A DNA stretch of 63,997 nucleotides, the filler included, from Ionaspis alba (taxonomy: Eukaryota): assembly GCA_964255285.1 (NCBI GenBank). It is 8 parts of 8 records of this genome, joined end to end, with 100 filler letters (N's around TTAATTAATTAA, not from the genome) between each part and the next. Parts side by side here need not be neighbours in the genome. Positions count along the whole stretch, not along the records: positions 24,139 to 32,077 come from CAXUUL010000790.1; 7 more parts are not named here. The stretch is one strand, 5' to 3'. Position 1 is the first letter of the stretch. Each line of letters opens with the position of its first letter. The notes under the pieces were generated by a model. That model searched no databases and had not been told where the DNA came from. It was given only the letters and a program-made list of their open reading frames with translations. This document shows, in pieces, positions 1 through 63,997 of the stretch. The position numbers and the translations under genes were made by a program.

Positions 1-739
1 GGGACGGGGTTTGGAGGGTAAGGAGGAGTGGGTTGATGGAGAGGATTATGTAGGTTGGAGTGAGGGTTGGGATGGTAAGGAGTATTTGCCGCAGGGGACG
101 GTGGGGTGCGTTTGTCTGGACAGTGAGGGCGTGCTTTGTGTCGCTACGAGTACGGGGGGTCTGACTAATAAATTGGCGGGGAGGATTGGGGATACGCCGA
201 CGCTGGGAGCGGGGTTTTGGGCCGAGGAGTGGGAGATTCCTGTTCCGAAGGTTGTGAGGCAGCCGGCAGTGGCACCCCTTGGGAATCTACTGCTGGGGGA
301 GTTGAAAAAAATGATTGGGACATGTGTGCCAGGTCTGGCCGAATACACGGTTCTTCGAGATGCGGATGGTGACTTTGAGAGTGAGGACGAGAAGGCGCCT
401 ACTACGGTTGTGCAAGGAGCGGCCATGTCCGGAACTGGAAATGGAGACTCGTTCCTGAGGCTTGCTGCTGTGCACACTGCCGCGACTATTGCACGATTTG
501 GACCTGGGAGATCGCTTGCTTCGGCTGTGAGGCAAATTGCCGGTTCGGGAGGCGATTTGCAGCAGTCGGCTGGAGATCGGTGGGGAAAGACCGGAGAAGG
601 GGAGGGAGGCATTATTGGGATTGAGATTGTGGGTAGAAAGGGGGAAGTGGTGTTCGACTTCAACTGTGGTGGTATGTTTAGAGCTTGGGTTGATAATGAC
701 GGATTAGAGAGGATGATGGTTTTCAAGGATGAGTATTGA
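1..739 (+). CDS. Asparaginase-2 / isoaspartyl peptidase family Ntn-hydrolase, 3' part (5' end outside window)
   Basis: Catalytic Thr motif QGTVGCV, then [32 protein letters not shown] and FNCGGMFRA. Confidence 0.9.
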
Positions 740-1040
740 GATATAGAATAGATATAGAGATAGATGTAGAATTTCCTGATATATGATATATTGCGGGTGC
801 ACATATCTCAGTCTGTCATATGTGCTATCATTTAAGATTTTGTGGCCTCGCTTTAGAGTGCAGGATATCAATTTTGCATCTTGAAGGGAAAAGCGCCTTT
901 CAACTCCAGCGCTCGCTAGACATAACGCCAGTAAATGCTCCCCCATATCATCAGGCGACGTAGCGTTATGTCGAGTCAGATACACACCGATCTGAGGTCG
1001 TGGTTCAAATACTTTACCTCCTCTCACAGCTAGTACTATC

Positions 1041-2456
1041 TCATTTGGCTTCCACATAATTACTACCGCAAGTCAGTACCCACAAGTCCACTAGGATACG
1101 CCAGATACTCACCTTGGGAATATCCCCACTCGATCTCCAATTCTACCCGTCCACCAGTCTGTTGGATTATCCGTTCTTTTCGTAATCGTAATAACATCAC
1201 CCTTCTTAAACCCCAAATCTCCCTCTTGAGCCGGATCGAACGTAAATAACGCAACAGCTTGATTTGCTCCTATCGAGCTAGCCGTTGCCTTTGGTTTGAA
1301 TTGCGGTTTAGGTGCTGTAGGTCTACTCGGTTTGCGGTCGCTATATGAGTAGTCGTCTCCTATAGTCTGTCTTCTGGAACCGATGTTATCGAAGGTCTCG
1401 TTTGGATTGGCTCGTGTACTGTAAGATCGATTCGGAGGAGCCGTTTGCGGTTGGTGGTCGTAGACATCATCGTTCCATGTGCTTGCGCGATTGCGTCTAG
1501 CCTCATAGCCATATCCTTCTGGTGTAGTCGCGGTGCTGGTAGGTCTCGACCGCCCAGGCACATCCTCGTAGCTCTCGTCGTAGACCGGGATGTCGTTGTA
1601 CATGCTATCATTCGGGTTACTGACAACACCCGCAAAGACTCTCGAGTTCAAGACCCGCATCAACGGCTCTGCCTCCGGTGGTGGCCGGACACCGCCCTCG
1701 AGAAGCTGCCGAGCAGTGATGCGACTGTTGTACATTTTCTCATTTGCATCTCTTCTTTCCATAAGCACACCGCCCTCGAGACTCACGCCTGCAAACAGAC
1801 CCTTCGTCTTGCTGTAACTGAACACGCCCGCCACACCCTTCATGCTCGCAGCACCAGCCGCCTCTGCATTTCTTCCCACTGGTCCAGCGGCAATCGAGAC
1901 GTTTCCACCCAGCGTCAAGGAACCCTGTTGCGAGAAGTTCCGCACAGCCGCGGCATCGTTGAGGATGAAAACAAAATCCGTCAATTCGAATCCAATTTGT
2001 CCACCAAAACCAGCTCCTCCTGTCATGAGCGCAGATGGCGCAGACCAGGTGCCATCGCCGAGGCGAGCTACCACGATACCGGAACCAAATCGTGCTGAGC
2101 CTAGGAAGCCGGCTTTGATGACTGTGAGGATTGCGAGACCCTAGAGAAAAATCAGTCGTCAATGGGACTGGAATGATCTGGTGGGGTTTGACGAACCTTT
2201 GCCTGGGCGAGAATTTGAGGAGGTATGACTTTGTCTGGGCCGAACGCTTGCTTTGGGTCGACGAAGGAAGCGAGGACTTTGGCGGCTTTCTTGCATTCAC
2301 CTGAAAAGCGGTTAGTGGGAAGCCCAGGTCCAGACGATGATGGTCCGGACGATAATAATCCACACGGAAGTGGTTTAGGTGAAAGCGGTCCAAACGATAA
2401 TGGGCTCACTTACTCTTCATAGAAGAGGGCAAAGGATTGTTGATGCCAAACACCAT
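1041..2456 (-). CDS. YSC84: SYLF (Ysc84) domain + C-terminal SH3 protein, Ysc84/Lsb3 family; 4 exons
   Basis: Spliced N-terminus MVFGINNPLPSSMKS|ECKKAAKVLASFVDP..., SYLF motifs GGQIGFELTDFVFILN and FSYSKTKGLFAGVSLEG, SH3 ALFTF...WWTG..GIFP|SNYVEAK*. GT-AG introns near 2301-2413, 2142-2197 and 1063-1111. Confidence 0.93.
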
Positions 2457-2912
2457 TTTGAGTTATCTTTGAATTCAAATGATGGGTATGATGTCTCAGA
2501 TAAAGCTAGGGGACACTCAGAAGCCGTACTTGTAGGCGCTCGGAAGTGGATAAATCTTGGTGAGCCGATGACGCAGGTGAGGTGGCTTTGCTTGCTTCGA
2601 CTTTGCTGCAGAAGGGTCCACCATGCAGTGACCGGTTTTTGATATCCCTGACGCTGAATATTGCTTGGTCAGAAGACGTTTTTCGATGGTACGATCCTGA
2701 TATTATTTCTTGCAGAAGAACTTTTACAGATGAAGTATTGCGGCCCAAGAAAACGTGCTTCGCAACCTAGCCACGTGCTTGTAGGGCTCTGGTCACCCCG
2801 GTCTTGGCATCCAGGGTCTTAGTTGGATGTCGTTGTCTTCAGATTCCAACAAAGCACCTCAACTTCGGGTACTCGGTCATTCTCCTGCCTCCTGACACCT
2901 TTACCGCTCAAG

Positions 2913-3494
2913 ATGTCGGATGCCTATGAGCGCGAAAGGTATGACTGCACAGCTGACTATTCGAGCCGATCCATCGTGCTGATCCCGTCCCTAGGCAGAA
3001 CAACTCCCGCCTCGATGAACTCTCCTCCAAAGTCTCCGCTCTTCGGGGCGTCACAGTAGACATCTACGACAATGCACGAAGTCAGGACGTGATAGATAAC
3101 AGCGTATGTACCTGGCCCACTCCAATATCTGCCGTCTACAGCGAGAACCTTATACTAATAGTTGGGCATGTGATATACAGAATGAAGTCTTCTCCAACCT
3201 CTCCACCTCTCTCAAAGGCAGCGCCAACCGCCTGGGACGGATGGCNNNNNNNNNNNNNNNNNNNNNNNNNNNNNNNNNNNNNNNNNNNNNNNNNNNNNNN
3301 NNNNNNNNNNNNNNNNNNNNNNNNNNNNNNNNNNNNNNNNNNNNNTCTCCAACCTCTCCACCTCTCTCAAAGGCAGCGCCAACCGCCTGGGACGGATGGC
3401 GCAGCAGGGTAATAAGGTCGCAATATTGAAATTGGCTGGCGGAATAATAGGAACTGTGATTCTGTCTTGGTGGATACTTAGCTTCTTCTGGTAG
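2913..3494 (+). CDS. BET1: Bet1-like Qc-SNARE, tail-anchored; interrupted by a false assembly gap
   Basis: Spliced product MSDAYERE|RQNNSRLDELSSKVSALRGVTVDIYDNARSQDVIDNS|NEVFSNLSTSLKGSANRLGRMAQQGNKVAILKLAGGIIGTVILSWWILSFFW*: SNARE heptads plus a C-terminal transmembrane helix. Confidence 0.85.
3191..3400. repeat. 55-bp exact duplication flanking a 100-N gap (unmerged contig overlap)
   Basis: 3191-3245 is identical to 3346-3400. Collapsing the two copies restores the BET1 reading frame. Confidence 0.92.
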
Positions 3495-3767
3495 CTGGGC
3501 CTATATTGAGCTGAGGAAAAGGCGTTTTTGTATAAGCTCATGGGTTTGTTGAGTTTGTAGGATGCTAGGCATTGGGGGAACGGAGCGATTGTTTGCATCG
3601 GCATGGCGTTATAGTCTTGGGATCGATTGTGTTAAGTACTAAGTCCGGAGAGAGCCAGTATATTTATCTGCCTCCATTATACGCATTCCGTTCTACCAAA
3701 CTATGACAGACCTCGCTAGCATGCATATCGCAAAGTCAAATTCCTTACTTCCAGTCCAACTCCATAA

Positions 3768-5882
3768 CTATTGCCAAACATTTGACCACAAATCCTCACT
3801 AGGCGGCGCGCTGAACGACGGCTTGCTCTGCTGAGAGTCACTCTTTGGAGGTGCCATGATTGGTATCGCAGGTGTCTCAGGAGCTGCGCTATTCCAACCT
3901 CCAAAATCTTCCTCGGCGGTGACCTTCGGAGCTGGCGGAGATTGCATGCCGAAACCGCCGCCATGCGGGATCGAAGGCATACCGAAACCACCACCTCCAG
4001 TGTTGCCTAGACCCGCACTTGGAGCTGGAGTGTGGCCCCAGCCGAAGTCACTCTGCGTAGCTGAAGAAGCTGCAGCCGGCGATTTGACGGAGGCTGTTTG
4101 TGGTGTTGCGACAGCTGGTTGGTCGGGAGTTGACCATGGATCACTGGAACCCCAAGCATCGGCGGCAGAGAGTCCAGAGAAATTGCTTTGCGTAGGAGGA
4201 GCGGATGATTGGATGACGGGTGCATAGTTGGAGGGTGGCGCAGGTTTCGACAAGTTGAAAACCGATGCAATATTGCCAGATTTGGTGGTTGGGTTTGCTG
4301 GTCTGGCGGAGGAGACTGAAGGTGGTGATGAAAGATCGAGTAGACCATTTGAACTATTAGCAGCGGAAGAGGCAGTAGCTGGATTCAGAGCAGAGCTGAA
4401 TTCTCCAAAGCCATCGGAAGCGTTGCTGATCTTGCGAAGTGCTGGTGGTGGAGGCTTTGATGCGGTGGTTTTCGGAGGAGGTTTAGGACCAGTGTCGAAG
4501 AAGTTTCCACCACTCAAGGGTGGAGAGGTTACCTGGGCTGGTGCAGGGGTTGACTTCTGAGCTGTTATCTGGCCGAATGAAGCGAATGGGGAAGGTTTGG
4601 GTTGTTGCTGTGGTTGAGGAGCGGCAGCTGCGGTGGATGTAGAATTGAAATTGAGACTGCTGAAAGCGTCATCTAATCCGCCAAATGCTGATGACTGCCC
4701 AACCGATGGGCCTTGCAGGCCTCCAAATGAGCTTTGTCTTCCGTGCTGAGGTTGTGACTGTGATGTGGGTTGTGACTGCTGTTGAGGCTGAGTCCGTGGG
4801 GTAACGGCATATAGGGAAAGTATTGATTGCTTGAGATCAGGCCGAGATGGACCGCTGGAGCCCATCGGCTTGGATGAAGCACTCGCCGGCCGCTCTGGTG
4901 GTGTCCCAAAGAAATCGAGACCTCCCAAGAGCTGAGATGGAGCGGCTGACTTAGGGGGTGGAGGTCGAGCACTTGGTGCATCTGTCGTGCTAGGTCGTGC
5001 TGGAGGGCTTGGAATGTCGTCGCCTCCAATGAGATCAAAGGTTGGCTGTGCTCGTCTCGGCGGAGGTGCGACTGGCTGAGTTGGTGCTGAAGAATTTCGT
5101 TGTGAGGATGACCGGTCTAATTTGGCCTTCTCTTGAACAATGTTCAGAGGCTATTCCGAGAATATTTAGTTTGAGGGTTCAAAATATGCCCAGAAGCTAT
5201 TCGATACGTACCACATCGTCGTCCCCCTCAGTATCGAGAGTCGATGGATCCGGCATTGGACCTTCCATAACCCATCTTTTAGACTCGTATTTTGTTCTGA
5301 TAAAGTTCTCAATTTTCCTATCCATGATTTTAGACTCTCATGCCCAGGACGATGTTCTGTGGCCTTGCTCACGCTTCCGAGGGTATATGGCCTGGCGCCA
5401 ATTTTGCTTCCCAATATCTGCTTGCATCAGCATCGCCCTGACTAGTAATCCTCGACCCTAACGACTGACTTGTTTGCTCTTGCATTTCCCCACCTCAGGA
5501 CACTTTGCAGCTGCTCGTCCGTCCATGAATCCAGATCCACAGATTTAACCCGACTGATATGTGTTCCCATTCCACGATGAATCCCTGAACATCTGAAGTC
5601 TCCTTAGTCTTAAGCCCTAGTATAGTCACTCTGGAATTGTATCTACCTTATACAGACAAAGACTCCCAGATTCCAGCTCGCCCATCTTGGATCTATGTTC
5701 AAACAATCATTAGAGTGGGATGCTCAAAAATTGTGACCCGACGCTCATCACGTAGATTGCATACGTTTGTTTCTCTTGCAATCTGCACAACTCTTATTTC
5801 CTTCTAGTTTTAATAAGCTCTTTATGGTTTGCAGGTTCTGGGCCGCGCGGTCCGCGCCTGGATTTGGAGGTCTTCTGGACAT
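3768..5882 (-). CDS. ArfGAP zinc-finger protein (Age2/SMAP-like) with long low-complexity C-terminus
   Basis: [81 protein letters not shown]; ends EDLWSNVWQ*. Confidence 0.92.
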
Positions 5883-6337
5883 CTTCGGTACTGCCTTTTC
5901 TCTTTGACGGAACTTGGTGTTTCCAGACAGTAGTGAAGAGTGATCAGGTTTGAGGCTGGGTTTTATAACTTTTTTGGTCAAACGTTGTGTTACTGTGTAC
6001 CTGGTCTAAGCTTGAAGATCGCTTACGGGTAGGTGTAGCCGAGACAACGAAGTGATATGGGTCAACAAGGTCGTGGGACTCTATTACAGTTCAACTTGTC
6101 CTTTACACAAAACTTTAGGCTGAACGAAGTCGTCCATGGTCTGCACATTGTTCCATATAATGATTTTTGTCATTCTGTATTTCCTGCCCTTTCTGTACAC
6201 AACATGACCGCACTCCTGGTGGTAACGGTAACAAATTGCAAGGAAGTCCCAAAGTCGCTGCGAACAAGATATATTACACCCCCATGGCTACAAGAACAAC
6301 CGTCATTTCTTCTCACTTCATCCACATTTCCGCATCA

Positions 6338-7053
6338 TTAGACCTTGCTTCCATTGTCCGCTGCATTCGTCTTCCCCTCTTTCTTGAGATTCAAGGAGAT
6401 ACCGTTCACACAGTGTCTCTCATCTGTGGGTGTTGGATATCCTTCTCCTTTGAAGACATGACCCAAATGTCCTCCGCAATTTGAGCAGACTATCTCAGTT
6501 CTTGCCATGCCTCCGCTGTCATCTTCGTATCGCTTCACGGCGCCAGGAATACTATCGAAATATGCTGGCCAACCACATCCGCTTTTGAACTTGTGGTTGG
6601 CTTTGTAGAGAGGAGCGTCGCAGGCAGCGCAGTTGTAAACACCTGAAGAGGGCATGTCCATATCGTACTTGCTACTGTACGGGTGTTCTGTACCCTTCTG
6701 GCGAAGAACGTTGAATTGTTCTAGGTCAAATAGTACGAGTCAGTCCTCCAGCTACCTGTAATTGAGTCCTGCAATAAGTCGCTGAGATGATTGAACCACT
6801 GACCTTGACTTAGCACGGCTCGCCACTCATTATCACTCTTCTGCACTGGGAAGATATCCATATTCTTCATATTCTTCGAGCCCGAGCTACTGAACAGAGA
6901 TCCAAAGAAAGGGATCGTAGGCATAGACTTGAGAGTCGTTACTCTTTTAAAAGATGGAAGGGTTTTCTGCTGAAGGGATGGAAAGGTGCGGACAGTGGCG
7001 TTAGATAACGTATAGAGAGTTCGTACGATATTTGGGAAAGACGGAAGACGCAT
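6338..7053 (-). CDS. MXR2: Methionine-R-sulfoxide reductase MsrB with probable mitochondrial presequence
   Basis: QFNVLRQKGTEHPY, CAACDAPLY...KFKSGCGWPAYF, RTEIVCSNCGGHLGHVF, ERHCVNGISL. One intron near 6721-6803. N-terminus is Arg/Ser/Thr-rich and lacks acidic residues. Confidence 0.95.
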
Positions 7054-7951
7054 GAGATTATATGCAAGACGATGAGGACAATAATGACAATTTCTGAGGC
7101 GTCTTCAGTGGTAATGTAGGAAATGATTTGTCAAGCTACGCAAGCGTTATCACGATTTGAGATTCTATTTCGTCCAAAGTTAGTGATGACATCGGCGACA
7201 GGGGTATAAAGGTACTATCCAGGTTAAGCCCATTTTAAGTGTCGGAGGTGTGAGCATCGGCAGGCAGCTCACAGAAATATCCTTCAGTCAAGGACAAGGA
7301 CAACAGCAGAATGACGAACATTGCCTGGTCTACCTTGGATAGCCGATTTGATCCGTCAGACACTTCAATTCCAGCATGAGGTTTTCATTTTGGTATTGTT
7401 TATCCAGGAAGAAGAATACCCTCGATAGTCCTTCCGAGATTGGACGCTTCTATTGTCAATTCGACTGGAGTACCCTCTACATATATCCCCGAAATGAACA
7501 AGCTCAAACAGCAAAGCCGGCTTGACCTTTCGAGGAATAAATATCGTTTTGTTCTCCAGACCTGTGGATAATATTCTGATTGCAGCTACTATTAAACTGT
7601 GGCTTCAACAGCTTGAACGTTCAACAGTCGCGACCCTTCAATCAAGTTAATTTGAGTTGCAGACCTGATACCCTGTATCGTTGAAGCCAAGGCACGAAAG
7701 GACGAGCTCTCTGCACAGCTCGCGTTCGCGTAATTGTATTGTGTGCCGATGATTGTGGAGTAAGGTTCTACGTTGATGAAGAGACAGGCGCTCATGTCTT
7801 TTTTATTTGTTCCAGCGTTTGCACAACTTTACACGAAATGAACCTCGATATCCTAGACAAGAGGATACCGTAGATATCGGCGAAGGATGAGTGTTCGCGC
7901 TGCGCCACTCACGGTAGGAGTTCTACGCCATACCAACATCACGACCGTCAA

Positions 7952-8051
7952 NNNNNNNNNNNNNNNNNNNNNNNNNNNNNNNNNNNNNNNNNNNNTTAAT
8001 TAATTAANNNNNNNNNNNNNNNNNNNNNNNNNNNNNNNNNNNNNNNNNNNN
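7952..8051. other. Artificial scaffold spacer N44-TTAATTAATTAA-N44
   Basis: 12-mer with stop codons in all six frames, centred in Ns; identical at seven positions. Confidence 0.97.
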
Positions 8052-8295
8052 GGTTTCCATTATCATAAGCTCATAGCAACATCTCAGTCAAGTACTTGTC
8101 GAATCTATCTGTAACAGCAAGGAGAGTCATTCTGGAAAGACGTGTGCATAAGGAGAGTCGTTAGAGCCTGTTTGGCATTTTGTGTAGGATCATAAGCAAG
8201 ACTGGCAATTTGGTAGCAGTAGCACCAACGCAAGTAGAATGCCGTAGTATCTCAGACCATGAAGATTACCGATCATCCTAGCTCGATTGCGTGAT

Positions 8296-9162
8296 TTAGG
8301 CCATCTTCTTGTTGATTCCTTTGAGTTCGACTTCACTGTTCGTATCGAGGGAGTCGTTAGCAAACATGTTCGTTCATTTGTTGCAGATATCGGAAGAGCT
8401 GGAAGCCATCGGCGATAGCGTTTTCGGGGATAAGTATCTTCCAACCTCCGTGACGCATGTCGGGGACGGCCGCAGCTAGCCGAGAAGGGCTTCTGGGGCA
8501 GGCGGGTTGGAGAAATTGCAGGACTTACAAGACTAAGGTCGCATTGGGAGGGATGAGATTGGGGAAACCACTGAATGAGGAATGTCAGTGTCAGCGGGAG
8601 TGGTCAGAGATCTGCGTGGGATGTGCTTTGACCCTCTGGCGTGGGGGTGGCTTACCGGTCGCCGTAGGCGTAGTCACTGGAGGATATAAGTTAGCCAGAG
8701 CAATTGCGAGTTACCAGGTCTTGCTATCTCCTCATGGAATTTTGGAAAAGCTTGCTCAGCGGCGCAGGATTCCTTACCCTGTGATCGTGAGGATGCTCTT
8801 CTCTCCCAAGGTCATCTCTGTGACACCCTCGTCCCACCCTTCACCGCTCATCAGCTTCTGCTGTTTGATAGGTTCGGAGCTCTGCTGAGTATATCGAGTG
8901 TACCTCTGATGACCTTCCCCACGCCAATAGCTGTCTTGAAGTCCCCGCGTCCCTTGGAGGAGTCGAACCTGTAAAGAGGGAGAGTCAACTTGAGGAGTGA
9001 TGATGGTAGTGCAACCTCGACATACTGTTTGCCTCTGTAATCGTTGTTCGCCCCCTTGGCTTCTTCGTAGAGATTGCCCGTGTATTCAATGGTAACCTCG
9101 TCGCCCTTCTTCGGCTTGTCAACACCATTGCCCTGCTTCAGGACCTTTCTGGTGACACCCAT
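8296..9162 (-). CDS. FPR1: FKBP12-type peptidyl-prolyl cis-trans isomerase; 6 exons
   Basis: MGVTRKVLKQGNG..PKKGDEVTIEYTG...|FDSSKGRGDFKTAIGVGKVIR|GWDEGVTEMTLGEKSILTITG|DYAYGDR|GFPNLIPPNATLVF|EVELKGINKKMA*, all with GT-AG introns. Confidence 0.95.
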
Positions 9163-11364
9163 TTCGAACTACGTGTTGGTGATTTGGATATTCGGGAGTT
9201 GTTGGTCAGGAACTTGGTCGAAGGATCGATTGAGGGTGGAAGGAGAAGAGATGGCGAGCAATCGCTTTGTATGATGTGACGTGGGGTCGATGTGGTGAGA
9301 TGTGTGAAGGTAGGGAAAAAAGGAATTGATCCCTAGGAGTAAAGTAGGTTTCGCTTCTTGAGCTAAACAGCTGGCTGCAGAGGGCTTACAACTGCAGCCT
9401 CGTTTATCAGTCTATCTCTGCACGGTCGAGAGTCCAGTTCGAAGAGGGGAAGGTTTCGGGGAAGGGTAGGTACGTTTGGGTCGTGCATTGCTAGGTCGAG
9501 TAATACGTACCTTCATTTCACCTTCTGCTCGGGGGAATTCTTCGGCACCCCCTCCATTTGCACATGCCACAGGAGATCGCTGCTTTCTCCCTGGATACAA
9601 TGCTTCATGCTAGAGGTCAATTGACCAAGAGAAACATGGTCTCGAACTGCAAGGCCGAGAATTAGGCAGTCTCTCTCCCTCGATTGAATACGTGTCGACG
9701 GAGTGGGGGTGGAGGGACGACGAGAAAACGGTAGCAGGGGGTTTATGGGTTGGTGCTCAGACTTCTTTTCCCCGATAATAGTGTCCAGAGCTGTTGAGGT
9801 AGTAGTGTCGAAGGACCTGCAGCTTGTGCACAAGTACCATGGACGGAACTGTGGTTGGCGGAGGGAGATTCGCTCCATCCCACTTCGCGCTGGTGCTAGA
9901 CGCAGAAGGCTCAAGGGAAGAAAAGACAACCTCCATTACGAAATCACGACGGGTATTGTTCATGGATGCGCACCGATTATCCATCAGCTCGGAGCTTCTG
10001 GCCTTTAAAGACACGATTGTGGCGTGCGAAGGGCGTCAGGTAGGGAGCAAGCGGAGGTGAGTTGTTTGCCATGGAAGTACTATCGCTGTCCCCCGATCTT
10101 TTGCCCTAATCAACAGGTTGCTGCAAGCCATCCCACTTCTTGAGTAATCTTCAACCTGCAGCGGCCATACATGTTGCAGAGACCAGATTTGCCAAAGCAC
10201 ATCGGATTCACGATGTGAAAGTGGTCGAGAACATGCAGAAAACTTCTGACCATATCGGCCTTTTTGAGCATGCTGATCAAAGGCTGGCGATCTTCTCAAG
10301 CGTAGGTGACACCGCCAGTAGTGTCACCATTCCTATTGTATGATCTTCTAGAATCATTGTCGAACGTTGGTATAATGCATGAAGGGAAACTGTTGCAAGA
10401 TTCACGATAGTGTCGGTCGTTTACCTGCCACCTTCCACAAATTTCTAATGCACATAGAGCTGCGGCCGTTCTGCAACCTGCAGGATTCCTCCCGCTGCCA
10501 GTCCTGTTCCGAGATGCACTTCTACTACTGGAACATCATGGATGGTGGCCAATTTGCCGTTTTTCACCCAATGCACGACATGAGAGGGCCGCTCCATAAC
10601 CTTATCAGCCGAGGCGTGGCATGTTCTCGCCATTGTCTGCTTCAAACATCTTTGTAGTAATCGTGCATTGTGACACCCGTTGTGGAATGGCACAACTGAT
10701 GCGGCAGAGTACCCACCAACGACAATGGCATGCACCCCTGAAGCGGAGATACTAACAGCAGGTGTGACAGCCGTGGTGGGTAACACGACCGATTCCCGCC
10801 CTCCTCTTCGAAGTACTTGGTGTTGAAACCCCCCGCCCTACTGCATGATCGTCATTCTAGAAGACTCATTATAGGCTTCCAGCGACGACAGAACTACACT
10901 CCGCAAGCCACAGGTACCCGGCTTTGAAAGCGGGGATGCCCTTCCCTGTCCGTAGGATTCTAGACTCTGGCTTGCAAACCTAGCAATGAAAGCAGATAAA
11001 TGCACTTTACATGTATCTGTGTAGCATGAACCGAAAGATGGAGGAAGGAGGGTTGGTAGAATGAATCTTCAGATTTGCTGAAAAGAGCAAACAATCAATG
11101 TGACGAATGGCGTGACGAACTCTGTGGGTCGTAGAGCGGAAGCTCTGTCCGCCCAATGGATGCAGTGATTTGTGGTATCCATCAAAATAAAACTTGGCGG
11201 GAGGTCTTCTCCACAGTAAGGATGAGCCGATCGATCCTCTTGGAGTAGAATAACAGTTATGCCTGCAAACTATATTCTATCTTAGCGATATTGGGTATCT
11301 ATCAAAACAAACAGAATCAGAGCTCTTCGACAGTGTAAATGACCTGCCCCAATCATCTCTGATT

Positions 11365-12654
11365 TCAACTCAGCCGACCTTGCACACCGACAGCGCTATT
11401 TCCAACAACAGGACTTCTTCTTTGGGTAAAAAAGCTCATAGTTCTCCAGGAGGCCGGGAGGTCGTCCACAATTTTGCAGTCCTGTTCATCCGGTGGGTTG
11501 TCCTCCCGTCTCCCTGGCTGGGGAAAGTGGTAGTCATCATGCCTGGGCATCTCCAGGGCTTGAGGCACACCGCGGCAGAAGAAATCATGCTTCAGAAGGC
11601 TTTCAATAGTCACCGTCCGAGTGCCAATTCCAGGAAAGCGTGGATCCCTCGTTGTTCCGTTCCTTTCGAACACCACAAGCTCTTTGACGTTGACGGCCAC
11701 CATGTATTTCAGCATTCTTCTGTAGCCCCAGCCGAGTTCCTTGTAGTTGTGACTATCGTCTGAGAGACAGAATTTGCCCTTGAAGGGCCCCTGCCATGCC
11801 TGAGTATATCTGTCAGACAATACACATTGGAGCAGACATCCGTTGATGATAGACGTACCAAACATATTTCCTGCGTAGGATATGGCTCCTCCAATTTCTT
11901 CCTGATTGCTGCAGAACTGAGCTCAAGGATCCCTCCGTAATCGGCGATAAACTGCAGATTCGGCAAGATCGCTCTCCAAACACGGCTGGGATTTCTTGGA
12001 TTGGCATTAGGATCAAAGCTCTTGTATCGAATAAGATCGAAGTGGCCGACGATTGGAGGTCTCAAGGCTTTGAGCATTTCCAGCTGGGCTTTATAATAGG
12101 CTGTATGAATGAACTCGTCCTCGGTGGCCTCTAACTCGTCGAATGTCTTTGATCCGATCTCTTGGAGGACCTCTTCCTCAACGTCCCTCTGGGCTGCATC
12201 GTACATCTCGTGGTCGTAGTCAATTGGCCATCCATGAAGGTGATGTACAGAGCCAACAAAGGTGTCGAATTGATACTTAGCTAGTAGACTTTCTACAAGC
12301 TGTTTCGACGAGGGCCGAATCCACTCCGCTTCGAAGCCCACTAGGATGTTGATTTTGTCCTTGTAAATTTCTTGCAAGCGCTTTGCTTCCCAGTAGTACT
12401 TGTCAAATGTTTTGAACAAGTCATCAGGTGTGATACCAACCTGTACCTGAAAGATGGTATGAGACAGGCTTCAGAAGAAGGTGTCCAAGACCAACCTCTT
12501 CCGGATATAGGTCACAATCTAGCTCCCGTGGCATATGCTCGGTCAAGACCAAGGTTTCCATCTTCTTGTCAACTGCGGACTCCACCATCTGCTCTAGTGT
12601 GCTGTCTGCATGCTCGCAGAATTGTCCGGAATGACTGTGATGAGAGAAAGGCAT
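11365..12654 (-). CDS. HIS2: Histidinol-phosphate phosphatase (PHP family)
   Basis: MPFSHHSHSGQFC, LTEHMPR, GFEAEWIR, VGSVHH, PPIVGHFDLIR, FCLSDDSH; two introns. Confidence 0.93.
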
Positions 12655-13110
12655 GGAGGGCAAGACTAGTTTCAAGATTGAAAGGTAGGAGACGCGGTAA
12701 TAGGTGAGCCACCTAACCACTGTTGAGACTTATGAAAAGATAGAGAATTTATTAAGACTTTGTAGCATGAAGATCATTACTCTGACAATGCTGGAAGAAT
12801 CCTTCGCTACTGTAAGACCATCACCTTCGCTATATCAATCAACACTTGTTGTTTGCGAAATGCATCATGAACCAAGTAGCGGAGTTCGATTACTCTTTCC
12901 AAATGGTTCAGGATACTCGGGGCGGCTATATATTATACCGAGACATGCACTAGCATCGGCCCGGCGTAATCAGCCGGCCGTTGACCCCGCCGGCTCCGTA
13001 ACCTTCGAACCGCATGTCGAATTATCAAAAACTTCATAACAGCACTCTCCTGATGCTCTCTGGCCATTTCTGAGTCAAAGGAGATGTTAGAAAGAGCAAA
13101 AGTAACAAAA

Positions 13111-13200
13111 CGACCGACGTCGGACTCGAACCGACAGCCTCAGCTTTCCACCCACATTTCGTGCTAGGAGAGCTGCGCGCTACCATTGCGCCAGACGGCC
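13111..13200 (-). tRNA. tRNA-Arg(CCT) with 18-nt intron
   Basis: Reverse complement folds as GGCCGTC-TG-GCGC AATGGTA GCGC-G-CAGCT CTCCTA[GCACGAAATGTGGGTGGA]A AGCTG-AGGCT-GTCGG TTCGAGT CCGAC-GTCGGTC-G, followed by TTTT (Pol III terminator). Confidence 0.93.
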
Positions 13201-13228
13201 AAACACAACCAGTTATTTCGGAAAACTT

Positions 13229-13790
13229 TTATATATATTTATTTCCAATTGATCCGAGCACCTTCCCCACACTTATAAGACTAGTTCCAAGAAGTGAATT
13301 TGGCACCACGTGACCCAATATCATGCTGACGCACGATCCACCAACCTCGAGTGTAAAGGAGTAGTGGGTGAGGCTACACCACTCAACTAAAGTGCCTAAA
13401 AGGAGGTGGTGAAGGTCTCTACATTTCATTACTGAAACCCCTCTATAGGGGTATCTATAGGAATATCCCCTGGGTACCCCCAGGGAGGCAGCTATTGTAT
13501 AGTTCCTCACATATGCGATCGTATCGCATAGGCTGCACTAGACTCTAATAGTACTAGCGTATCGAAGCTTCGCGCGAAGCATAATCCGTCAATATGTCAC
13601 CACGTCCACCTCATGGGGGTATGGAGGCGTGACTTTCAACAAAAAATTAAGGTAAAAAATATACAAATACTTTTAATTTAGGAATAAGCCTCTGAGGCTA
13701 ATCTTAATTAGGTTTTCTAAGGTTGATCCACACCCAATACGGTAATCTTCAAGCTATTATCACAGTACCGTACTTCAACATATATGTTAT
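13229..13790. mobile_element. Possible degenerate transposon remnant (TpA-rich, hairpin cluster, Helitron-like 3' end)
   Basis: AT/TpA-rich compared with the flanking genes. Palindrome GCTTCGCGCGAAGC lies 9 nt before CTAG-T on the minus strand; further stems at 13468-13485 and 13512-13530. Confidence 0.35.
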
Positions 13791-14671
13791 ATTGTGCCAT
13801 GAGTTTTGCTCGTGCGTTTCGGGCCGCTTGTAGGACTGACCCTGGAGTTTAAACTAATCGACATGTTTGTTGCAACAATGCGTTTCGCCTCAAACAGAAT
13901 CTGCCCACCGATTGGCAAGCCGCACGCCAAATTCCAACAACCTTGCGTTACGGTTTTCCCCTGGCGGAACAACATCTCCGTTGGAGATACTGAAGATTTT
14001 TCCGCTGATTTTTTGGACCGAGTCCCCACCGCTGCGACGTTAATAAAGGCATTGACACTTCAGAAATCCCAGAGCAATTTCAAAGCAAAGTCCAACCCAA
14101 TGATTTGTGATTTTTTGATCTCCACGTTTTGTGTTGGGCTGTCTTCCCAAGGACCTTGTGATCAGAAATTGACAGCTGTCTTTGTATTGTCCTCCAGTGC
14201 AGCTGCTTGACTAGTATCCGAGCTTCCTCTTAGTATTCTCATCGTATGTACTACTTGTCGAATGGCAAATCACTGGATCAACATAGAGCTCGCCTCAATA
14301 TGTAGCAATCGATCATAACACAAGTAAAGCTGCGGAAACCCGATTGGGCTACAAAGATACTTCTTCACTAAGCTGTGGTACATACAAAAAACTCACCACT
14401 CCCATTGTCCCGACAAGAAGCTGCAAAACTAGGGTATCAATACTCATACGTCAATACTGCAAAGCCAAAAGTCCCCACGTGAACTCCACTCGAAAGCAGC
14501 AACTACCAAGCAGCGAAGACCTTGGCCCATCCAGAGACATACAAGGTGATCGTGCAGCGCCCTCCCCCTCGCCATCTTCCCGCCTTCACTGTCATTTCCC
14601 CCTCACCTAGTCTCGACCCTTACAGTTACCACAGACCCAGCGACAGACACAACAATCTTCACCCCCCTATG

Positions 14672-15712
14672 TCATTCATCCCGCAAAAGCGGCTGTCTTT
14701 CGCGATCCTCATCCACAATAGTAGCGCTATCCCGTCTGAAGCTAAGTTCCTTCCCAAAGTAGCCCGGCACCGCGATGCCAAGGGTCGCAACAAAGAGAAC
14801 GGCCATAATGGTAAAAGCGAAAATCCACTGGAAAGCAAAAGCCTTGATCCCGAATTGGTGGACACCAAGTGCTGCACACTATGTATTAGCATTTCGGATT
14901 ACAGGACCGATTGGGTGTTCAGGGATAACATACCCGCTGACAAGACACTGAGCTCGAAACCCATTGTATAATCCTTGAAAGCACCCAAGAAGAACAACCC
15001 ATAACCCATGATACCCCACACGAAGATATTGGCTACAATCCTCGCGGCCAGATTATGCGCCCCCACCATCGCAGCACCGCACCAAAAGATCGCTACGAAC
15101 GTCCAGGCCAGGGGTCCACTGACTACCCCAACATGGATCGGGAGTGGGGTCTTCGAATGCCGAAAGTAGAGCGATGAGAGGTTGATGAAGTTGATGATGA
15201 GCATGAGTTCGGCAATCCAGAAATGGGCATGCACCCATAGCATCACGAAAGCAAACTGTAGAAGGTTGTTGATGATGAAGTGGGAGCCGATGTTGGCAGC
15301 TAAGGTGGAGTTGTCCGTGTTGGAGGAGAAGAGGGTGTAGAGGTAGTTGATTTGTGCGATCAGGAGGATGACCCTGATATGGTGTGAGCCGTATCTTACT
15401 GAAGAGTAGCGGAGGCGGACTCACCAGTAGAAGTCAACGATGAAGGGGTTCAGAGAGAAAGGTGTGGGATGGGCATGATTTTGACCCCAGATCGACCGGT
15501 TCGAGGTATCGCCTGCTGGCGCGTTGAAGCCAAAATGGATGTCGACTACGTGGACTAGAAACCAGGAGGCGATGGTGAGGATCTTGTAGGCTAGTAATGA
15601 GTTCTTGCTGTGGGATTCTCGTTTGGAGAACGGGTTCCCTGTGGTGGTGTTTACTTTAGCATAGGTCGGAAATGTGGTGGAGGATGTGCTTACATGTCTT
15701 TGCTTGCTCCAT
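14672..15712 (-). CDS. Fungal multi-pass membrane protein, DUF1774 family
   Basis: MEQAKT|WNPFSKRESHS...IWGQN...TPFSLN..., GSHFIINNLLQFAFVMLW, IHVGVVSGPLAW, FKDYTMGF, C-terminal DRERQPLLRDE*; three introns. Confidence 0.8.
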
Positions 15713-16099
15713 TGCAGAGGCTTAGGTACTCAGTATCACCGAAAAAGCTGAGCCTGTGAGTGTTCGCAGCTTTACTTCGGTCAAGATGAAAGGCACGCAG
15801 GAAGCTGTTTGTGTTTGTTGACTCGTCTGGAGTTCTGTATTGATTAGAGGACAGTCGTTAGAAGGGTTCTGAGCTGCGCAAGATTTTGCGCAAGACTCTT
15901 TGAGGTCCTCTTAAAGGAAGGTGCTGTATAGTAGCTATACGACTATGGAATTGCAGGAGCAGAGCCTTGAAGGCAACAGCTTTGGGCGGAGCTTTTCCCN
16001 NNNNNNNNNNNNNNNNNNNNNNNNNNNNNNNNNNNNNNNNNNNTTAATTAATTAANNNNNNNNNNNNNNNNNNNNNNNNNNNNNNNNNNNNNNNNNNNN

Positions 16100-16246
16100 C
16101 TGCAGTCTCAGATAGAAGATCTTCAGAACCTATCACGGCAGTATGAGCAGCAACAGGCCGAGCGTATGGTGGCATCGAGCAGCAGCTCTTCGAGTGGCGA
16201 CCTGTACATCAACCAACCTGTACAGATGCCTCAGCGGCGACGTTGA
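16100..16246 (+). CDS. Probable 3' end of an unidentified gene cut by the scaffold edge
   Basis: Frame open from the scaffold start: LQSQIEDLQNLSRQYEQQQAERMVASSSSSSGDLYINQPVQMPQRRR* (coiled-coil-like). Confidence 0.4.
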   Translation: MQSQIEDLQNLSRQYEQQQAERMVASSSSSSSGDLYINQPVQMPQRRR

Positions 16247-16884
16247 CCGCGGTCGTTTGTTTGCCTGCCTCCTCGCCAAAACTGTGTTCTTTCTTGCCTC
16301 TCAATGTTCCTTTGCGCATCAACCAGCAATATCGGGAGGACATGACAGAGGACAGTCGCCTGTGTTTGTCAGGCAGACGAATAGGAAGCGGACGAAGATT
16401 GCCCGATGGGGAGGTATGGGATTGCTCCGGGGAGAAGTGTTGGAAGACTATGAAATTAAAAGTGGATTGCCGCTCAATCATGGTGTCGATGTACATTTTA
16501 ATGGAAAGGACGTCGTTCAATTCCACTTATCGCAAATAGAGTACCTTCAATCTCTCAATCTGATTGGCAATGCACCCTATCAGGGCCAGAACCGCCGCCT
16601 CATCGGTGCATTGGCGAGGCATTTTCAGGCTCGTGGTGTACCACATACGGGCATACACCCCGCCTTCTTCTCTCCTCCCTTGATTGTCAGCTTTGTTATT
16701 TACAATGTTCGCCGAATCGAGGGGAGCAAGATCCGATTCTTCTGTCGATGTACTTCATTCCTTGATTGAATACGCTGCCTTGCTACCATTTCACTACTTC
16801 CTCGTGCTTGCTTGGCTATCTTCTGGCCCTTAACCTATTCGTAAATATATATAGAAAGAATTATACCTCTCATCAGGCTTAAGT

Positions 16885-19800
16885 ATGGACGGATTGACTG
16901 GCACGGCTAGTGTCATAGCTGTCATTCAGCTCGCCTCCAAAGTCTTTGATCTATGTCGAGACTACTACTCCGTGGTCAAGGACGCAAGGAAAGACATCCA
17001 ACGACTTCGCAACGAGGTCATAGACTTACAGGATATTCTCACTAGCGTTCAAGATCTCGAGACCGATCCAGCGAAATCGTCTATCTTTAGCTTGCTTACT
17101 CGCATTGACGGCCCTTTGGAACAATGCCGAACAGAGCTATCCGCCCTTGCCAAGACTTTAGAGACCAAGGATGGTATGCGACTTCTTGGAGTTCGTGCTC
17201 TGAAATGGCCATTTAGCAGCAAAGATGTGGACAAGACCATCAGGAATCTCGAGAGGCAGAAATCGACGTTCAATCTAGCATTGACTACAGATCAGGTGTA
17301 CGTGAGCAAATTTACTAGCGTGCAAATGCTGTCCCCGCAGGAGCTCGTGAATATGAGCTATACGCACCCGAGAGACTCTCATATACTGATGTTCTACGAA
17401 GGAAACTATCTCAGGCTATTGATCGAGGTGTGACAGAGCTTGTTACACGAACTCGAGAGGAAGACCGGGACAAGATAGTCCAATGGCTGTCCGTGACAGA
17501 CTTTGCATCTAATCACCATGCGGCCCGCAAGAAGCATACGAAGGCGACAGGCACATGGATAACCAGCCTTGCTGACTTTGAGCGTTGGAAGAATGCTCCC
17601 AACTCACTCATCTGGCTTCACGGTATCCCTGGTTGTGGCAAAACTATATTGAGCTCAACGGTCATCGAGCATTTGAAGATGCTTTCGAAGACGAAACCGG
17701 ATGTTGCTGTTGCATATTTCTACTTCAACTTTGATCAATCTGCGAAGCAGAACGCCATTAACATGCTGTCTTGTATTGCGGCACAACTGTGCTTAAAGAT
17801 GGTCATCATACCGGGGAGCCTCAAAGCTTTTTATGAGCAATATCGCTCGGGCCAGGATAGGGCCAACATCAGAGACCTCACAAATGTGCTGAAGGATTTG
17901 TCAGTGTCTTCAGAGCTCCAAGATATTTTCATAGTTTTGGACGCCTTGGACGAATGTCCCAAATTCGAAGCAAGGGCGGAACTCCTTGAACTACTTCTCA
18001 CCATCAAGGGGTGGGCAGCCTCAAAAGTGCATATCCTTGTTACCAGCCGCAAGGAACCAGATATCGAGGACACACTACTGCCAATAGTTGGCACACCACC
18101 AATCCCTATACAAGGACTCAATGTCGCAAGCGACATAGAGTTGTACATTAAAGCTCAGCTGGCTACCCGGTTCAACAGACTATCAGCAGACTTAAAAGCT
18201 GAGATCGAAGACACGCTGGTGAAAGGAGCAGATGGAATGTCAGTCTTAAGCCTTCCAACCCCGAATCTAGACTGAAAATCTTCTAGGTTCCGCTGGGTAT
18301 TCTGCCAGCTTGAGGCTCTTCAGAGATGCCCTCCGCTACCCAAGAAAATTCGTAAAGCATTGAAAAGTCTGCCTATTACTTTGTATGATACTTACGATCG
18401 GATTCTCCTCAGTATTGAAGACGATACATGTCATGAAATCGCGCGCCGTGCTTTGCTCTGGGTGGCTTTTTCGGAACGACCAGTCACTGTGGAAGAGGTC
18501 GGGACGGCCGTAGCTGTAAACAGCGACGGTTTTGATGCAGACGACCAATTACCGGATCCTCGGTACATCCTAGAGCTTTTAGGCAGCTTGGTCACCACGA
18601 CCCAAATTACTGACTGGACCTTCAACTTCGAAATATATCGTCCCATATTACATGATTTTCATGAAGAAGATATCCCAGCCCACCAAAAGGCTGGAGAAGA
18701 TGGGCAAGGAGAACACAATAAAGAACAACCAAATAAGAAAACAGGACGTGCCACCGAACTCCTGACACTAGCTCATTTCTCGGTAAAAGAGTATTTGAGA
18801 TCTCAGTATTCCCGAGCTGGATTGTGCCCCAACATCAGATTTTCCGGACCGTCCAGCCATCATTTCATTGCGGCATGCTGTCTTCACTACCTTGCTCACT
18901 ACCAACACTCCGCTACCAGACCCATAGAGGATGGTGATAGATCACTATCTCGTAAAGATGCTCACGGGTTTCCACTTCTGGGGTATTCGCTTCGCTTCTG
19001 GCATGTCCATTTCAAAAAAGCTACTGTAGAGCTTCAGCAGAGTATGAAGGAGATTCTGATTCATATGGTGTTTTCACAATCAGGTATACCATGCTTTATA
19101 CCAAAATCACGGTCCGGAGATCCAGTATTATACACCATTGTATGGCAAGAGCCTTGCATATCGCTTCCATTTGCGTGTCGGATCGGCCTTGACATTCTCT
19201 TTGAGATGCTGCTTGAACATGGAGCTGATGTTAATGTCAAACATCCAATGACTTTCAGAGAACCATGGTTTCCACAACACTTTGGCAGCCCAAGCCCTGA
19301 CACAACACTGTGGAACAAAGACTCTTGTACTAAAATAAAATACCGGGAGAGAACCGCTTTACATGATACGATAACGCTCGGGAACAGTGACCTGGCAGAA
19401 ATAATGCTAAAACACGGAGCTGATGTTAATGCAAGAGCTGCACATGGGTTCACGGCCTTGCACTGCGCGGCTACTAGCGGAGACCTAAGGTCAATTGAAT
19501 TGTTAGTTAAGTTTGGTGCTATCTTGAACGCTAGAGATAGACTCTGGGAATGTCCATTGCATTGTGCAGTGCTCGAGGGTGAAATCAATGTGGTGAAACT
19601 TCTGCATGATCTAGGAGCCGACATAAGTGCAGCAGACGGGTTCGGGAATAATCTGCTTCATTATGGGTGCTACGGGAAAGGGAGTAGGGTTGAGAAGGTT
19701 TCTTTTTTGTTGGAACTCGGGTTGGATCCACTTGCTGTGAATGACAAGGGTAAGACAGCAGAACAAGTTGCGGCCGAATTGGAAAAAAGCGATCTCGAGC

Positions 19801-20039
19801 GGCTGTTGCGAGCTAGAAGAGAAGCTCAGACACTAAGGACGGAGGCGGAGAAGAACACGTACGAGGCCACGCAGAAACAGAAACGGAAGGAAGAGAGACA
19901 ACGTTGTATTGAAGAGATGGACGAGTTTGGCATTCAACAAATTCCTGGATACAATCGCGCCTGGGATCTTGAAGACTTGATAAGAAGAATAAAAGCAAAC
20001 ACGCCTCAAGCTACCCCGGGCAACCGTTCTTTGGATTAA
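16885..20039 (+). CDS. Fungal NLR-like protein: HeLo-like N-terminal domain + NACHT + ankyrin repeats (~1000 aa, 3 exons)
   Basis: MDGLTGTASVIAVIQL...ALKWPFSSKDV; Walker A WLHGIPGCGKT; Walker B FIVLDALDEC; LVTSR; GADGM|FRWVFCQL; LAHFSVKEYL; ankyrins (HGADVNA, TALHCAA, PLHCAV). Introns 17298-17401 and 18239-18286 give 3003 nt in frame. Confidence 0.93.
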
Positions 20040-20742
20040 ACGACTGAACAATCATACAAATCATGCGGAGAGGCTTGTTTATTGAAGGAAAGCTCTCTTG
20101 TTACGTTATGGAGATGCAGGGTATCTCCAATAACAGTCTGGCCTGGCCTGGCCTCTTCGAATCAATGAAGTTCCATTGTGTTCCGCTGAACATATTAGTC
20201 CACGCTTTTCAAAAGGTTAGACTGAATCGAACCGGAAGCACTCCATTGCCCATAGTTTCAGGACATCGACATTGCACAAGAATGGCGAGACAGATCGCTT
20301 AAACTCAGGAAATCATCCTTCAGGGTAGACGATTACAGCCACTGATATCTCTCAAAGGGCTGGACGTCAGTACCGAAGCTCCGGGCATCTTGCCGCCCTC
20401 ATAGCAGGTCGAGGAGCTGCTCTTTCTCTGGTGATTATTTCACGGCAATCTCCGCCAATTCTGATCTGTATTCTGTACAGTTTCTTTGTGCAGCATCTTC
20501 GGGGAAGTCCTTTATATTCTTCAAAGCACATGCTTCGGGTACGTTAGCGCTGAGATAGTCATGAAGAAGAATTGTGAAAGATGTTTGGAGCGATCTTCCG
20601 TGTTAAATTATGAAGCTATGTATAAGGTGGAGATGCCAAACGGTCAAAGGCAATGCCAGTAGAACATGGACGCTGCCTATAGACCTTGCCTTACATGCGG
20701 TACGAGGGATGTGGCCCAACCCATTTCACCCCACATTCATGC

Positions 20743-22752
20743 CTATCCTTTCTCAACCTCGTTCTCCATGTCCGTTTTCTTGACGCCCCCACTGCACGGT
20801 TCTGGTCCACCTTCGTCGTCACCTACCCCCCTTGTCTGTGCTACACCACCCACGCGCTCCTCCTCCAACGCCGCCTCTAATCCTAACGAGCCAGCCGCCT
20901 CTGCCACCTCCTCCGCTTTCTCCACATCCGTCCTCGTCTTCTCCTTGTTCCTCTTTCCTTCAAGCTTCTCCTGATCTCTCCTCATACTCCTGATCAACGC
21001 ACTCTTCTCTCTGATTCTACCGCCATAAAGATAAAACACAACCGGTATAGGAATGATAGCAACCTGCAAAAGTCCCAACATCGTCCCGGCCCAATGCGGA
21101 CCCAGTGTCTCGTACATCTTGGGGGCCGCTATAGGAAGTGTGCCACCAAGCAGAGAGCGTACAACGGAATTACTAGCCATCGCTGATGCGGCATAGATAC
21201 CGTAGCTGCCAGCGAGGTAGTTGGAAGCGTAAATAAAGACAGCAGTGTTCCCTGCGCCAAATGGAATACCAGCAAGAATCGACCAGATCCAGTGGACCGG
21301 CGGGGTGCACGTCCACGCAAACCATAATTGGCCAATGGGAATCAGGGTAGCTCCGATACATATGACCGACGCCATAGCTTCTGGCTGTGGTCTGCCAGTC
21401 TTTGGGTCTCTTGGGTGCCGTTCGATCAGGGCACGCAGTAGTGGCTCCGAGACAATGATAAGCAGTGTTCCGAGTCCTATTCCCAAGAACGCCAGGCCAG
21501 AGAAACCGGGAGAGAAGTTTCGTATTCCGGAAAAGACGAGTGGATAGGCAACGAAAGAAAGATAGAGGATACCATATATAATAGCTATATACGCATTCCA
21601 GAAGATGCAGATCGGCTCGGTAACAGCCATCACGAACGGCCGGGACAGATTCGTGCGAAGAAGCGGTATCAATGAAACGCTAGTGTCGTAGCGAGACCAA
21701 TACCGCTGGTCACCAGTTTCTTTGCGAAGTCGCCGTGCTTTGCGCTTTAGTAGAGCTGGCGCGTAAGACTCTCGCAGAATACAGACGAAGGCCCAGCCAA
21801 CGCTCGAGAGGATCATGATGATCCAATTTGTCCAGCGCCAGCCAAGGTACTGAGTTACAAAGCCACCTATGATGGGGCCAAACTTGACAGTGTGAGCTCG
21901 ACCGTTCTTGTTAAGATTCAGTGGGCGAAAGGGGGAAAGAGACACTTACCACAGGTCCATTCATAGGTCCAATCGACCAAACCGAGAATGCCAGCGCTCG
22001 ATATTTCTCGCCCACGATGTCACTCACTGTTCCTGGCGAATTGGCTATCATGGCACTTCCAGCCATAGCACCGAAGAAGCGAACAACCAGTACCTCCTGC
22101 AGTGAGGTGGCTAACCCGCATGGGATGACCAAGACCATGAATAGAAACATCGCTACTATATACACAGGTCGTCGGCCGTATATTTCTGATAATGGCGCTA
22201 GGATCACTGATCCTGTAGCAATGCCAATCAAGTAGGTCGTCACTCCTAGCGTAACCACAGGCTCCGAGGCATGGAACTCGGCCTGCATGTCTGGAAGGCC
22301 GGTCGTGTAGGAGGTAGAGTATACGATCACACTACCATATCTGGGTCAGCCTCGTTAGGGCTAAAGGCAGAGGGACTGTGGCAATTTTTGAGTTGGGGTC
22401 GTATCCATAAAGGGCCGACTCACACCCAAGTACTCCAGCTCGCAAAGCCAACTGTCAACGCCTTGTACCACATCGACCAGTTGCGTGGGTTCTCCGGGTC
22501 GGACTCGGAGTCCCAGTCGACTTCGAAGGCTGGGTCGGTCGTCGCCGTTGTCCGGACTGAGGTCGTCTTTCTGGAGATGGGTTGGCCGAGAGATGCTCTA
22601 GATAGCTGGGGCGTGAGCGACTTTTCGGGGTCGTCGCCATTGGCGTCGTGGATAGAGAGGTGGTCATCGTTGGAAAGGCTGTAAGGCGTGGGGGTCGAGG
22701 AGTTGGTGGCATTGGGCGTAGCCTTCTCCGGGTCGAGAGAGGGAGACATCAT
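20743..22752 (-). CDS. MFS drug:H+ antiporter (DHA1 family, Tpo/Flr-like)
   Basis: DPENPRNWS, APLSEIYGRRPVY, GPIIGGFV...GWRW, ESYAP, LSRPF, PEA, YAASAMA; about 12 hydrophobic segments; two introns. Confidence 0.93.
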
Positions 22753-23333
22753 CGCTAAGAATGGTGGCTAGAATCCGCCGTGATAGTGGCTCAACCAAGC
22801 TCTTACTCCACGCTTCTTGTCGATTATGTACAGCTTGCAGTCGACACCGGCAGGTCACCAGGATTTCACATATCGGAGAATAGCGACTCTTCCATTTTCT
22901 TATATGCCCGACTCTTTCTCCGTGCTAAATCAAGGAGGATGGTAAGCAGGAACCAGAAATATTACATATTTCAGCATGTAAGAACTAGAAACCCAAGTAC
23001 GAGGAAGGTTGCGAGTAGCCATCGCGCAATTCTGGTATAGGATGCGCTGGAGGTGGTGTGGGTATGAATTGTGCCGATCTACCCAGTCATTTGTAAGCTA
23101 GCCAGAGGTGATGGGGAGGCAATTGAGCCGGCCGGAGGCTCTTTGATCGGTGTGCTGTGCTTAAAGCCGAGTTAATCTCCGTCGATGCTAGATGGGAGCC
23201 AATCACTCACTTGTGTGGCATCCTGTTAGGGCAAAGCGATAAGCCCGATATCAATTCCCCCGGTTGACACTGGTCTTGTGTCTACCTCTACATCGCCCTG
23301 AATCCTCATATCAGGTTCTCTGGCATCGCCACC

Positions 23334-23783
23334 ATGGCCACGGCTGTTTCTCCTCCCTACCGTGCTCCCATAACAACGCACATCCTCGACTCCACGACTG
23401 GTCAACCTGGGAAATCAGTCCATGCAACCCTAAGCCTCCTCGTAGTAGAAGCCACTGGGCGCACTATCGATGCCACCTTCATCCCCGACCCTGCTCCCAC
23501 ATTTACAGCACTCACGTCAGAGGATGGACGTATCAGTTCCTGGGAGCCTCAATCGAGTCACGGCTCGCATAAAGATTTTCATATCTCCATCGACGAGCTC
23601 TTTTCGAAACATGAAGGGAGCAAGATGATCTGGAGCTTGAAATTTGATACTGGGAAGTACTGGGGTAAGGACAAGACCTTTTACCCGGAGGTCGAGGTCA
23701 AGTTTATTGTCCAGGGAGGCGGGCATTTTCATGTGCCTGTGCTGTTGGGGCCTTGGGGATATACGACTTATCGTGGAAGCTGA
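23334..23783 (+). CDS. 5-hydroxyisourate hydrolase (transthyretin-like protein)
   Basis: ITTHILDSTTGQP, DGRI, FYPEVEV, HFHVPVLLGPWGYTTYRGS* (YRGS signature). Confidence 0.95.
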   Translation: MATAVSPPYRAPITTHILDSTTGQPGKSVHATLSLLVVEATGRTIDATFIPDPAPTFTALTSEDGRISSWEPQSSHGSHKDFHISIDELFSKHEGSKMIWSLKFDTGKYWGKDKTFYPEVEVKFIVQGGGHFHVPVLLGPWGYTTYRGS

Positions 23784-24138
23784 GATTGTGAGGGAACAAG
23801 AGAGATACACTAGGGAATTGCAGACACAGGAAGAGAAGGACTGTTGAGAGGAAGACATGGACTTGATGAGTGAAGAGTTCAGAGCAGGGAAGGCATGACG
23901 AGCGTCAAGGTTTCATTGGAGGGCTAGTATAGCTATCGACTACCTACTTCGTCACTGGGACGAAGGATTTAATGAGTCACCCCAAAACAATGTTCCAAAG
24001 GCTCAAACCCAAAAGAGGAGCGCATCCAAGATTCATCCNNNNNNNNNNNNNNNNNNNNNNNNNNNNNNNNNNNNNNNNNNNNTTAATTAATTAANNNNNN
24101 NNNNNNNNNNNNNNNNNNNNNNNNNNNNNNNNNNNNNN

Positions 24139-24521
24139 TCTCTAGGGGGGAGAGAAGGGCCGGCGGAGAAGGATACGGTGGTGGGAGCCGGGAGGAGAGT
24201 GAGGAGGGGTATGGTGGTGGGAGAGGTGGGTATGAAGGGAGGAGAGGGAGAGGAAGGGGCAGAGGAGGAAGGGGAAGAGGACGAGGAGAAGGTGGTGGTG
24301 GTAGAGGAGATCATGCTGGGAGGGGAGCAGGTCCTTCAACGCCTGCTTCGTTCGTGGAGACGGACTTTCCCGCGCTGGGCGGTAGTAATGTTAATAAGAT
24401 GACGGATAAGCCGAAGATTGCCACGATGGAGACTTCGGATATCATCAAGTCGCCTACTGGAGACAAAGGAAGTTGGGCTGATCAGGTGGAGGCTGGTGGT
24501 GGGGAGACGCCTGCTGCTTGA
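24139..24521 (+). CDS. 3' end of an RGG-rich protein with DFPAL and SWADQVE motifs (partial)
   Basis: A frame missing from the ORF track reads SRGERRAGGEGYGGG...RGRGRGGRGRGRG...ETDFPALGG...KGSWADQVEAGGGETPAA*. It is open to the scaffold edge. Confidence 0.7.
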
Positions 24522-24803
24522 TGGTGGTGGGCTCGAGCTGCGGGCTGGAGGAGTGAACCGAGATATCGCTTTTGGTTTGGAAGGACGATTGAAGAGTACA
24601 TACAAGAAATGTACGATATGAAAAGGCGTGGCTTACTACGTTATTGAGCAGGACTCGCTTCCAGCATCGAGTTCAGATACTAGAAAAGCCAGGGGTATCT
24701 TCGCATTCACTCTTAAGAGCATTACCATCAAAGTCTTCCTTCTAGATGAACGCCATGCTTTCCTGACGCCATGGCGAGTACTGGGACCCAAACTTGAATA
24801 GCT

Positions 24804-25873
24804 TCACCACCGTTGCTGATAATTGCCTCTACCCCTGAAGCCTCCCCTGAAGCCTCCCCCTCCAGCTCTGAAACCGCCCCTTCCGCCATATCCTCCTCTT
24901 CCACCGTAGCCTCCGTCTCCGTAGCCACCGTCCTCGCCTCTCGGCCCTCCAGGTCCTTCATCTCTAACAGGAGGCGGCCGTCCCTTCAACTCTTTCTGCA
25001 AGGTCTCCCACGTCCTCCTCATTTGCGCATAACCCAAATGCATTTTGCCGTAGAAGTGGTCAGCCAATCTCCGATCGTTATCGAGTCGACTCAGATACGC
25101 GCCGCAGACATCGCAGACTTGGAGCTTTTGATGTCCGCTTGGGCCAGATGTGTCTGAAAGGGAGCGGAGCTCGCGCTCTTTCTCCTCCTTGGCGGCTTTC
25201 GCCGTCCGGATCTTGAAGAATTCCGTTACGGCTGTGGAGACGCTCCCTGACTCGCCGAGGACACTGATTTCGAGGAGGCCTGTGTTGATGGTGCGGGAGA
25301 GGTCAGAGATTTGTTTGAGCTATACGAGACAGCTAGTATCAGCATTTGATACACGAAAGCGGAGTTGGATAAGCCCGAGCTCACCAAAGCATTGGTCTGC
25401 CGTATCTCGTCAGGCGTCTTTTCCAGTCGTCGCTGAGCATTATCTATCCTCCGGTTGCATTCGTCGATGTATTTTTGCATATCCCGCATGTAGTCGTATT
25501 CGAAGCCATATTTGCTCTTGTCAGGCGCGGCCTCATATTCGGTCTTCAGGGGCTCGCTGTGTACCTTCGGACATGGGCCGAGATCTTGCTTGGTGTTTGT
25601 GAAGAGGTCGTGCGGGCAGGTGCCGACGAGGAATGAGCGGCAGACTTTTGGGTCGGTGATGGAGAGCTGGGCGTGGCGCGAAGAGGAGCCGGCGCCCATG
25701 AGCTGCTCTACAGTGGGAAGAAAGAGTTAGTGCAAGTGTAAGAAAGCAGCAGCAGGGATTGATACCGCCCATAAGCTGCTCTGGTAGCAGAGAACATCTG
25801 ATTAGCTATTTTTGATAATGGTGGAAGTAAATTCTGTATAGTTACCAAGCAACTTTCTTTGCTCCGCCGCCAT
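24804..25873 (-). CDS. LUC7: U1 snRNP protein Luc7
   Basis: MAAEQRKLLEQLMG, VCRSFLVGTCPHDLFTNTKQDLGPCPKVH, QKLQVCDVCGAYLSRLDNDRRLADHFYGKMHLGY; RGG tail. Confidence 0.96.
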
Positions 25874-26095
25874 ATCTGATGGTGTTCCCTGTATGTAAGC
25901 GACTGGTTCTAACAGTTGAAATAATAATGTATTCAATACTGAACTCTGATATTAAAACTCAAGAGAGCTCAGCAGGGCGGCCACGAGCCGTAAAAATCCC
26001 AGCCCTATTTGGCTGAAGATTCACCGACGCCTCCGACACTACGCTCCAACCTCCCACACCAAGTCCATGGGAGCACTGCCGGACGCGATGCGGGA

Positions 26096-27637
26096 ATGAT
26101 TCACTTCTACTTGCTTTCATGTCTGTCTCTACTGTTCCTACAATATACAAGTGCCTCCTCAGAATATTNNNNNNNNNNNNNNNNNNNNNNNNNNNNNNNN
26201 NNNNNNNNNNNNNNNNNNNNNNNNNNNNNNNNNNNNNNNNNNNNNNNNNNNNNNNNNNNNNNNNNNNNGGGGATCACTCCAACGCGTCTTTATCCAAGCT
26301 ACACCTCCTCCATGGGACTTTGCCTCATGAAGTAGTTTGTACCGAGAATCTGACGCCATTCCTCAAACTGCTACCATGCAAAGGAAAAGCTGGAATCTCA
26401 AGTCTCCTAGATGGACATAAGCTTTTTGATGCATCATGGCAGAGTATGGCAGTTGATGTGCGACCCGTTTGCCCCAACGATGGCTCGGAATGTATTGTGG
26501 AACTGGAGCAAAATGTTGATATGGTCCTGGATATTGAGCGTTCAAAACGACCGAGAGGTAAATCTGCCTCCTAATTAGTTGTTCCTATCCATGACTAATT
26601 ATTTAGAAAACCCTATACCAAGACCTGTCCCCCAAGAAAAGCTTGTTTGCGACACGACAAAGCCATACTCGTCGGACTATGCGTGTTATCCGCTCGACTT
26701 GTTTCAAGGACAACCATGGAGTCTCAGCGAAGTCTTCGGTCGTCCCATCAAAGGTACTTGTCTAGCTTCTTCATCAAGTGACACAAAAGTGCAGACAGTA
26801 TGCATTAATGTCCCTCATGAGCGGGATGTTTATACATCGCAAGGGACTACCGAATACAAATTGCCAAGTGGTTTTTCTAGGTGCTTTGCTGTGCCAGCAA
26901 CAGACAACTTTGAGATGATGTTGCCTCAGCAAGATCTCAACATCACTACCCCAATTGCACCCCCTCCTCTCTACGCTGAACGGTCAATTACCGGCCACGG
27001 GCAGGAACGTGGAGGTGTCCAGGCTCTGCTGACCAATCCATCTACCACTTCTGCCATCGAGTTTGTCTATCTCGAATCCCTGCCGTGGTACATGAAACCA
27101 TATCTACATACCCTGACTGCCGGAATTCCTGGGCAACCTGCCAAGCCTTCGAGCATTATCAAGGACATCTATTACCGCCCGGGACTTGACAGGAAACGTG
27201 GCACGCAACTCGAAGTTCGCATGATGATACCGGCTTTGTCGACTGTGACACTGACTTATGACTTCGAAAAAGCCATTCTACGATACACAGAGTACCCTCC
27301 TGATGCAAATCGTGGGTTCGATGTGGCTCCTGCGGTCATTCGTCTCATTACCCCTATTTCGAAAGCAGGATCAGGTCCGGTCTATCTCCGGACAACGAGC
27401 TTACTTCTTTCACTACCTACTCCCGATTTCAGCATGCCTTACAATGTTATAATCCTGACTAGCACGGTCATAGCCTTGGCTTTTGGTTCCATCTACAATA
27501 TATTGATCCGAAGGTTTGTTGGCGCTGACGAGGTGCAAGGGTACGACACTGGTAAGATTCGTGGAATCGTGCTTGAAAGGTTGAAGATGTTGAAAGAGAA
27601 GTGGTTAGCTGGGGACACGGAGAAGAAGATTCAATAG
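26096..27637 (+). CDS. GPI16: GPI transamidase subunit Gpi16/PIG-T (part hidden in the 26169-26268 gap)
   Basis: Signal peptide; HGTLPHEVVCTENLTPFLKLLPCKGKAGI, YTEYPPDANRGFD, LPTPDFSMPYNVII followed by a TM helix. Confidence 0.95.
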
Positions 27638-28293
27638 ACTCATCATTGCCTAGGCAAATTCCAACAAGCCGGCCACGGATGCTCAGTTCAAAATCTATGC
27701 ATGGAACAATGATTGCTTGTCCCAGAGTGCTCCATTTGACAAGCACTGTTTACGACATGATCGTGTCCGAACAGTTACAGATTATGGGTCTTACTGAACT
27801 TGCCCGACGCTCCCCCTGGAGTAGCTCACGCAGCACAGCAACTCGGAGGCGCCCTTCATTGACCATTCAATTGGTTCTGCAGCATCCGCTGAAGGTCATG
27901 AAATTTGCTATGTCTACTAATTCTGTTTGGCAACGATACGTGTTGTTCGAGATGGCAGGCTTGAAGCTCGATGCCGATTTGTCAACACAGGCCTTTCGAA
28001 GCACTGTTACGTTACAATTGTGGTACCAAGGAGTTCTTCTCTTTGAAAAAAAATTAATTACGGACAAGCTTCAAATCCCCAACAAACATTCCCAATCAAT
28101 TAATGAGTGTAACAGTACCGTGTTGGTCTTGTGAACGGTCTGTGCAGATTTGACCTGTTGGTGTAGCCTCAGTTGTGCTTGCATGATTAATCACTTTTCT
28201 CCATCCCAGTGGCGGCCAGGAGAAAGCATCTTCAAAGGCAATGATCTCCCCACTGCGTGAGTGCTGATCCACCCGTATGTTCAGTGAGCCCGT

Positions 28294-29754
28294 CTATCTC
28301 TTGATGGTTGCTTGGATAACGCTCTCTGATCCGTCCTCAAGAGTCCAGATTTTCTCCACTTCAAGCCCGACAGACATTAACAATGAACGCCACTGCTTCT
28401 CCGTTCTCTCCATGCCGGCGGATAGACTCATCATCTGAATGTCCAATGAAGCCGGGAGCAAGCCTGCTTTCGTTCCAGGAAGGACAAAATCACTGATGAT
28501 AATCTTGGAATATCCTGGTATCATAGCGCTCACCGTGTTTCGGAGAATCGTGGATGAAGTGCTGTCAGGCCAATCGTGGAATATGGCGCGGAAGTAGTAT
28601 GCACGAGCGCCTATCCCGTTTTAATTATTTCATTAAGCGCAACTGTTAGAGACCAAGCACGAGGGGTAGCTAGTTACCTTGCACAGGCTGAGGCTCTAGG
28701 AAATTGTACTCCAAAGTCTCAATTCTCTCCTCTCGAAGGTCTAAATCGACAAGAACTTCGCCCTGGTCTTCCAGCACAAGGCGGCCACCAATCTGGGGAT
28801 ATCTCTTCCTGAAGTTCAGAAGATCGTGTCCACGACTTCCCCCCACGTCCACAAGGAACACAGCGTTTGGATCGTTCGCGAACCTTTTGCTGAGCTCCTC
28901 CATCGGGTATAGATCAAGCCAACTAGGCTTTCCTTCCCTACGACAAGCCATGTAGGAGCTGAACGCTGCCTGCTGTTCGGGATTCTTCTTGAGCCATGAA
29001 AATACGTCCGTGCCTGTCGCGTGGTAAAATGGTGCTGCGTGATCATCTCGGATGTTCTGATATCCGCAACGTCGCATGTACTTTGGAAGCTCTGCTGCTG
29101 TCTGAAAGGCTAGGTCAAACCTGGCATTCAAACAATTAGATGATTGGCTCATTACAACAAGTCCCGGCCGGGCCAAACTGACATGCACTGCACTCCGTCT
29201 TGGCCAAATGGTTCTACCATGATATTGGTGCGCACATTGGCCTTGTAGGTCTCAACTCCAGTCTCATCACAAAGCCCAAGTGCCGTGACAATTCTCATGA
29301 GACGAACTATACAATGTCAGCCCAGGTCCGTCACATTCAGACTGGGTGCTGGTGATGCCTATCAAAGCAACGTCACCGCCTGTCTCTACCGCCAGATTGT
29401 TGGCAGTGACTGCTTCGCCATCACTGCATTTACCAACAATCGCTTGGAACAACCCCAGATCTACCGCCACCTTCAGGGCCGCATTCTGTTGTGGCTTGCC
29501 TCACGGTCAGTTGACACTCAAATAAAAATTTGACGTGAACTCTCTGACTGAGCCCTTATCTAGAGACTCACCTGATATATTATCCGCTGGACAGTCTCTA
29601 CGGAAGTTTCGACCGCCAAAGTCAACTCATTGATCGCTGCACGAAACTTAGCGTGGGTCTGATGGTCTCCATCCGTTGACAGATCTGCTTGTCCTGCTAG
29701 CCTGACTTTGTCGAGTAAGGACGAGATGAGAGACACGTTGGGGATTGAACCCAT
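28294..29754 (-). CDS. SAM-dependent O-methyltransferase (Methyltransf_2, secondary-metabolism type)
   Basis: LVDVGGSRGHDL, LVLEDQ, YNFLEPQPVQ|GARAYYFRAIFHDWPD, GMERTEKQWRSLL; several GT-AG introns. Confidence 0.92.
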
Positions 29755-30527
29755 TGTGATCGATTGTCGTTTCCACGCTTATTGTGATGTAGGAATGTTT
29801 CCAATGAATTGGCATTCGAGACGTGTTGAATAAAAGGAAAGGTTGGCAATAGCAAGGGAGAGAAGGAAACAATCCTGACCTGCTTTTATTTGCAGGTATG
29901 AACCACTACCGACTAATGTTTCATGCATGATGAATTGCATACAAAAGTCATCAGACTGTAGACTTGGAAGATCTTGGCATATTTGGATACAGGCACCAGC
30001 ACTGATTGGATCAAGGAGCATGGGCATGATGCATCCTCTAAGCATAAGCTATTGACTATTACCCGTTGAGTCGTTGATCGACTAGATTGCCGAGTTCAAC
30101 ATCTAAAGCTCATTTTTTCTTTTGCTGGAAATAGAGAAGCAGTGTGACGTGGCTCAAATTATCAGAGTTCCGGGTCTCGAAAGTTTTGCCTCGGAGGCTG
30201 TCCTTGTGTCAGATTGCCGCTGAATGTGCCATGCGATATACATGTCGCCTGCAGGAGATCATCGTGTATGCACGCACACTGACTAGCCTATGATCTCCTG
30301 CGATGAATGTCCAAATCTCATTGCCGAGCTTCGACCTGATTTTGTACTCATCAATGGGATGACCATATTACGCTCAATACAACACTACGATGCAACTATC
30401 GTCGTTCGGTGATCCAAATTGTTCGGCGAGTACGAGAGCTGGACAAAAATACATACGAGCTCTCTCGGTGCAATGGAGAAGTAATGAGGAAATCTCGTTC
30501 CTCCGACCGATGTACCACCAGCTACGG

Positions 30528-30535
30528 TATATAAA
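30528..30535 (+). promoter_or_regulatory. TATA box upstream of the secreted DUF6973-like gene
   Basis: TATATAAA about 150 nt before the ATG at 30679, followed by a CT-rich leader. Confidence 0.55.
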
Positions 30536-30678
30536 GGCCGGTCGAGGAGCTTCTTGCATTCCTCTCTCCAAGCTCTCCGATCTGTTGCATTCCAAACTTC
30601 ACATCATTTCGACCTTTCTCTCTATTCCTTCGTGCACCCTGTTTGTTTTCCTGGGACAACCAGCCCAAAGCCTACAAA

Positions 30679-31140
30679 ATGAAGTCCACTCTTTCCGTAC
30701 CCTTCCTCCTACTCATTGGCGGCGTACTCTCCAACCCTGTCCCTTCCTCGCTCAGTCGCCGCGAAGACGAGTTTGGCTATTGCATCAGGCCCAGTAATAT
30801 TTCGAAATGCTTGACTGCCAAAACAGACGCCTCAACCGCGACCACGGCCGCTGAAGTTGAATTTCCGGACACCCTGCACAACGGTAAAGGCGATGCTTTC
30901 CGACACTGCTACTGGAGTGCCCTCATGACTCGTCATCTGGGAGAAGCGCAGGCGAAAATCTTTGGCGATCTGCACGAGAACTCCGAACTGGAGCAGCCTC
31001 AGGAGGAGCGCGCAATGGATTTGGCGAATAATGCTTCTGGACGCGCGATTGGTACTGCCAGTGCGGATGAAGATGAGGTCTATGAAGCTTGCTATAGTGC
31101 TGCGAGTCAGGGAAAGTTGGTTACCATTGTCTGTTGTTAG
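30679..31140 (+). CDS. Small secreted protein (153 aa) with DUF6973 / minimal-Wnt-like domain; intronless
   Basis: ATG in CAAAATG context; signal peptide MKSTLSVPFLLLIGGVLS; propeptide ending in RR; motifs GKGDAFRHCYWSALMT, GDLHE, MDLANNASGRAIG. Confidence 0.85.
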   Translation: MKSTLSVPFLLLIGGVLSNPVPSSLSRREDEFGYCIRPSNISKCLTAKTDASTATTAAEVEFPDTLHNGKGDAFRHCYWSALMTRHLGEAQAKIFGDLHENSELEQPQEERAMDLANNASGRAIGTASADEDEVYEACYSAASQGKLVTIVCC

Positions 31141-33787
31141 GAATTTGATTGAAAGGTCTCTGTGCTGAAGATGTGTCCGAGCGATAAAGTTAGTGTGAGG
31201 GACTGTTGAGCGAAGAGGACGGTAAAGCAACGGAGCAAATACGAAAGGTTTCTATCCTGGGCTCTCATGCTTCGCGTAAGGTGCACCAGTCTTGGACTGC
31301 ATGACGATAGTTCCGCGCCTATAGATGAGCTCCTCAGTATTGAACACTGCTGCTGTATTTGACAATTCGATTCATCTCCATATTCTTGCGTGCTTGAGAA
31401 GAACTCGTAGCTGCACATGTTTTCCTAGATCGATGTCCAGCAAGCAACCCTTGGTTGCTATATCCTAGGACTAAATGTGGTAACACTGACTAGAAGAGAC
31501 AGCCTGATTGGAGTAGCCATTACTTGGCGCATGCTCATTCGCAGGGTCTACTTCACAGTGCCTGTGAGCTGGTACTACCCGATGTCTAGACCGCTTTCTG
31601 GTGTACTGCAGAAACTGTAGCGGGAAAGCTGGAATCGTAGACTCAAACAATCAGAGGATGTCCGACAGAGGTACATCTGCAATTTCGGACATGCCGACTT
31701 CAACACTGGAATGAAATACGACTAAACTTAGTGAGACAGACTTGTTCCACCAACGGAACCAATCGCATAAGAGACATTATCCAATTAGATTCTAATACAG
31801 ATTTCTGTAGCAAGGTGGTATAGCCGCAAGGCTAGAGCATGGGGGATGTGGCCGTATGCATATAATACACGCTCACGACAACAGAGCTCATAGAAGGTCA
31901 AACAGTAGGCAAAGTGATAGAAACAAGACAATCGTTCTGGCTCCAGGAAATGTGGTGATATGATTGTGTGGATCGAGTACGCTTGTGAAATTGGACTTCC
32001 TGTGGGTCAGAAACAGTTTATGGTTACCGTATGTCGGCGGCTAGGGAGAAGCGAAACAGTAAAGCGATAGTTGGGCCNNNNNNNNNNNNNNNNNNNNNNN
32101 NNNNNNNNNNNNNNNNNNNNNTTAATTAATTAANNNNNNNNNNNNNNNNNNNNNNNNNNNNNNNNNNNNNNNNNNNNTTCTTCAAAGAGTGTCTCGGAAA
32201 GAACACAGCGAATATTTGGGTTCATCAGATGAAGAGACGCGAGAGGTAAAAGATGACATGACACTCACGATCATTTCCTGTTTGCTGCAATGAAACATAA
32301 CCTGTTGTACCCCTATTGAATACGCCTCCGAGTCAGTGAAGGCTCATCACCAAACATCCCGTCCCAAGGCTATGAAAATATGCAGGGAAACAATCTACAG
32401 ATCAGGCTGACGCCTTCTCATCAGCTTCTTCAGTCGACAGGAATGAATCAGTGCCACTGACCTCATTAAATCAGAATTTTCAGTGTATATATGCTCATTA
32501 CCAGTCAAGCCCTCGTTACAAGGCGGTGCCGGCTCAAACAGTGTGAATATTGTTCATCATCTCGAGATGTATCCTGCTCTTGCAAAACACAGCTGACAAG
32601 GAAAAACCACTATACCTACGCACATGGTCACGTTAGTGTAAGCTCGTGCTGGTGTCGCAGTACTTCTGGTATTAGGTGTATAGATGTTTTGATCAGCTGA
32701 CGAGTTCTCAACAAGTACTTCTCCCTCCTAGCACCCACTGAAGTTTGTACGCCTCAGCTTTTGACGAATGCTAGGGGTAGAGTACACAGTCTGTCCGCCC
32801 GTTCGTTCAAGATTCGTCATATGGTTTGGTGTGTAGGGGAGTGAAGTGAAGGAGTAGTTCGAGTCCTTACCTGCACAGTTGAACTCCGGGTTAGTTATAA
32901 GTCTTGTTCAGGAATCAACAATATAGAATGCAGAATTATAGCAGAATATCAGACAAGGCTGAAACTAGTAGAGACAGAATCGACATTAATTGTTCGGATT
33001 GAGGAATGCCTTTCCGTGTCGTATGGTCATCACCTGGAAAGGACATAGCAAAGACAAGGAAAAAGCACGAGGTACCTTGAGTTTTGAATTGCTTGCAGAG
33101 TGTTTCGTCTGCAGCAACAGGGAGCCATTGTCTGGGGCAGGAGTCAGCTTCGTGTGCTCTTCACGTCATTGCAGTAGAAATTGATAAGATGCAGTGGTCA
33201 GAGTAATTCTAGAGTTGTAAGGTGATCATTCATGACGCTATATGATTTGGATTGTTCGTTGATGTGCTCATCATTCTTGGAGAGTCTGTTCCAGGTTTTA
33301 TGAATAACTCACCTTGTTCGATTGAGGAAGAGAGGATATTTGGTGGTGCTCGAAATTTCCTAAAAGCTCCCGTTGGCGCTAAGCAACAAGAGGCTTGGCA
33401 CCTTTCCGCCTAGGACCTCAGCGGCCTAGGCCCTTGTTAGGGGGATGTAAAGGGTCACAAAACAAGAGGCGTGCCGCCGGAAGATCCCCGGACTCGCAAG
33501 GAATTAGGCTAGATGTGTAACGACGAGACCTTTCCTCCCTCTCATAAGACAAATTAGGTGCTATTTCTTCACATAGTTACAACCCGAATTTCTAATTTCT
33601 TCGTAGTGAACTGAGACAGGCAGACAAAAAATGTTGAAGTCCCTAGAAGTAGAGACCTTGGCACAATGACGCACAACTCCGACAAAATGCGGTCGAATCG
33701 CCCTCCCATTCTATGGTGTTCTGCTCCATGCAAGCCATATCCATCAAGACCTCCAAGCCTGTAACCAGTGACGACCTATATGAATGT

Positions 33788-35595
33788 TCAGACCGCTACC
33801 TGCTCTCCAATTTCCATACCCTCTTCCTCCTCCTCATCTTCTTCCATCTCTCCATCAATAGTATCCGCATCACCTGTAAAAGGATCTTCTAGTCCAGCAG
33901 CCTTCAGCCTCCCCTGCATCTCCTCCCTCCGCAGATCTTGCCACCTTTGCAATGCAGCCGCGGCATGGACTTTAAACCCAAAGACTTTGGGTTCGTATCT
34001 TGCTATCGACTTGTCCGGGACCAGAGCTGGATAGACTTGAAATAAGATGTTTTGGAATGAAGACCCGAAGTAAGCACCATCGATACTGGAGTGACGAGAT
34101 GATTTGGGATTGTAGAGATCTTCGCATCGAGCACAATAGAGCTTCACGAATTGGGTATTTGCGACGTCTGACATACCGGTAGGTAGAAGGTGTTCTGACT
34201 TGCAGTCAACTCGAGGGCATTTGCCAAAGTCTCCTTTTTTGTATTTCTCTAGCTATACAGGTCGTAGCTATTAGCAGAAGAATAATGACAGGGTTTGAAG
34301 GAGACCAACCATTTTAGCTAGACCTCTAGTCGTAGTGATGTATCTAGCATGGACCAGACCGTAGAGGTGCCTGGCCGATTTTTCGATCTGTTCTCGCATG
34401 TCATCATCACAATCTAGGTCAAACACGTCCGTGACGAGATCCAGAGCGTATTGATAGTATTGGACATCGGTGTTGAGTCCAGTGAGATTGAAGCGGTCGG
34501 TCAGATAATCCTCGTCGATCTCACAGAAGTATTCGTTGCCTCGGGAGGAAATGAACTGAAACAAGCACATCAGTACATGTACAAGCGATAGTTCTATAAG
34601 CAAATGATGAGCAGGTGAGAACATAGAATGACGAAAAAAGGTCTAAAAAGAGAGACGTAATGAAGGGCAGGAGCTTGTAACAGTATTCATCTTATCTCCA
34701 TAGTCTTCAACAGCATACCGACTTGGCATAGGCAAATCCGCAGGTCTCATCCGAGGCTGTATCATCTTCAACAGCTGTGGTGCCTCCAAACATGGCTTCA
34801 CTGAGCTTCTTGGCCATGGCCCCAGTGACACCTTCAGATGTCGCTCCGTCTGTTTGTGGCGAGTTACAGAATGCAGGACCACCAGCTATACCCGGATGAA
34901 GAAGTCTGCCTGATCTGCGACACCTATGAGTCAACTCTTTTGTTGATTCATCATAAGAGACGAGAGGCGGGTGCCAGTGACGTGGTATTGACACAGCTGC
35001 AGAACGTGCTGGTGGAGTATCTGAACAAGTAGAGCGAACCCTATTGTTCGATCCTGTCTCGAGAATTTCTGATCTGCCAGCCGGAGCAGTACGATCTTCT
35101 TTTGGTACGCTGTCACTTGGCTCAGGAAGCGGGAAGAAATCTTTGTCTTCACGAAACCTGCGGGCAGGCCTGATAGGGTTGACCAGCTCCTCGGACTCCC
35201 CGCCTCCAGCTTTATCATCCAGGGATCCAGGCGCATCTGGGTGCTTTCCGACTGAGTCTGCATCGTCTATGGCATCCCTGCTTGTCGATGATCCCGTGGC
35301 GAAGAAAGAGAAGAGCAAAGCCTTGGTGTTTCCATTGACTGAACGAGTGGATTCGGTCATACTGAATGATCTGCTCCAATTTCTAGGACGGTTCAGAAGT
35401 GACGGGCTGTCCTTGTTACATAAAGATGAAAAATACAGGCGCAGGGGATTCGGTGTAGTTCTAAAGTCTCAAAAGCAACCACCCGCAACGCAGGAACGGC
35501 CGCAAGAAAGAGGATAGTAAGAGGAAACTTCGACCTACCCAGTCTCTCCAGTAACTTGCGTAATCGCTATCCGATTCGCTGTTGAAGTCGTCCAT
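33788..35595 (-). CDS. CKB2: Casein kinase II regulatory subunit beta (fungal beta-2 type)
   Basis: MDDFNSESDSDYASYWRDW|FISSRGNEYFCEIDEDYLTDRFNLTGL, LYGLVHARYI, FGKCPRVDC, VKLYCARCEDLY, IDGAYFG. First intron is 34556-35538. Confidence 0.95.
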
Positions 35596-36154
35596 AATGG
35601 ATAAACCTAGATCGGATTATCCATCAGAGGGAATCTCCGCAAACGGCTTCAGGTATAGTGCTAGATATCCAAAGGAGCATTTCCATGATTTGAGGCTATT
35701 ACATGCAAGATGGATAATTATGCTAGAGGACACTAAAGCGGAGCGGTACGTCAATGTAGGGCTGAAATTGTGACTATTCCAATTGTGGAATGCTAAGCCT
35801 TTGCCCTGTTCCAGGCTTATTTGCAGCTCGCAGGAATACATTTGAGATTGGGTCTCATATCTGCGCACATGATAGCAGATACTATTGCGGCTAGACACAG
35901 TAACACTGTCGAAGCCCTTCTAATTGTCTTCTTCCTCATTACGATCTCCCTGAAGCCTGAGATTAAAGCATAAGCGAGCGCGTCCATAATTCCCCCGTCT
36001 TACACGGAGCTATGCCCTTTGAGGTCGCATTTGCTCATGACCTCCTCCAGATTTCTCAGCTTGCGCTTTCCTATTTTTTATTCTCTTTCATACAAGCCTC
36101 GAGTAATACAGTAATTAGGCTCCTCTCAGTAAAGTCATATCAAAGCTTTTTAAT

Positions 36155-36415
36155 ATGCGCTGCTTCCAAGCAATCCTCTGTTGCCTCCCACTATGCCTAC
36201 TTGCTGCCCACGGACTTCCAGACGCACGACTGCATCAAGAAAGACTTGCCAATATCCTGGAGCAGAAACCCCTTCCGACAGCAGCGCTGAGGGCGGGTGC
36301 GGCGGCAAGTCCTTATATCATGTCCAGGCACTCCCGGAATAATCGTCAACGACTTGACAGGCAAGCTATACTAATGAACAGTTTCGCTGCTCGTCTGTTT
36401 CTAACAGTGGTCTAG
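36155..36415 (+). CDS. Possible small secreted peptide (uncertain)
   Basis: MRCFQAILCCLPLCLLAAHG resembles a signal peptide. No recognisable domain, and the exon structure is unresolved. Confidence 0.25.
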   Translation: MRCFQAILCCLPLCLLAAHGLPDARLHQERLANILEQKPLPTAALRAGAAASPYIMSRHSRNNRQRLDRQAILMNSFAARLFLTVV

Positions 36416-36696
36416 GATCGAAACGCATGTGGGAGAGGACTCTAAAGCGGAGGAGCTGTAGTCCTTAGCAGTGGTACCCGGTCGGGCGGCAAGGATTCAG
36501 CTGCGGTTCGAGTCGACTATCGAGAGAGTAGTATGCAGCATGATGCCATAACATTGAATTAATTGTCCGGAGAGACAAGCGAAGCTCGGAGGCCGAGCGT
36601 ATTCTCCTCTGTTGTGGGCTGATAGGGCCACAATGATGAGTAGCAGGTAATGCAGCAAGTGGCACACGCGGAGTCCACAAGACAGGTGAAAAGAGT

Positions 36697-39600
36697 TCAG
36701 TGTTCTTTTACTTGGAAATAGTCCTCTGGGTCCATGAATATTTCCTCGGACTCGTCAGAATCCTTTGACGGCCTGCTGTCGGTACTGATTCGAGTCACTG
36801 CGTCATGGCGTACCGACTCATCATCTCGCGGGCCGTCTCTCCACCGTGGTTCCTTCAGCTTCGGGATCGGTGTTGCGGGATCGCCGTTGGTTGTTGCGGA
36901 GCCTATATTAATTCTCTGCATGGCTTCTCGCAACGTGTCGCCCGAATCGTCTAGAGCCATGAGAAATCGAGCAAGCTCTTTACATAAATCCCAATCTGCT
37001 GCTTCCTTGGCGCGCTGGAGCAGCCGAATGCACTGTTCGGAGCTCGAGTCCCGCTCTTCGAACGTATGCAGGACTAATAGATAGCCGCCTGCCGTCTTGA
37101 GAAGGCCTTTCTGCAACGATTCTTCGAATAGCTTTTGGGGTGGTGGAAGATGTGCGAATAGTGTCCGCCACGAACGAACCTCGGTTTTTCGAGTGCACTG
37201 GACCAATATGTCAAGGTAATTAGGAAAGGTTGATAGAAACGACAGTACCGAAGGTAGCAAAGCATCCTTTGGAGAGGGCTGCAGATCCACCTCGTCGTCC
37301 AGAACGTTGTGCAGTAGTACTTCGAGGGCATGAGGGAAATAGGCTAGTCGCTGGTAATGATAGGACAGGTTCAGCGCTGAGGGTGGATCAAAGCCAGCCA
37401 GGTAGTGTCGCAGAAGTGGTGGTAGGAATAGTTGGGTCTACAGACCCATTAGTAACAATTTGGAAGATTGGTTCGTCAAAACCTTACTCTAATACTGAAT
37501 CTGAAATATGCAAATTGAGCATCTCGTCTCTGCACCAGGTCTGGCTCAATACCAACAATAATTCCTTTGTCGAGGCCGATAGACGTAGGATAGAAGTCTG
37601 TAGGTATTGAGACGGGCAGTGGCATATCTCTGCTTCCGCCTGGAGAATCAGTTTGTAGAAGGTCTTGTATATCAGTCCAACATTGCATGTTATTTCCATC
37701 AAAATACCACAACGACTCTTGCAAAGCAATCTGTGGTTGGTTGATCTCGGTACTGTTTTCCTCGATATTCGAAGTTGATTCTTTTGCCTCAACTGGTTTT
37801 GAGGACGAGAGCTGGTCCCGTATGAAAGCGAAATACTCAACGTTGTTTGCAATAATCCGCATGTCGTATTTTAACGCACCCTGTTCGTCATTGGTTGGTT
37901 TCAACAGAACGAGCTTGGCATCCACTAAGAAGATCACTGCTGCATGAACTACATCCTGCGAAGGATCACCGTCCACTGCATTGGTATTAGCGCTAATATC
38001 AGCCCGCCTGAGCTGGAAAGTGTTCATACGCAATTGATGGTCTGGAACGAACCATGTTACTGCCCTTACACGAGCAGGCGCCCGTACTATACCATGCAGA
38101 CCAATTTGCCCAACCTGGACGATTTGTACCGAATTGCTTGATGGTGCGATTACGTAGTGATATAAAATGTTCTCGTGAGTATAGACAAGCAACGAGTCTT
38201 CACCCGTGGGTATGATTGATACGATGGGCGATGAAAACGGCTCAGCAGAGACCAGCGAAGATTCGTTTAGTCCAAGTTCACGAGAGTATAGACGCAACTG
38301 CCAGGTTTAGCCGGACTCAGAGGTCTGAAAGTATGGTGGCAAACCTCGTATTGTTCGCCGGTTTCTACGGCGGCAATCAGTATATGTTGGTACCAACACA
38401 TACCTCCTCGGACAACGAATGAGTTTTCAACGTTTAGATCATCGAATGTTTTCCACCTTCCGCTGTGCATACTGTAATGAGCAAGGCCTCGACGACCAGA
38501 AACAGCAATATAACGCCCGTCGGGAGAGATCACAGCAAAACGAATGGGTCGCTGATTCGTAAGGTATGACGCTGGGACTTTTGCTTGATACCAAAGCGAG
38601 GTATCTGCGGAGATGGATTGTAGATTCGATGAGTCGTGTCCCTGATAAATCAGCAAGTTGGAAGCCGTGTGCAGAAGCATGCGAGACACGTTTGCAGGAC
38701 CGAAACAACCAGTTACGGCGCTTCTTGCCATCTCCACGGCCCATAATCTGTGATCCTTGTAGCCTGTAAAGAGGATCTCCGAGCCGCCTCCGATCCAACT
38801 TCCGCTGCTTGTTCCAATGAGCCATTGTTCGTCCTCCTCTTGAGATATGAGACGATCTGACGAAAAGCTGCTCCCGCCGAGCTTTCCGTAGACGCTCCAG
38901 ATAGTCCATCCATGCTCGTAGCCCACAAAGAGACAGTAGCCATCGGGAGAGTAAATCAGAAACGTAATTGATCCAGTCGTCGAGAACGAAGCTGGAAGTA
39001 GAAGTTTATGAGAAAGGGGAATATTTCCGACGTAATCACGAGCTGTATAGACATGAACTTCTCCATTCGCGCAGCCGACGGCGAGCAGGGAGAAACGCGC
39101 ATTGATAGCAGCCTTCGTAGCAAATGTTACCTCATCACTGGGAATGTGGAATCCATATCCTCGAAACAATCGTTGAGAAGATTCAGATTTCTGGGTTGTG
39201 TCTGATATCCTTTGCACTGCATAGGCCCTTCCATCACTAGCAATCCAGACAAACAAACTCATAGCACGATCAGATATGATATCGATGACGCTGGTTTTCT
39301 TGTTCATCCACGGGAGCCGATGTAGTAGCTCTGTACTCGTCTGGGCACCAGGACCGTCTGCGGTCCAACGTATACATTGCACAGCTGCGGGCTTCTCCGT
39401 AGCCACCACAAGATCTTCATTCAATGCCAGCGCCTTGTTTATACCAGCATCAATCTTAATGACCATGCGGAATCGGATGTGCAGCTCGCGCAACCCAGCC
39501 ACTTCTTCATCCTCATACGAGAAGTGTCCATTGATGCTCTGCCGTTTTGTCTTTTCATCTTGACGTCTTTGCTGGTAGACACGACCGTTCGCATCAACGT

Positions 39601-39990
39601 TGATGCTGTATGTTATGAGGTAGGCTTGCGATGTCTGTACAACGGCAATTGTAGAGTCGGGTCGAAGCAGAACGGAGACATTCTCGCCATATGATTCTAA
39701 CGATGAAGCCGATCGAATCACGGATGCGAGGACTACCACTGGCTTGTCATCAGTCAGAACAGATCGATGTTTCAGGACCTATGACTCACGGAAGTGTGCC
39801 AGATATCCAAACCATCAGAGGTAATGGTTGCGAAGAGGTGACCACCTCGGGAGACTTGGAGTCCAAGAAGGGAATTAAATTCCTTCCTTTTCGCATGTTC
39901 CTCTTCGCCCACATCAGTTGACTCAGGGGATGCTAAGTTTGGGATCTTGCTTGCTGCGTAAACCCGTGGCGGGCCCAATGGCCAATACAT
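36697..39990 (-). CDS. RIC1: Ric1 subunit of the Ric1-Rgp1 GEF for Ypt6/Rab6
   Basis: MYWPLGPPRVYA, ISPDGRYIAVSGRRGLAHYS...RWKTF, FVVRGGMCWY, VQCTRKTEVRSWRTLF, LKTAGGYLLVL, WDLCKELARFL. Confidence 0.93.
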
Positions 39991-42900
39991 AGCTTATGTT
40001 GTATGGTGCCGGAATTTTCTCCCCAATTACATATTCTCTGTCCTATCATGGTCTCTCTTCAGTGACGGACGTTACAAATGTGAAGAGCTCCTTCCATCAA
40101 TNNNNNNNNNNNNNNNNNNNNNNNNNNNNNNNNNNNNNNNNNNNNTTAATTAATTAANNNNNNNNNNNNNNNNNNNNNNNNNNNNNNNNNNNNNNNNNNN
40201 NAGGGGGGGGTTGTCTAGTGTCTAGAGAGCAAGTTTCCGGGCTGGAAAATTCGGAGGCTTGGTGAGGATGGCTGGCATTGTGTACTTGTACTTTCGGAAA
40301 AGCAAGCTACTCGTCATAAAGATTTGATAATGCATCTGACATCGACGTTTCAGTCGTGCACTATGTAGCCACGAAAGAGCTGCCTTATTCGAGTCATGCT
40401 AGTCACGGTGGTCTACAAGGACTGTTGCCTCCAAATGAGACAGGGTTATTATCTCTGCCTCGAGGCTGGTGCCCTCTTGAATCTAGCAATTACGAGCAAC
40501 GTCGGATTGGTCAATATTGGTCGCCTTTCTTCTGGAAAGACAGAACCTTTTCTAGTTTGTCTTGACTGCGGCCAGTATCTAAACCATTGTCTGATGTTCG
40601 GAGGTTGCGGCTTGTCAAACTAGGACGGGCTGGAGAAAGCGGTTCCGAGACTGGCGGTGCAGTCTCATACGCGCGGCATGAGTACACTACATGTGGCAAT
40701 GTCGGGCCGTTTGGTCATGAGCCTCAACCCTGGAAGGGCAATCCACGCATGGATCGGGAAGTTTTGCTCCGAGAAGAGCTTTTCTTCCGAAATGGTATTT
40801 GGAAGACTGATGTATGTTCTCTTCGTTTTGCCGTTTGCTTGGCATAGGCTGAACAGAGAAAAGAGCAATGCTCCAGGGTATATACCCCATGAGACGATGA
40901 AGCAACACAGCGATGTTACCAAAAGATTCCAAATAACAGACGAGCTACTACTGGGGCTTGTAATCCCCTACCATTGTACATGAGAGTCATCATGAAGTGG
41001 GTGGGAATAACAACAAGGTAAAGACAAAGCGGCTCATAGTTCAATGTTGGAGATAGCTTTCTTGACAACGACTGTTTTAAAAGAGTGCTTTTGCCAGTGC
41101 TCGAGTAGGCAATATCACAGTTGTGGACACGGGAGACACTCTGCTCAGGAATAGATTAGATCTCTAGATCCACAAGGGGAACTGGCCATCGGGACAGTGT
41201 TGATAGTGTTCGAAGCTAGAGACTGAATCAGGGAAAGTCTGGCCTGTGAATGGACACATATGTACGTACTCAGGTGAGGCTGACCACTTGACCGACTGTA
41301 ACACAGACCATACCACAGATCATGGTGGCTGGCACCGGCACATCAGATAGTAGGAGCACCCATCCCAAGGTGGACTCGGCATCAAAGAGCATGCAAGTCA
41401 AAGGTGCAGTATGGGGTGATCTCGGACCGCTCGACAGGACAGGACCGCATTACCAGGCTGCCGTCGTGCGGGTCAGTTGGGTGGGAGCACATTACATATG
41501 TTACGAAAAACGCTATGCGGTGGTCTGCAACTCTCGCAGGCAGGAAGGAGTAGTAATCTAGCTCGCGCGTCGTAGCAAAGGGAGCAAGCACGCATACGAA
41601 TGGGTTTCACACAGCCCCATCTTGGAGCCAGCCCTTAGAACACAGTCTCTCTCTCTTGCTCCCCAAGCCACCCAAGGGAGCAACAAGCGAGGCCTGCCGC
41701 GAAGGAACCAACCAACCAGCCAAAAACCGTCCTCCATCCCTCTCCCATCCTTCTTTCCCCCCGGCATCACCCGTGAGTGGTCTTGCTGGCTTGCTTTGCT
41801 TGCTTCGCTCAGTGGCACTCCGACCTATGAGCAAAGCAGGAAAGCGGGGCTCTCAATATGAAGCGAGCCCATCCCACATCTTCCCAAGAGCCTCAACCGT
41901 GCAACGCCCTGGAAAAACGCCATCGCTGTCCACGAGACTCGGGCCAGAACTCTCCAGACCTCGTTTCCCTCCAACGGAATCAGCGCTTCCATAGAAAAAT
42001 GATCCTTACCGTGCCGAGCTGCTGCTGGTGCTTACCTCCAGTTTGAAGAGATCTTTTCTTCTACGGATTCTACCCATCGTCCATCCACCCTGCCATCACC
42101 CCATCACCCATCATCATCATAACCATCATCATCGCACAACATCCCGCAGCGTCATCTTCAGCTTCCTCGAGAACAGCGATCCTCCACCACCTTCCTGTCT
42201 GGAGACCTGTGCCGGCAGGTCGTCGTGTGTCGCTCGGGCCCAATCGCCCGACGGCGCCGGGGGGTCTTGTCTTTGAACGCCATTTCTTCGCATCAGCTAC
42301 CCTCCTCGCTGCTTGTTGTGGTACCCTCGCAACCAAGCCGCCCATCCATCCAGGCCGCGAAGGTCCGCCGTAGCCTCCTTGCGGAATTTGCTTGGGTTAT
42401 TCGTTCTGGAGATATTCGGTCGTCATCGCGACTTTCGATGCTTGGGATCGTCTTCGGTGTTCATTGTCGTCGGTTTGGATATCGCTGAAAAGGTTATCGG
42501 CCAGAGAGGCTCAGTATTAAGGTTTTGAGGCTCTATTTGGTGCGAGTGAAAAACGTAGTCCGTGGCCGGCTGTTAGACAGGTATGCCAACTTTCTTTGCT
42601 TTCTTCACTCAGAACTATCCACCGATTATTGCCTACAAGTAAACTGTGCTAGATGCTTGCTTTTGCTACTTGATATTAATCATCGAGCGTTTTTTGAGCA
42701 TAATTGCCTAGTCTGTGCGACGTGCGTTTGATCGCTATTCTTAAAGCTACGGGAGCATAATGATATCGAACCGTGCGAAGGCATTGAGGGTAGCATTCCG
42801 GCGTTTTTGTCAGCAAGCGCAGTCTGAAGTAACAAGTCTCCTTTTGTCCTTCAGCTCTCGCTGCCGAGGACGAGTGCTCCATCGCGTCATGCAACTCGAC

Positions 42901-43287
42901 CTCGCAATTTCATCGCGTTGAGGAAGGACGCTTCACTATATGTGCGAAAACCAACTAGCAATCGGTGGTCGGTCTTCACACCACTGCGACATCTCGCAAC
43001 AATGCTAGTGGTCCGACGCGGAGGATTTACGGCTTAATAAACGATTCATCAGCCTCGCGGCTGACGACCCTCATTTCAGGCAGCTCATTCGCTATTCGGT
43101 CGGAGATGTTGTGGATGATCTCATGTTATATTTGTTTTTTTTTATGCCATTCCATATGTATCTCATCATCCCGCTTTCACGCTTGTCAGACACTTCAGCT
43201 CTGGAACGCGTTCGGCCAAGACTACTTACTATTTCAGAAGCTGACTAGACTGATGAGGACAGATCTCGCCTCTTACGATCATCAACA

Positions 43288-43317
43288 ATGGAGCCGCATA
43301 GATTCAGATCCTCGTAG
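43288..43317 (+). promoter_or_regulatory. Out-of-frame uORF (MEPHRFRSS*) in the leader of the C2H2 gene
   Basis: ATG in good context (CAACAATGG), stop TAG at 43315-43317, upstream of the candidate CUG start. Confidence 0.5.
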
Positions 43318-43411
43318 TGTGGACGTTGTGACATCAACTCGTACTCTGCACATCTACTTATCCGACGACGCAGAGAGGACTGCGCGCCTCTCTGCAATCA
43401 TAGCTTCAAAC

Positions 43412-45245
43412 CTGGCGACGGCCTACTACGACGACGACGCCATCCAACGCACCCCTCCTCTGCAGGCGAAGGTTGTCAAAAGTACACCGTCGCCGGAGCC
43501 ATCCTTTCTTCCACCACCCGCAAGTGTGTCTCCTCCGGAGAACGACCGAGGTTCAAGACGCCGGTCGAGTAGGAGGCGTCAGAGAAACCAACCTTCTCTC
43601 GGCGACGCTGTACTGGTTGGGTTTCTTGCCAACGGAAATCGTCCGGACTTGGCATACATTGCCGGCGAGGAGCCTCTGGACCCGGACCCCCAGCGAGACG
43701 TCTCGAAGACTCCCGTAAATGGTAGCACGGATGATGAGAACGAAATGATAATACCGAGAGAGGATCTAGCTACAGATCAAGCTCTAGCCAAAGTCGCTGC
43801 AGATGCCACTAAATTGAGCGATGGAGCATTATTCCAGCCTAGCCTCCGCCGCGACTCGACCGAGTCAATGAAAATCAGACCAAGGGTCGTCACTAGGTCG
43901 TTTAGCCCTCAGAGAGAAGTCCGAATATTTTCGGAGAGCAACCATGTTAAGCGCGAGCCATCGTCTCCGGGAACAGCAAGGAATAGCTCTGCTCGTGAAG
44001 TGAGGCCTTCTGGAGATGAAGACAATGCCAGGGTTTACGGGTCCCCACAAAGCAGTCGACCGTCTTCGAGCCGCCATGATCCATCGAGTTCAACCGCAGA
44101 TGGAAGCTCCAAGGCTATTTCACCACCACTACGCCAGTATGCTATACCTGCATCCCAAGGCTCGCCACTCGAGACTCTTCCTGCAATGCAAAACAGTCCG
44201 CCTCAATCATCCAAGCCACCACTAGGGCAACAGACACTACCAGGTATCCATGCACAATTGGGATCCCTCGCTGACGGACCACCACCCCCAAACGGGCTCG
44301 CACTCCAAACCCGACAATCCTTCCCCTCCGTAAACGGATCAGGTCACTCACCCCCCAAAGACTTCACCTCCATGCGCCCAACCAATTTCGCCCCCACCCA
44401 ACCAAGAGCAAACGGTCACTACACCACCAACTACCCCACCACCGAACGCTCCCCCGCCAGCACGCTCAGCGATGCCTCCCCCCGCGAGACCTATCGACCA
44501 AGTCAAGACCCCACCAGCATGTCCCCACCTGGCACCTTCGGCTCCCGCTCTTACCCCAGCAACAGACTAACCCCCCAAAGCCAAAGCGACATGCAAACGC
44601 CTCTCTCCGCCGAAAGCCAAGTCAGCGCCAGCAGCTTCAGCACCGCCACCTCCCCCAACGACGACCGCATGAGCATCGACGGCGACCGGCCAATCCTGCC
44701 ACCCCTGCAACCCCCAAACGGGCCCCCCCTGATCGGTGGGGGTTTCAAATGCGACTACGACGGGTGCACAGCGGCCCCCTTCCAGACGCAATATCTCCTG
44801 AAGTGAGCTCCGCAGCCAGGATACTCATTGACTAACTGACTGACTGACTTCGGTTAGCTCCCACAAAAACGTGCACTCGCAAAATCGGCCGCACTACTGC
44901 CACGTCAAAGAATGCCCTCGTTCCGAAGGCGGGAAGGGCTTCAAGCGCAAGAACGAGATGATTCGCCACGGTCTCGTCCATCAGAGTCCGGGGTATGTCT
45001 GTCCGTTTTGTCCGGAGAGGGAACATAAGTATCCGAGGCCGGATAATTTGCAGAGGTATGTATGAGGCACCTACCTCACTGTGAATGGGGTGGTTGTGAC
45101 GGGGGGGATTTGGGTTGACGAGGTGAATAGACATGTTCGTGTTCATCACCCGGATAAGGATAAGGATGATCCGCAGCTGAGGGAGGTTTTGGCGCAGAGG
45201 CCCGAGGGGGGGAGTAGGGGACGGAGGAGGAGGTTGGGGTCTTGA
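43412..45245 (+). CDS. C2H2 zinc-finger transcription factor with three C-terminal fingers; start codon uncertain (candidate CTG at 43412)
   Basis: FKCDYDGCTAAPFQTQYLL|NSHKNVH, HYCHVKEC...FKRKNEMIRHGLVH, YVCPFCPEREHKYPRPDNLQ|RHVRVHH. Introns 44803-44857 and 45056-45130. Confidence 0.9.
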
Positions 45246-47799
45246 GAGCGGGGTGTGTTTTTTTCTACTTTGCCACTTCTTGTGTGCTGTTCGGTTTCTT
45301 TTTGTTGCTTGGAAGCAATTTTTTTCTGCGATGTGTGTGCAATGAATGCCCTGTGTACTTTTTTTTTCTTTCGAGCACGCTTGGTTTATGTGATGTGGTT
45401 ATGAATGATGGATGTACGAGAGTGGAGTTGGGGGTCAGAGATGTTTTAGAAGATATCCAGGTGGGTGAGGCGTCTGTGGGGAGAATATTTGGGAGATGTG
45501 TTTGTGTTTTCGGCTGGTGGTTTCCGGAGGGATGAGGGAGGTAGGAGCAGATGTGATTGTTTGTGGGAAGCAAAGTCATGTTGGCTTCTTGTGAGGCAAG
45601 AGATATTCCCTGAAACGCTGTTGCTTGTATGGCATGCTCTGTTGGTGACAAGCGAACGATTCCTGAGCTGCAATTGCTTGTCCCGTATTTCTCGTTATTG
45701 ACCAAGCAACGATTCCAGAACTTTGGTTTCTTGCATGCCATGTTCCGTTGTTGACAAGAGAGAGATCGCTGAACCACGATTGCTTCTGTGCTATGTCCCG
45801 TTGTTGGCAGCAGAAAGATTCCCGAGCTGCGAGTGCTGATGTGGCATATTCTGTTGTTGAGAACGGAGAGTTTCCTGAACTGCGGTCTCTTGTAAGGGAT
45901 GCCCTGCTGGTGAAAAGAGGATGATTCTTAAACCAAAATTTCTTGCCTGGTTTGTGCCGTCAATGACAGAAGAGACTCCTGAGACCGATCGAATCCACCA
46001 GTGTACCTCTTCCCTGCATGGCAAGATCGAATCTTACTAACGCGGGTGGTGGCAAGTTCCGAAGTTCATAGAGGTACTTTGGCAGACCGCTTCCTGGCCC
46101 TCGAGATACGAGTCGCGTTGATAGCGGTGCCAACCCTTTACGATAGAAGTCTGCTGTAGATATGTGAAAGCTCCGACAAACTGGGTTGATCGCCAAAGGT
46201 CAACTAGGCATCAACAATGGCGCGCGGGTAATATTCATCCCTACCAGTAGTAGTAACGGGAGGCCTTGATCGAATTGACCAATATCCGTGTTCATGGGAA
46301 TGACCATTTTCAGCTCCTCGCTTCTCGGCCTTGTGGGTGACGAGGCTAAGCCACACCCCATCACAGTTTCCAAACCACCACTGATCTGTCAAATATTTAT
46401 GTACATTCCAGACAGTGACGCGGCTTGGTTCATGCTATCATCACTATGGCTAGCTACGTGCTGCCATAGTGTAGAGCAAATCAACGGTACCTGAGTTGCG
46501 TGCGCTGGAAGACACTTGCTCGTCGCGAGCCTCCACATCAGCGGCTTGGCTACCGCGGATAGATGGATCCCTCGGCATAATTGAGAGGCTCTACCTGATG
46601 CAGCTATTGATCTACGGGATATTTGAATGACATTGCTGCCTATGAAGCATACTAACGGCAGGTCCGTTGCTTGCACCTCATACCCGAACCCTGCAGTTGT
46701 TCAACTCACTATAAAAAGGTCATCCACATGAACAGCTACAACCATCGAAGCTGCAGAATGGAGCTCATCAGAAGGAAATCAGAAGCATTCAATACGGTGA
46801 TCGCTGTTGATTCCGCAAGACTCTAGACGAACCAGCCGGGAGTTGTGTAGTACAGCTGCTATAAGGGTGAATACGACGACTACCACTGAGTCCATGAGCA
46901 GCTGAACTTAGGCTATTCTTACTGGTGGCCACACAGCCATGGAACCCATTATAGACGTCTGATACGCGTCTCAGCATTTGAAACTTCGAGCCTTGTTTTG
47001 TTTCCCTTCATGAGTTATACCAGGCAATTTTCACCAATGCGAGGTTGTTATGAAGTACCTCTGTGATCCCGATTGGATAAGCTTATATAACTTGTTCTAT
47101 GAGGCTCTATTTGCGTTACCTGGTCGTTTTCAATCTCGTACTTGGAACCAATTGCATGTCCATTCCTGTTATCTTTCCATATGTGTATGATTAAGAATCT
47201 TCAAGATCTTTTCAGGATGCCCGATCCATCAGGCCTAGATGTCAGACCCGCTCCGATGGTCAATATCTATTCTTGAATTTGCAGAACACCTTAGCAGATC
47301 GTATCTTAGGAGACTGATGAATAGTCATGCCTATGTGCCGCTCTGCCGTAGAGCTTCTGTGGCCTGAGTCTCTGAGAAGGCCATTATACGAATCAATAAT
47401 GCTTTGGACGTCATAGAGATTTCTTTTGACCTAGTGTTAGCCTAGGGCTCTGCACCCTCCTAAGCTTGATCTGACAGGGCCCAGCTTTAAAATCGGCAAC
47501 TCTCACCCATGGTCGAGGTTGGAATGGAGCACCTTAGACTCGGGCTCAATTTTCCGCACTCCATCCATTGAGGCTTAGTCATTACACCTTACGGCCAATC
47601 AGACCCCTTTCTGGAGCTCTTCAGTCGAGTGTAGAATGACAAATTCTAGCTCTGACTCAATGGAAGGAAGCTGTGAAAGGGGTGGGTATGCGTGTCCTTT
47701 CAATATAGCTATCAGCGGCGAGTTGTCTCTGCTCACGCACCGACGGTGTAACTCGACCTCTTTCACGACCTCTCCAAGAATATATAAGTGCCAGCAGGT

Positions 47800-48115
47800 A
47801 TGGCTATCGATATGGCAACGTTGTTATCTCTCAACCTCGAGAAACTTGCTCTAGATCAACGCCTCATTCGTGATTTGGAAGACCAACTCTGCCAGATACC
47901 TCTAGAGCAAGAGACTACACCGATTACTACTCTTCCACATTCACACCTCTCCCGTCCCGTCCAAGCCATCTCCACCTACGACCGTACACCGTTTCATCGC
48001 ATTGCGAGCCAACCACAAATATGGCCGGGTTCCTCTCGTCAGAAGCTCTCGGAGCCCTCGAAGGCAAAGAGGAAGACTTTCGCCGACTCTTCGACACCAT
48101 GGACGACGACACCAC
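47800..48115 (+). CDS. Possible 5' part of an unidentified gene cut by the scaffold end
   Basis: MAIDMATLLSLNLEKLALDQRLIRDLEDQL... is open to the spacer; TATATAA lies just upstream. Confidence 0.35.
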
Positions 48116-48370
48116 NNNNNNNNNNNNNNNNNNNNNNNNNNNNNNNNNNNNNNNNNNNNTTAATTAATTAANNNNNNNNNNNNNNNNNNNNNNNNNNNNN
48201 NNNNNNNNNNNNNNNTAGTGTCGAAGATTGAGGTCAAACACTAGGACACATTTTCGTGGATGACGTTCTAAATTATTCTAACCAATTTGTGCCTTTAAAG
48301 AAGGCCCTGTCATCTACATAAAAATGCCCAATTCCACAAAACGTCAGACTCCTCCGCTGTAAGACGTCAT

Positions 48371-51300
48371 CTACCTGAATGTCAGAAGCTGCTGTCCCTT
48401 TTTGCCAACTACCCTCTGCGTTGTGAATCCGCAATACCGGTCTCGGATGGACACAACTTCGTATGTGCCCTCCTGGGAGGCTAAGATCGACTTCGAATAC
48501 TCTTGGGAAATATCATGTTTCGTCTCGAGGACGACTGACTTCTTTCCCCGCTCAGCATTCGTGCTTCGAGTGTACCTATGAATGGCAATTAGCAATTCCC
48601 CATGAAAGAAAAGCGAGATTATACTCACGTGAACTCGAACGGTGGTGTGCCTCCAAACTCAAACAGTATCTCAGCCTCACCGCCTTCGTGAATATCTACC
48701 TCCGCCGTTCTGCCTTGGCTGATCCTGACGCTCGGTAGCTCATGAATCATCTTGGTGATGCTCGGTCGTGCTCTACATGAGTCAGTACTGATTTTGTCGC
48801 TCACCCCTGTGATGGTGAAGTTGCCTGGTCGCTCTGCAATACGTCTGAAATTGGTGGTAGCAGTGGACGCCTTGCGATCGGTGCCTTCAAAGGTGTAGAA
48901 GACGTTGAATGGCGGTGTACCAGACAGGGTGTAGGAAATAAAATCGCCAACGCAGTAGTCGGTCGTCGGCTCCAGTGGTGAAATGCTAGGGATGTCAACT
49001 AGGTTGACATGAACGATCGGTCCATCGAACTCCGTAATCCTTTGGCAGCCATGGGCGTCTTTGACTTTGCGGATTGTGACAGCATGAGTACCAAGACCCA
49101 GGAGGTTATGGGGAATACGAAAGTCGTAGTGTCTGCCCTCTATGTGAGGGACGTTTATGACCTCGGGTTTAGAAGTAGTATGGTGCCTGATACCTACCTC
49201 GAGGGAGAAAGGTGGCCTGCCAACTAACGCTATTGGGATCACCTCGTCGCCAGCGTCCTCCTCTTTACAGTAGCTATATGTTCTACCAATGTTCACAAAG
49301 CTGGCGGAAGGACGTCCATGGATTTTCTGCTCCACTGTCAAATGCGAAAATGACCCGGAAGCACTGTAGAGTTGATCGCCGACTTGCGAGAATTTGTACT
49401 GGTATATACCTGCTTGAGACGTTTCCATCTGGATTGATGCGGAATTGAGTCCAACCGTCTCCTTGACCTGGCGTATGGAGGAAGATCCACGTTCCGGTTT
49501 GACATGCATTTTATACTTCACATCAAACGGTGGAGTCCCGTTGAGGGAGACTTCCATAGCATCTTGGTCACCCTCACAAACAGCCTTTTTCACATACTTG
49601 TCTTCAGAGCGCTCCACAGAAGAGTTCTCCGTTAGCTGTATAGTAGGTCGTGGTATCCACTTAACATCGAAGATTTTAGCATCTTTGTCCACGGTACCGG
49701 GGCAGGAATTGTCGTAGACATCTCGAATTTCGTACGTATCCTCCAATTTGGCTTCGAGGAAATCGTTAGCATATAGAAAGTGTGTCTTATAGGTGACATC
49801 AGCCGGGTCTGACAATTTGGAGTAAGTGACAGTCCAAGGAGCTTCGCCTGTGAGCCTCATTGGCATCAGCACTTTCTTTCCCTCAAGTGCCAGAGCAGTC
49901 CGCTTGCCCTCGAGGAGACCGAATGCAGCTGTAGGTCTTTGGTGTCGGACATCAATAGTTGCTTCCTGGTCGAGAAAGACCTTGCAGCCAAAGCGGTCAG
50001 TAACACTGGTCAGAGTCAAGGCATATTGTCCGCCACTCCTAAGTCGCTCGGTCAATAAGGTGTAGTACTCTTCTTGTACCTCATTGACCTTATGCTTCTT
50101 CCGCTTTCCCCTGTGGACAAGCTCGTATTCGAGGACCCATGGACCCTCACCAGACATGTGAATGTCAAAGATGACTGGCTCATCAATACATGCTTTCAGT
50201 CGCAAGTCTCGGTCGACAAATTGAGCGGAGGCAGGAGGCTTCACATCTTGCTCCAGCTTAAGGTTCTTGTGTTTGAGAGAGCGAGTACCATAAATTGAAT
50301 CATGTATGTCAAGAAATTCGTAAGTGTAATGACCTGCCTGAGACGGTCTGAGCTCGAGCTGTGTTCTTAAACGGTCAATTCTTTCGACTCTCGCCACTGT
50401 TTCACCACTCTTACGATGAATGTTGTAGGAGATCTCGAAAGGCGGGGTGCCAACGAGATCGAGGTCGACCATGAGACCAATAGAATTCCCAGCACACTGG
50501 TCGGGAATATTCTCAGCGCTAATCATGAGGTCAGGCTCAGAAGGGTTCAGCAGAAGACATGTAGAGGGCTCGAGGACCTCGCCAACGCAAAAGTCGCTGG
50601 CTACAGAAGCCAATGTGTACATTCCGGGCTCATATACCTCAGGCCCGCGACGATCATTCTTGAAGGAGAAGTGCTGCAGCTGAGCCATCGCCGTGTCTGC
50701 GTCATTGACATTGTCTACCACGGGTGTATACGTATAAGAGATATGATGCTGAGCCGGACTGATTTCTTGCGAACCCTTTGGCAGAAATTGAACAGGTAAG
50801 CGTTTTGATCTCCCTCTGGCAGCATTCAAAGGATGCTGTGGATCACAGCCATCAAATCTAGCTTTCGGTCGATCGTGAACAACGAAGATCTGTTCCCGCT
50901 GGCTGCCATCTGAGGGTCGATAAAGACTGGAACCTTCCGATGCAGTATAGTTCGCAACATTGCCACAAGCGTCATGTACCTCGTCGATAGAATATCGCCA
51001 GCCTCCACTAACACCAAGGGTTTCGTTGATCGGAAGTTGTATGTGCTGAGTGCGCGCCCATGATACATCTGTGGGCTGTCCGGACTCAAATTTGATCAAA
51101 GCACCGGCAATCCTCTGTTGGGCCAGCGGTGTCTCCAAGTTTTCGGGATGAATGGTCAAGAAATTCTGCGATTGATCTTTCCTGTTAATTATCTTACTAA
51201 ACTTGATCTTGAAAGGCGGTGTGGCATCAATTTCAAAATGGAAATCTGATAGTTCGTTCTTGCACTTATTTTGAGGTACATGTTTGACCGATGCTGAGGG

Positions 51301-52328
51301 ACAGCGCACTACCAAAGTGTCGGACAACCTTCTCTGGACCTCCAAATGTGATTCATCAACGACCTTTTTGAGACGATAGAGTCCTGCTTGCTTAACAGAA
51401 AAATGCAGTGTGCGTGGGCTCGCTGGGTCTTTCGTCCCTATCAGTTTATCGGCTTGTTTCTTGAGCCTTTTAGCTTCTTTACTGGAAATCGTTATAGTTT
51501 CCTGCTCGTTCGTTTCCAGGTCAATTCGAAGAAGCTCTATTAGGATCGGACTTGTCTGATTGATGCGAATAGGTAGATTGACAGATTGCCGCGCATGATC
51601 GACACAGAAAGGACTTTGGTCAGGATTTAGGATGGCCGAACTGCAGTATACTCGTTAGCCGTGTCACACAACAAAGAGGCAATTCGAGCACCCTTCTGGT
51701 AGAATATGAATGATCTGCTTCCCAAGTATGAGGGACGAGTTATGAAGAATCGTTGCTGGTTTCACACGCCTCTCGGAAACGGCAGTCTCTCGGTGGTAGA
51801 TGCCCTGCCAGAACGTAGCAAAAAATGCAATAACCGGAGCCTACATCCATTTAGTATTCCAAACAAAGCCTAGAGTAGAATATTATCACAGACCGGTATG
51901 CCGAACATCATGAAGCTATCCACAAGTGCATGCACAAGGAACACAAATGTCATGGTCGTTGATGACCATTCCATCCAAGGTACTCTCAACGCCGGAAGCC
52001 CAAATAAGAAGGCACCGTCCACGGATACCCATTTCATGAACAGCCATAACGAGTCAGATTGACCAGATAACAGGGAGGAAAAGTCGTAGAGTCGCCATAC
52101 TGTCAATAGGCCGTAAAAGCCTATGACAAGTAGCCGTTGAGACGGCGCATCAACAAGTTCGAAGGGTATCAACGGAGTATCCGCTTCCTCCTGCTGGGGT
52201 AAGGTTGACGTCGTCGATGGAGCCTGAGAGGCATTACGGGTGCCTTGATCCGCATTGTACTTCCCAGGAGCTCGTGTACTCTGCGGAGTTGAAGGGAAAG
52301 CCGAGCGAAGACGGGGAGTGCCGCTCAT
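48371..52328 (-). CDS. POM152: Nuclear pore membrane nucleoporin Pom152
   Basis: [42 protein letters not shown], repeated Ig-like modules (GTPPF...), C-terminal [13 protein letters not shown]. Confidence 0.95.
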
Positions 52329-52756
52329 GGCATCCTTGAGATTGTCGAGTTCGTAAATTGGGTGACTGGCTATCTGCTCATTGGTGCTATTTTCCTCTCA
52401 ATGGAGAATGAGATGCAGGCGGGAGTCGATGTGTTGCTGAAGAGGATATGGTCACGGTGTTTACTGGCAGAAAGTTCTCTTGAATTTCGTCACGACGGAC
52501 CCACGCGAACGTCGCGTCCAGGTATCAATGCCAAGCCACGAGGAGCTTCTAATCGACAAGAGGGTATCGCCCGAGAACGGTCTGCAATCCATACAATAGA
52601 TCAATGAATGAGTTTTGTATGACGCTACAGTGTCATGGGTCTCCTTCGCAAAATGGATGTTTGTCAAGATTCTCTCGGCTGTGAGAACGCGTATCTATCA
52701 CAAAGCTGTGACCTTCTTTACCCTTCCCTGTCCTTGCCTCTAGAATATCCAACAAG

Positions 52757-54379
52757 ATGGCTGAACGAAGATCAAAAAGACGGCGTGTCAATGTTGACGG
52801 CTCTACCAAACCAGGAAAAGCCCTGTCAAAAATTTTCCCCAACGAGCCCTTAGCTGCAGCTACGGAAGAAGACAAAAAGAACTGGAAAGGATGGTGCGAG
52901 ATAGAGTCAGAGCCTGTAGGATATCAAATCCATCGAGGGACTCCCTAGTCACAAAACCTGACTTGGCTCAGGCGTTCTTCAACATTATGCTCCGGCGCTT
53001 CGGCGTTCAGGGGGTCAAAGTTCACGAGGTTGTTTCTTTGGATGATGAAATATTGAACGAACTTCCGTCGGTCCTCCGAGAACTACTTCTATGGTGATTG
53101 ACCAGCTAAAACTGTACCCAGCCAGCCTGTTTATGGGCTCATATTCCTGTACAAGTGGAGACAAGATGATCCGCGAAATCAAGTAGCCAACTGTCCTACA
53201 GGTGTTTGGTTTGCAAATCAAGTATGCAAGGTCATGCGATCTATTAAAAACGTTTACTGAAACTGTTCAAGACTGTAAGCAATGCTTGTGCGAGCGTTGC
53301 ACTGCTCAACATCGTCAACAACATCCCGGACATAGACCTGGGAGAGCATCTGCGAAGCTTCAAGGAATATACTCTCGATTTTACTCCAGCACTTCGTGGA
53401 GATGCCATTGCAAACTTTGAATTCGTGCAGAAGATCCATAACTCCTTTGCGAGGTGGGTCGCTCTAATCTAGTAGTTCTACTTTCGTCTCTAGTGTTATT
53501 GTTTAGAGCCTATATTGAAGCCTCTCGGCTTGCTGTACTATGCGGATACTGAATTTACTGGTAGAAAAATGGACATGCTCGCAGCTGATTATCAGCTCAG
53601 CAACGACGCTGCTGCGGCTAAGAAGCGTCAGAAGAAGAAAGGCAAGAAGAAGCAGGATGAGGGGGATCCTGCGTTTCATTTCATAGCCTTTGTGCCTGTT
53701 GATGGTACTCTCTGGAAGCTTGATGGGCTAGAACATCAACCGAACAAGCTAGGTATGATTGAGTCCAAGCCGCGTGTCTAGTCCACGAGAATCTCCTGAC
53801 AGTAAGTTCAATACAGGAGAGGTTCAAGATCGTAATTGGCTTGGTTTAGTGAAGACTGACATCGAAGGTCGGATGTCCCAGTATGAAGAAGGACAGATCG
53901 AGTTTGCAATCCTGGCTTTGGTCAAGGACCCTTTGGAAGATCGTGTGCAGGAGCTCGCGCGCAGTGTGAAGTCTCTCCAATTTATATCGGTGCAGCTAGA
54001 TGAGGTGAATCCTGACTGGAGTGCATTCTTGGCATCAACAGGCGACAGCGGCGAAATCGTCGAGGACAAGCTTATTTTAGGTCCTGACCCCTGTTACATG
54101 TTATCACAAGAGGTCATCGATAACGCAACGCTGTCTGACGAGAGCCGGCGTCAACTGAGCGAAGGAACTGCTACTGAGCTGCTTGAACGACGGCAGGCCC
54201 TCGTTACTTCGCAGACCGGTATACGCATGTCAATCTTGGCGGAAATGGAGTGTCGTCGCGAGGATGAAGACAAGGCGACAAGGAGGTGTTTCGATTACAC
54301 TCCCTTTATAATGGCTTGGTTAAGGATTCATGCCCGTAAAGGTGTTATCCAAGATATCATCGACTCTATCGAGGAATGA
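52757..54379 (+). CDS. Ubiquitin C-terminal hydrolase, peptidase C12 (UCH37-like)
   Basis: GWCEIESEP, VYGLIFLYKW, WFANQ|TVSNACASVALLNIVNN, IHNSFAR, AFHFIAFVP...LDGL, RCFDYTPFI. Confidence 0.92.
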
Positions 54380-55002
54380 GCAAGTTAGAGCAGAGTTACC
54401 AGACAGATCGAGAACATAAAGTGCCTTCTATACGTTAGATGATCCCCAGTCTTGAGTGTCGTGGCCGAGCACAGGTATCGTCAGCAGTATCAGCTTCAGG
54501 ACCTCGAGTTCTGAAGATGGATCATGATTGTGCGCTTCACGTCAGTTGTCATCAAGCATAAAATCCATATTTTGCTTAAACACATGCACCATGAGCTTTG
54601 TAGTCACAATGACCCTCTCGAATGGACCGGGACGTTTGATCTTCCGAGATCTTGGGAACGATCTGTCTGGAATCGGAGGGTACTATATGTGTAACGACTG
54701 TTGATGAGGAATGCTTAAGGAAAGACTGCACTATGGTCATTTGAGCTGTGAGAGCACTCACGAAAAAGCTCATGAACTCTTCCGGGGTGACAAGGCGTGA
54801 GTCTCAAGGCGCAGTCTCTGGCCATGTTCAAGTTGCTCTTGATCTTCATCTACACCACTGAATTCATGTGCAAAAAACCAATATGCAAAGAGAGTCGAAT
54901 AATAGATTTCATGGTAGAGCCATCGAACTTCAACTGTCCGAACCATTCTACTCACACATGTGACGAAAGTCGTCAATCTATCCCAAACAGACTCTTCCGC
55001 CA

Positions 55003-56067
55003 TCATCCCGGGAACCTCCTATGTACGTCTTCAATGAGTCGTTGACCATCTTTCACTGATATTCCTTCCACCTTTCCCCTCTCAATCTGGACTAGTACTG
55101 GTAAAGGTTGAGTGATCAGTAAGCGCCTCAGGAAGTCAATCACGCTCTCCTCGAATCCCACAAGCGATAATTCACTCGTAGCTAAGTTCTCCAAATGTGT
55201 CTGGAGAGGTACGTCGTGTGGCGGCCACATCTGCAATGCCCCGTGATCAGCTCCTTCCTCTATGAGTGCTTAGAGCAACCTTTACGTAATCAGCAGTACC
55301 AGGTCAAGAACTAAAGGAGAAGCAGAATATGGAGAAAAGACCACTCACAGCATCCAGATGCTCCTTCCTGATCTCCTCCCATCCCTCCACCTCCTCCTCT
55401 CTGTCGCCCCAGAACATAGCTGTCACAGCCAGTTCGTCACTCCCATCTTCAGCCTGACTCTCGGCATCAAGACGATACGCAAATGCCTCTCGTAAAGTCT
55501 CTACTCCACTAGCTCCGTACACCAGATACTGCTCCAGCGCCGCGGACGCCATATAGCGTGCGGCAAGTCGCATCCAGAGGTCGTTGACTGAACATTTATT
55601 GAGAGCTGTGTGCGCTGCTGAAAGTGCCATGAAAAGGGGGAGGGTATCAAGGAGAGACAGGGACGCCGGACTGCCGTATTGGGGTGATGGTGGAACAGGG
55701 AGTGAGAATGCTCTCAGCAGATTGTCTCTGTGGCGAGCTAGCGCGGCGGAACTGAGGGGGAGGGATTCCTCGTAGGCTGCAAGGATCGGAGAGGCTGGAT
55801 TCGGATCAGGGTGGTGGGATAGGAAAGCGCTGGCCCGGCAGTGGTGGGCTCTTCGAAGGTCGGAAAGCTTGGGAGAGGAGAGTGTGGTCGTGCTAGGGAA
55901 GAGCCGGTGTGCGAACAGCGCTGTAAAGTTCAGAAGGCGAAGACAGAATTGCAAGGACGGGGCACTCGGAGCAGAAGAGTGGTTGGAACGATATATGGTT
56001 AAGAAGGCTGTCGTGCTGTCAGTTAGGGAGTCTGCCGCATGAGGTTGGGAGGACGAGAGGCTTGCAG
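55003..56067 (-). CDS. Fungal hypothetical protein, 5' end probably cut by the scaffold edge
   Basis: Long ORF (SLLDTLPLFMALSAA, LWMRLAARYMASAALEQYLVYG), a GTGAGT donor at 55348, and a last exon FEESVIDFL...PVLVQIERGKVEG. Confidence 0.7.
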
Positions 56068-56211
56068 TCTACCATCTCCAGGGTGAGTTCTGTTCTTCGA
56101 GATACAGGAGGNNNNNNNNNNNNNNNNNNNNNNNNNNNNNNNNNNNNNNNNNNNNTTAATTAATTAANNNNNNNNNNNNNNNNNNNNNNNNNNNNNNNNN
56201 NNNNNNNNNNN

Positions 56212-58240
56212 GGGGATTGGAGTGGGAAAGTGGCTTACAGGATGAATTATTGTGACTGGGAGCTGGACTTTGAGAACTTTCCTGTTGATTGATCGATTAG
56301 TACGCTGGTATGTTGAACGAAAGAAGGGGCGACGATGCACGAACGAGAAAGAGCATGTCACAATGACTGTCAGAAAGAAACGCACGCCAAAGAAACGACC
56401 TGCGTCGAGTCAGTAGTGCAAAGCAGGCTCATCAGAGACAGAGCTCTGATATTCCCAGTTCGATCAGACCACATATCAGCTATATCTTCCTTAACACTCT
56501 AGATCAAGATCTTATATTGCCTATTACATCGTAAGCCCAACCACCAATTCCAGATAACTCACCAGTATCAATCGTCACCAGGCCAGACGGAACCTCCAAG
56601 TAACAAGTCCTCACGTCTTGCGACATCGGGGCTATACCCTGCCATCCATGACGAGCCTTTTTTGTACTACGAGAAGCCACGATTTCCTTCTCCGTCCGAT
56701 CAGGTAGTCGAAGATGGGCAGCTATCTCTTCGCTGGTCACAGCCGGCGCGTGGTTGTAAAAGGCAGTCACTCGCTCAAGCTGAAGCTCGATCTTCCTGAC
56801 TGTCTTTTGGCTGCTGTTTAGGATGTGCACATCGACGAATATGGCGATGCCGCTGACCCAGGTCTGGCGATGGAGGCCGGCGGTGAACTTTACCGTTTCA
56901 TGGACACTTGTCTTTGAGAGCTTGAGTTCGTCTTCGGCTGTCAATGGGTTCAGCAGATTCACCAAGGCTTTCTCAGCTACGCGTGGTTAGCCTTATCCGG
57001 CCCAGATCACAGCGGCTGGGGCTGACATACGATCATGCACGCTAAGAATGGAGATCTCACGTGATCTTCGTACGTATTGCTGCTTCCCAGCTATCCTGAT
57101 GACCAGAGTGACACAAAGAAAATACTTGATACTAGCAATCTTGGACTTGTAGGGTGGAGGTCCCATGACGACAGGCAAATTCAATTTGAACGGAATCACA
57201 GAAGAAGACGGGACAGCCTCCCAGAACGCATCAGATGACTTCCTAGGTGAAGCAACCATAGTAAGTGGAGGTGCATGGGTCTCATCGATGAGCTCGTTCG
57301 CAAGACTTCGAAAAATGAATTTCTTGCCATGAGACATTTCAACACCGAGAATATCCACCGCAATGCGACCAATGAAAATAGTCGGCTGTGGCTTACGGCG
57401 GGTATTGTTCCTGGCAGCATCAAAAGTCACAGAGACATCGCCTTGCACAGTCCCACCGCCTGTAAAAAGCGGAGCAGGAGTACTAACATCCAACGTCACG
57501 CGCGGATGATTCAGTTCAGGAGACTCCAGAACATCAAGAGGCGCAACAGGACGAATGAACGTTCTGGATGGTATTCGATGAATATCCGAAGATATTGGAT
57601 TGTATCTCGCAGCCACCGACCGTACCGGTGAGGCGGATTGACCTCGCGTAGTGATAGTAAGCCCTAGTCCATTAGGAGTTGCAGGCGGCATGCGCGACTC
57701 TTCTTCTGCGAAGGTTCTGGAAGCTTTGGAGGACTTCCGCGCCAGACGAGTTCTAGAAGACTTCCGGACAGGGACACTCGAGAGGGGGAGGCTCATCGAG
57801 GATGCACAATGACTGGTGTTCAACAAGCGAAAGGGCGGCTGAGGCACACTCGTCCCGTTGTTGTTGGACATGATAGGCTGTTGTGATGAGGCCATTCTTT
57901 TTCGAGCATGATTTGAGCTCATGGGGGAGGACTCGACAATATTGAACAGGGGCCTGGATTCGTTGTTATTACTCCGAGAGAAGGCAGAAGATGGACGTGG
58001 GGGTCCGGGATGGGGGCCACGCAAAGGGGAGGCTGGGTTGGTGAAGTTGATTTGATCAACCGATGTTCGTCGAAAGAGGTTCGAGGATCCTATTGAGGGA
58101 AATTGGCCGTCAGCATTTGTCCAATAGCTTCACTTTTCCTGTAATGAAGGGTTGCGCCTTTTTTTTTTCCAGATGAGAATTGTTGATAGTGAGGGCCACC
58201 CACCCACTCGGGATTTGCCATCGCGAACCTTGCCTGCCAT
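56212..58240 (-). CDS. Arrestin-fold (Arrestin N/C-like) protein, 3' end cut by the scaffold edge
   Basis: Inferred first exon MAGKVRDGKSRV|G; HPRVTLDV..PLFTGGGTVQG, IPFKLNLP..MGPPPY, TAGLHRQTWVSG, GRFFGVRFFL, VQLPVTIIHP. Confidence 0.8.
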
Positions 58241-60436
58241 CGTCGCAGATGGGAACAACTATCTGTTTCGACGAGTGATGATCGTAGGCCTGGGGTAACA
58301 CAAAGATTTGAGTGGAAGATCCAACCCAGCTCTTTTCAGGGTGGATGCCCATTGACCAGGCTCTCGGGAAAGAGCAATGGCGACAGCCATGGTGGTGGAT
58401 GGCACCTCCTTTGGAGAGCGGATGGTAACTAGACTTTGCACATTGGCACCTGCCAGCTCATAGGGTTTTCTTTCTTAATAAATTGTATGCAAGTGCTCAA
58501 TTAAGGAGAGCATGGAAATAGTATAGGCGTGCTCGGAATCACATCTGTACTCATGAAAATGCAGCAGAAGGACGCGGTCATTACTACTACTACTACTAGC
58601 ACAGTAGTATCTTGGTCAACATGTCAGATTGCTTGTTTCAACGCTTCATGATCGACAACGATTGTAGCGGCTATCGTGCCTCTTTGCGATTTTCTCTTTC
58701 TCTGAAGCAGACACGACGAACAATAATAGAAGCTCGGAACGAAGCACCGCACTGGTCTTTCTGATCATCACAACTGCAGCATACGGTAGAGAAGGTGTAC
58801 CTGTCGATCGAGAATGACGACGTNNNNNNNNNNNNNNNNNNNNNNNNNNNNNNNNNNNNNNNNNNNNNNNNNNNNNNNNNNNNNNNNNNNNNNNNNNNNN
58901 NNNNNNNNNNNNNNNNNNNNNNNCGTACCGTATCCTCTATACATATACAGAAGGCAGCTATGCGATCAGCGTCATTGATCAACCCAACCACAGATCCCCA
59001 TTATCCGCGGAGCATTCATCCCTTCCTTCCCAGCCCAGCCCTACACATCGACGGCTGCGGGCGGGAGGAAGGAAGAGGGGGGGGTGGACCCGGCAAGAAC
59101 CCTGATCCAGCTCCTCGGAGAAGCAAAACGCGGCAAGCGGAAGCGAAAAAAGCCTCTGCCCTCCAACGTCCAAAACTGGGAGGGTCGATCCTGACACGCT
59201 CCAGCATCATTTCCAGCGCGGAGTAGCCCCTCCCTCCATCCATCCATCAGCCCCTCTATATGCGTATGCGAATGACGAGTATGGATCTGCTCCAGTACGA
59301 CGAGGCGGACTTCGCCTACGTATGTGCTGGAGCGCAAACAGAAGTGCGGTTCACGGTAACTCGCGTGGTTGGAAAGCAGGTGGGAACGACATGGTGTGCA
59401 GGTCACGGTCTACCAGGGCCAACCACTAGTCCCCTTGAGGTGCGTCCTTCCCGTCGGACGGGGTCTTCGGTATCTTCCCCGTGGCTGGATGGGGAAGGAT
59501 TGCAATGTTCTACAAACGTTACACCACCAACCATGCCTTTCGAACGGCGATGATGATTCTGGCAGCAAGGGCTCCTGGCTTGTCGTTGTCTGGGGTATTC
59601 TTCCCAGTCCCGCCAGGTCATTTTCCAAGCATTCTACTGGCAGTTGAAATCACGTCTGTCTGATTCGCCCAGTTTCTCCGTACTGGACGTACCCAATTAA
59701 TACGAGCAACGCCAATTATCACAACATCGTCCATTTACCCCATGGCAGCCGGACAAGAGCAGCAGTAGCAGCCACTCATTCTCCCCCTGCCTTTTCCCCA
59801 TCCAATAGAAGCACAAATTCGAATGATTCCGCGGTGCTCCGTGACGTTGAAGAGTTTTCCCTTTTCCGCTTTTCTGGGCAAAGGAGGCTTGGGATGTTGG
59901 GTGTGGCACACGCACACCTGACACTGCAGGAGGGAAAAGTGATTGTACATGGCACTAAACCCCACAATTTCGGGGTCTGAACTTTCCCACCTCTCATCCT
60001 TTTCCACGGGTCTGGTTGCGCCTCCATGGCGACTACCGTACTCGTACCCAGTCAAATTTACTAGCACCATCCTATCCTCCACCACCACTATTAAGTCCGT
60101 CGTCCGGTTCTAGGGCTGCATCAAGAAATTCTCTCTCCTCCTCTACTCGCCTGATCTCCCTCCGTTCCCCCTCTTCTCATTTTATTATCTAATGCTTTGC
60201 TTCTCCATTGCTACTCTCCCATCTTTTCTTTGACACATCGCAACGCACAACAGTCTGATAACGGCCTACCTTTTACCAAACAGCACTGTGAGGCTCTGTC
60301 TGTGATCTGCTTTTTTAGGGTTTGTCAAGCTTGTGTGGCTTGACCTGCTTCCTCGGCCCTGGCGCCGTTCCTGAACGAGAACGTCATTGGAAGGCTAGAA
60401 GGACGGTATTCTGCGCTCGTTTCCTTATATCCGGAT

Positions 60437-62060
60437 ATGCCAGATGTGGAGGACTCGCCCACTGTACCCAAGACCGAACACTCCCGGGAGGACTCGATAT
60501 CCTCCCTTGAATCCTCTCCCGAGCCGGAGGTCGATGGCCAGAGTTCTTTGACCGAAAATGTGCAGGTGCAGAAGAGGAAGGGTGGACGGAAGCCTGTATG
60601 GAAATCCCCTACTCCGCCCGCAACGAGATGGGAATGCAGTCTCGTCTTACAATCTGTATAGATATATGCTACTTCCGAAGAACGGAAACAGAGAAACCGC
60701 CAGGCTCAGGCGGCCTTCCGAGAACGACGGACCGAGTATATCAAACAACTCGAAAACACAATCAAACATCAAGATGAGGCCCTGCAGAATCTTCAACAGA
60801 GTCACCGGTCCGCGGCCGACGAGTGTCTGATGTTGCGGTACAAGAATTCATTGCTCGAGCGTATCTTGTTGGAAAAAGGTAGTTCGCTCCGTGTCCTTCT
60901 CACTCTAGCAACTGAGGGCTGACTTGGGCTTCGTAGGCATCGATGTTCAAGCAGAGCTCAAGACGAAGGAGGACACGAATCCCGGAAAGTTGCCCATGTC
61001 TACGACACAGCAAACACCTGCACAGCGAGCAGTCTTAAATCGCCATCAACAAGCCCAACGATCCGTCTCTGGTCCCGCACCGAGGTTGCTTCAACCACAG
61101 AAAGGAAACCTAAATCTCGCGGCAAGCCAATCTCCTCAACTCCAGCCTACTCCTCCTTCTCACACATCATCGCCAACCACGTCCAGATCATCGCCAACTT
61201 TTGCTCTCCAAGGTGGGATGACTTCACCTCACGCGGGTTTTCAAGCTCAGTCACAACAACAGCTTCAACAGCTTCAACAGCAGCAGCANNNNNNNNNNNN
61301 NNNNNNNNNNNNNNNNNNNNNNNNNNNNNNNNNNNNNNNNNNNNNNNNNNNNNNNNNNNNNNNNNNNNNNNNNNNNNNNNNNNNNNNNCAACAACAACAC
61401 CAGCAATCACAGCCGCGGCCTAGACCAACATCACAATCACACATGCAAGCATTCCCAGGCATCACGATTCCCACGTCAAACCCCAGCATGCAACCGAACC
61501 CACCACCCAACGTGGCCGCAGGACAAACAAGTGAAGGAAGAGGCAGTGGCGTGGGAACTCGACCCAGCCACTGGCCCTCATACCAGACACACATTGAGCA
61601 ACTCGGCAAGCTGACCCGCCCCTTCCTATCCCCTTTCCTATCAATAGAGCTCTGTTCGTCCTAGATTTGAAATTCTGGTGTAGAGCAGGAATACGATGCA
61701 CCCTCCGATATGCTCGACGATCAAGAGGCCGGTAGCGACCACTCGGCTGGTCCGGGTCCTTATCCCTCGCTTTTTCAACAACAACAACAGCAGCAGCAGC
61801 CGCAGCCGCAAGCCTTCCCTCCAGGTCAAAGGGGTCTGGTGCCGCAGGGCCAGCCTCAGCAGCCGCAACCGCTTCCGCTTATGCATCCGACGACAACGAC
61901 GACGATGCAGCCGGGTGATCCCAATGCGCAGAGCTTCAATGCTATGAATCAGATGTTTGATCCATTCGATCCGATGCTCGATGCGGATCCGTTTGGTCTT
62001 ACGGCCAGTATGCATTTTCCTACGCAGTTTACATTTCAGGAGAGCGCAATGCGGAAATGA
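60437..62060 (+). CDS. bZIP transcription factor with polyQ tracts
   Basis: QKRKGGRKP|IYATSEERKQRNRQAQAAFRERRTEYIKQLE...ECLMLRYKNSLLERILLEK|GIDVQAEL; C-terminal DPMLDADPFGLTASMHFPTQF. Confidence 0.93.
61251..61405 (+). repeat. CAG/CAA microsatellite (polyQ) containing an unresolved 100-N gap
   Basis: CAA/CAG runs on both sides of the Ns at 61289-61388. Confidence 0.85.
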
Positions 62061-62764
62061 TTGAGTGGGCAGCGGTGTTGAACTTTTGGGGAAAGCACTT
62101 TGGCATCGCATTTAGGTGTTTGGGTGGAGCGGTTTTTATATTGTGGATATGGAAAACGCCGGGTTTTGTCTATAAGCTTTGGTTCAGCTTCATCGAATTG
62201 GTATAACAGCGTCTCGAGCGGACGTTGCGCACGGACTCTCGAGCTGTATACCATAATCTTCAGGAAGTCGTTGTGTAGTAGTAATAATTGTGTATATAAC
62301 TGAGATAATATTATTGCAAAAGCTTTGGCTAAATGAACGCCGGTCCATTGCGACCATGGCTAAAGGACCTTCTTAGGAGCATTAGAGCCAGGAGAAGAAT
62401 CAGACGACTTACGATGCATGTAAGTCGTCCTCCCTCTCGCTCGTAGCTTCCTGTGATGAATAGCAGTAATGGCACCAAAACTAATGCCCGCCATACCCTA
62501 ACGACAAACGTCGCTCCCGCCCTAGTCCTCTCGGATCTTTGCCTCGCTAAACCTGAAATCTTGCGCGCCCACAAATAACGACTAGCTTCCCCGTTTACTC
62601 TCCATCGAACCGCGACTGCAGTTCAACGGCAGCAGCTATATCATCAAAAGAGAGACAAGGTCCTGAATTGGGATCTCGTCACTCTTGTCGTCTTCTTCCT
62701 TCCTACGTCGTGTTGCGATAGCGAGGTCGGCCTTCGAAGGAAGGCAGTGTGGGAGTCGGACGTC

Positions 62765-63997
62765 ATGGCGGACGTCAAATCTAAAGTACGTTGACTACAC
62801 CAGTCTTTGTGCACCCACGTCTGTAAAGAACCTTGGAAAGATAAGTTATAGCTAATTTGTGTTCGAATAGAACCTTTACGAGCTCCTCGGTATGCATTCG
62901 ACCTTATTCCACTACCTTTCTCACGACTGGTGTATATTGACTCATCCAAGGCAACGACCATGACGAGGACTCAGACAAGGAGCCAGAACCACCTACCAAG
63001 GTCGTCGACAAGCCAATTGGTCGCTCATCCAAGCGAAACGCTCCCGATGTCGCTCCCCACGCCGGGCGTGAGCAAACCTCGGGTGGTGATCGAGGTGGCC
63101 GAGGCGGACGTCGTGGCGGGTTCACTGGAAGCGAAGATGGTATGCAATCTCTACGAAGCATCCTCTGCACATTAGACATCCCTCGTGGGCATGGACCTCA
63201 GCTAACTTTGAGTTTCATAGCATTCCGTGACCGAGCCGCTGGCAGCACAACCAACCGTGGTAAGCCCACCGAAGACGGCCTCCGCGAAGATCGTCATTCA
63301 GACCGTCTAGGAGGCGGACGCATCCAAGGCACCTATGACGGGCGTGGTGGCCGTGGCGGCCGTGGCGGACGCGGTGGACGAAGCAATCGTGACGACAGAC
63401 ACAATCGGGGACTACCAAAGTGAGTTGCATATCGGCAAAAAACCTACCGCACTCCTTTATACTAACCCACTCTAGTGAACACCCCAAACAAGCCGACCAA
63501 TCCTGGGGCGCACCAACCGGCGGCTCCGAATGGGCGGACGAGCAAGCCGGCGAAGCCATCGCCAAAGACGAAGCCAAAGAAGGCTTCGACAGCACCGTCG
63601 ACCCTCCCATCGACGCCGACGGCAACCGCCCCACCGACGGACCCACGAACGGCGAAAATGCCACCAGCACCAGCGCTGCTCCAGCCCCCGAGCCCGAAGC
63701 CGAGCCGGAGGAGGTGCAAAAATCGTACGACGAGTTCCTCGCCGAGCAGGCGGAACAGCGCCTCAAACTCGGCAGCGGCGTGCTCGAAGCCCGGAAGCCG
63801 AACGAGGGCAGCAAGCAGGATAAGAAGTGGGCGCAGGCGAAGCCGCTGAGTAAAGACGACGAGGAGGATGCGTATATCGTCGGGAAGGAGAAGAAGGCGA
63901 AGGCGGAGAAGCAGAGGAAGGAGAAGATGATCGTGGATGTTGATATGCGGTATGTGGAGCCTAGCTTTGGTGGTGGGGGTCGAGGTGGGGAGCGTGG
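62765..63997 (+). CDS. STM1: Stm1/SERBP1-like ribosome-hibernation RNA-binding protein (3' end outside window)
   Basis: MADVKSK|NLYELL|GNDHDEDSDKEPEPPTKVVDK, RGG boxes, DDRHNRG, KQADQSWGA, KSYDEFLAE, RKPNEG. Confidence 0.92.

Follow-up and report, generated by a model that had tools for sequence, protein, structure and literature searches.

The window analysed here is a stretch of 63,997 nucleotides from the genome of the lichen-type fungus Ionaspis alba (assembly GCA_964255285.1), and the gene under study lies in the part of it (positions 24,139 to 32,077) that comes from CAXUUL010000790.1. On the plus strand, positions 30679..31140 hold a single open reading frame (ORF) that runs from ATG to TAG and encodes 153 amino acids, as found in the ORF list and by translation; its product matches the Pfam family DUF6973 (PF22322) over residues 40-144. 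Since positions 7-122 of the 124 in this profile all fall within the one frame, the coding sequence (153 codons plus TAG) is complete in a single exon. Intron-containing fungal housekeeping genes flank it, the gene neighbours being an O-methyltransferase and casein kinase II beta; the latter is divided between two ORFs (profile positions 5-90 and 90-182), and the nearby Gpi16 and RIC1 genes are each spread over several, so that the single exon among intron-bearing genes described in the original prediction holds. The gene shares the N-free stretch 26269..32077 with two fungal genes that are split, Gpi16 and the O-methyltransferase gene, which makes contamination unlikely, while the Pfam score of 84.6 bits against a gathering cutoff of 27 (E 5.3e-24) makes a chance match unlikely. 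Its GC3 (0.562) lies no more than one thousandth away from the highest value among its neighbours (0.435-0.561). The coding sequence has no listed variant in the contig from DNA run X1, which seems to be the sample from which the sequence came, with a minor haplotype visible in both flanks; the contig from run X2 is identical to the locus at low depth, and run X3 shows nothing. The ORF overlapping the 3' flank matches no Pfam family and no immunity-like gene adjoins; when 12 neighbour peptides were compared with 80 metagenome loci, the sole match was a weak ankyrin one (locus L130, 32% identity over 80 amino acids), and no common gene neighbourhood emerged among these loci. The 50% cluster representative of the protein (P0067) is a 71-residue fragment identical to residues 83-153. 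Judged from its sequence and surroundings, the gene is genuine and intact, has a single exon and belongs to a lecanoromycete fungus of the lichen type.

Upstream of the start codon, a TATA-like box, TATATAAAGG (30528..30537, plus strand), begins 151 nucleotides 5' of the ATG and is followed by a pyrimidine-rich leader; read from the sequence, it would have a promoter role. The ATG has an A at -3 and thus a good start context. Residues 1-18 (MKSTLSVPFLLLIGGVLS; 30679..30732, plus strand) constitute a predicted signal peptide, called by inspection of hydropathy and residue pattern: K2 lies in the n-region, the hydrophobic core reaches a 9-residue Kyte-Doolittle maximum of 2.88 over residues 9-17, and V-L-S precedes N19, which places V and S at -3 and -1 of the putative cleavage site. 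This stretch has a low pLDDT (59-64) in the AlphaFold2 model, hydropathy reveals no hydrophobic segment beyond it, and aligned relatives carry the same kind of leader. A propeptide-like linker follows (residues 19-28, NPVPSSLSRR; 30733..30762, plus strand), whose dibasic Kex2-type end is presumably processed; the RR pair occupies residues 27-28, immediately N-terminal to the folded domain (from about residue 29 onwards in the model). Counted by eye, a KR or RR stands just before the domain in 8 of the 23 fungal-type rows of alignment A2, the present protein included. The TATA box, the signal peptide and the Kex2-like site that had been predicted are thus all visible in the sequence, and we infer that signal peptide and dibasic site together form a fungal-type secretion leader with predicted cleavage.

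The mature part, residues 29-153 (30763..31137, plus strand), corresponds to a Min-Wnt/DUF6973 helical domain of about 13.6 kDa with a pI of 4.6, and its modelled fold matches that assignment. The AlphaFold2 model has a mean pLDDT of 89.9 and a pTM of 0.80, with pLDDT of 95-99 over residues 31-150, and places helices at residues 29-35, 38-61, 70-87, 89-101, 108-127 and 131-143. Three motifs are carried by this domain and were assessed in an alignment of 150 members: DAFRHCYW (residues 72-79; 30892..30915, plus strand), with R75 and the predicted helix-2 catalytic histidine H76; HE (residues 99-100; 30973..30978, plus strand), with the predicted helix-3 glutamate; and MDLANNASGR (residues 113-122; 31015..31044, plus strand), with the predicted helix-4 aspartate D114 and the NxxGR element. 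Conservation is close to complete in the first (D72 in 149/150, R75 in 146/150, H76 in 149/150 and W79 in 150/150 aligned members) and in the second (H99 in 146/150, E100 in 149/150), and in the third it extends from D114 (148/150) through N117 (147/150), N118 (145/150) and G121 (147/150) to R122, found in 106/150. The three motifs, which had been described as intact, are therefore all present and near-invariant among 150 relatives, as are the predicted catalytic residues H76, E100 and D114; because these are all kept, we infer that the protein would be catalytically competent.

The six cysteines that had been counted lie at positions 35, 44, 77, 138, 152 and 153. Across the family, Cys35 and Cys44 each occur in 94/150 rows, Cys77 in 138/150 and Cys138 in 133/150, so that Cys35-Cys44 and Cys77-Cys138 are common to most members; the C-terminal Cys-Cys of the fungal protein occurs in none of the 150 aligned relatives. 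Inside MDLANNASGR, N118-A-S forms an N-glycosylation sequon, which raises the question as to whether it is a fungal adaptation. The raw counts are 17/23 fungal-type against 22/127 other rows in alignment A1 and 21/29 against 10/42 in the tree set. These reduce to only 3-4 independent contrasts (sign test p ~1), the adaptation is thus rejected, and the nearest actinobacterial rows share the S/T of the sequon.

Min-Wnt is a family in the SAA-Wnt clade of the Lipocone superfamily, as set out by Burroughs, Nicastro and Aravind (eLife 2025, PMC12419801), and its defining polar set, given in sections 7 and 9 of that paper, comprises a histidine in helix 2, a glutamate in helix 3, an aspartate in helix 4 and sNxxGR. 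H76, E100, D114 and N118-A-S-G121-R122 provide this set here. The link to the published family is also direct: two Coprinopsis relatives, P0005 (XP_001836672.2, its mature part) and P0097 (XP_001838919.1), 43-50% identical to the present protein, were paired by eye with rows 748 and 1147 of the Min-Wnt table of PMC12419801 (Min-Wnt.tsv), which also holds further close fungal-type sequences. P0005 matches the query with E 8.1e-27, and this significant relationship to the listed Coprinopsis sequences places the protein in Min-Wnt. With the Pfam match confirming the DUF6973 domain of the original prediction (NCBIfam gave no matching family), the protein is a Min-Wnt (DUF6973) family member with a predicted secreted form.

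Kinship to Wnt and serum amyloid A (SAA) had likewise been proposed, and at the level of the superfamily it is borne out by structure, by profile alignment and by the published Min-Wnt table. In an exhaustive structural alignment, the model matched BteO with Z 13.8 (rmsd 3.0 A over 124 residues), WNT8A with Z 11.2 (121 residues) and WntD with Z 7.0; the next match had Z 5.5, unrelated rows had Z <=5.5, and human PSS2 gave Z 4.6. The modelled helices are consistent with the core of four helices plus a fifth that Min-Wnt shares with animal Wnt. A family profile compared with PDB sequences found BteO at E 3e-12 and next Wnt3a/Wnt3 at E 0.17-0.3, Wnt3a being aligned across HE...MD..NN..GR. Foldseek against the PDB returned nothing at E<=0.001, with BteO, SAA and Wnt among weak rows only, including SAA1 (probability 0.60) and retinol-bound SAA3; VanZ and YfiM were absent from the best 50 rows both of Foldseek and of the exhaustive alignment. 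Identity with either animal family is rejected. Neither Pfam Wnt (PF00110) nor Pfam SAA (PF00277) matches even at E<=10; for metazoan Wnt, there are only six cysteines in a 125-residue domain and the resemblance is in fold only, and for SAA, a sister family, the likeness is confined to weak Foldseek rows and language-model neighbours.

The search for relatives returned 3022 representatives at E<=1e-3, the closest full-length identity of any of them being at most ~51%. Relatives are mostly bacterial: of 169 candidate stretches in bacterial genomes, 163 code for a relative, with the best in Rhodoluna and Rothia (49-50% identity), and actinobacterial identities of 40-50% extend over Rhodoluna, Rothia, Pseudonocardia, Glutamicibacter and Corynebacterium. 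This bacterial-genome search, together with an RHS-type protein of Delftia, agrees with the predicted abundance of the domain in secreted actinobacterial proteins and RHS-type toxin tips. The fungal occurrence is patchy, as had been expected, with 16 named species, from six classes, in the 120 matches listed out of 536; among the matches listed, several Coprinopsis copies form a lineage-specific expansion. In the tree, fungal rows and several actinobacterial clades make up one assemblage, and two chytrid rows fall inside an actinobacterial clade with 98/98 support. On the careful tree, the fungal/bacterial label has to change 4 times, and a single change suffices in 0 of 200 bootstrap trees; forcing one fungal clade costs 51.75 log-likelihood units, with a p-AU of 0.0705 that does not reject it at 0.05. 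Taken on these trees, a single fungal origin of the gene appears marginally disfavoured. The horizontal acquisition that had been inferred is supported by a family that is mainly bacterial, by scattered fungi and by fungal rows among bacterial clades. A recent transfer private to this lineage is rejected: GC3 is host-like, the rows nearest to the present gene are fungal (the window's copy groups with Pyronema at 37/90 support on a poorly resolved backbone), and sisterhood with the copy of Caeruleum heppii, itself a lichen fungus, is not rejected (p-AU 0.547, the constrained tree being 3.02 log-likelihood units better). The transfer thus looks old, because the composition matches that of the neighbours and this sisterhood stands. 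Secreted fungal Min-Wnts of bacterial origin, predicted to be diffusible toxins, are already in print (PMC12419801, sections 31, 36 and 42); the gene is a further member of these described fungal Min-Wnts acquired from bacteria.

The account that we favour, with a probability of roughly 0.6 for the whole of it, is an old transfer that gave the fungus a secreted Min-Wnt acting against bacteria at the cell envelope, with chemistry of the lipid II type as the likeliest activity. The ancestors would have been antibacterial toxins that bacteria, mainly Actinomycetota, secreted or injected, and the gene would have entered fungi horizontally, long enough ago to take on host composition and a fungal leader. 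Once the acidic helical domain of about 13.6 kDa is released outside the hypha, neighbouring bacteria would be harmed at the envelope through a groove formed by R75/H76, H99/E100, E110 and D114/N117/N118, which may cleave, in a metal-dependent manner, the phosphate or pyrophosphate link of polyprenyl-linked precursors, such as lipid II. The fungus would require no immunity protein because those targets are missing at its surface. Precedents come from the superfamily: TelC acts on lipid II, and Lipocone relatives are proven lipid-head-group enzymes (PMC12419801, section 7), while YfiM, VanZ and Llp1 are described in the preprint 10.64898/2026.09.16.752124 as lipid-linked-oligosaccharide pyrophosphatases that depend on Ca and require His, Glu and Asp. 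In the literature found, no Min-Wnt had been assayed on lipids and no lipid activity was reported. Some points speak against parts of this account. A diffusible protein cannot readily reach Gram-negative periplasmic targets; an active pyrophosphatase on its way through the fungal ER would meet dolichol-PP-glycans; glycosylation at the N118 sequon could block the groove; and BteO was reported as non-enzymatic.

BteO, the only characterised member of the family, comes from Bacteroides fragilis, where it is an effector of the GA3 T6SS (PDB 9UU0; He et al., PNAS 2025, PMC12541434). It kills bacteria and damages their envelope, and the substitutions R143A, H144A, H167A, E168A, D187A and D191A abolish its toxicity. 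In a family-profile alignment, these positions correspond to R75, H76, H99, E100, E110 and D114 of the fungal protein, so that all six are kept, one as Glu for Asp (E110 for D187). Going by this alignment, the six toxicity residues of BteO appear to coincide with the predicted Lipocone catalytic His/Glu/Asp positions of the family, and no paper in the literature searched links the two. The same paper reports BteO as non-enzymatic and reads these six residues as an OmpA-binding interface: BteO binds OmpA C-terminal domains directly, the six mutants lose binding, and its immunity protein mimics the OmpA fold (PMC12541434). The fungal protein could then be the same kind of secreted toxin without catalysis, its groove binding OmpA-C-like peptidoglycan-anchoring domains, disabling them and loosening the envelope. 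In favour of this explanation, BteO is both the closest solved structure and a sequence relative (Z 13.8, E 3e-12), the six positions are retained, and human SAA, from a sister family, is reported to bind OmpA in work cited in PMC12419801. Modelling of a complex with the C-terminal domain of E. coli OmpA gave a score of 0.00, below the mark, a value that is not evidence either way. We nevertheless regard non-catalytic binding as unlikely. The His, Glu, Asp and Asn hardly vary among the 150 members, which come from Actinomycetota, Pseudomonadota, fungi and other groups, and such constancy would be expected of catalysis more often than of an interface having to follow different targets; OmpA-C-like domains are periplasmic and hard for a diffusible fungal protein to reach; and the BteO assays covered peptidoglycan sacculi and one amidase substrate only, the term 'lipid II' being absent from the paper (PMC12541434).

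Another explanation keeps the secreted protein and gives up the weapon: it might bind or remodel lipids, either of the fungal wall or membrane itself or in the exchange with an algal or cyanobacterial partner, as a carrier or signal comparable to SAA or Wnt. The lichen-type host would suit such a role, SAA families are among the nearest language-model clusters (as leads only), SAA1 and SAA3, including the retinol-bound form, are among the weak Foldseek rows, and animal Wnt is presented in PMC12419801 as a fold that lost catalysis and turned into a signal. Here, the predicted catalytic residues are all retained, unlike those of animal Wnt (PMC12419801, section 7), the scattered distribution and the Coprinopsis expansion suit conflict genes more than core physiology, and bacterial relatives are found in toxin settings (for instance, with RHS in Delftia); we hold this role to be improbable. 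That the gene is a silent or decaying remnant left by an old transfer, with no functional product, as the unmatched C-terminal Cys-Cys might suggest, is very hard to reconcile with a full-length open frame that keeps the near-invariant residues and all four conserved Cys, with a TATA box, a favourable context at the ATG and an undamaged leader, and with a coding sequence free of listed variants between flanks that both show a minor haplotype.

Returning to the antibacterial account, a stronger version of it would make the fungal Min-Wnt an active metal-dependent pyrophosphatase or phosphoesterase of polyprenyl-linked wall precursors (lipid II type), which the lichen fungus would secrete as a diffusible antibiotic against bacteria of the thallus. 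Such an enzyme would have to stay harmless to dolichol-PP-glycans during its transit through the ER, which the short propeptide or glycosylation of the groove residue Asn118 might ensure. This is a tentative proposal, which we consider possible rather than probable; if it is true, the 'non-enzymatic' OmpA-binding interface of BteO is the catalytic pocket of the family. Fungal Min-Wnts are small, soluble, disulfide-stabilised and standalone, and are thus suited to deciding between enzyme (the Lipocone prediction) and OmpA binder (the BteO report), a choice that bears on the ancestral roles of animal Wnt and SAA and could reveal a protein antibiotic used by fungi. For annotation, the call is clean: a secreted toxin-type Min-Wnt (DUF6973) gene that a lichen fungus carries and that has bacterial ancestry, which extends the published, thinly sampled fungal group.

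Set beside known systems, BteO offers a homologous toxin domain whose essential groove residues are kept in the fungal protein; it is the closest structure, yet its structure-based identity is only ~18-22%. A T6SS injects BteO, which has an additional N-terminal region (the construct begins at residue 83) and is paired with the immunity protein BtiO, whereas the fungal gene encodes a leader for eukaryotic secretion, is adjoined by nothing immunity-like and so does not form a T6SS effector-immunity pair. Secreted actinobacterial DUF6973 proteins and RHS or polymorphic-toxin tips share the domain, and most members have Cys35-Cys44 and Cys77-Cys138; in the bacterial forms, long N-terminal regions for delivery or anchoring are frequent, as in the Delftia protein with its RHS domains and in proteins of 300-2100 amino acids, and pairing with immunity genes is expected. 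TelC, VanZ/Llp1 and YfiM have in common with the fungal protein the His/Glu/Asp constellation of the superfamily on helices 2, 3 and 4, and they cleave phosphate links in glycans bound to polyprenyl; they belong to other Lipocone families, VanZ and YfiM are membrane proteins, and their activity would transfer to Min-Wnt only by assay. Animal Wnt and SAA share the helical core (WNT8A Z 11.2, WntD Z 7.0); according to PMC12419801, animal Wnt has Cys-rich inserts that are absent from the Min-Wnt type and has lost the active-site residues, which the fungal protein keeps. The published fungal Min-Wnts have the same standalone domain behind a signal peptide and the same H/E/D and NxxGR motifs; the present copy differs from them in coming from a lichen-type lecanoromycete, in having RR rather than KR and in its unique C-terminal Cys-Cys.

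The coding sequence of the window protein is one ORF, 153 codons long (30679..31140, + strand, stop TAG, from the ORF list and translation), and the protein begins with what is predicted to be a typical secretion leader, in which K2 precedes a hydrophobic core and then V-L-S (Kyte-Doolittle 9-residue maximum of 2.88 over residues 9-17). The leader is followed by a ten-residue linker closed by the dibasic pair RR at 27-28, and among the 23 fungal-type rows in alignment A2 such a site can be read in 8; the domain that lies beyond it is modelled by AlphaFold2 with a pLDDT of 95-99 from residue ~31 to 150. Upstream, a TATA-like TATATAAAGG can be read at 30528, 151 nt 5' of the ATG, and the start codon carries an A at -3. 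The protein contains six cysteines (residues 35, 44, 77, 138, 152 and 153), four of which recur in the 150-row family alignment A1 (Cys35 and Cys44 in 94 rows each, Cys77 in 138, Cys138 in 133) and probably form two disulfides. The terminal pair Cys152-Cys153 (31132-31137) lies two residues past the ...LVTL(K) end of the relatives; columns 152/153 of the other 149 rows are mostly gaps, with Cys outside the four commonest residues, and the pair appears unique to the window protein within this alignment.

The domain scores 84.6 bits against Pfam DUF6973, for which the cutoff is 27 (E 5.3e-24), and covers positions 7-122 of the 124-position profile; an NCBIfam search of the protein returned no match. 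In an exhaustive HMMER search, 3022 cluster representatives passed E<=1e-3, and 397 passed E<=1e-10. Of 205 family proteins collected, 162 are no longer than 260 aa, and A1 comprises the first 150 of these. Its near-invariant residues fall in three motifs, all of which are kept by the window protein: DAFRHCYW (D72 in 149 rows, R75 in 146, H76 in 149, W79 in 150), HE (H99 in 146, E100 in 149) and MDLANNASGR (D114 in 148, N117 in 147, N118 in 145, G121 in 147). In the Lipocone superfamily of Burroughs, Nicastro and Aravind (eLife 2025, PMC12419801), the Min-Wnt family is defined by a His in helix 2, a Glu in helix 3, an Asp in helix 4 and an sNxxGR motif. The term DUF6973 was found in no paper in the literature searched, and the correspondence comes from the Min-Wnt supplementary table: it lists Coprinopsis XP_001836672.2 and XP_001838919.1, matched by eye to the mature parts of our relatives P0005 and P0097, together with several more close fungal-type sequences; DUF6973 therefore equals Min-Wnt here, and the window protein is a member. 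The original prediction thus holds in every detail of its sequence observation (single exon, leader, RR, six Cys, TATA box, motifs), in its assignment to DUF6973 and in its claim of intact motifs.

The N-free stretch 26269..32077 holds the gene together with Gpi16 and O-methyltransferase exons, and CK2-beta, RIC1, LUC7, an MFS transporter and a transthyretin-type HIUase are found nearby in the window, whose adjoining parts need not be neighbours in the genome. Introns visibly interrupt several of these genes; for CK2-beta, for instance, one ORF covers profile positions 5-90 and another 90-182. The best relatives of the RIC1 exon reach 78% identity, and the named organisms among its matches (60-63% identity) are lichen-forming lecanoromycetes, for example Pleopsidium, Teloschistes, Gallowayella and Bacidia. 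The 2.6 kb separating the gene from CK2-beta along the window, across the join that follows 32,077, contain no ORF of at least 120 aa, and GC falls there to 0.40-0.41 (31500-33000). In DNA contigs of X1, a sequencing run resembling the source sample, both gene flanks (30418-30583 and 31644-32000) show a minor second variant at a depth of ~28-31 versus 98-120, with 9 and 30 differences plus small indels, which may represent a second haplotype or strain; the contig over the coding sequence differs at one position only, 31178, outside the CDS. Elsewhere, an open frame encoding 587 aa at 18276-20039 (+) contains ankyrin repeats (Ank_2, 93.6 bits); a Pfam scan gave no match to its N-terminal part. 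Pairs of 44-N runs spaced at ~8 kb, coincident with the filler at the joins (7952-8051, 16000-16099, 24039-24138, 32078-32177, 40102-40201, 48116-48215 and 56112-56211), resemble masked sequence more than gaps in the assembly, and four 100-N gaps lie at 3246, 26169, 58824 and 61289.

The family is widespread in bacteria: when one genome of each bacterial species was scanned, 163 of 169 candidate stretches proved to be relatives, and the 80 kept are mostly from Actinomycetota and Pseudomonadota, with a top identity of 49-50% (Rhodoluna, Rothia). A fungal-weighted profile gave 536 matches at E<=1e-10, and among the best 120, from which taxa were read, the named fungi span six classes: Pezizomycetes (Pyronema with two copies, Geopyxis, Choiromyces with two, Tuber, Ascodesmis), Dothideomycetes (Coniosporium, Tothia, Eremomyces with two), Eurotiomycetes (Endocarpon), Lecanoromycetes (Caeruleum heppii), Agaricomycetes (three Coprinopsis species, several copies each) and chytrids (Borealophlyctis, Rhizophlyctis). 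These listed matches include rotifers, for which members are likewise given in PMC12419801, and no heavily sequenced mould or yeast genus, in agreement with the patchy fungal distribution anticipated. Full-length identity to any relative is at most ~51%, Tothia being the best (56-58% in the domain). Seven fungus-like metagenome contigs (45 of the 80 loci inspected), of GC 0.46-0.53 and low long-ORF density, carry the whole domain within one ORF; no neighbour gene is shared with the window in any of the 80 loci.

A maximum-likelihood tree was built from 92 rows and 125 columns after removal of nine identical duplicates. Besides the window protein, these rows are 9 from then-named fungi, 19 that are fungus-like, 9 of unknown origin and 54 bacterial ones, the last made up of bacterial genome loci among the best 45 and of further proteins presumed bacterial. 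One weakly supported assemblage (65/87) takes in all fungal rows along with several actinobacterial clades and is adjoined by a Corynebacterium-type clade (97/95); the partner of the window protein in the tree is Pyronema, in an unsupported pairing (37/90). Four changes of the fungal-versus-bacterial label are required on this tree (bootstrap range 4-6), and a single change suffices in none of 200 bootstrap trees. By the AU test, one common fungal clade is not rejected at 0.05 (log-likelihood difference 51.75, p 0.0705). We read the acquisition as neither recent nor private to this genome: GC and GC3 of the gene (0.536 and 0.562) agree with the range of its neighbours, and sisterhood to the Caeruleum copy is not rejected (p 0.547), the constrained tree being 3.02 log-likelihood units better. 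The chytrid copies P0018 (Borealophlyctis) and P0073 (Rhizophlyctis) pair inside an actinobacterial clade (98/98) next to Glycomyces (100/87; loci L023-L025, L032 and L035), which points to a transfer separate from the source of the ascomycete copies. From these sequence comparisons, we read the ancestry of the gene as bacterial, probably actinobacterial; fungi would have received it in one or a few old transfers, with loss or further transfer afterwards. The interpretation given in the original prediction, a horizontally acquired bacterial-type effector secreted by a fungus, is supported. The idea of bacterial-derived Min-Wnt proteins in fungi is already in print (PMC12419801), and the window gene therefore adds one more member.

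Asn118, a near-invariant groove residue, sits within an N-glycosylation sequon (N118-A-S, 31030-31038, inside MDLANNASGR); a second sequon occurs at N40. An N-x-S/T at position 118 is found in 17 of the 23 fungal-type rows of A1 versus 22 of the 127 others; the nearest actinobacterial rows also have it, and a sign test against the fungal label, with only 3-4 independent contrasts, was null.

A 150-sequence profile run against all PDB sequences gave one clear match, 9UU0 (E 3e-12), an MBP fusion of the Bacteroides fragilis T6SS effector BteO, the only characterised relative (He et al., PNAS 2025, PMC12541434). Target bacteria exposed to BteO elongate, bleb and lyse; the mutants R143A, H144A, H167A, E168A, D187A and D191A lose toxicity and bind OmpA C-terminal domains more weakly, and the immunity protein plugs the same groove. 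By profile-to-PDB alignment, with numbering counted along it and anchored on Q148 and Q183 (both listed in PMC12541434), these residues correspond to R75, H76, H99, E100, E110 and D114 of the window protein and coincide exactly with the predicted catalytic positions of PMC12419801. In no paper in the literature searched is BteO linked to Min-Wnt, DUF6973 or the Lipocone superfamily, and PMC12541434 contains neither "Lipid II" nor "Wnt". He et al. describe BteO as non-enzymatic, having tested only whether it lyses peptidoglycan sacculi and acts on an amidase substrate. The groove residues of the window protein could likewise form a non-enzymatic OmpA-binding interface, as the weaker binding of the BteO mutants would suggest, but this set of polar residues stays invariant in hosts whose targets differ greatly, and a diffusible fungal protein would have difficulty reaching OmpA domains in the periplasm; for these two reasons, catalytic action is favoured by inference. 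Among Lipocone relatives, enzymatic action on polyprenyl-linked glycans is proven; TelC acts on lipid II (PMC12419801), and VanZ, Llp1 and YfiM are Ca-dependent pyrophosphatases requiring Lys/His, Glu and Asp (preprint 10.64898/2026.09.16.752124). A catalytically active window protein of the pyrophosphatase kind would encounter dolichol-PP-glycans in the ER. A useful mechanistic question, open to testing, comes with this new family member.

The predicted kinship to Wnt is borne out by both sequence profile and fold. The sole other PDB-sequence rows are Wnt3a/Wnt3 (E 0.17-0.3), aligned over HE...MD..NN..GR. The model of the window protein (pLDDT 89.9, pTM 0.80) has helices at 29-35, 38-61, 70-87, 89-101, 108-127 and 131-143; with Foldseek alone no match was significant, and BteO, SAA1 and Wnt3 ranked only as weak rows. 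In a comparison against 48,161 PDB representatives, BteO superposes with a Z of 13.8 (rmsd 3.0 A, 124 residues) and human WNT8A with a Z of 11.2 (rmsd 3.2 A, 121 residues), followed by Drosophila WntD at Z 7.0, after which the score drops to 5.5.
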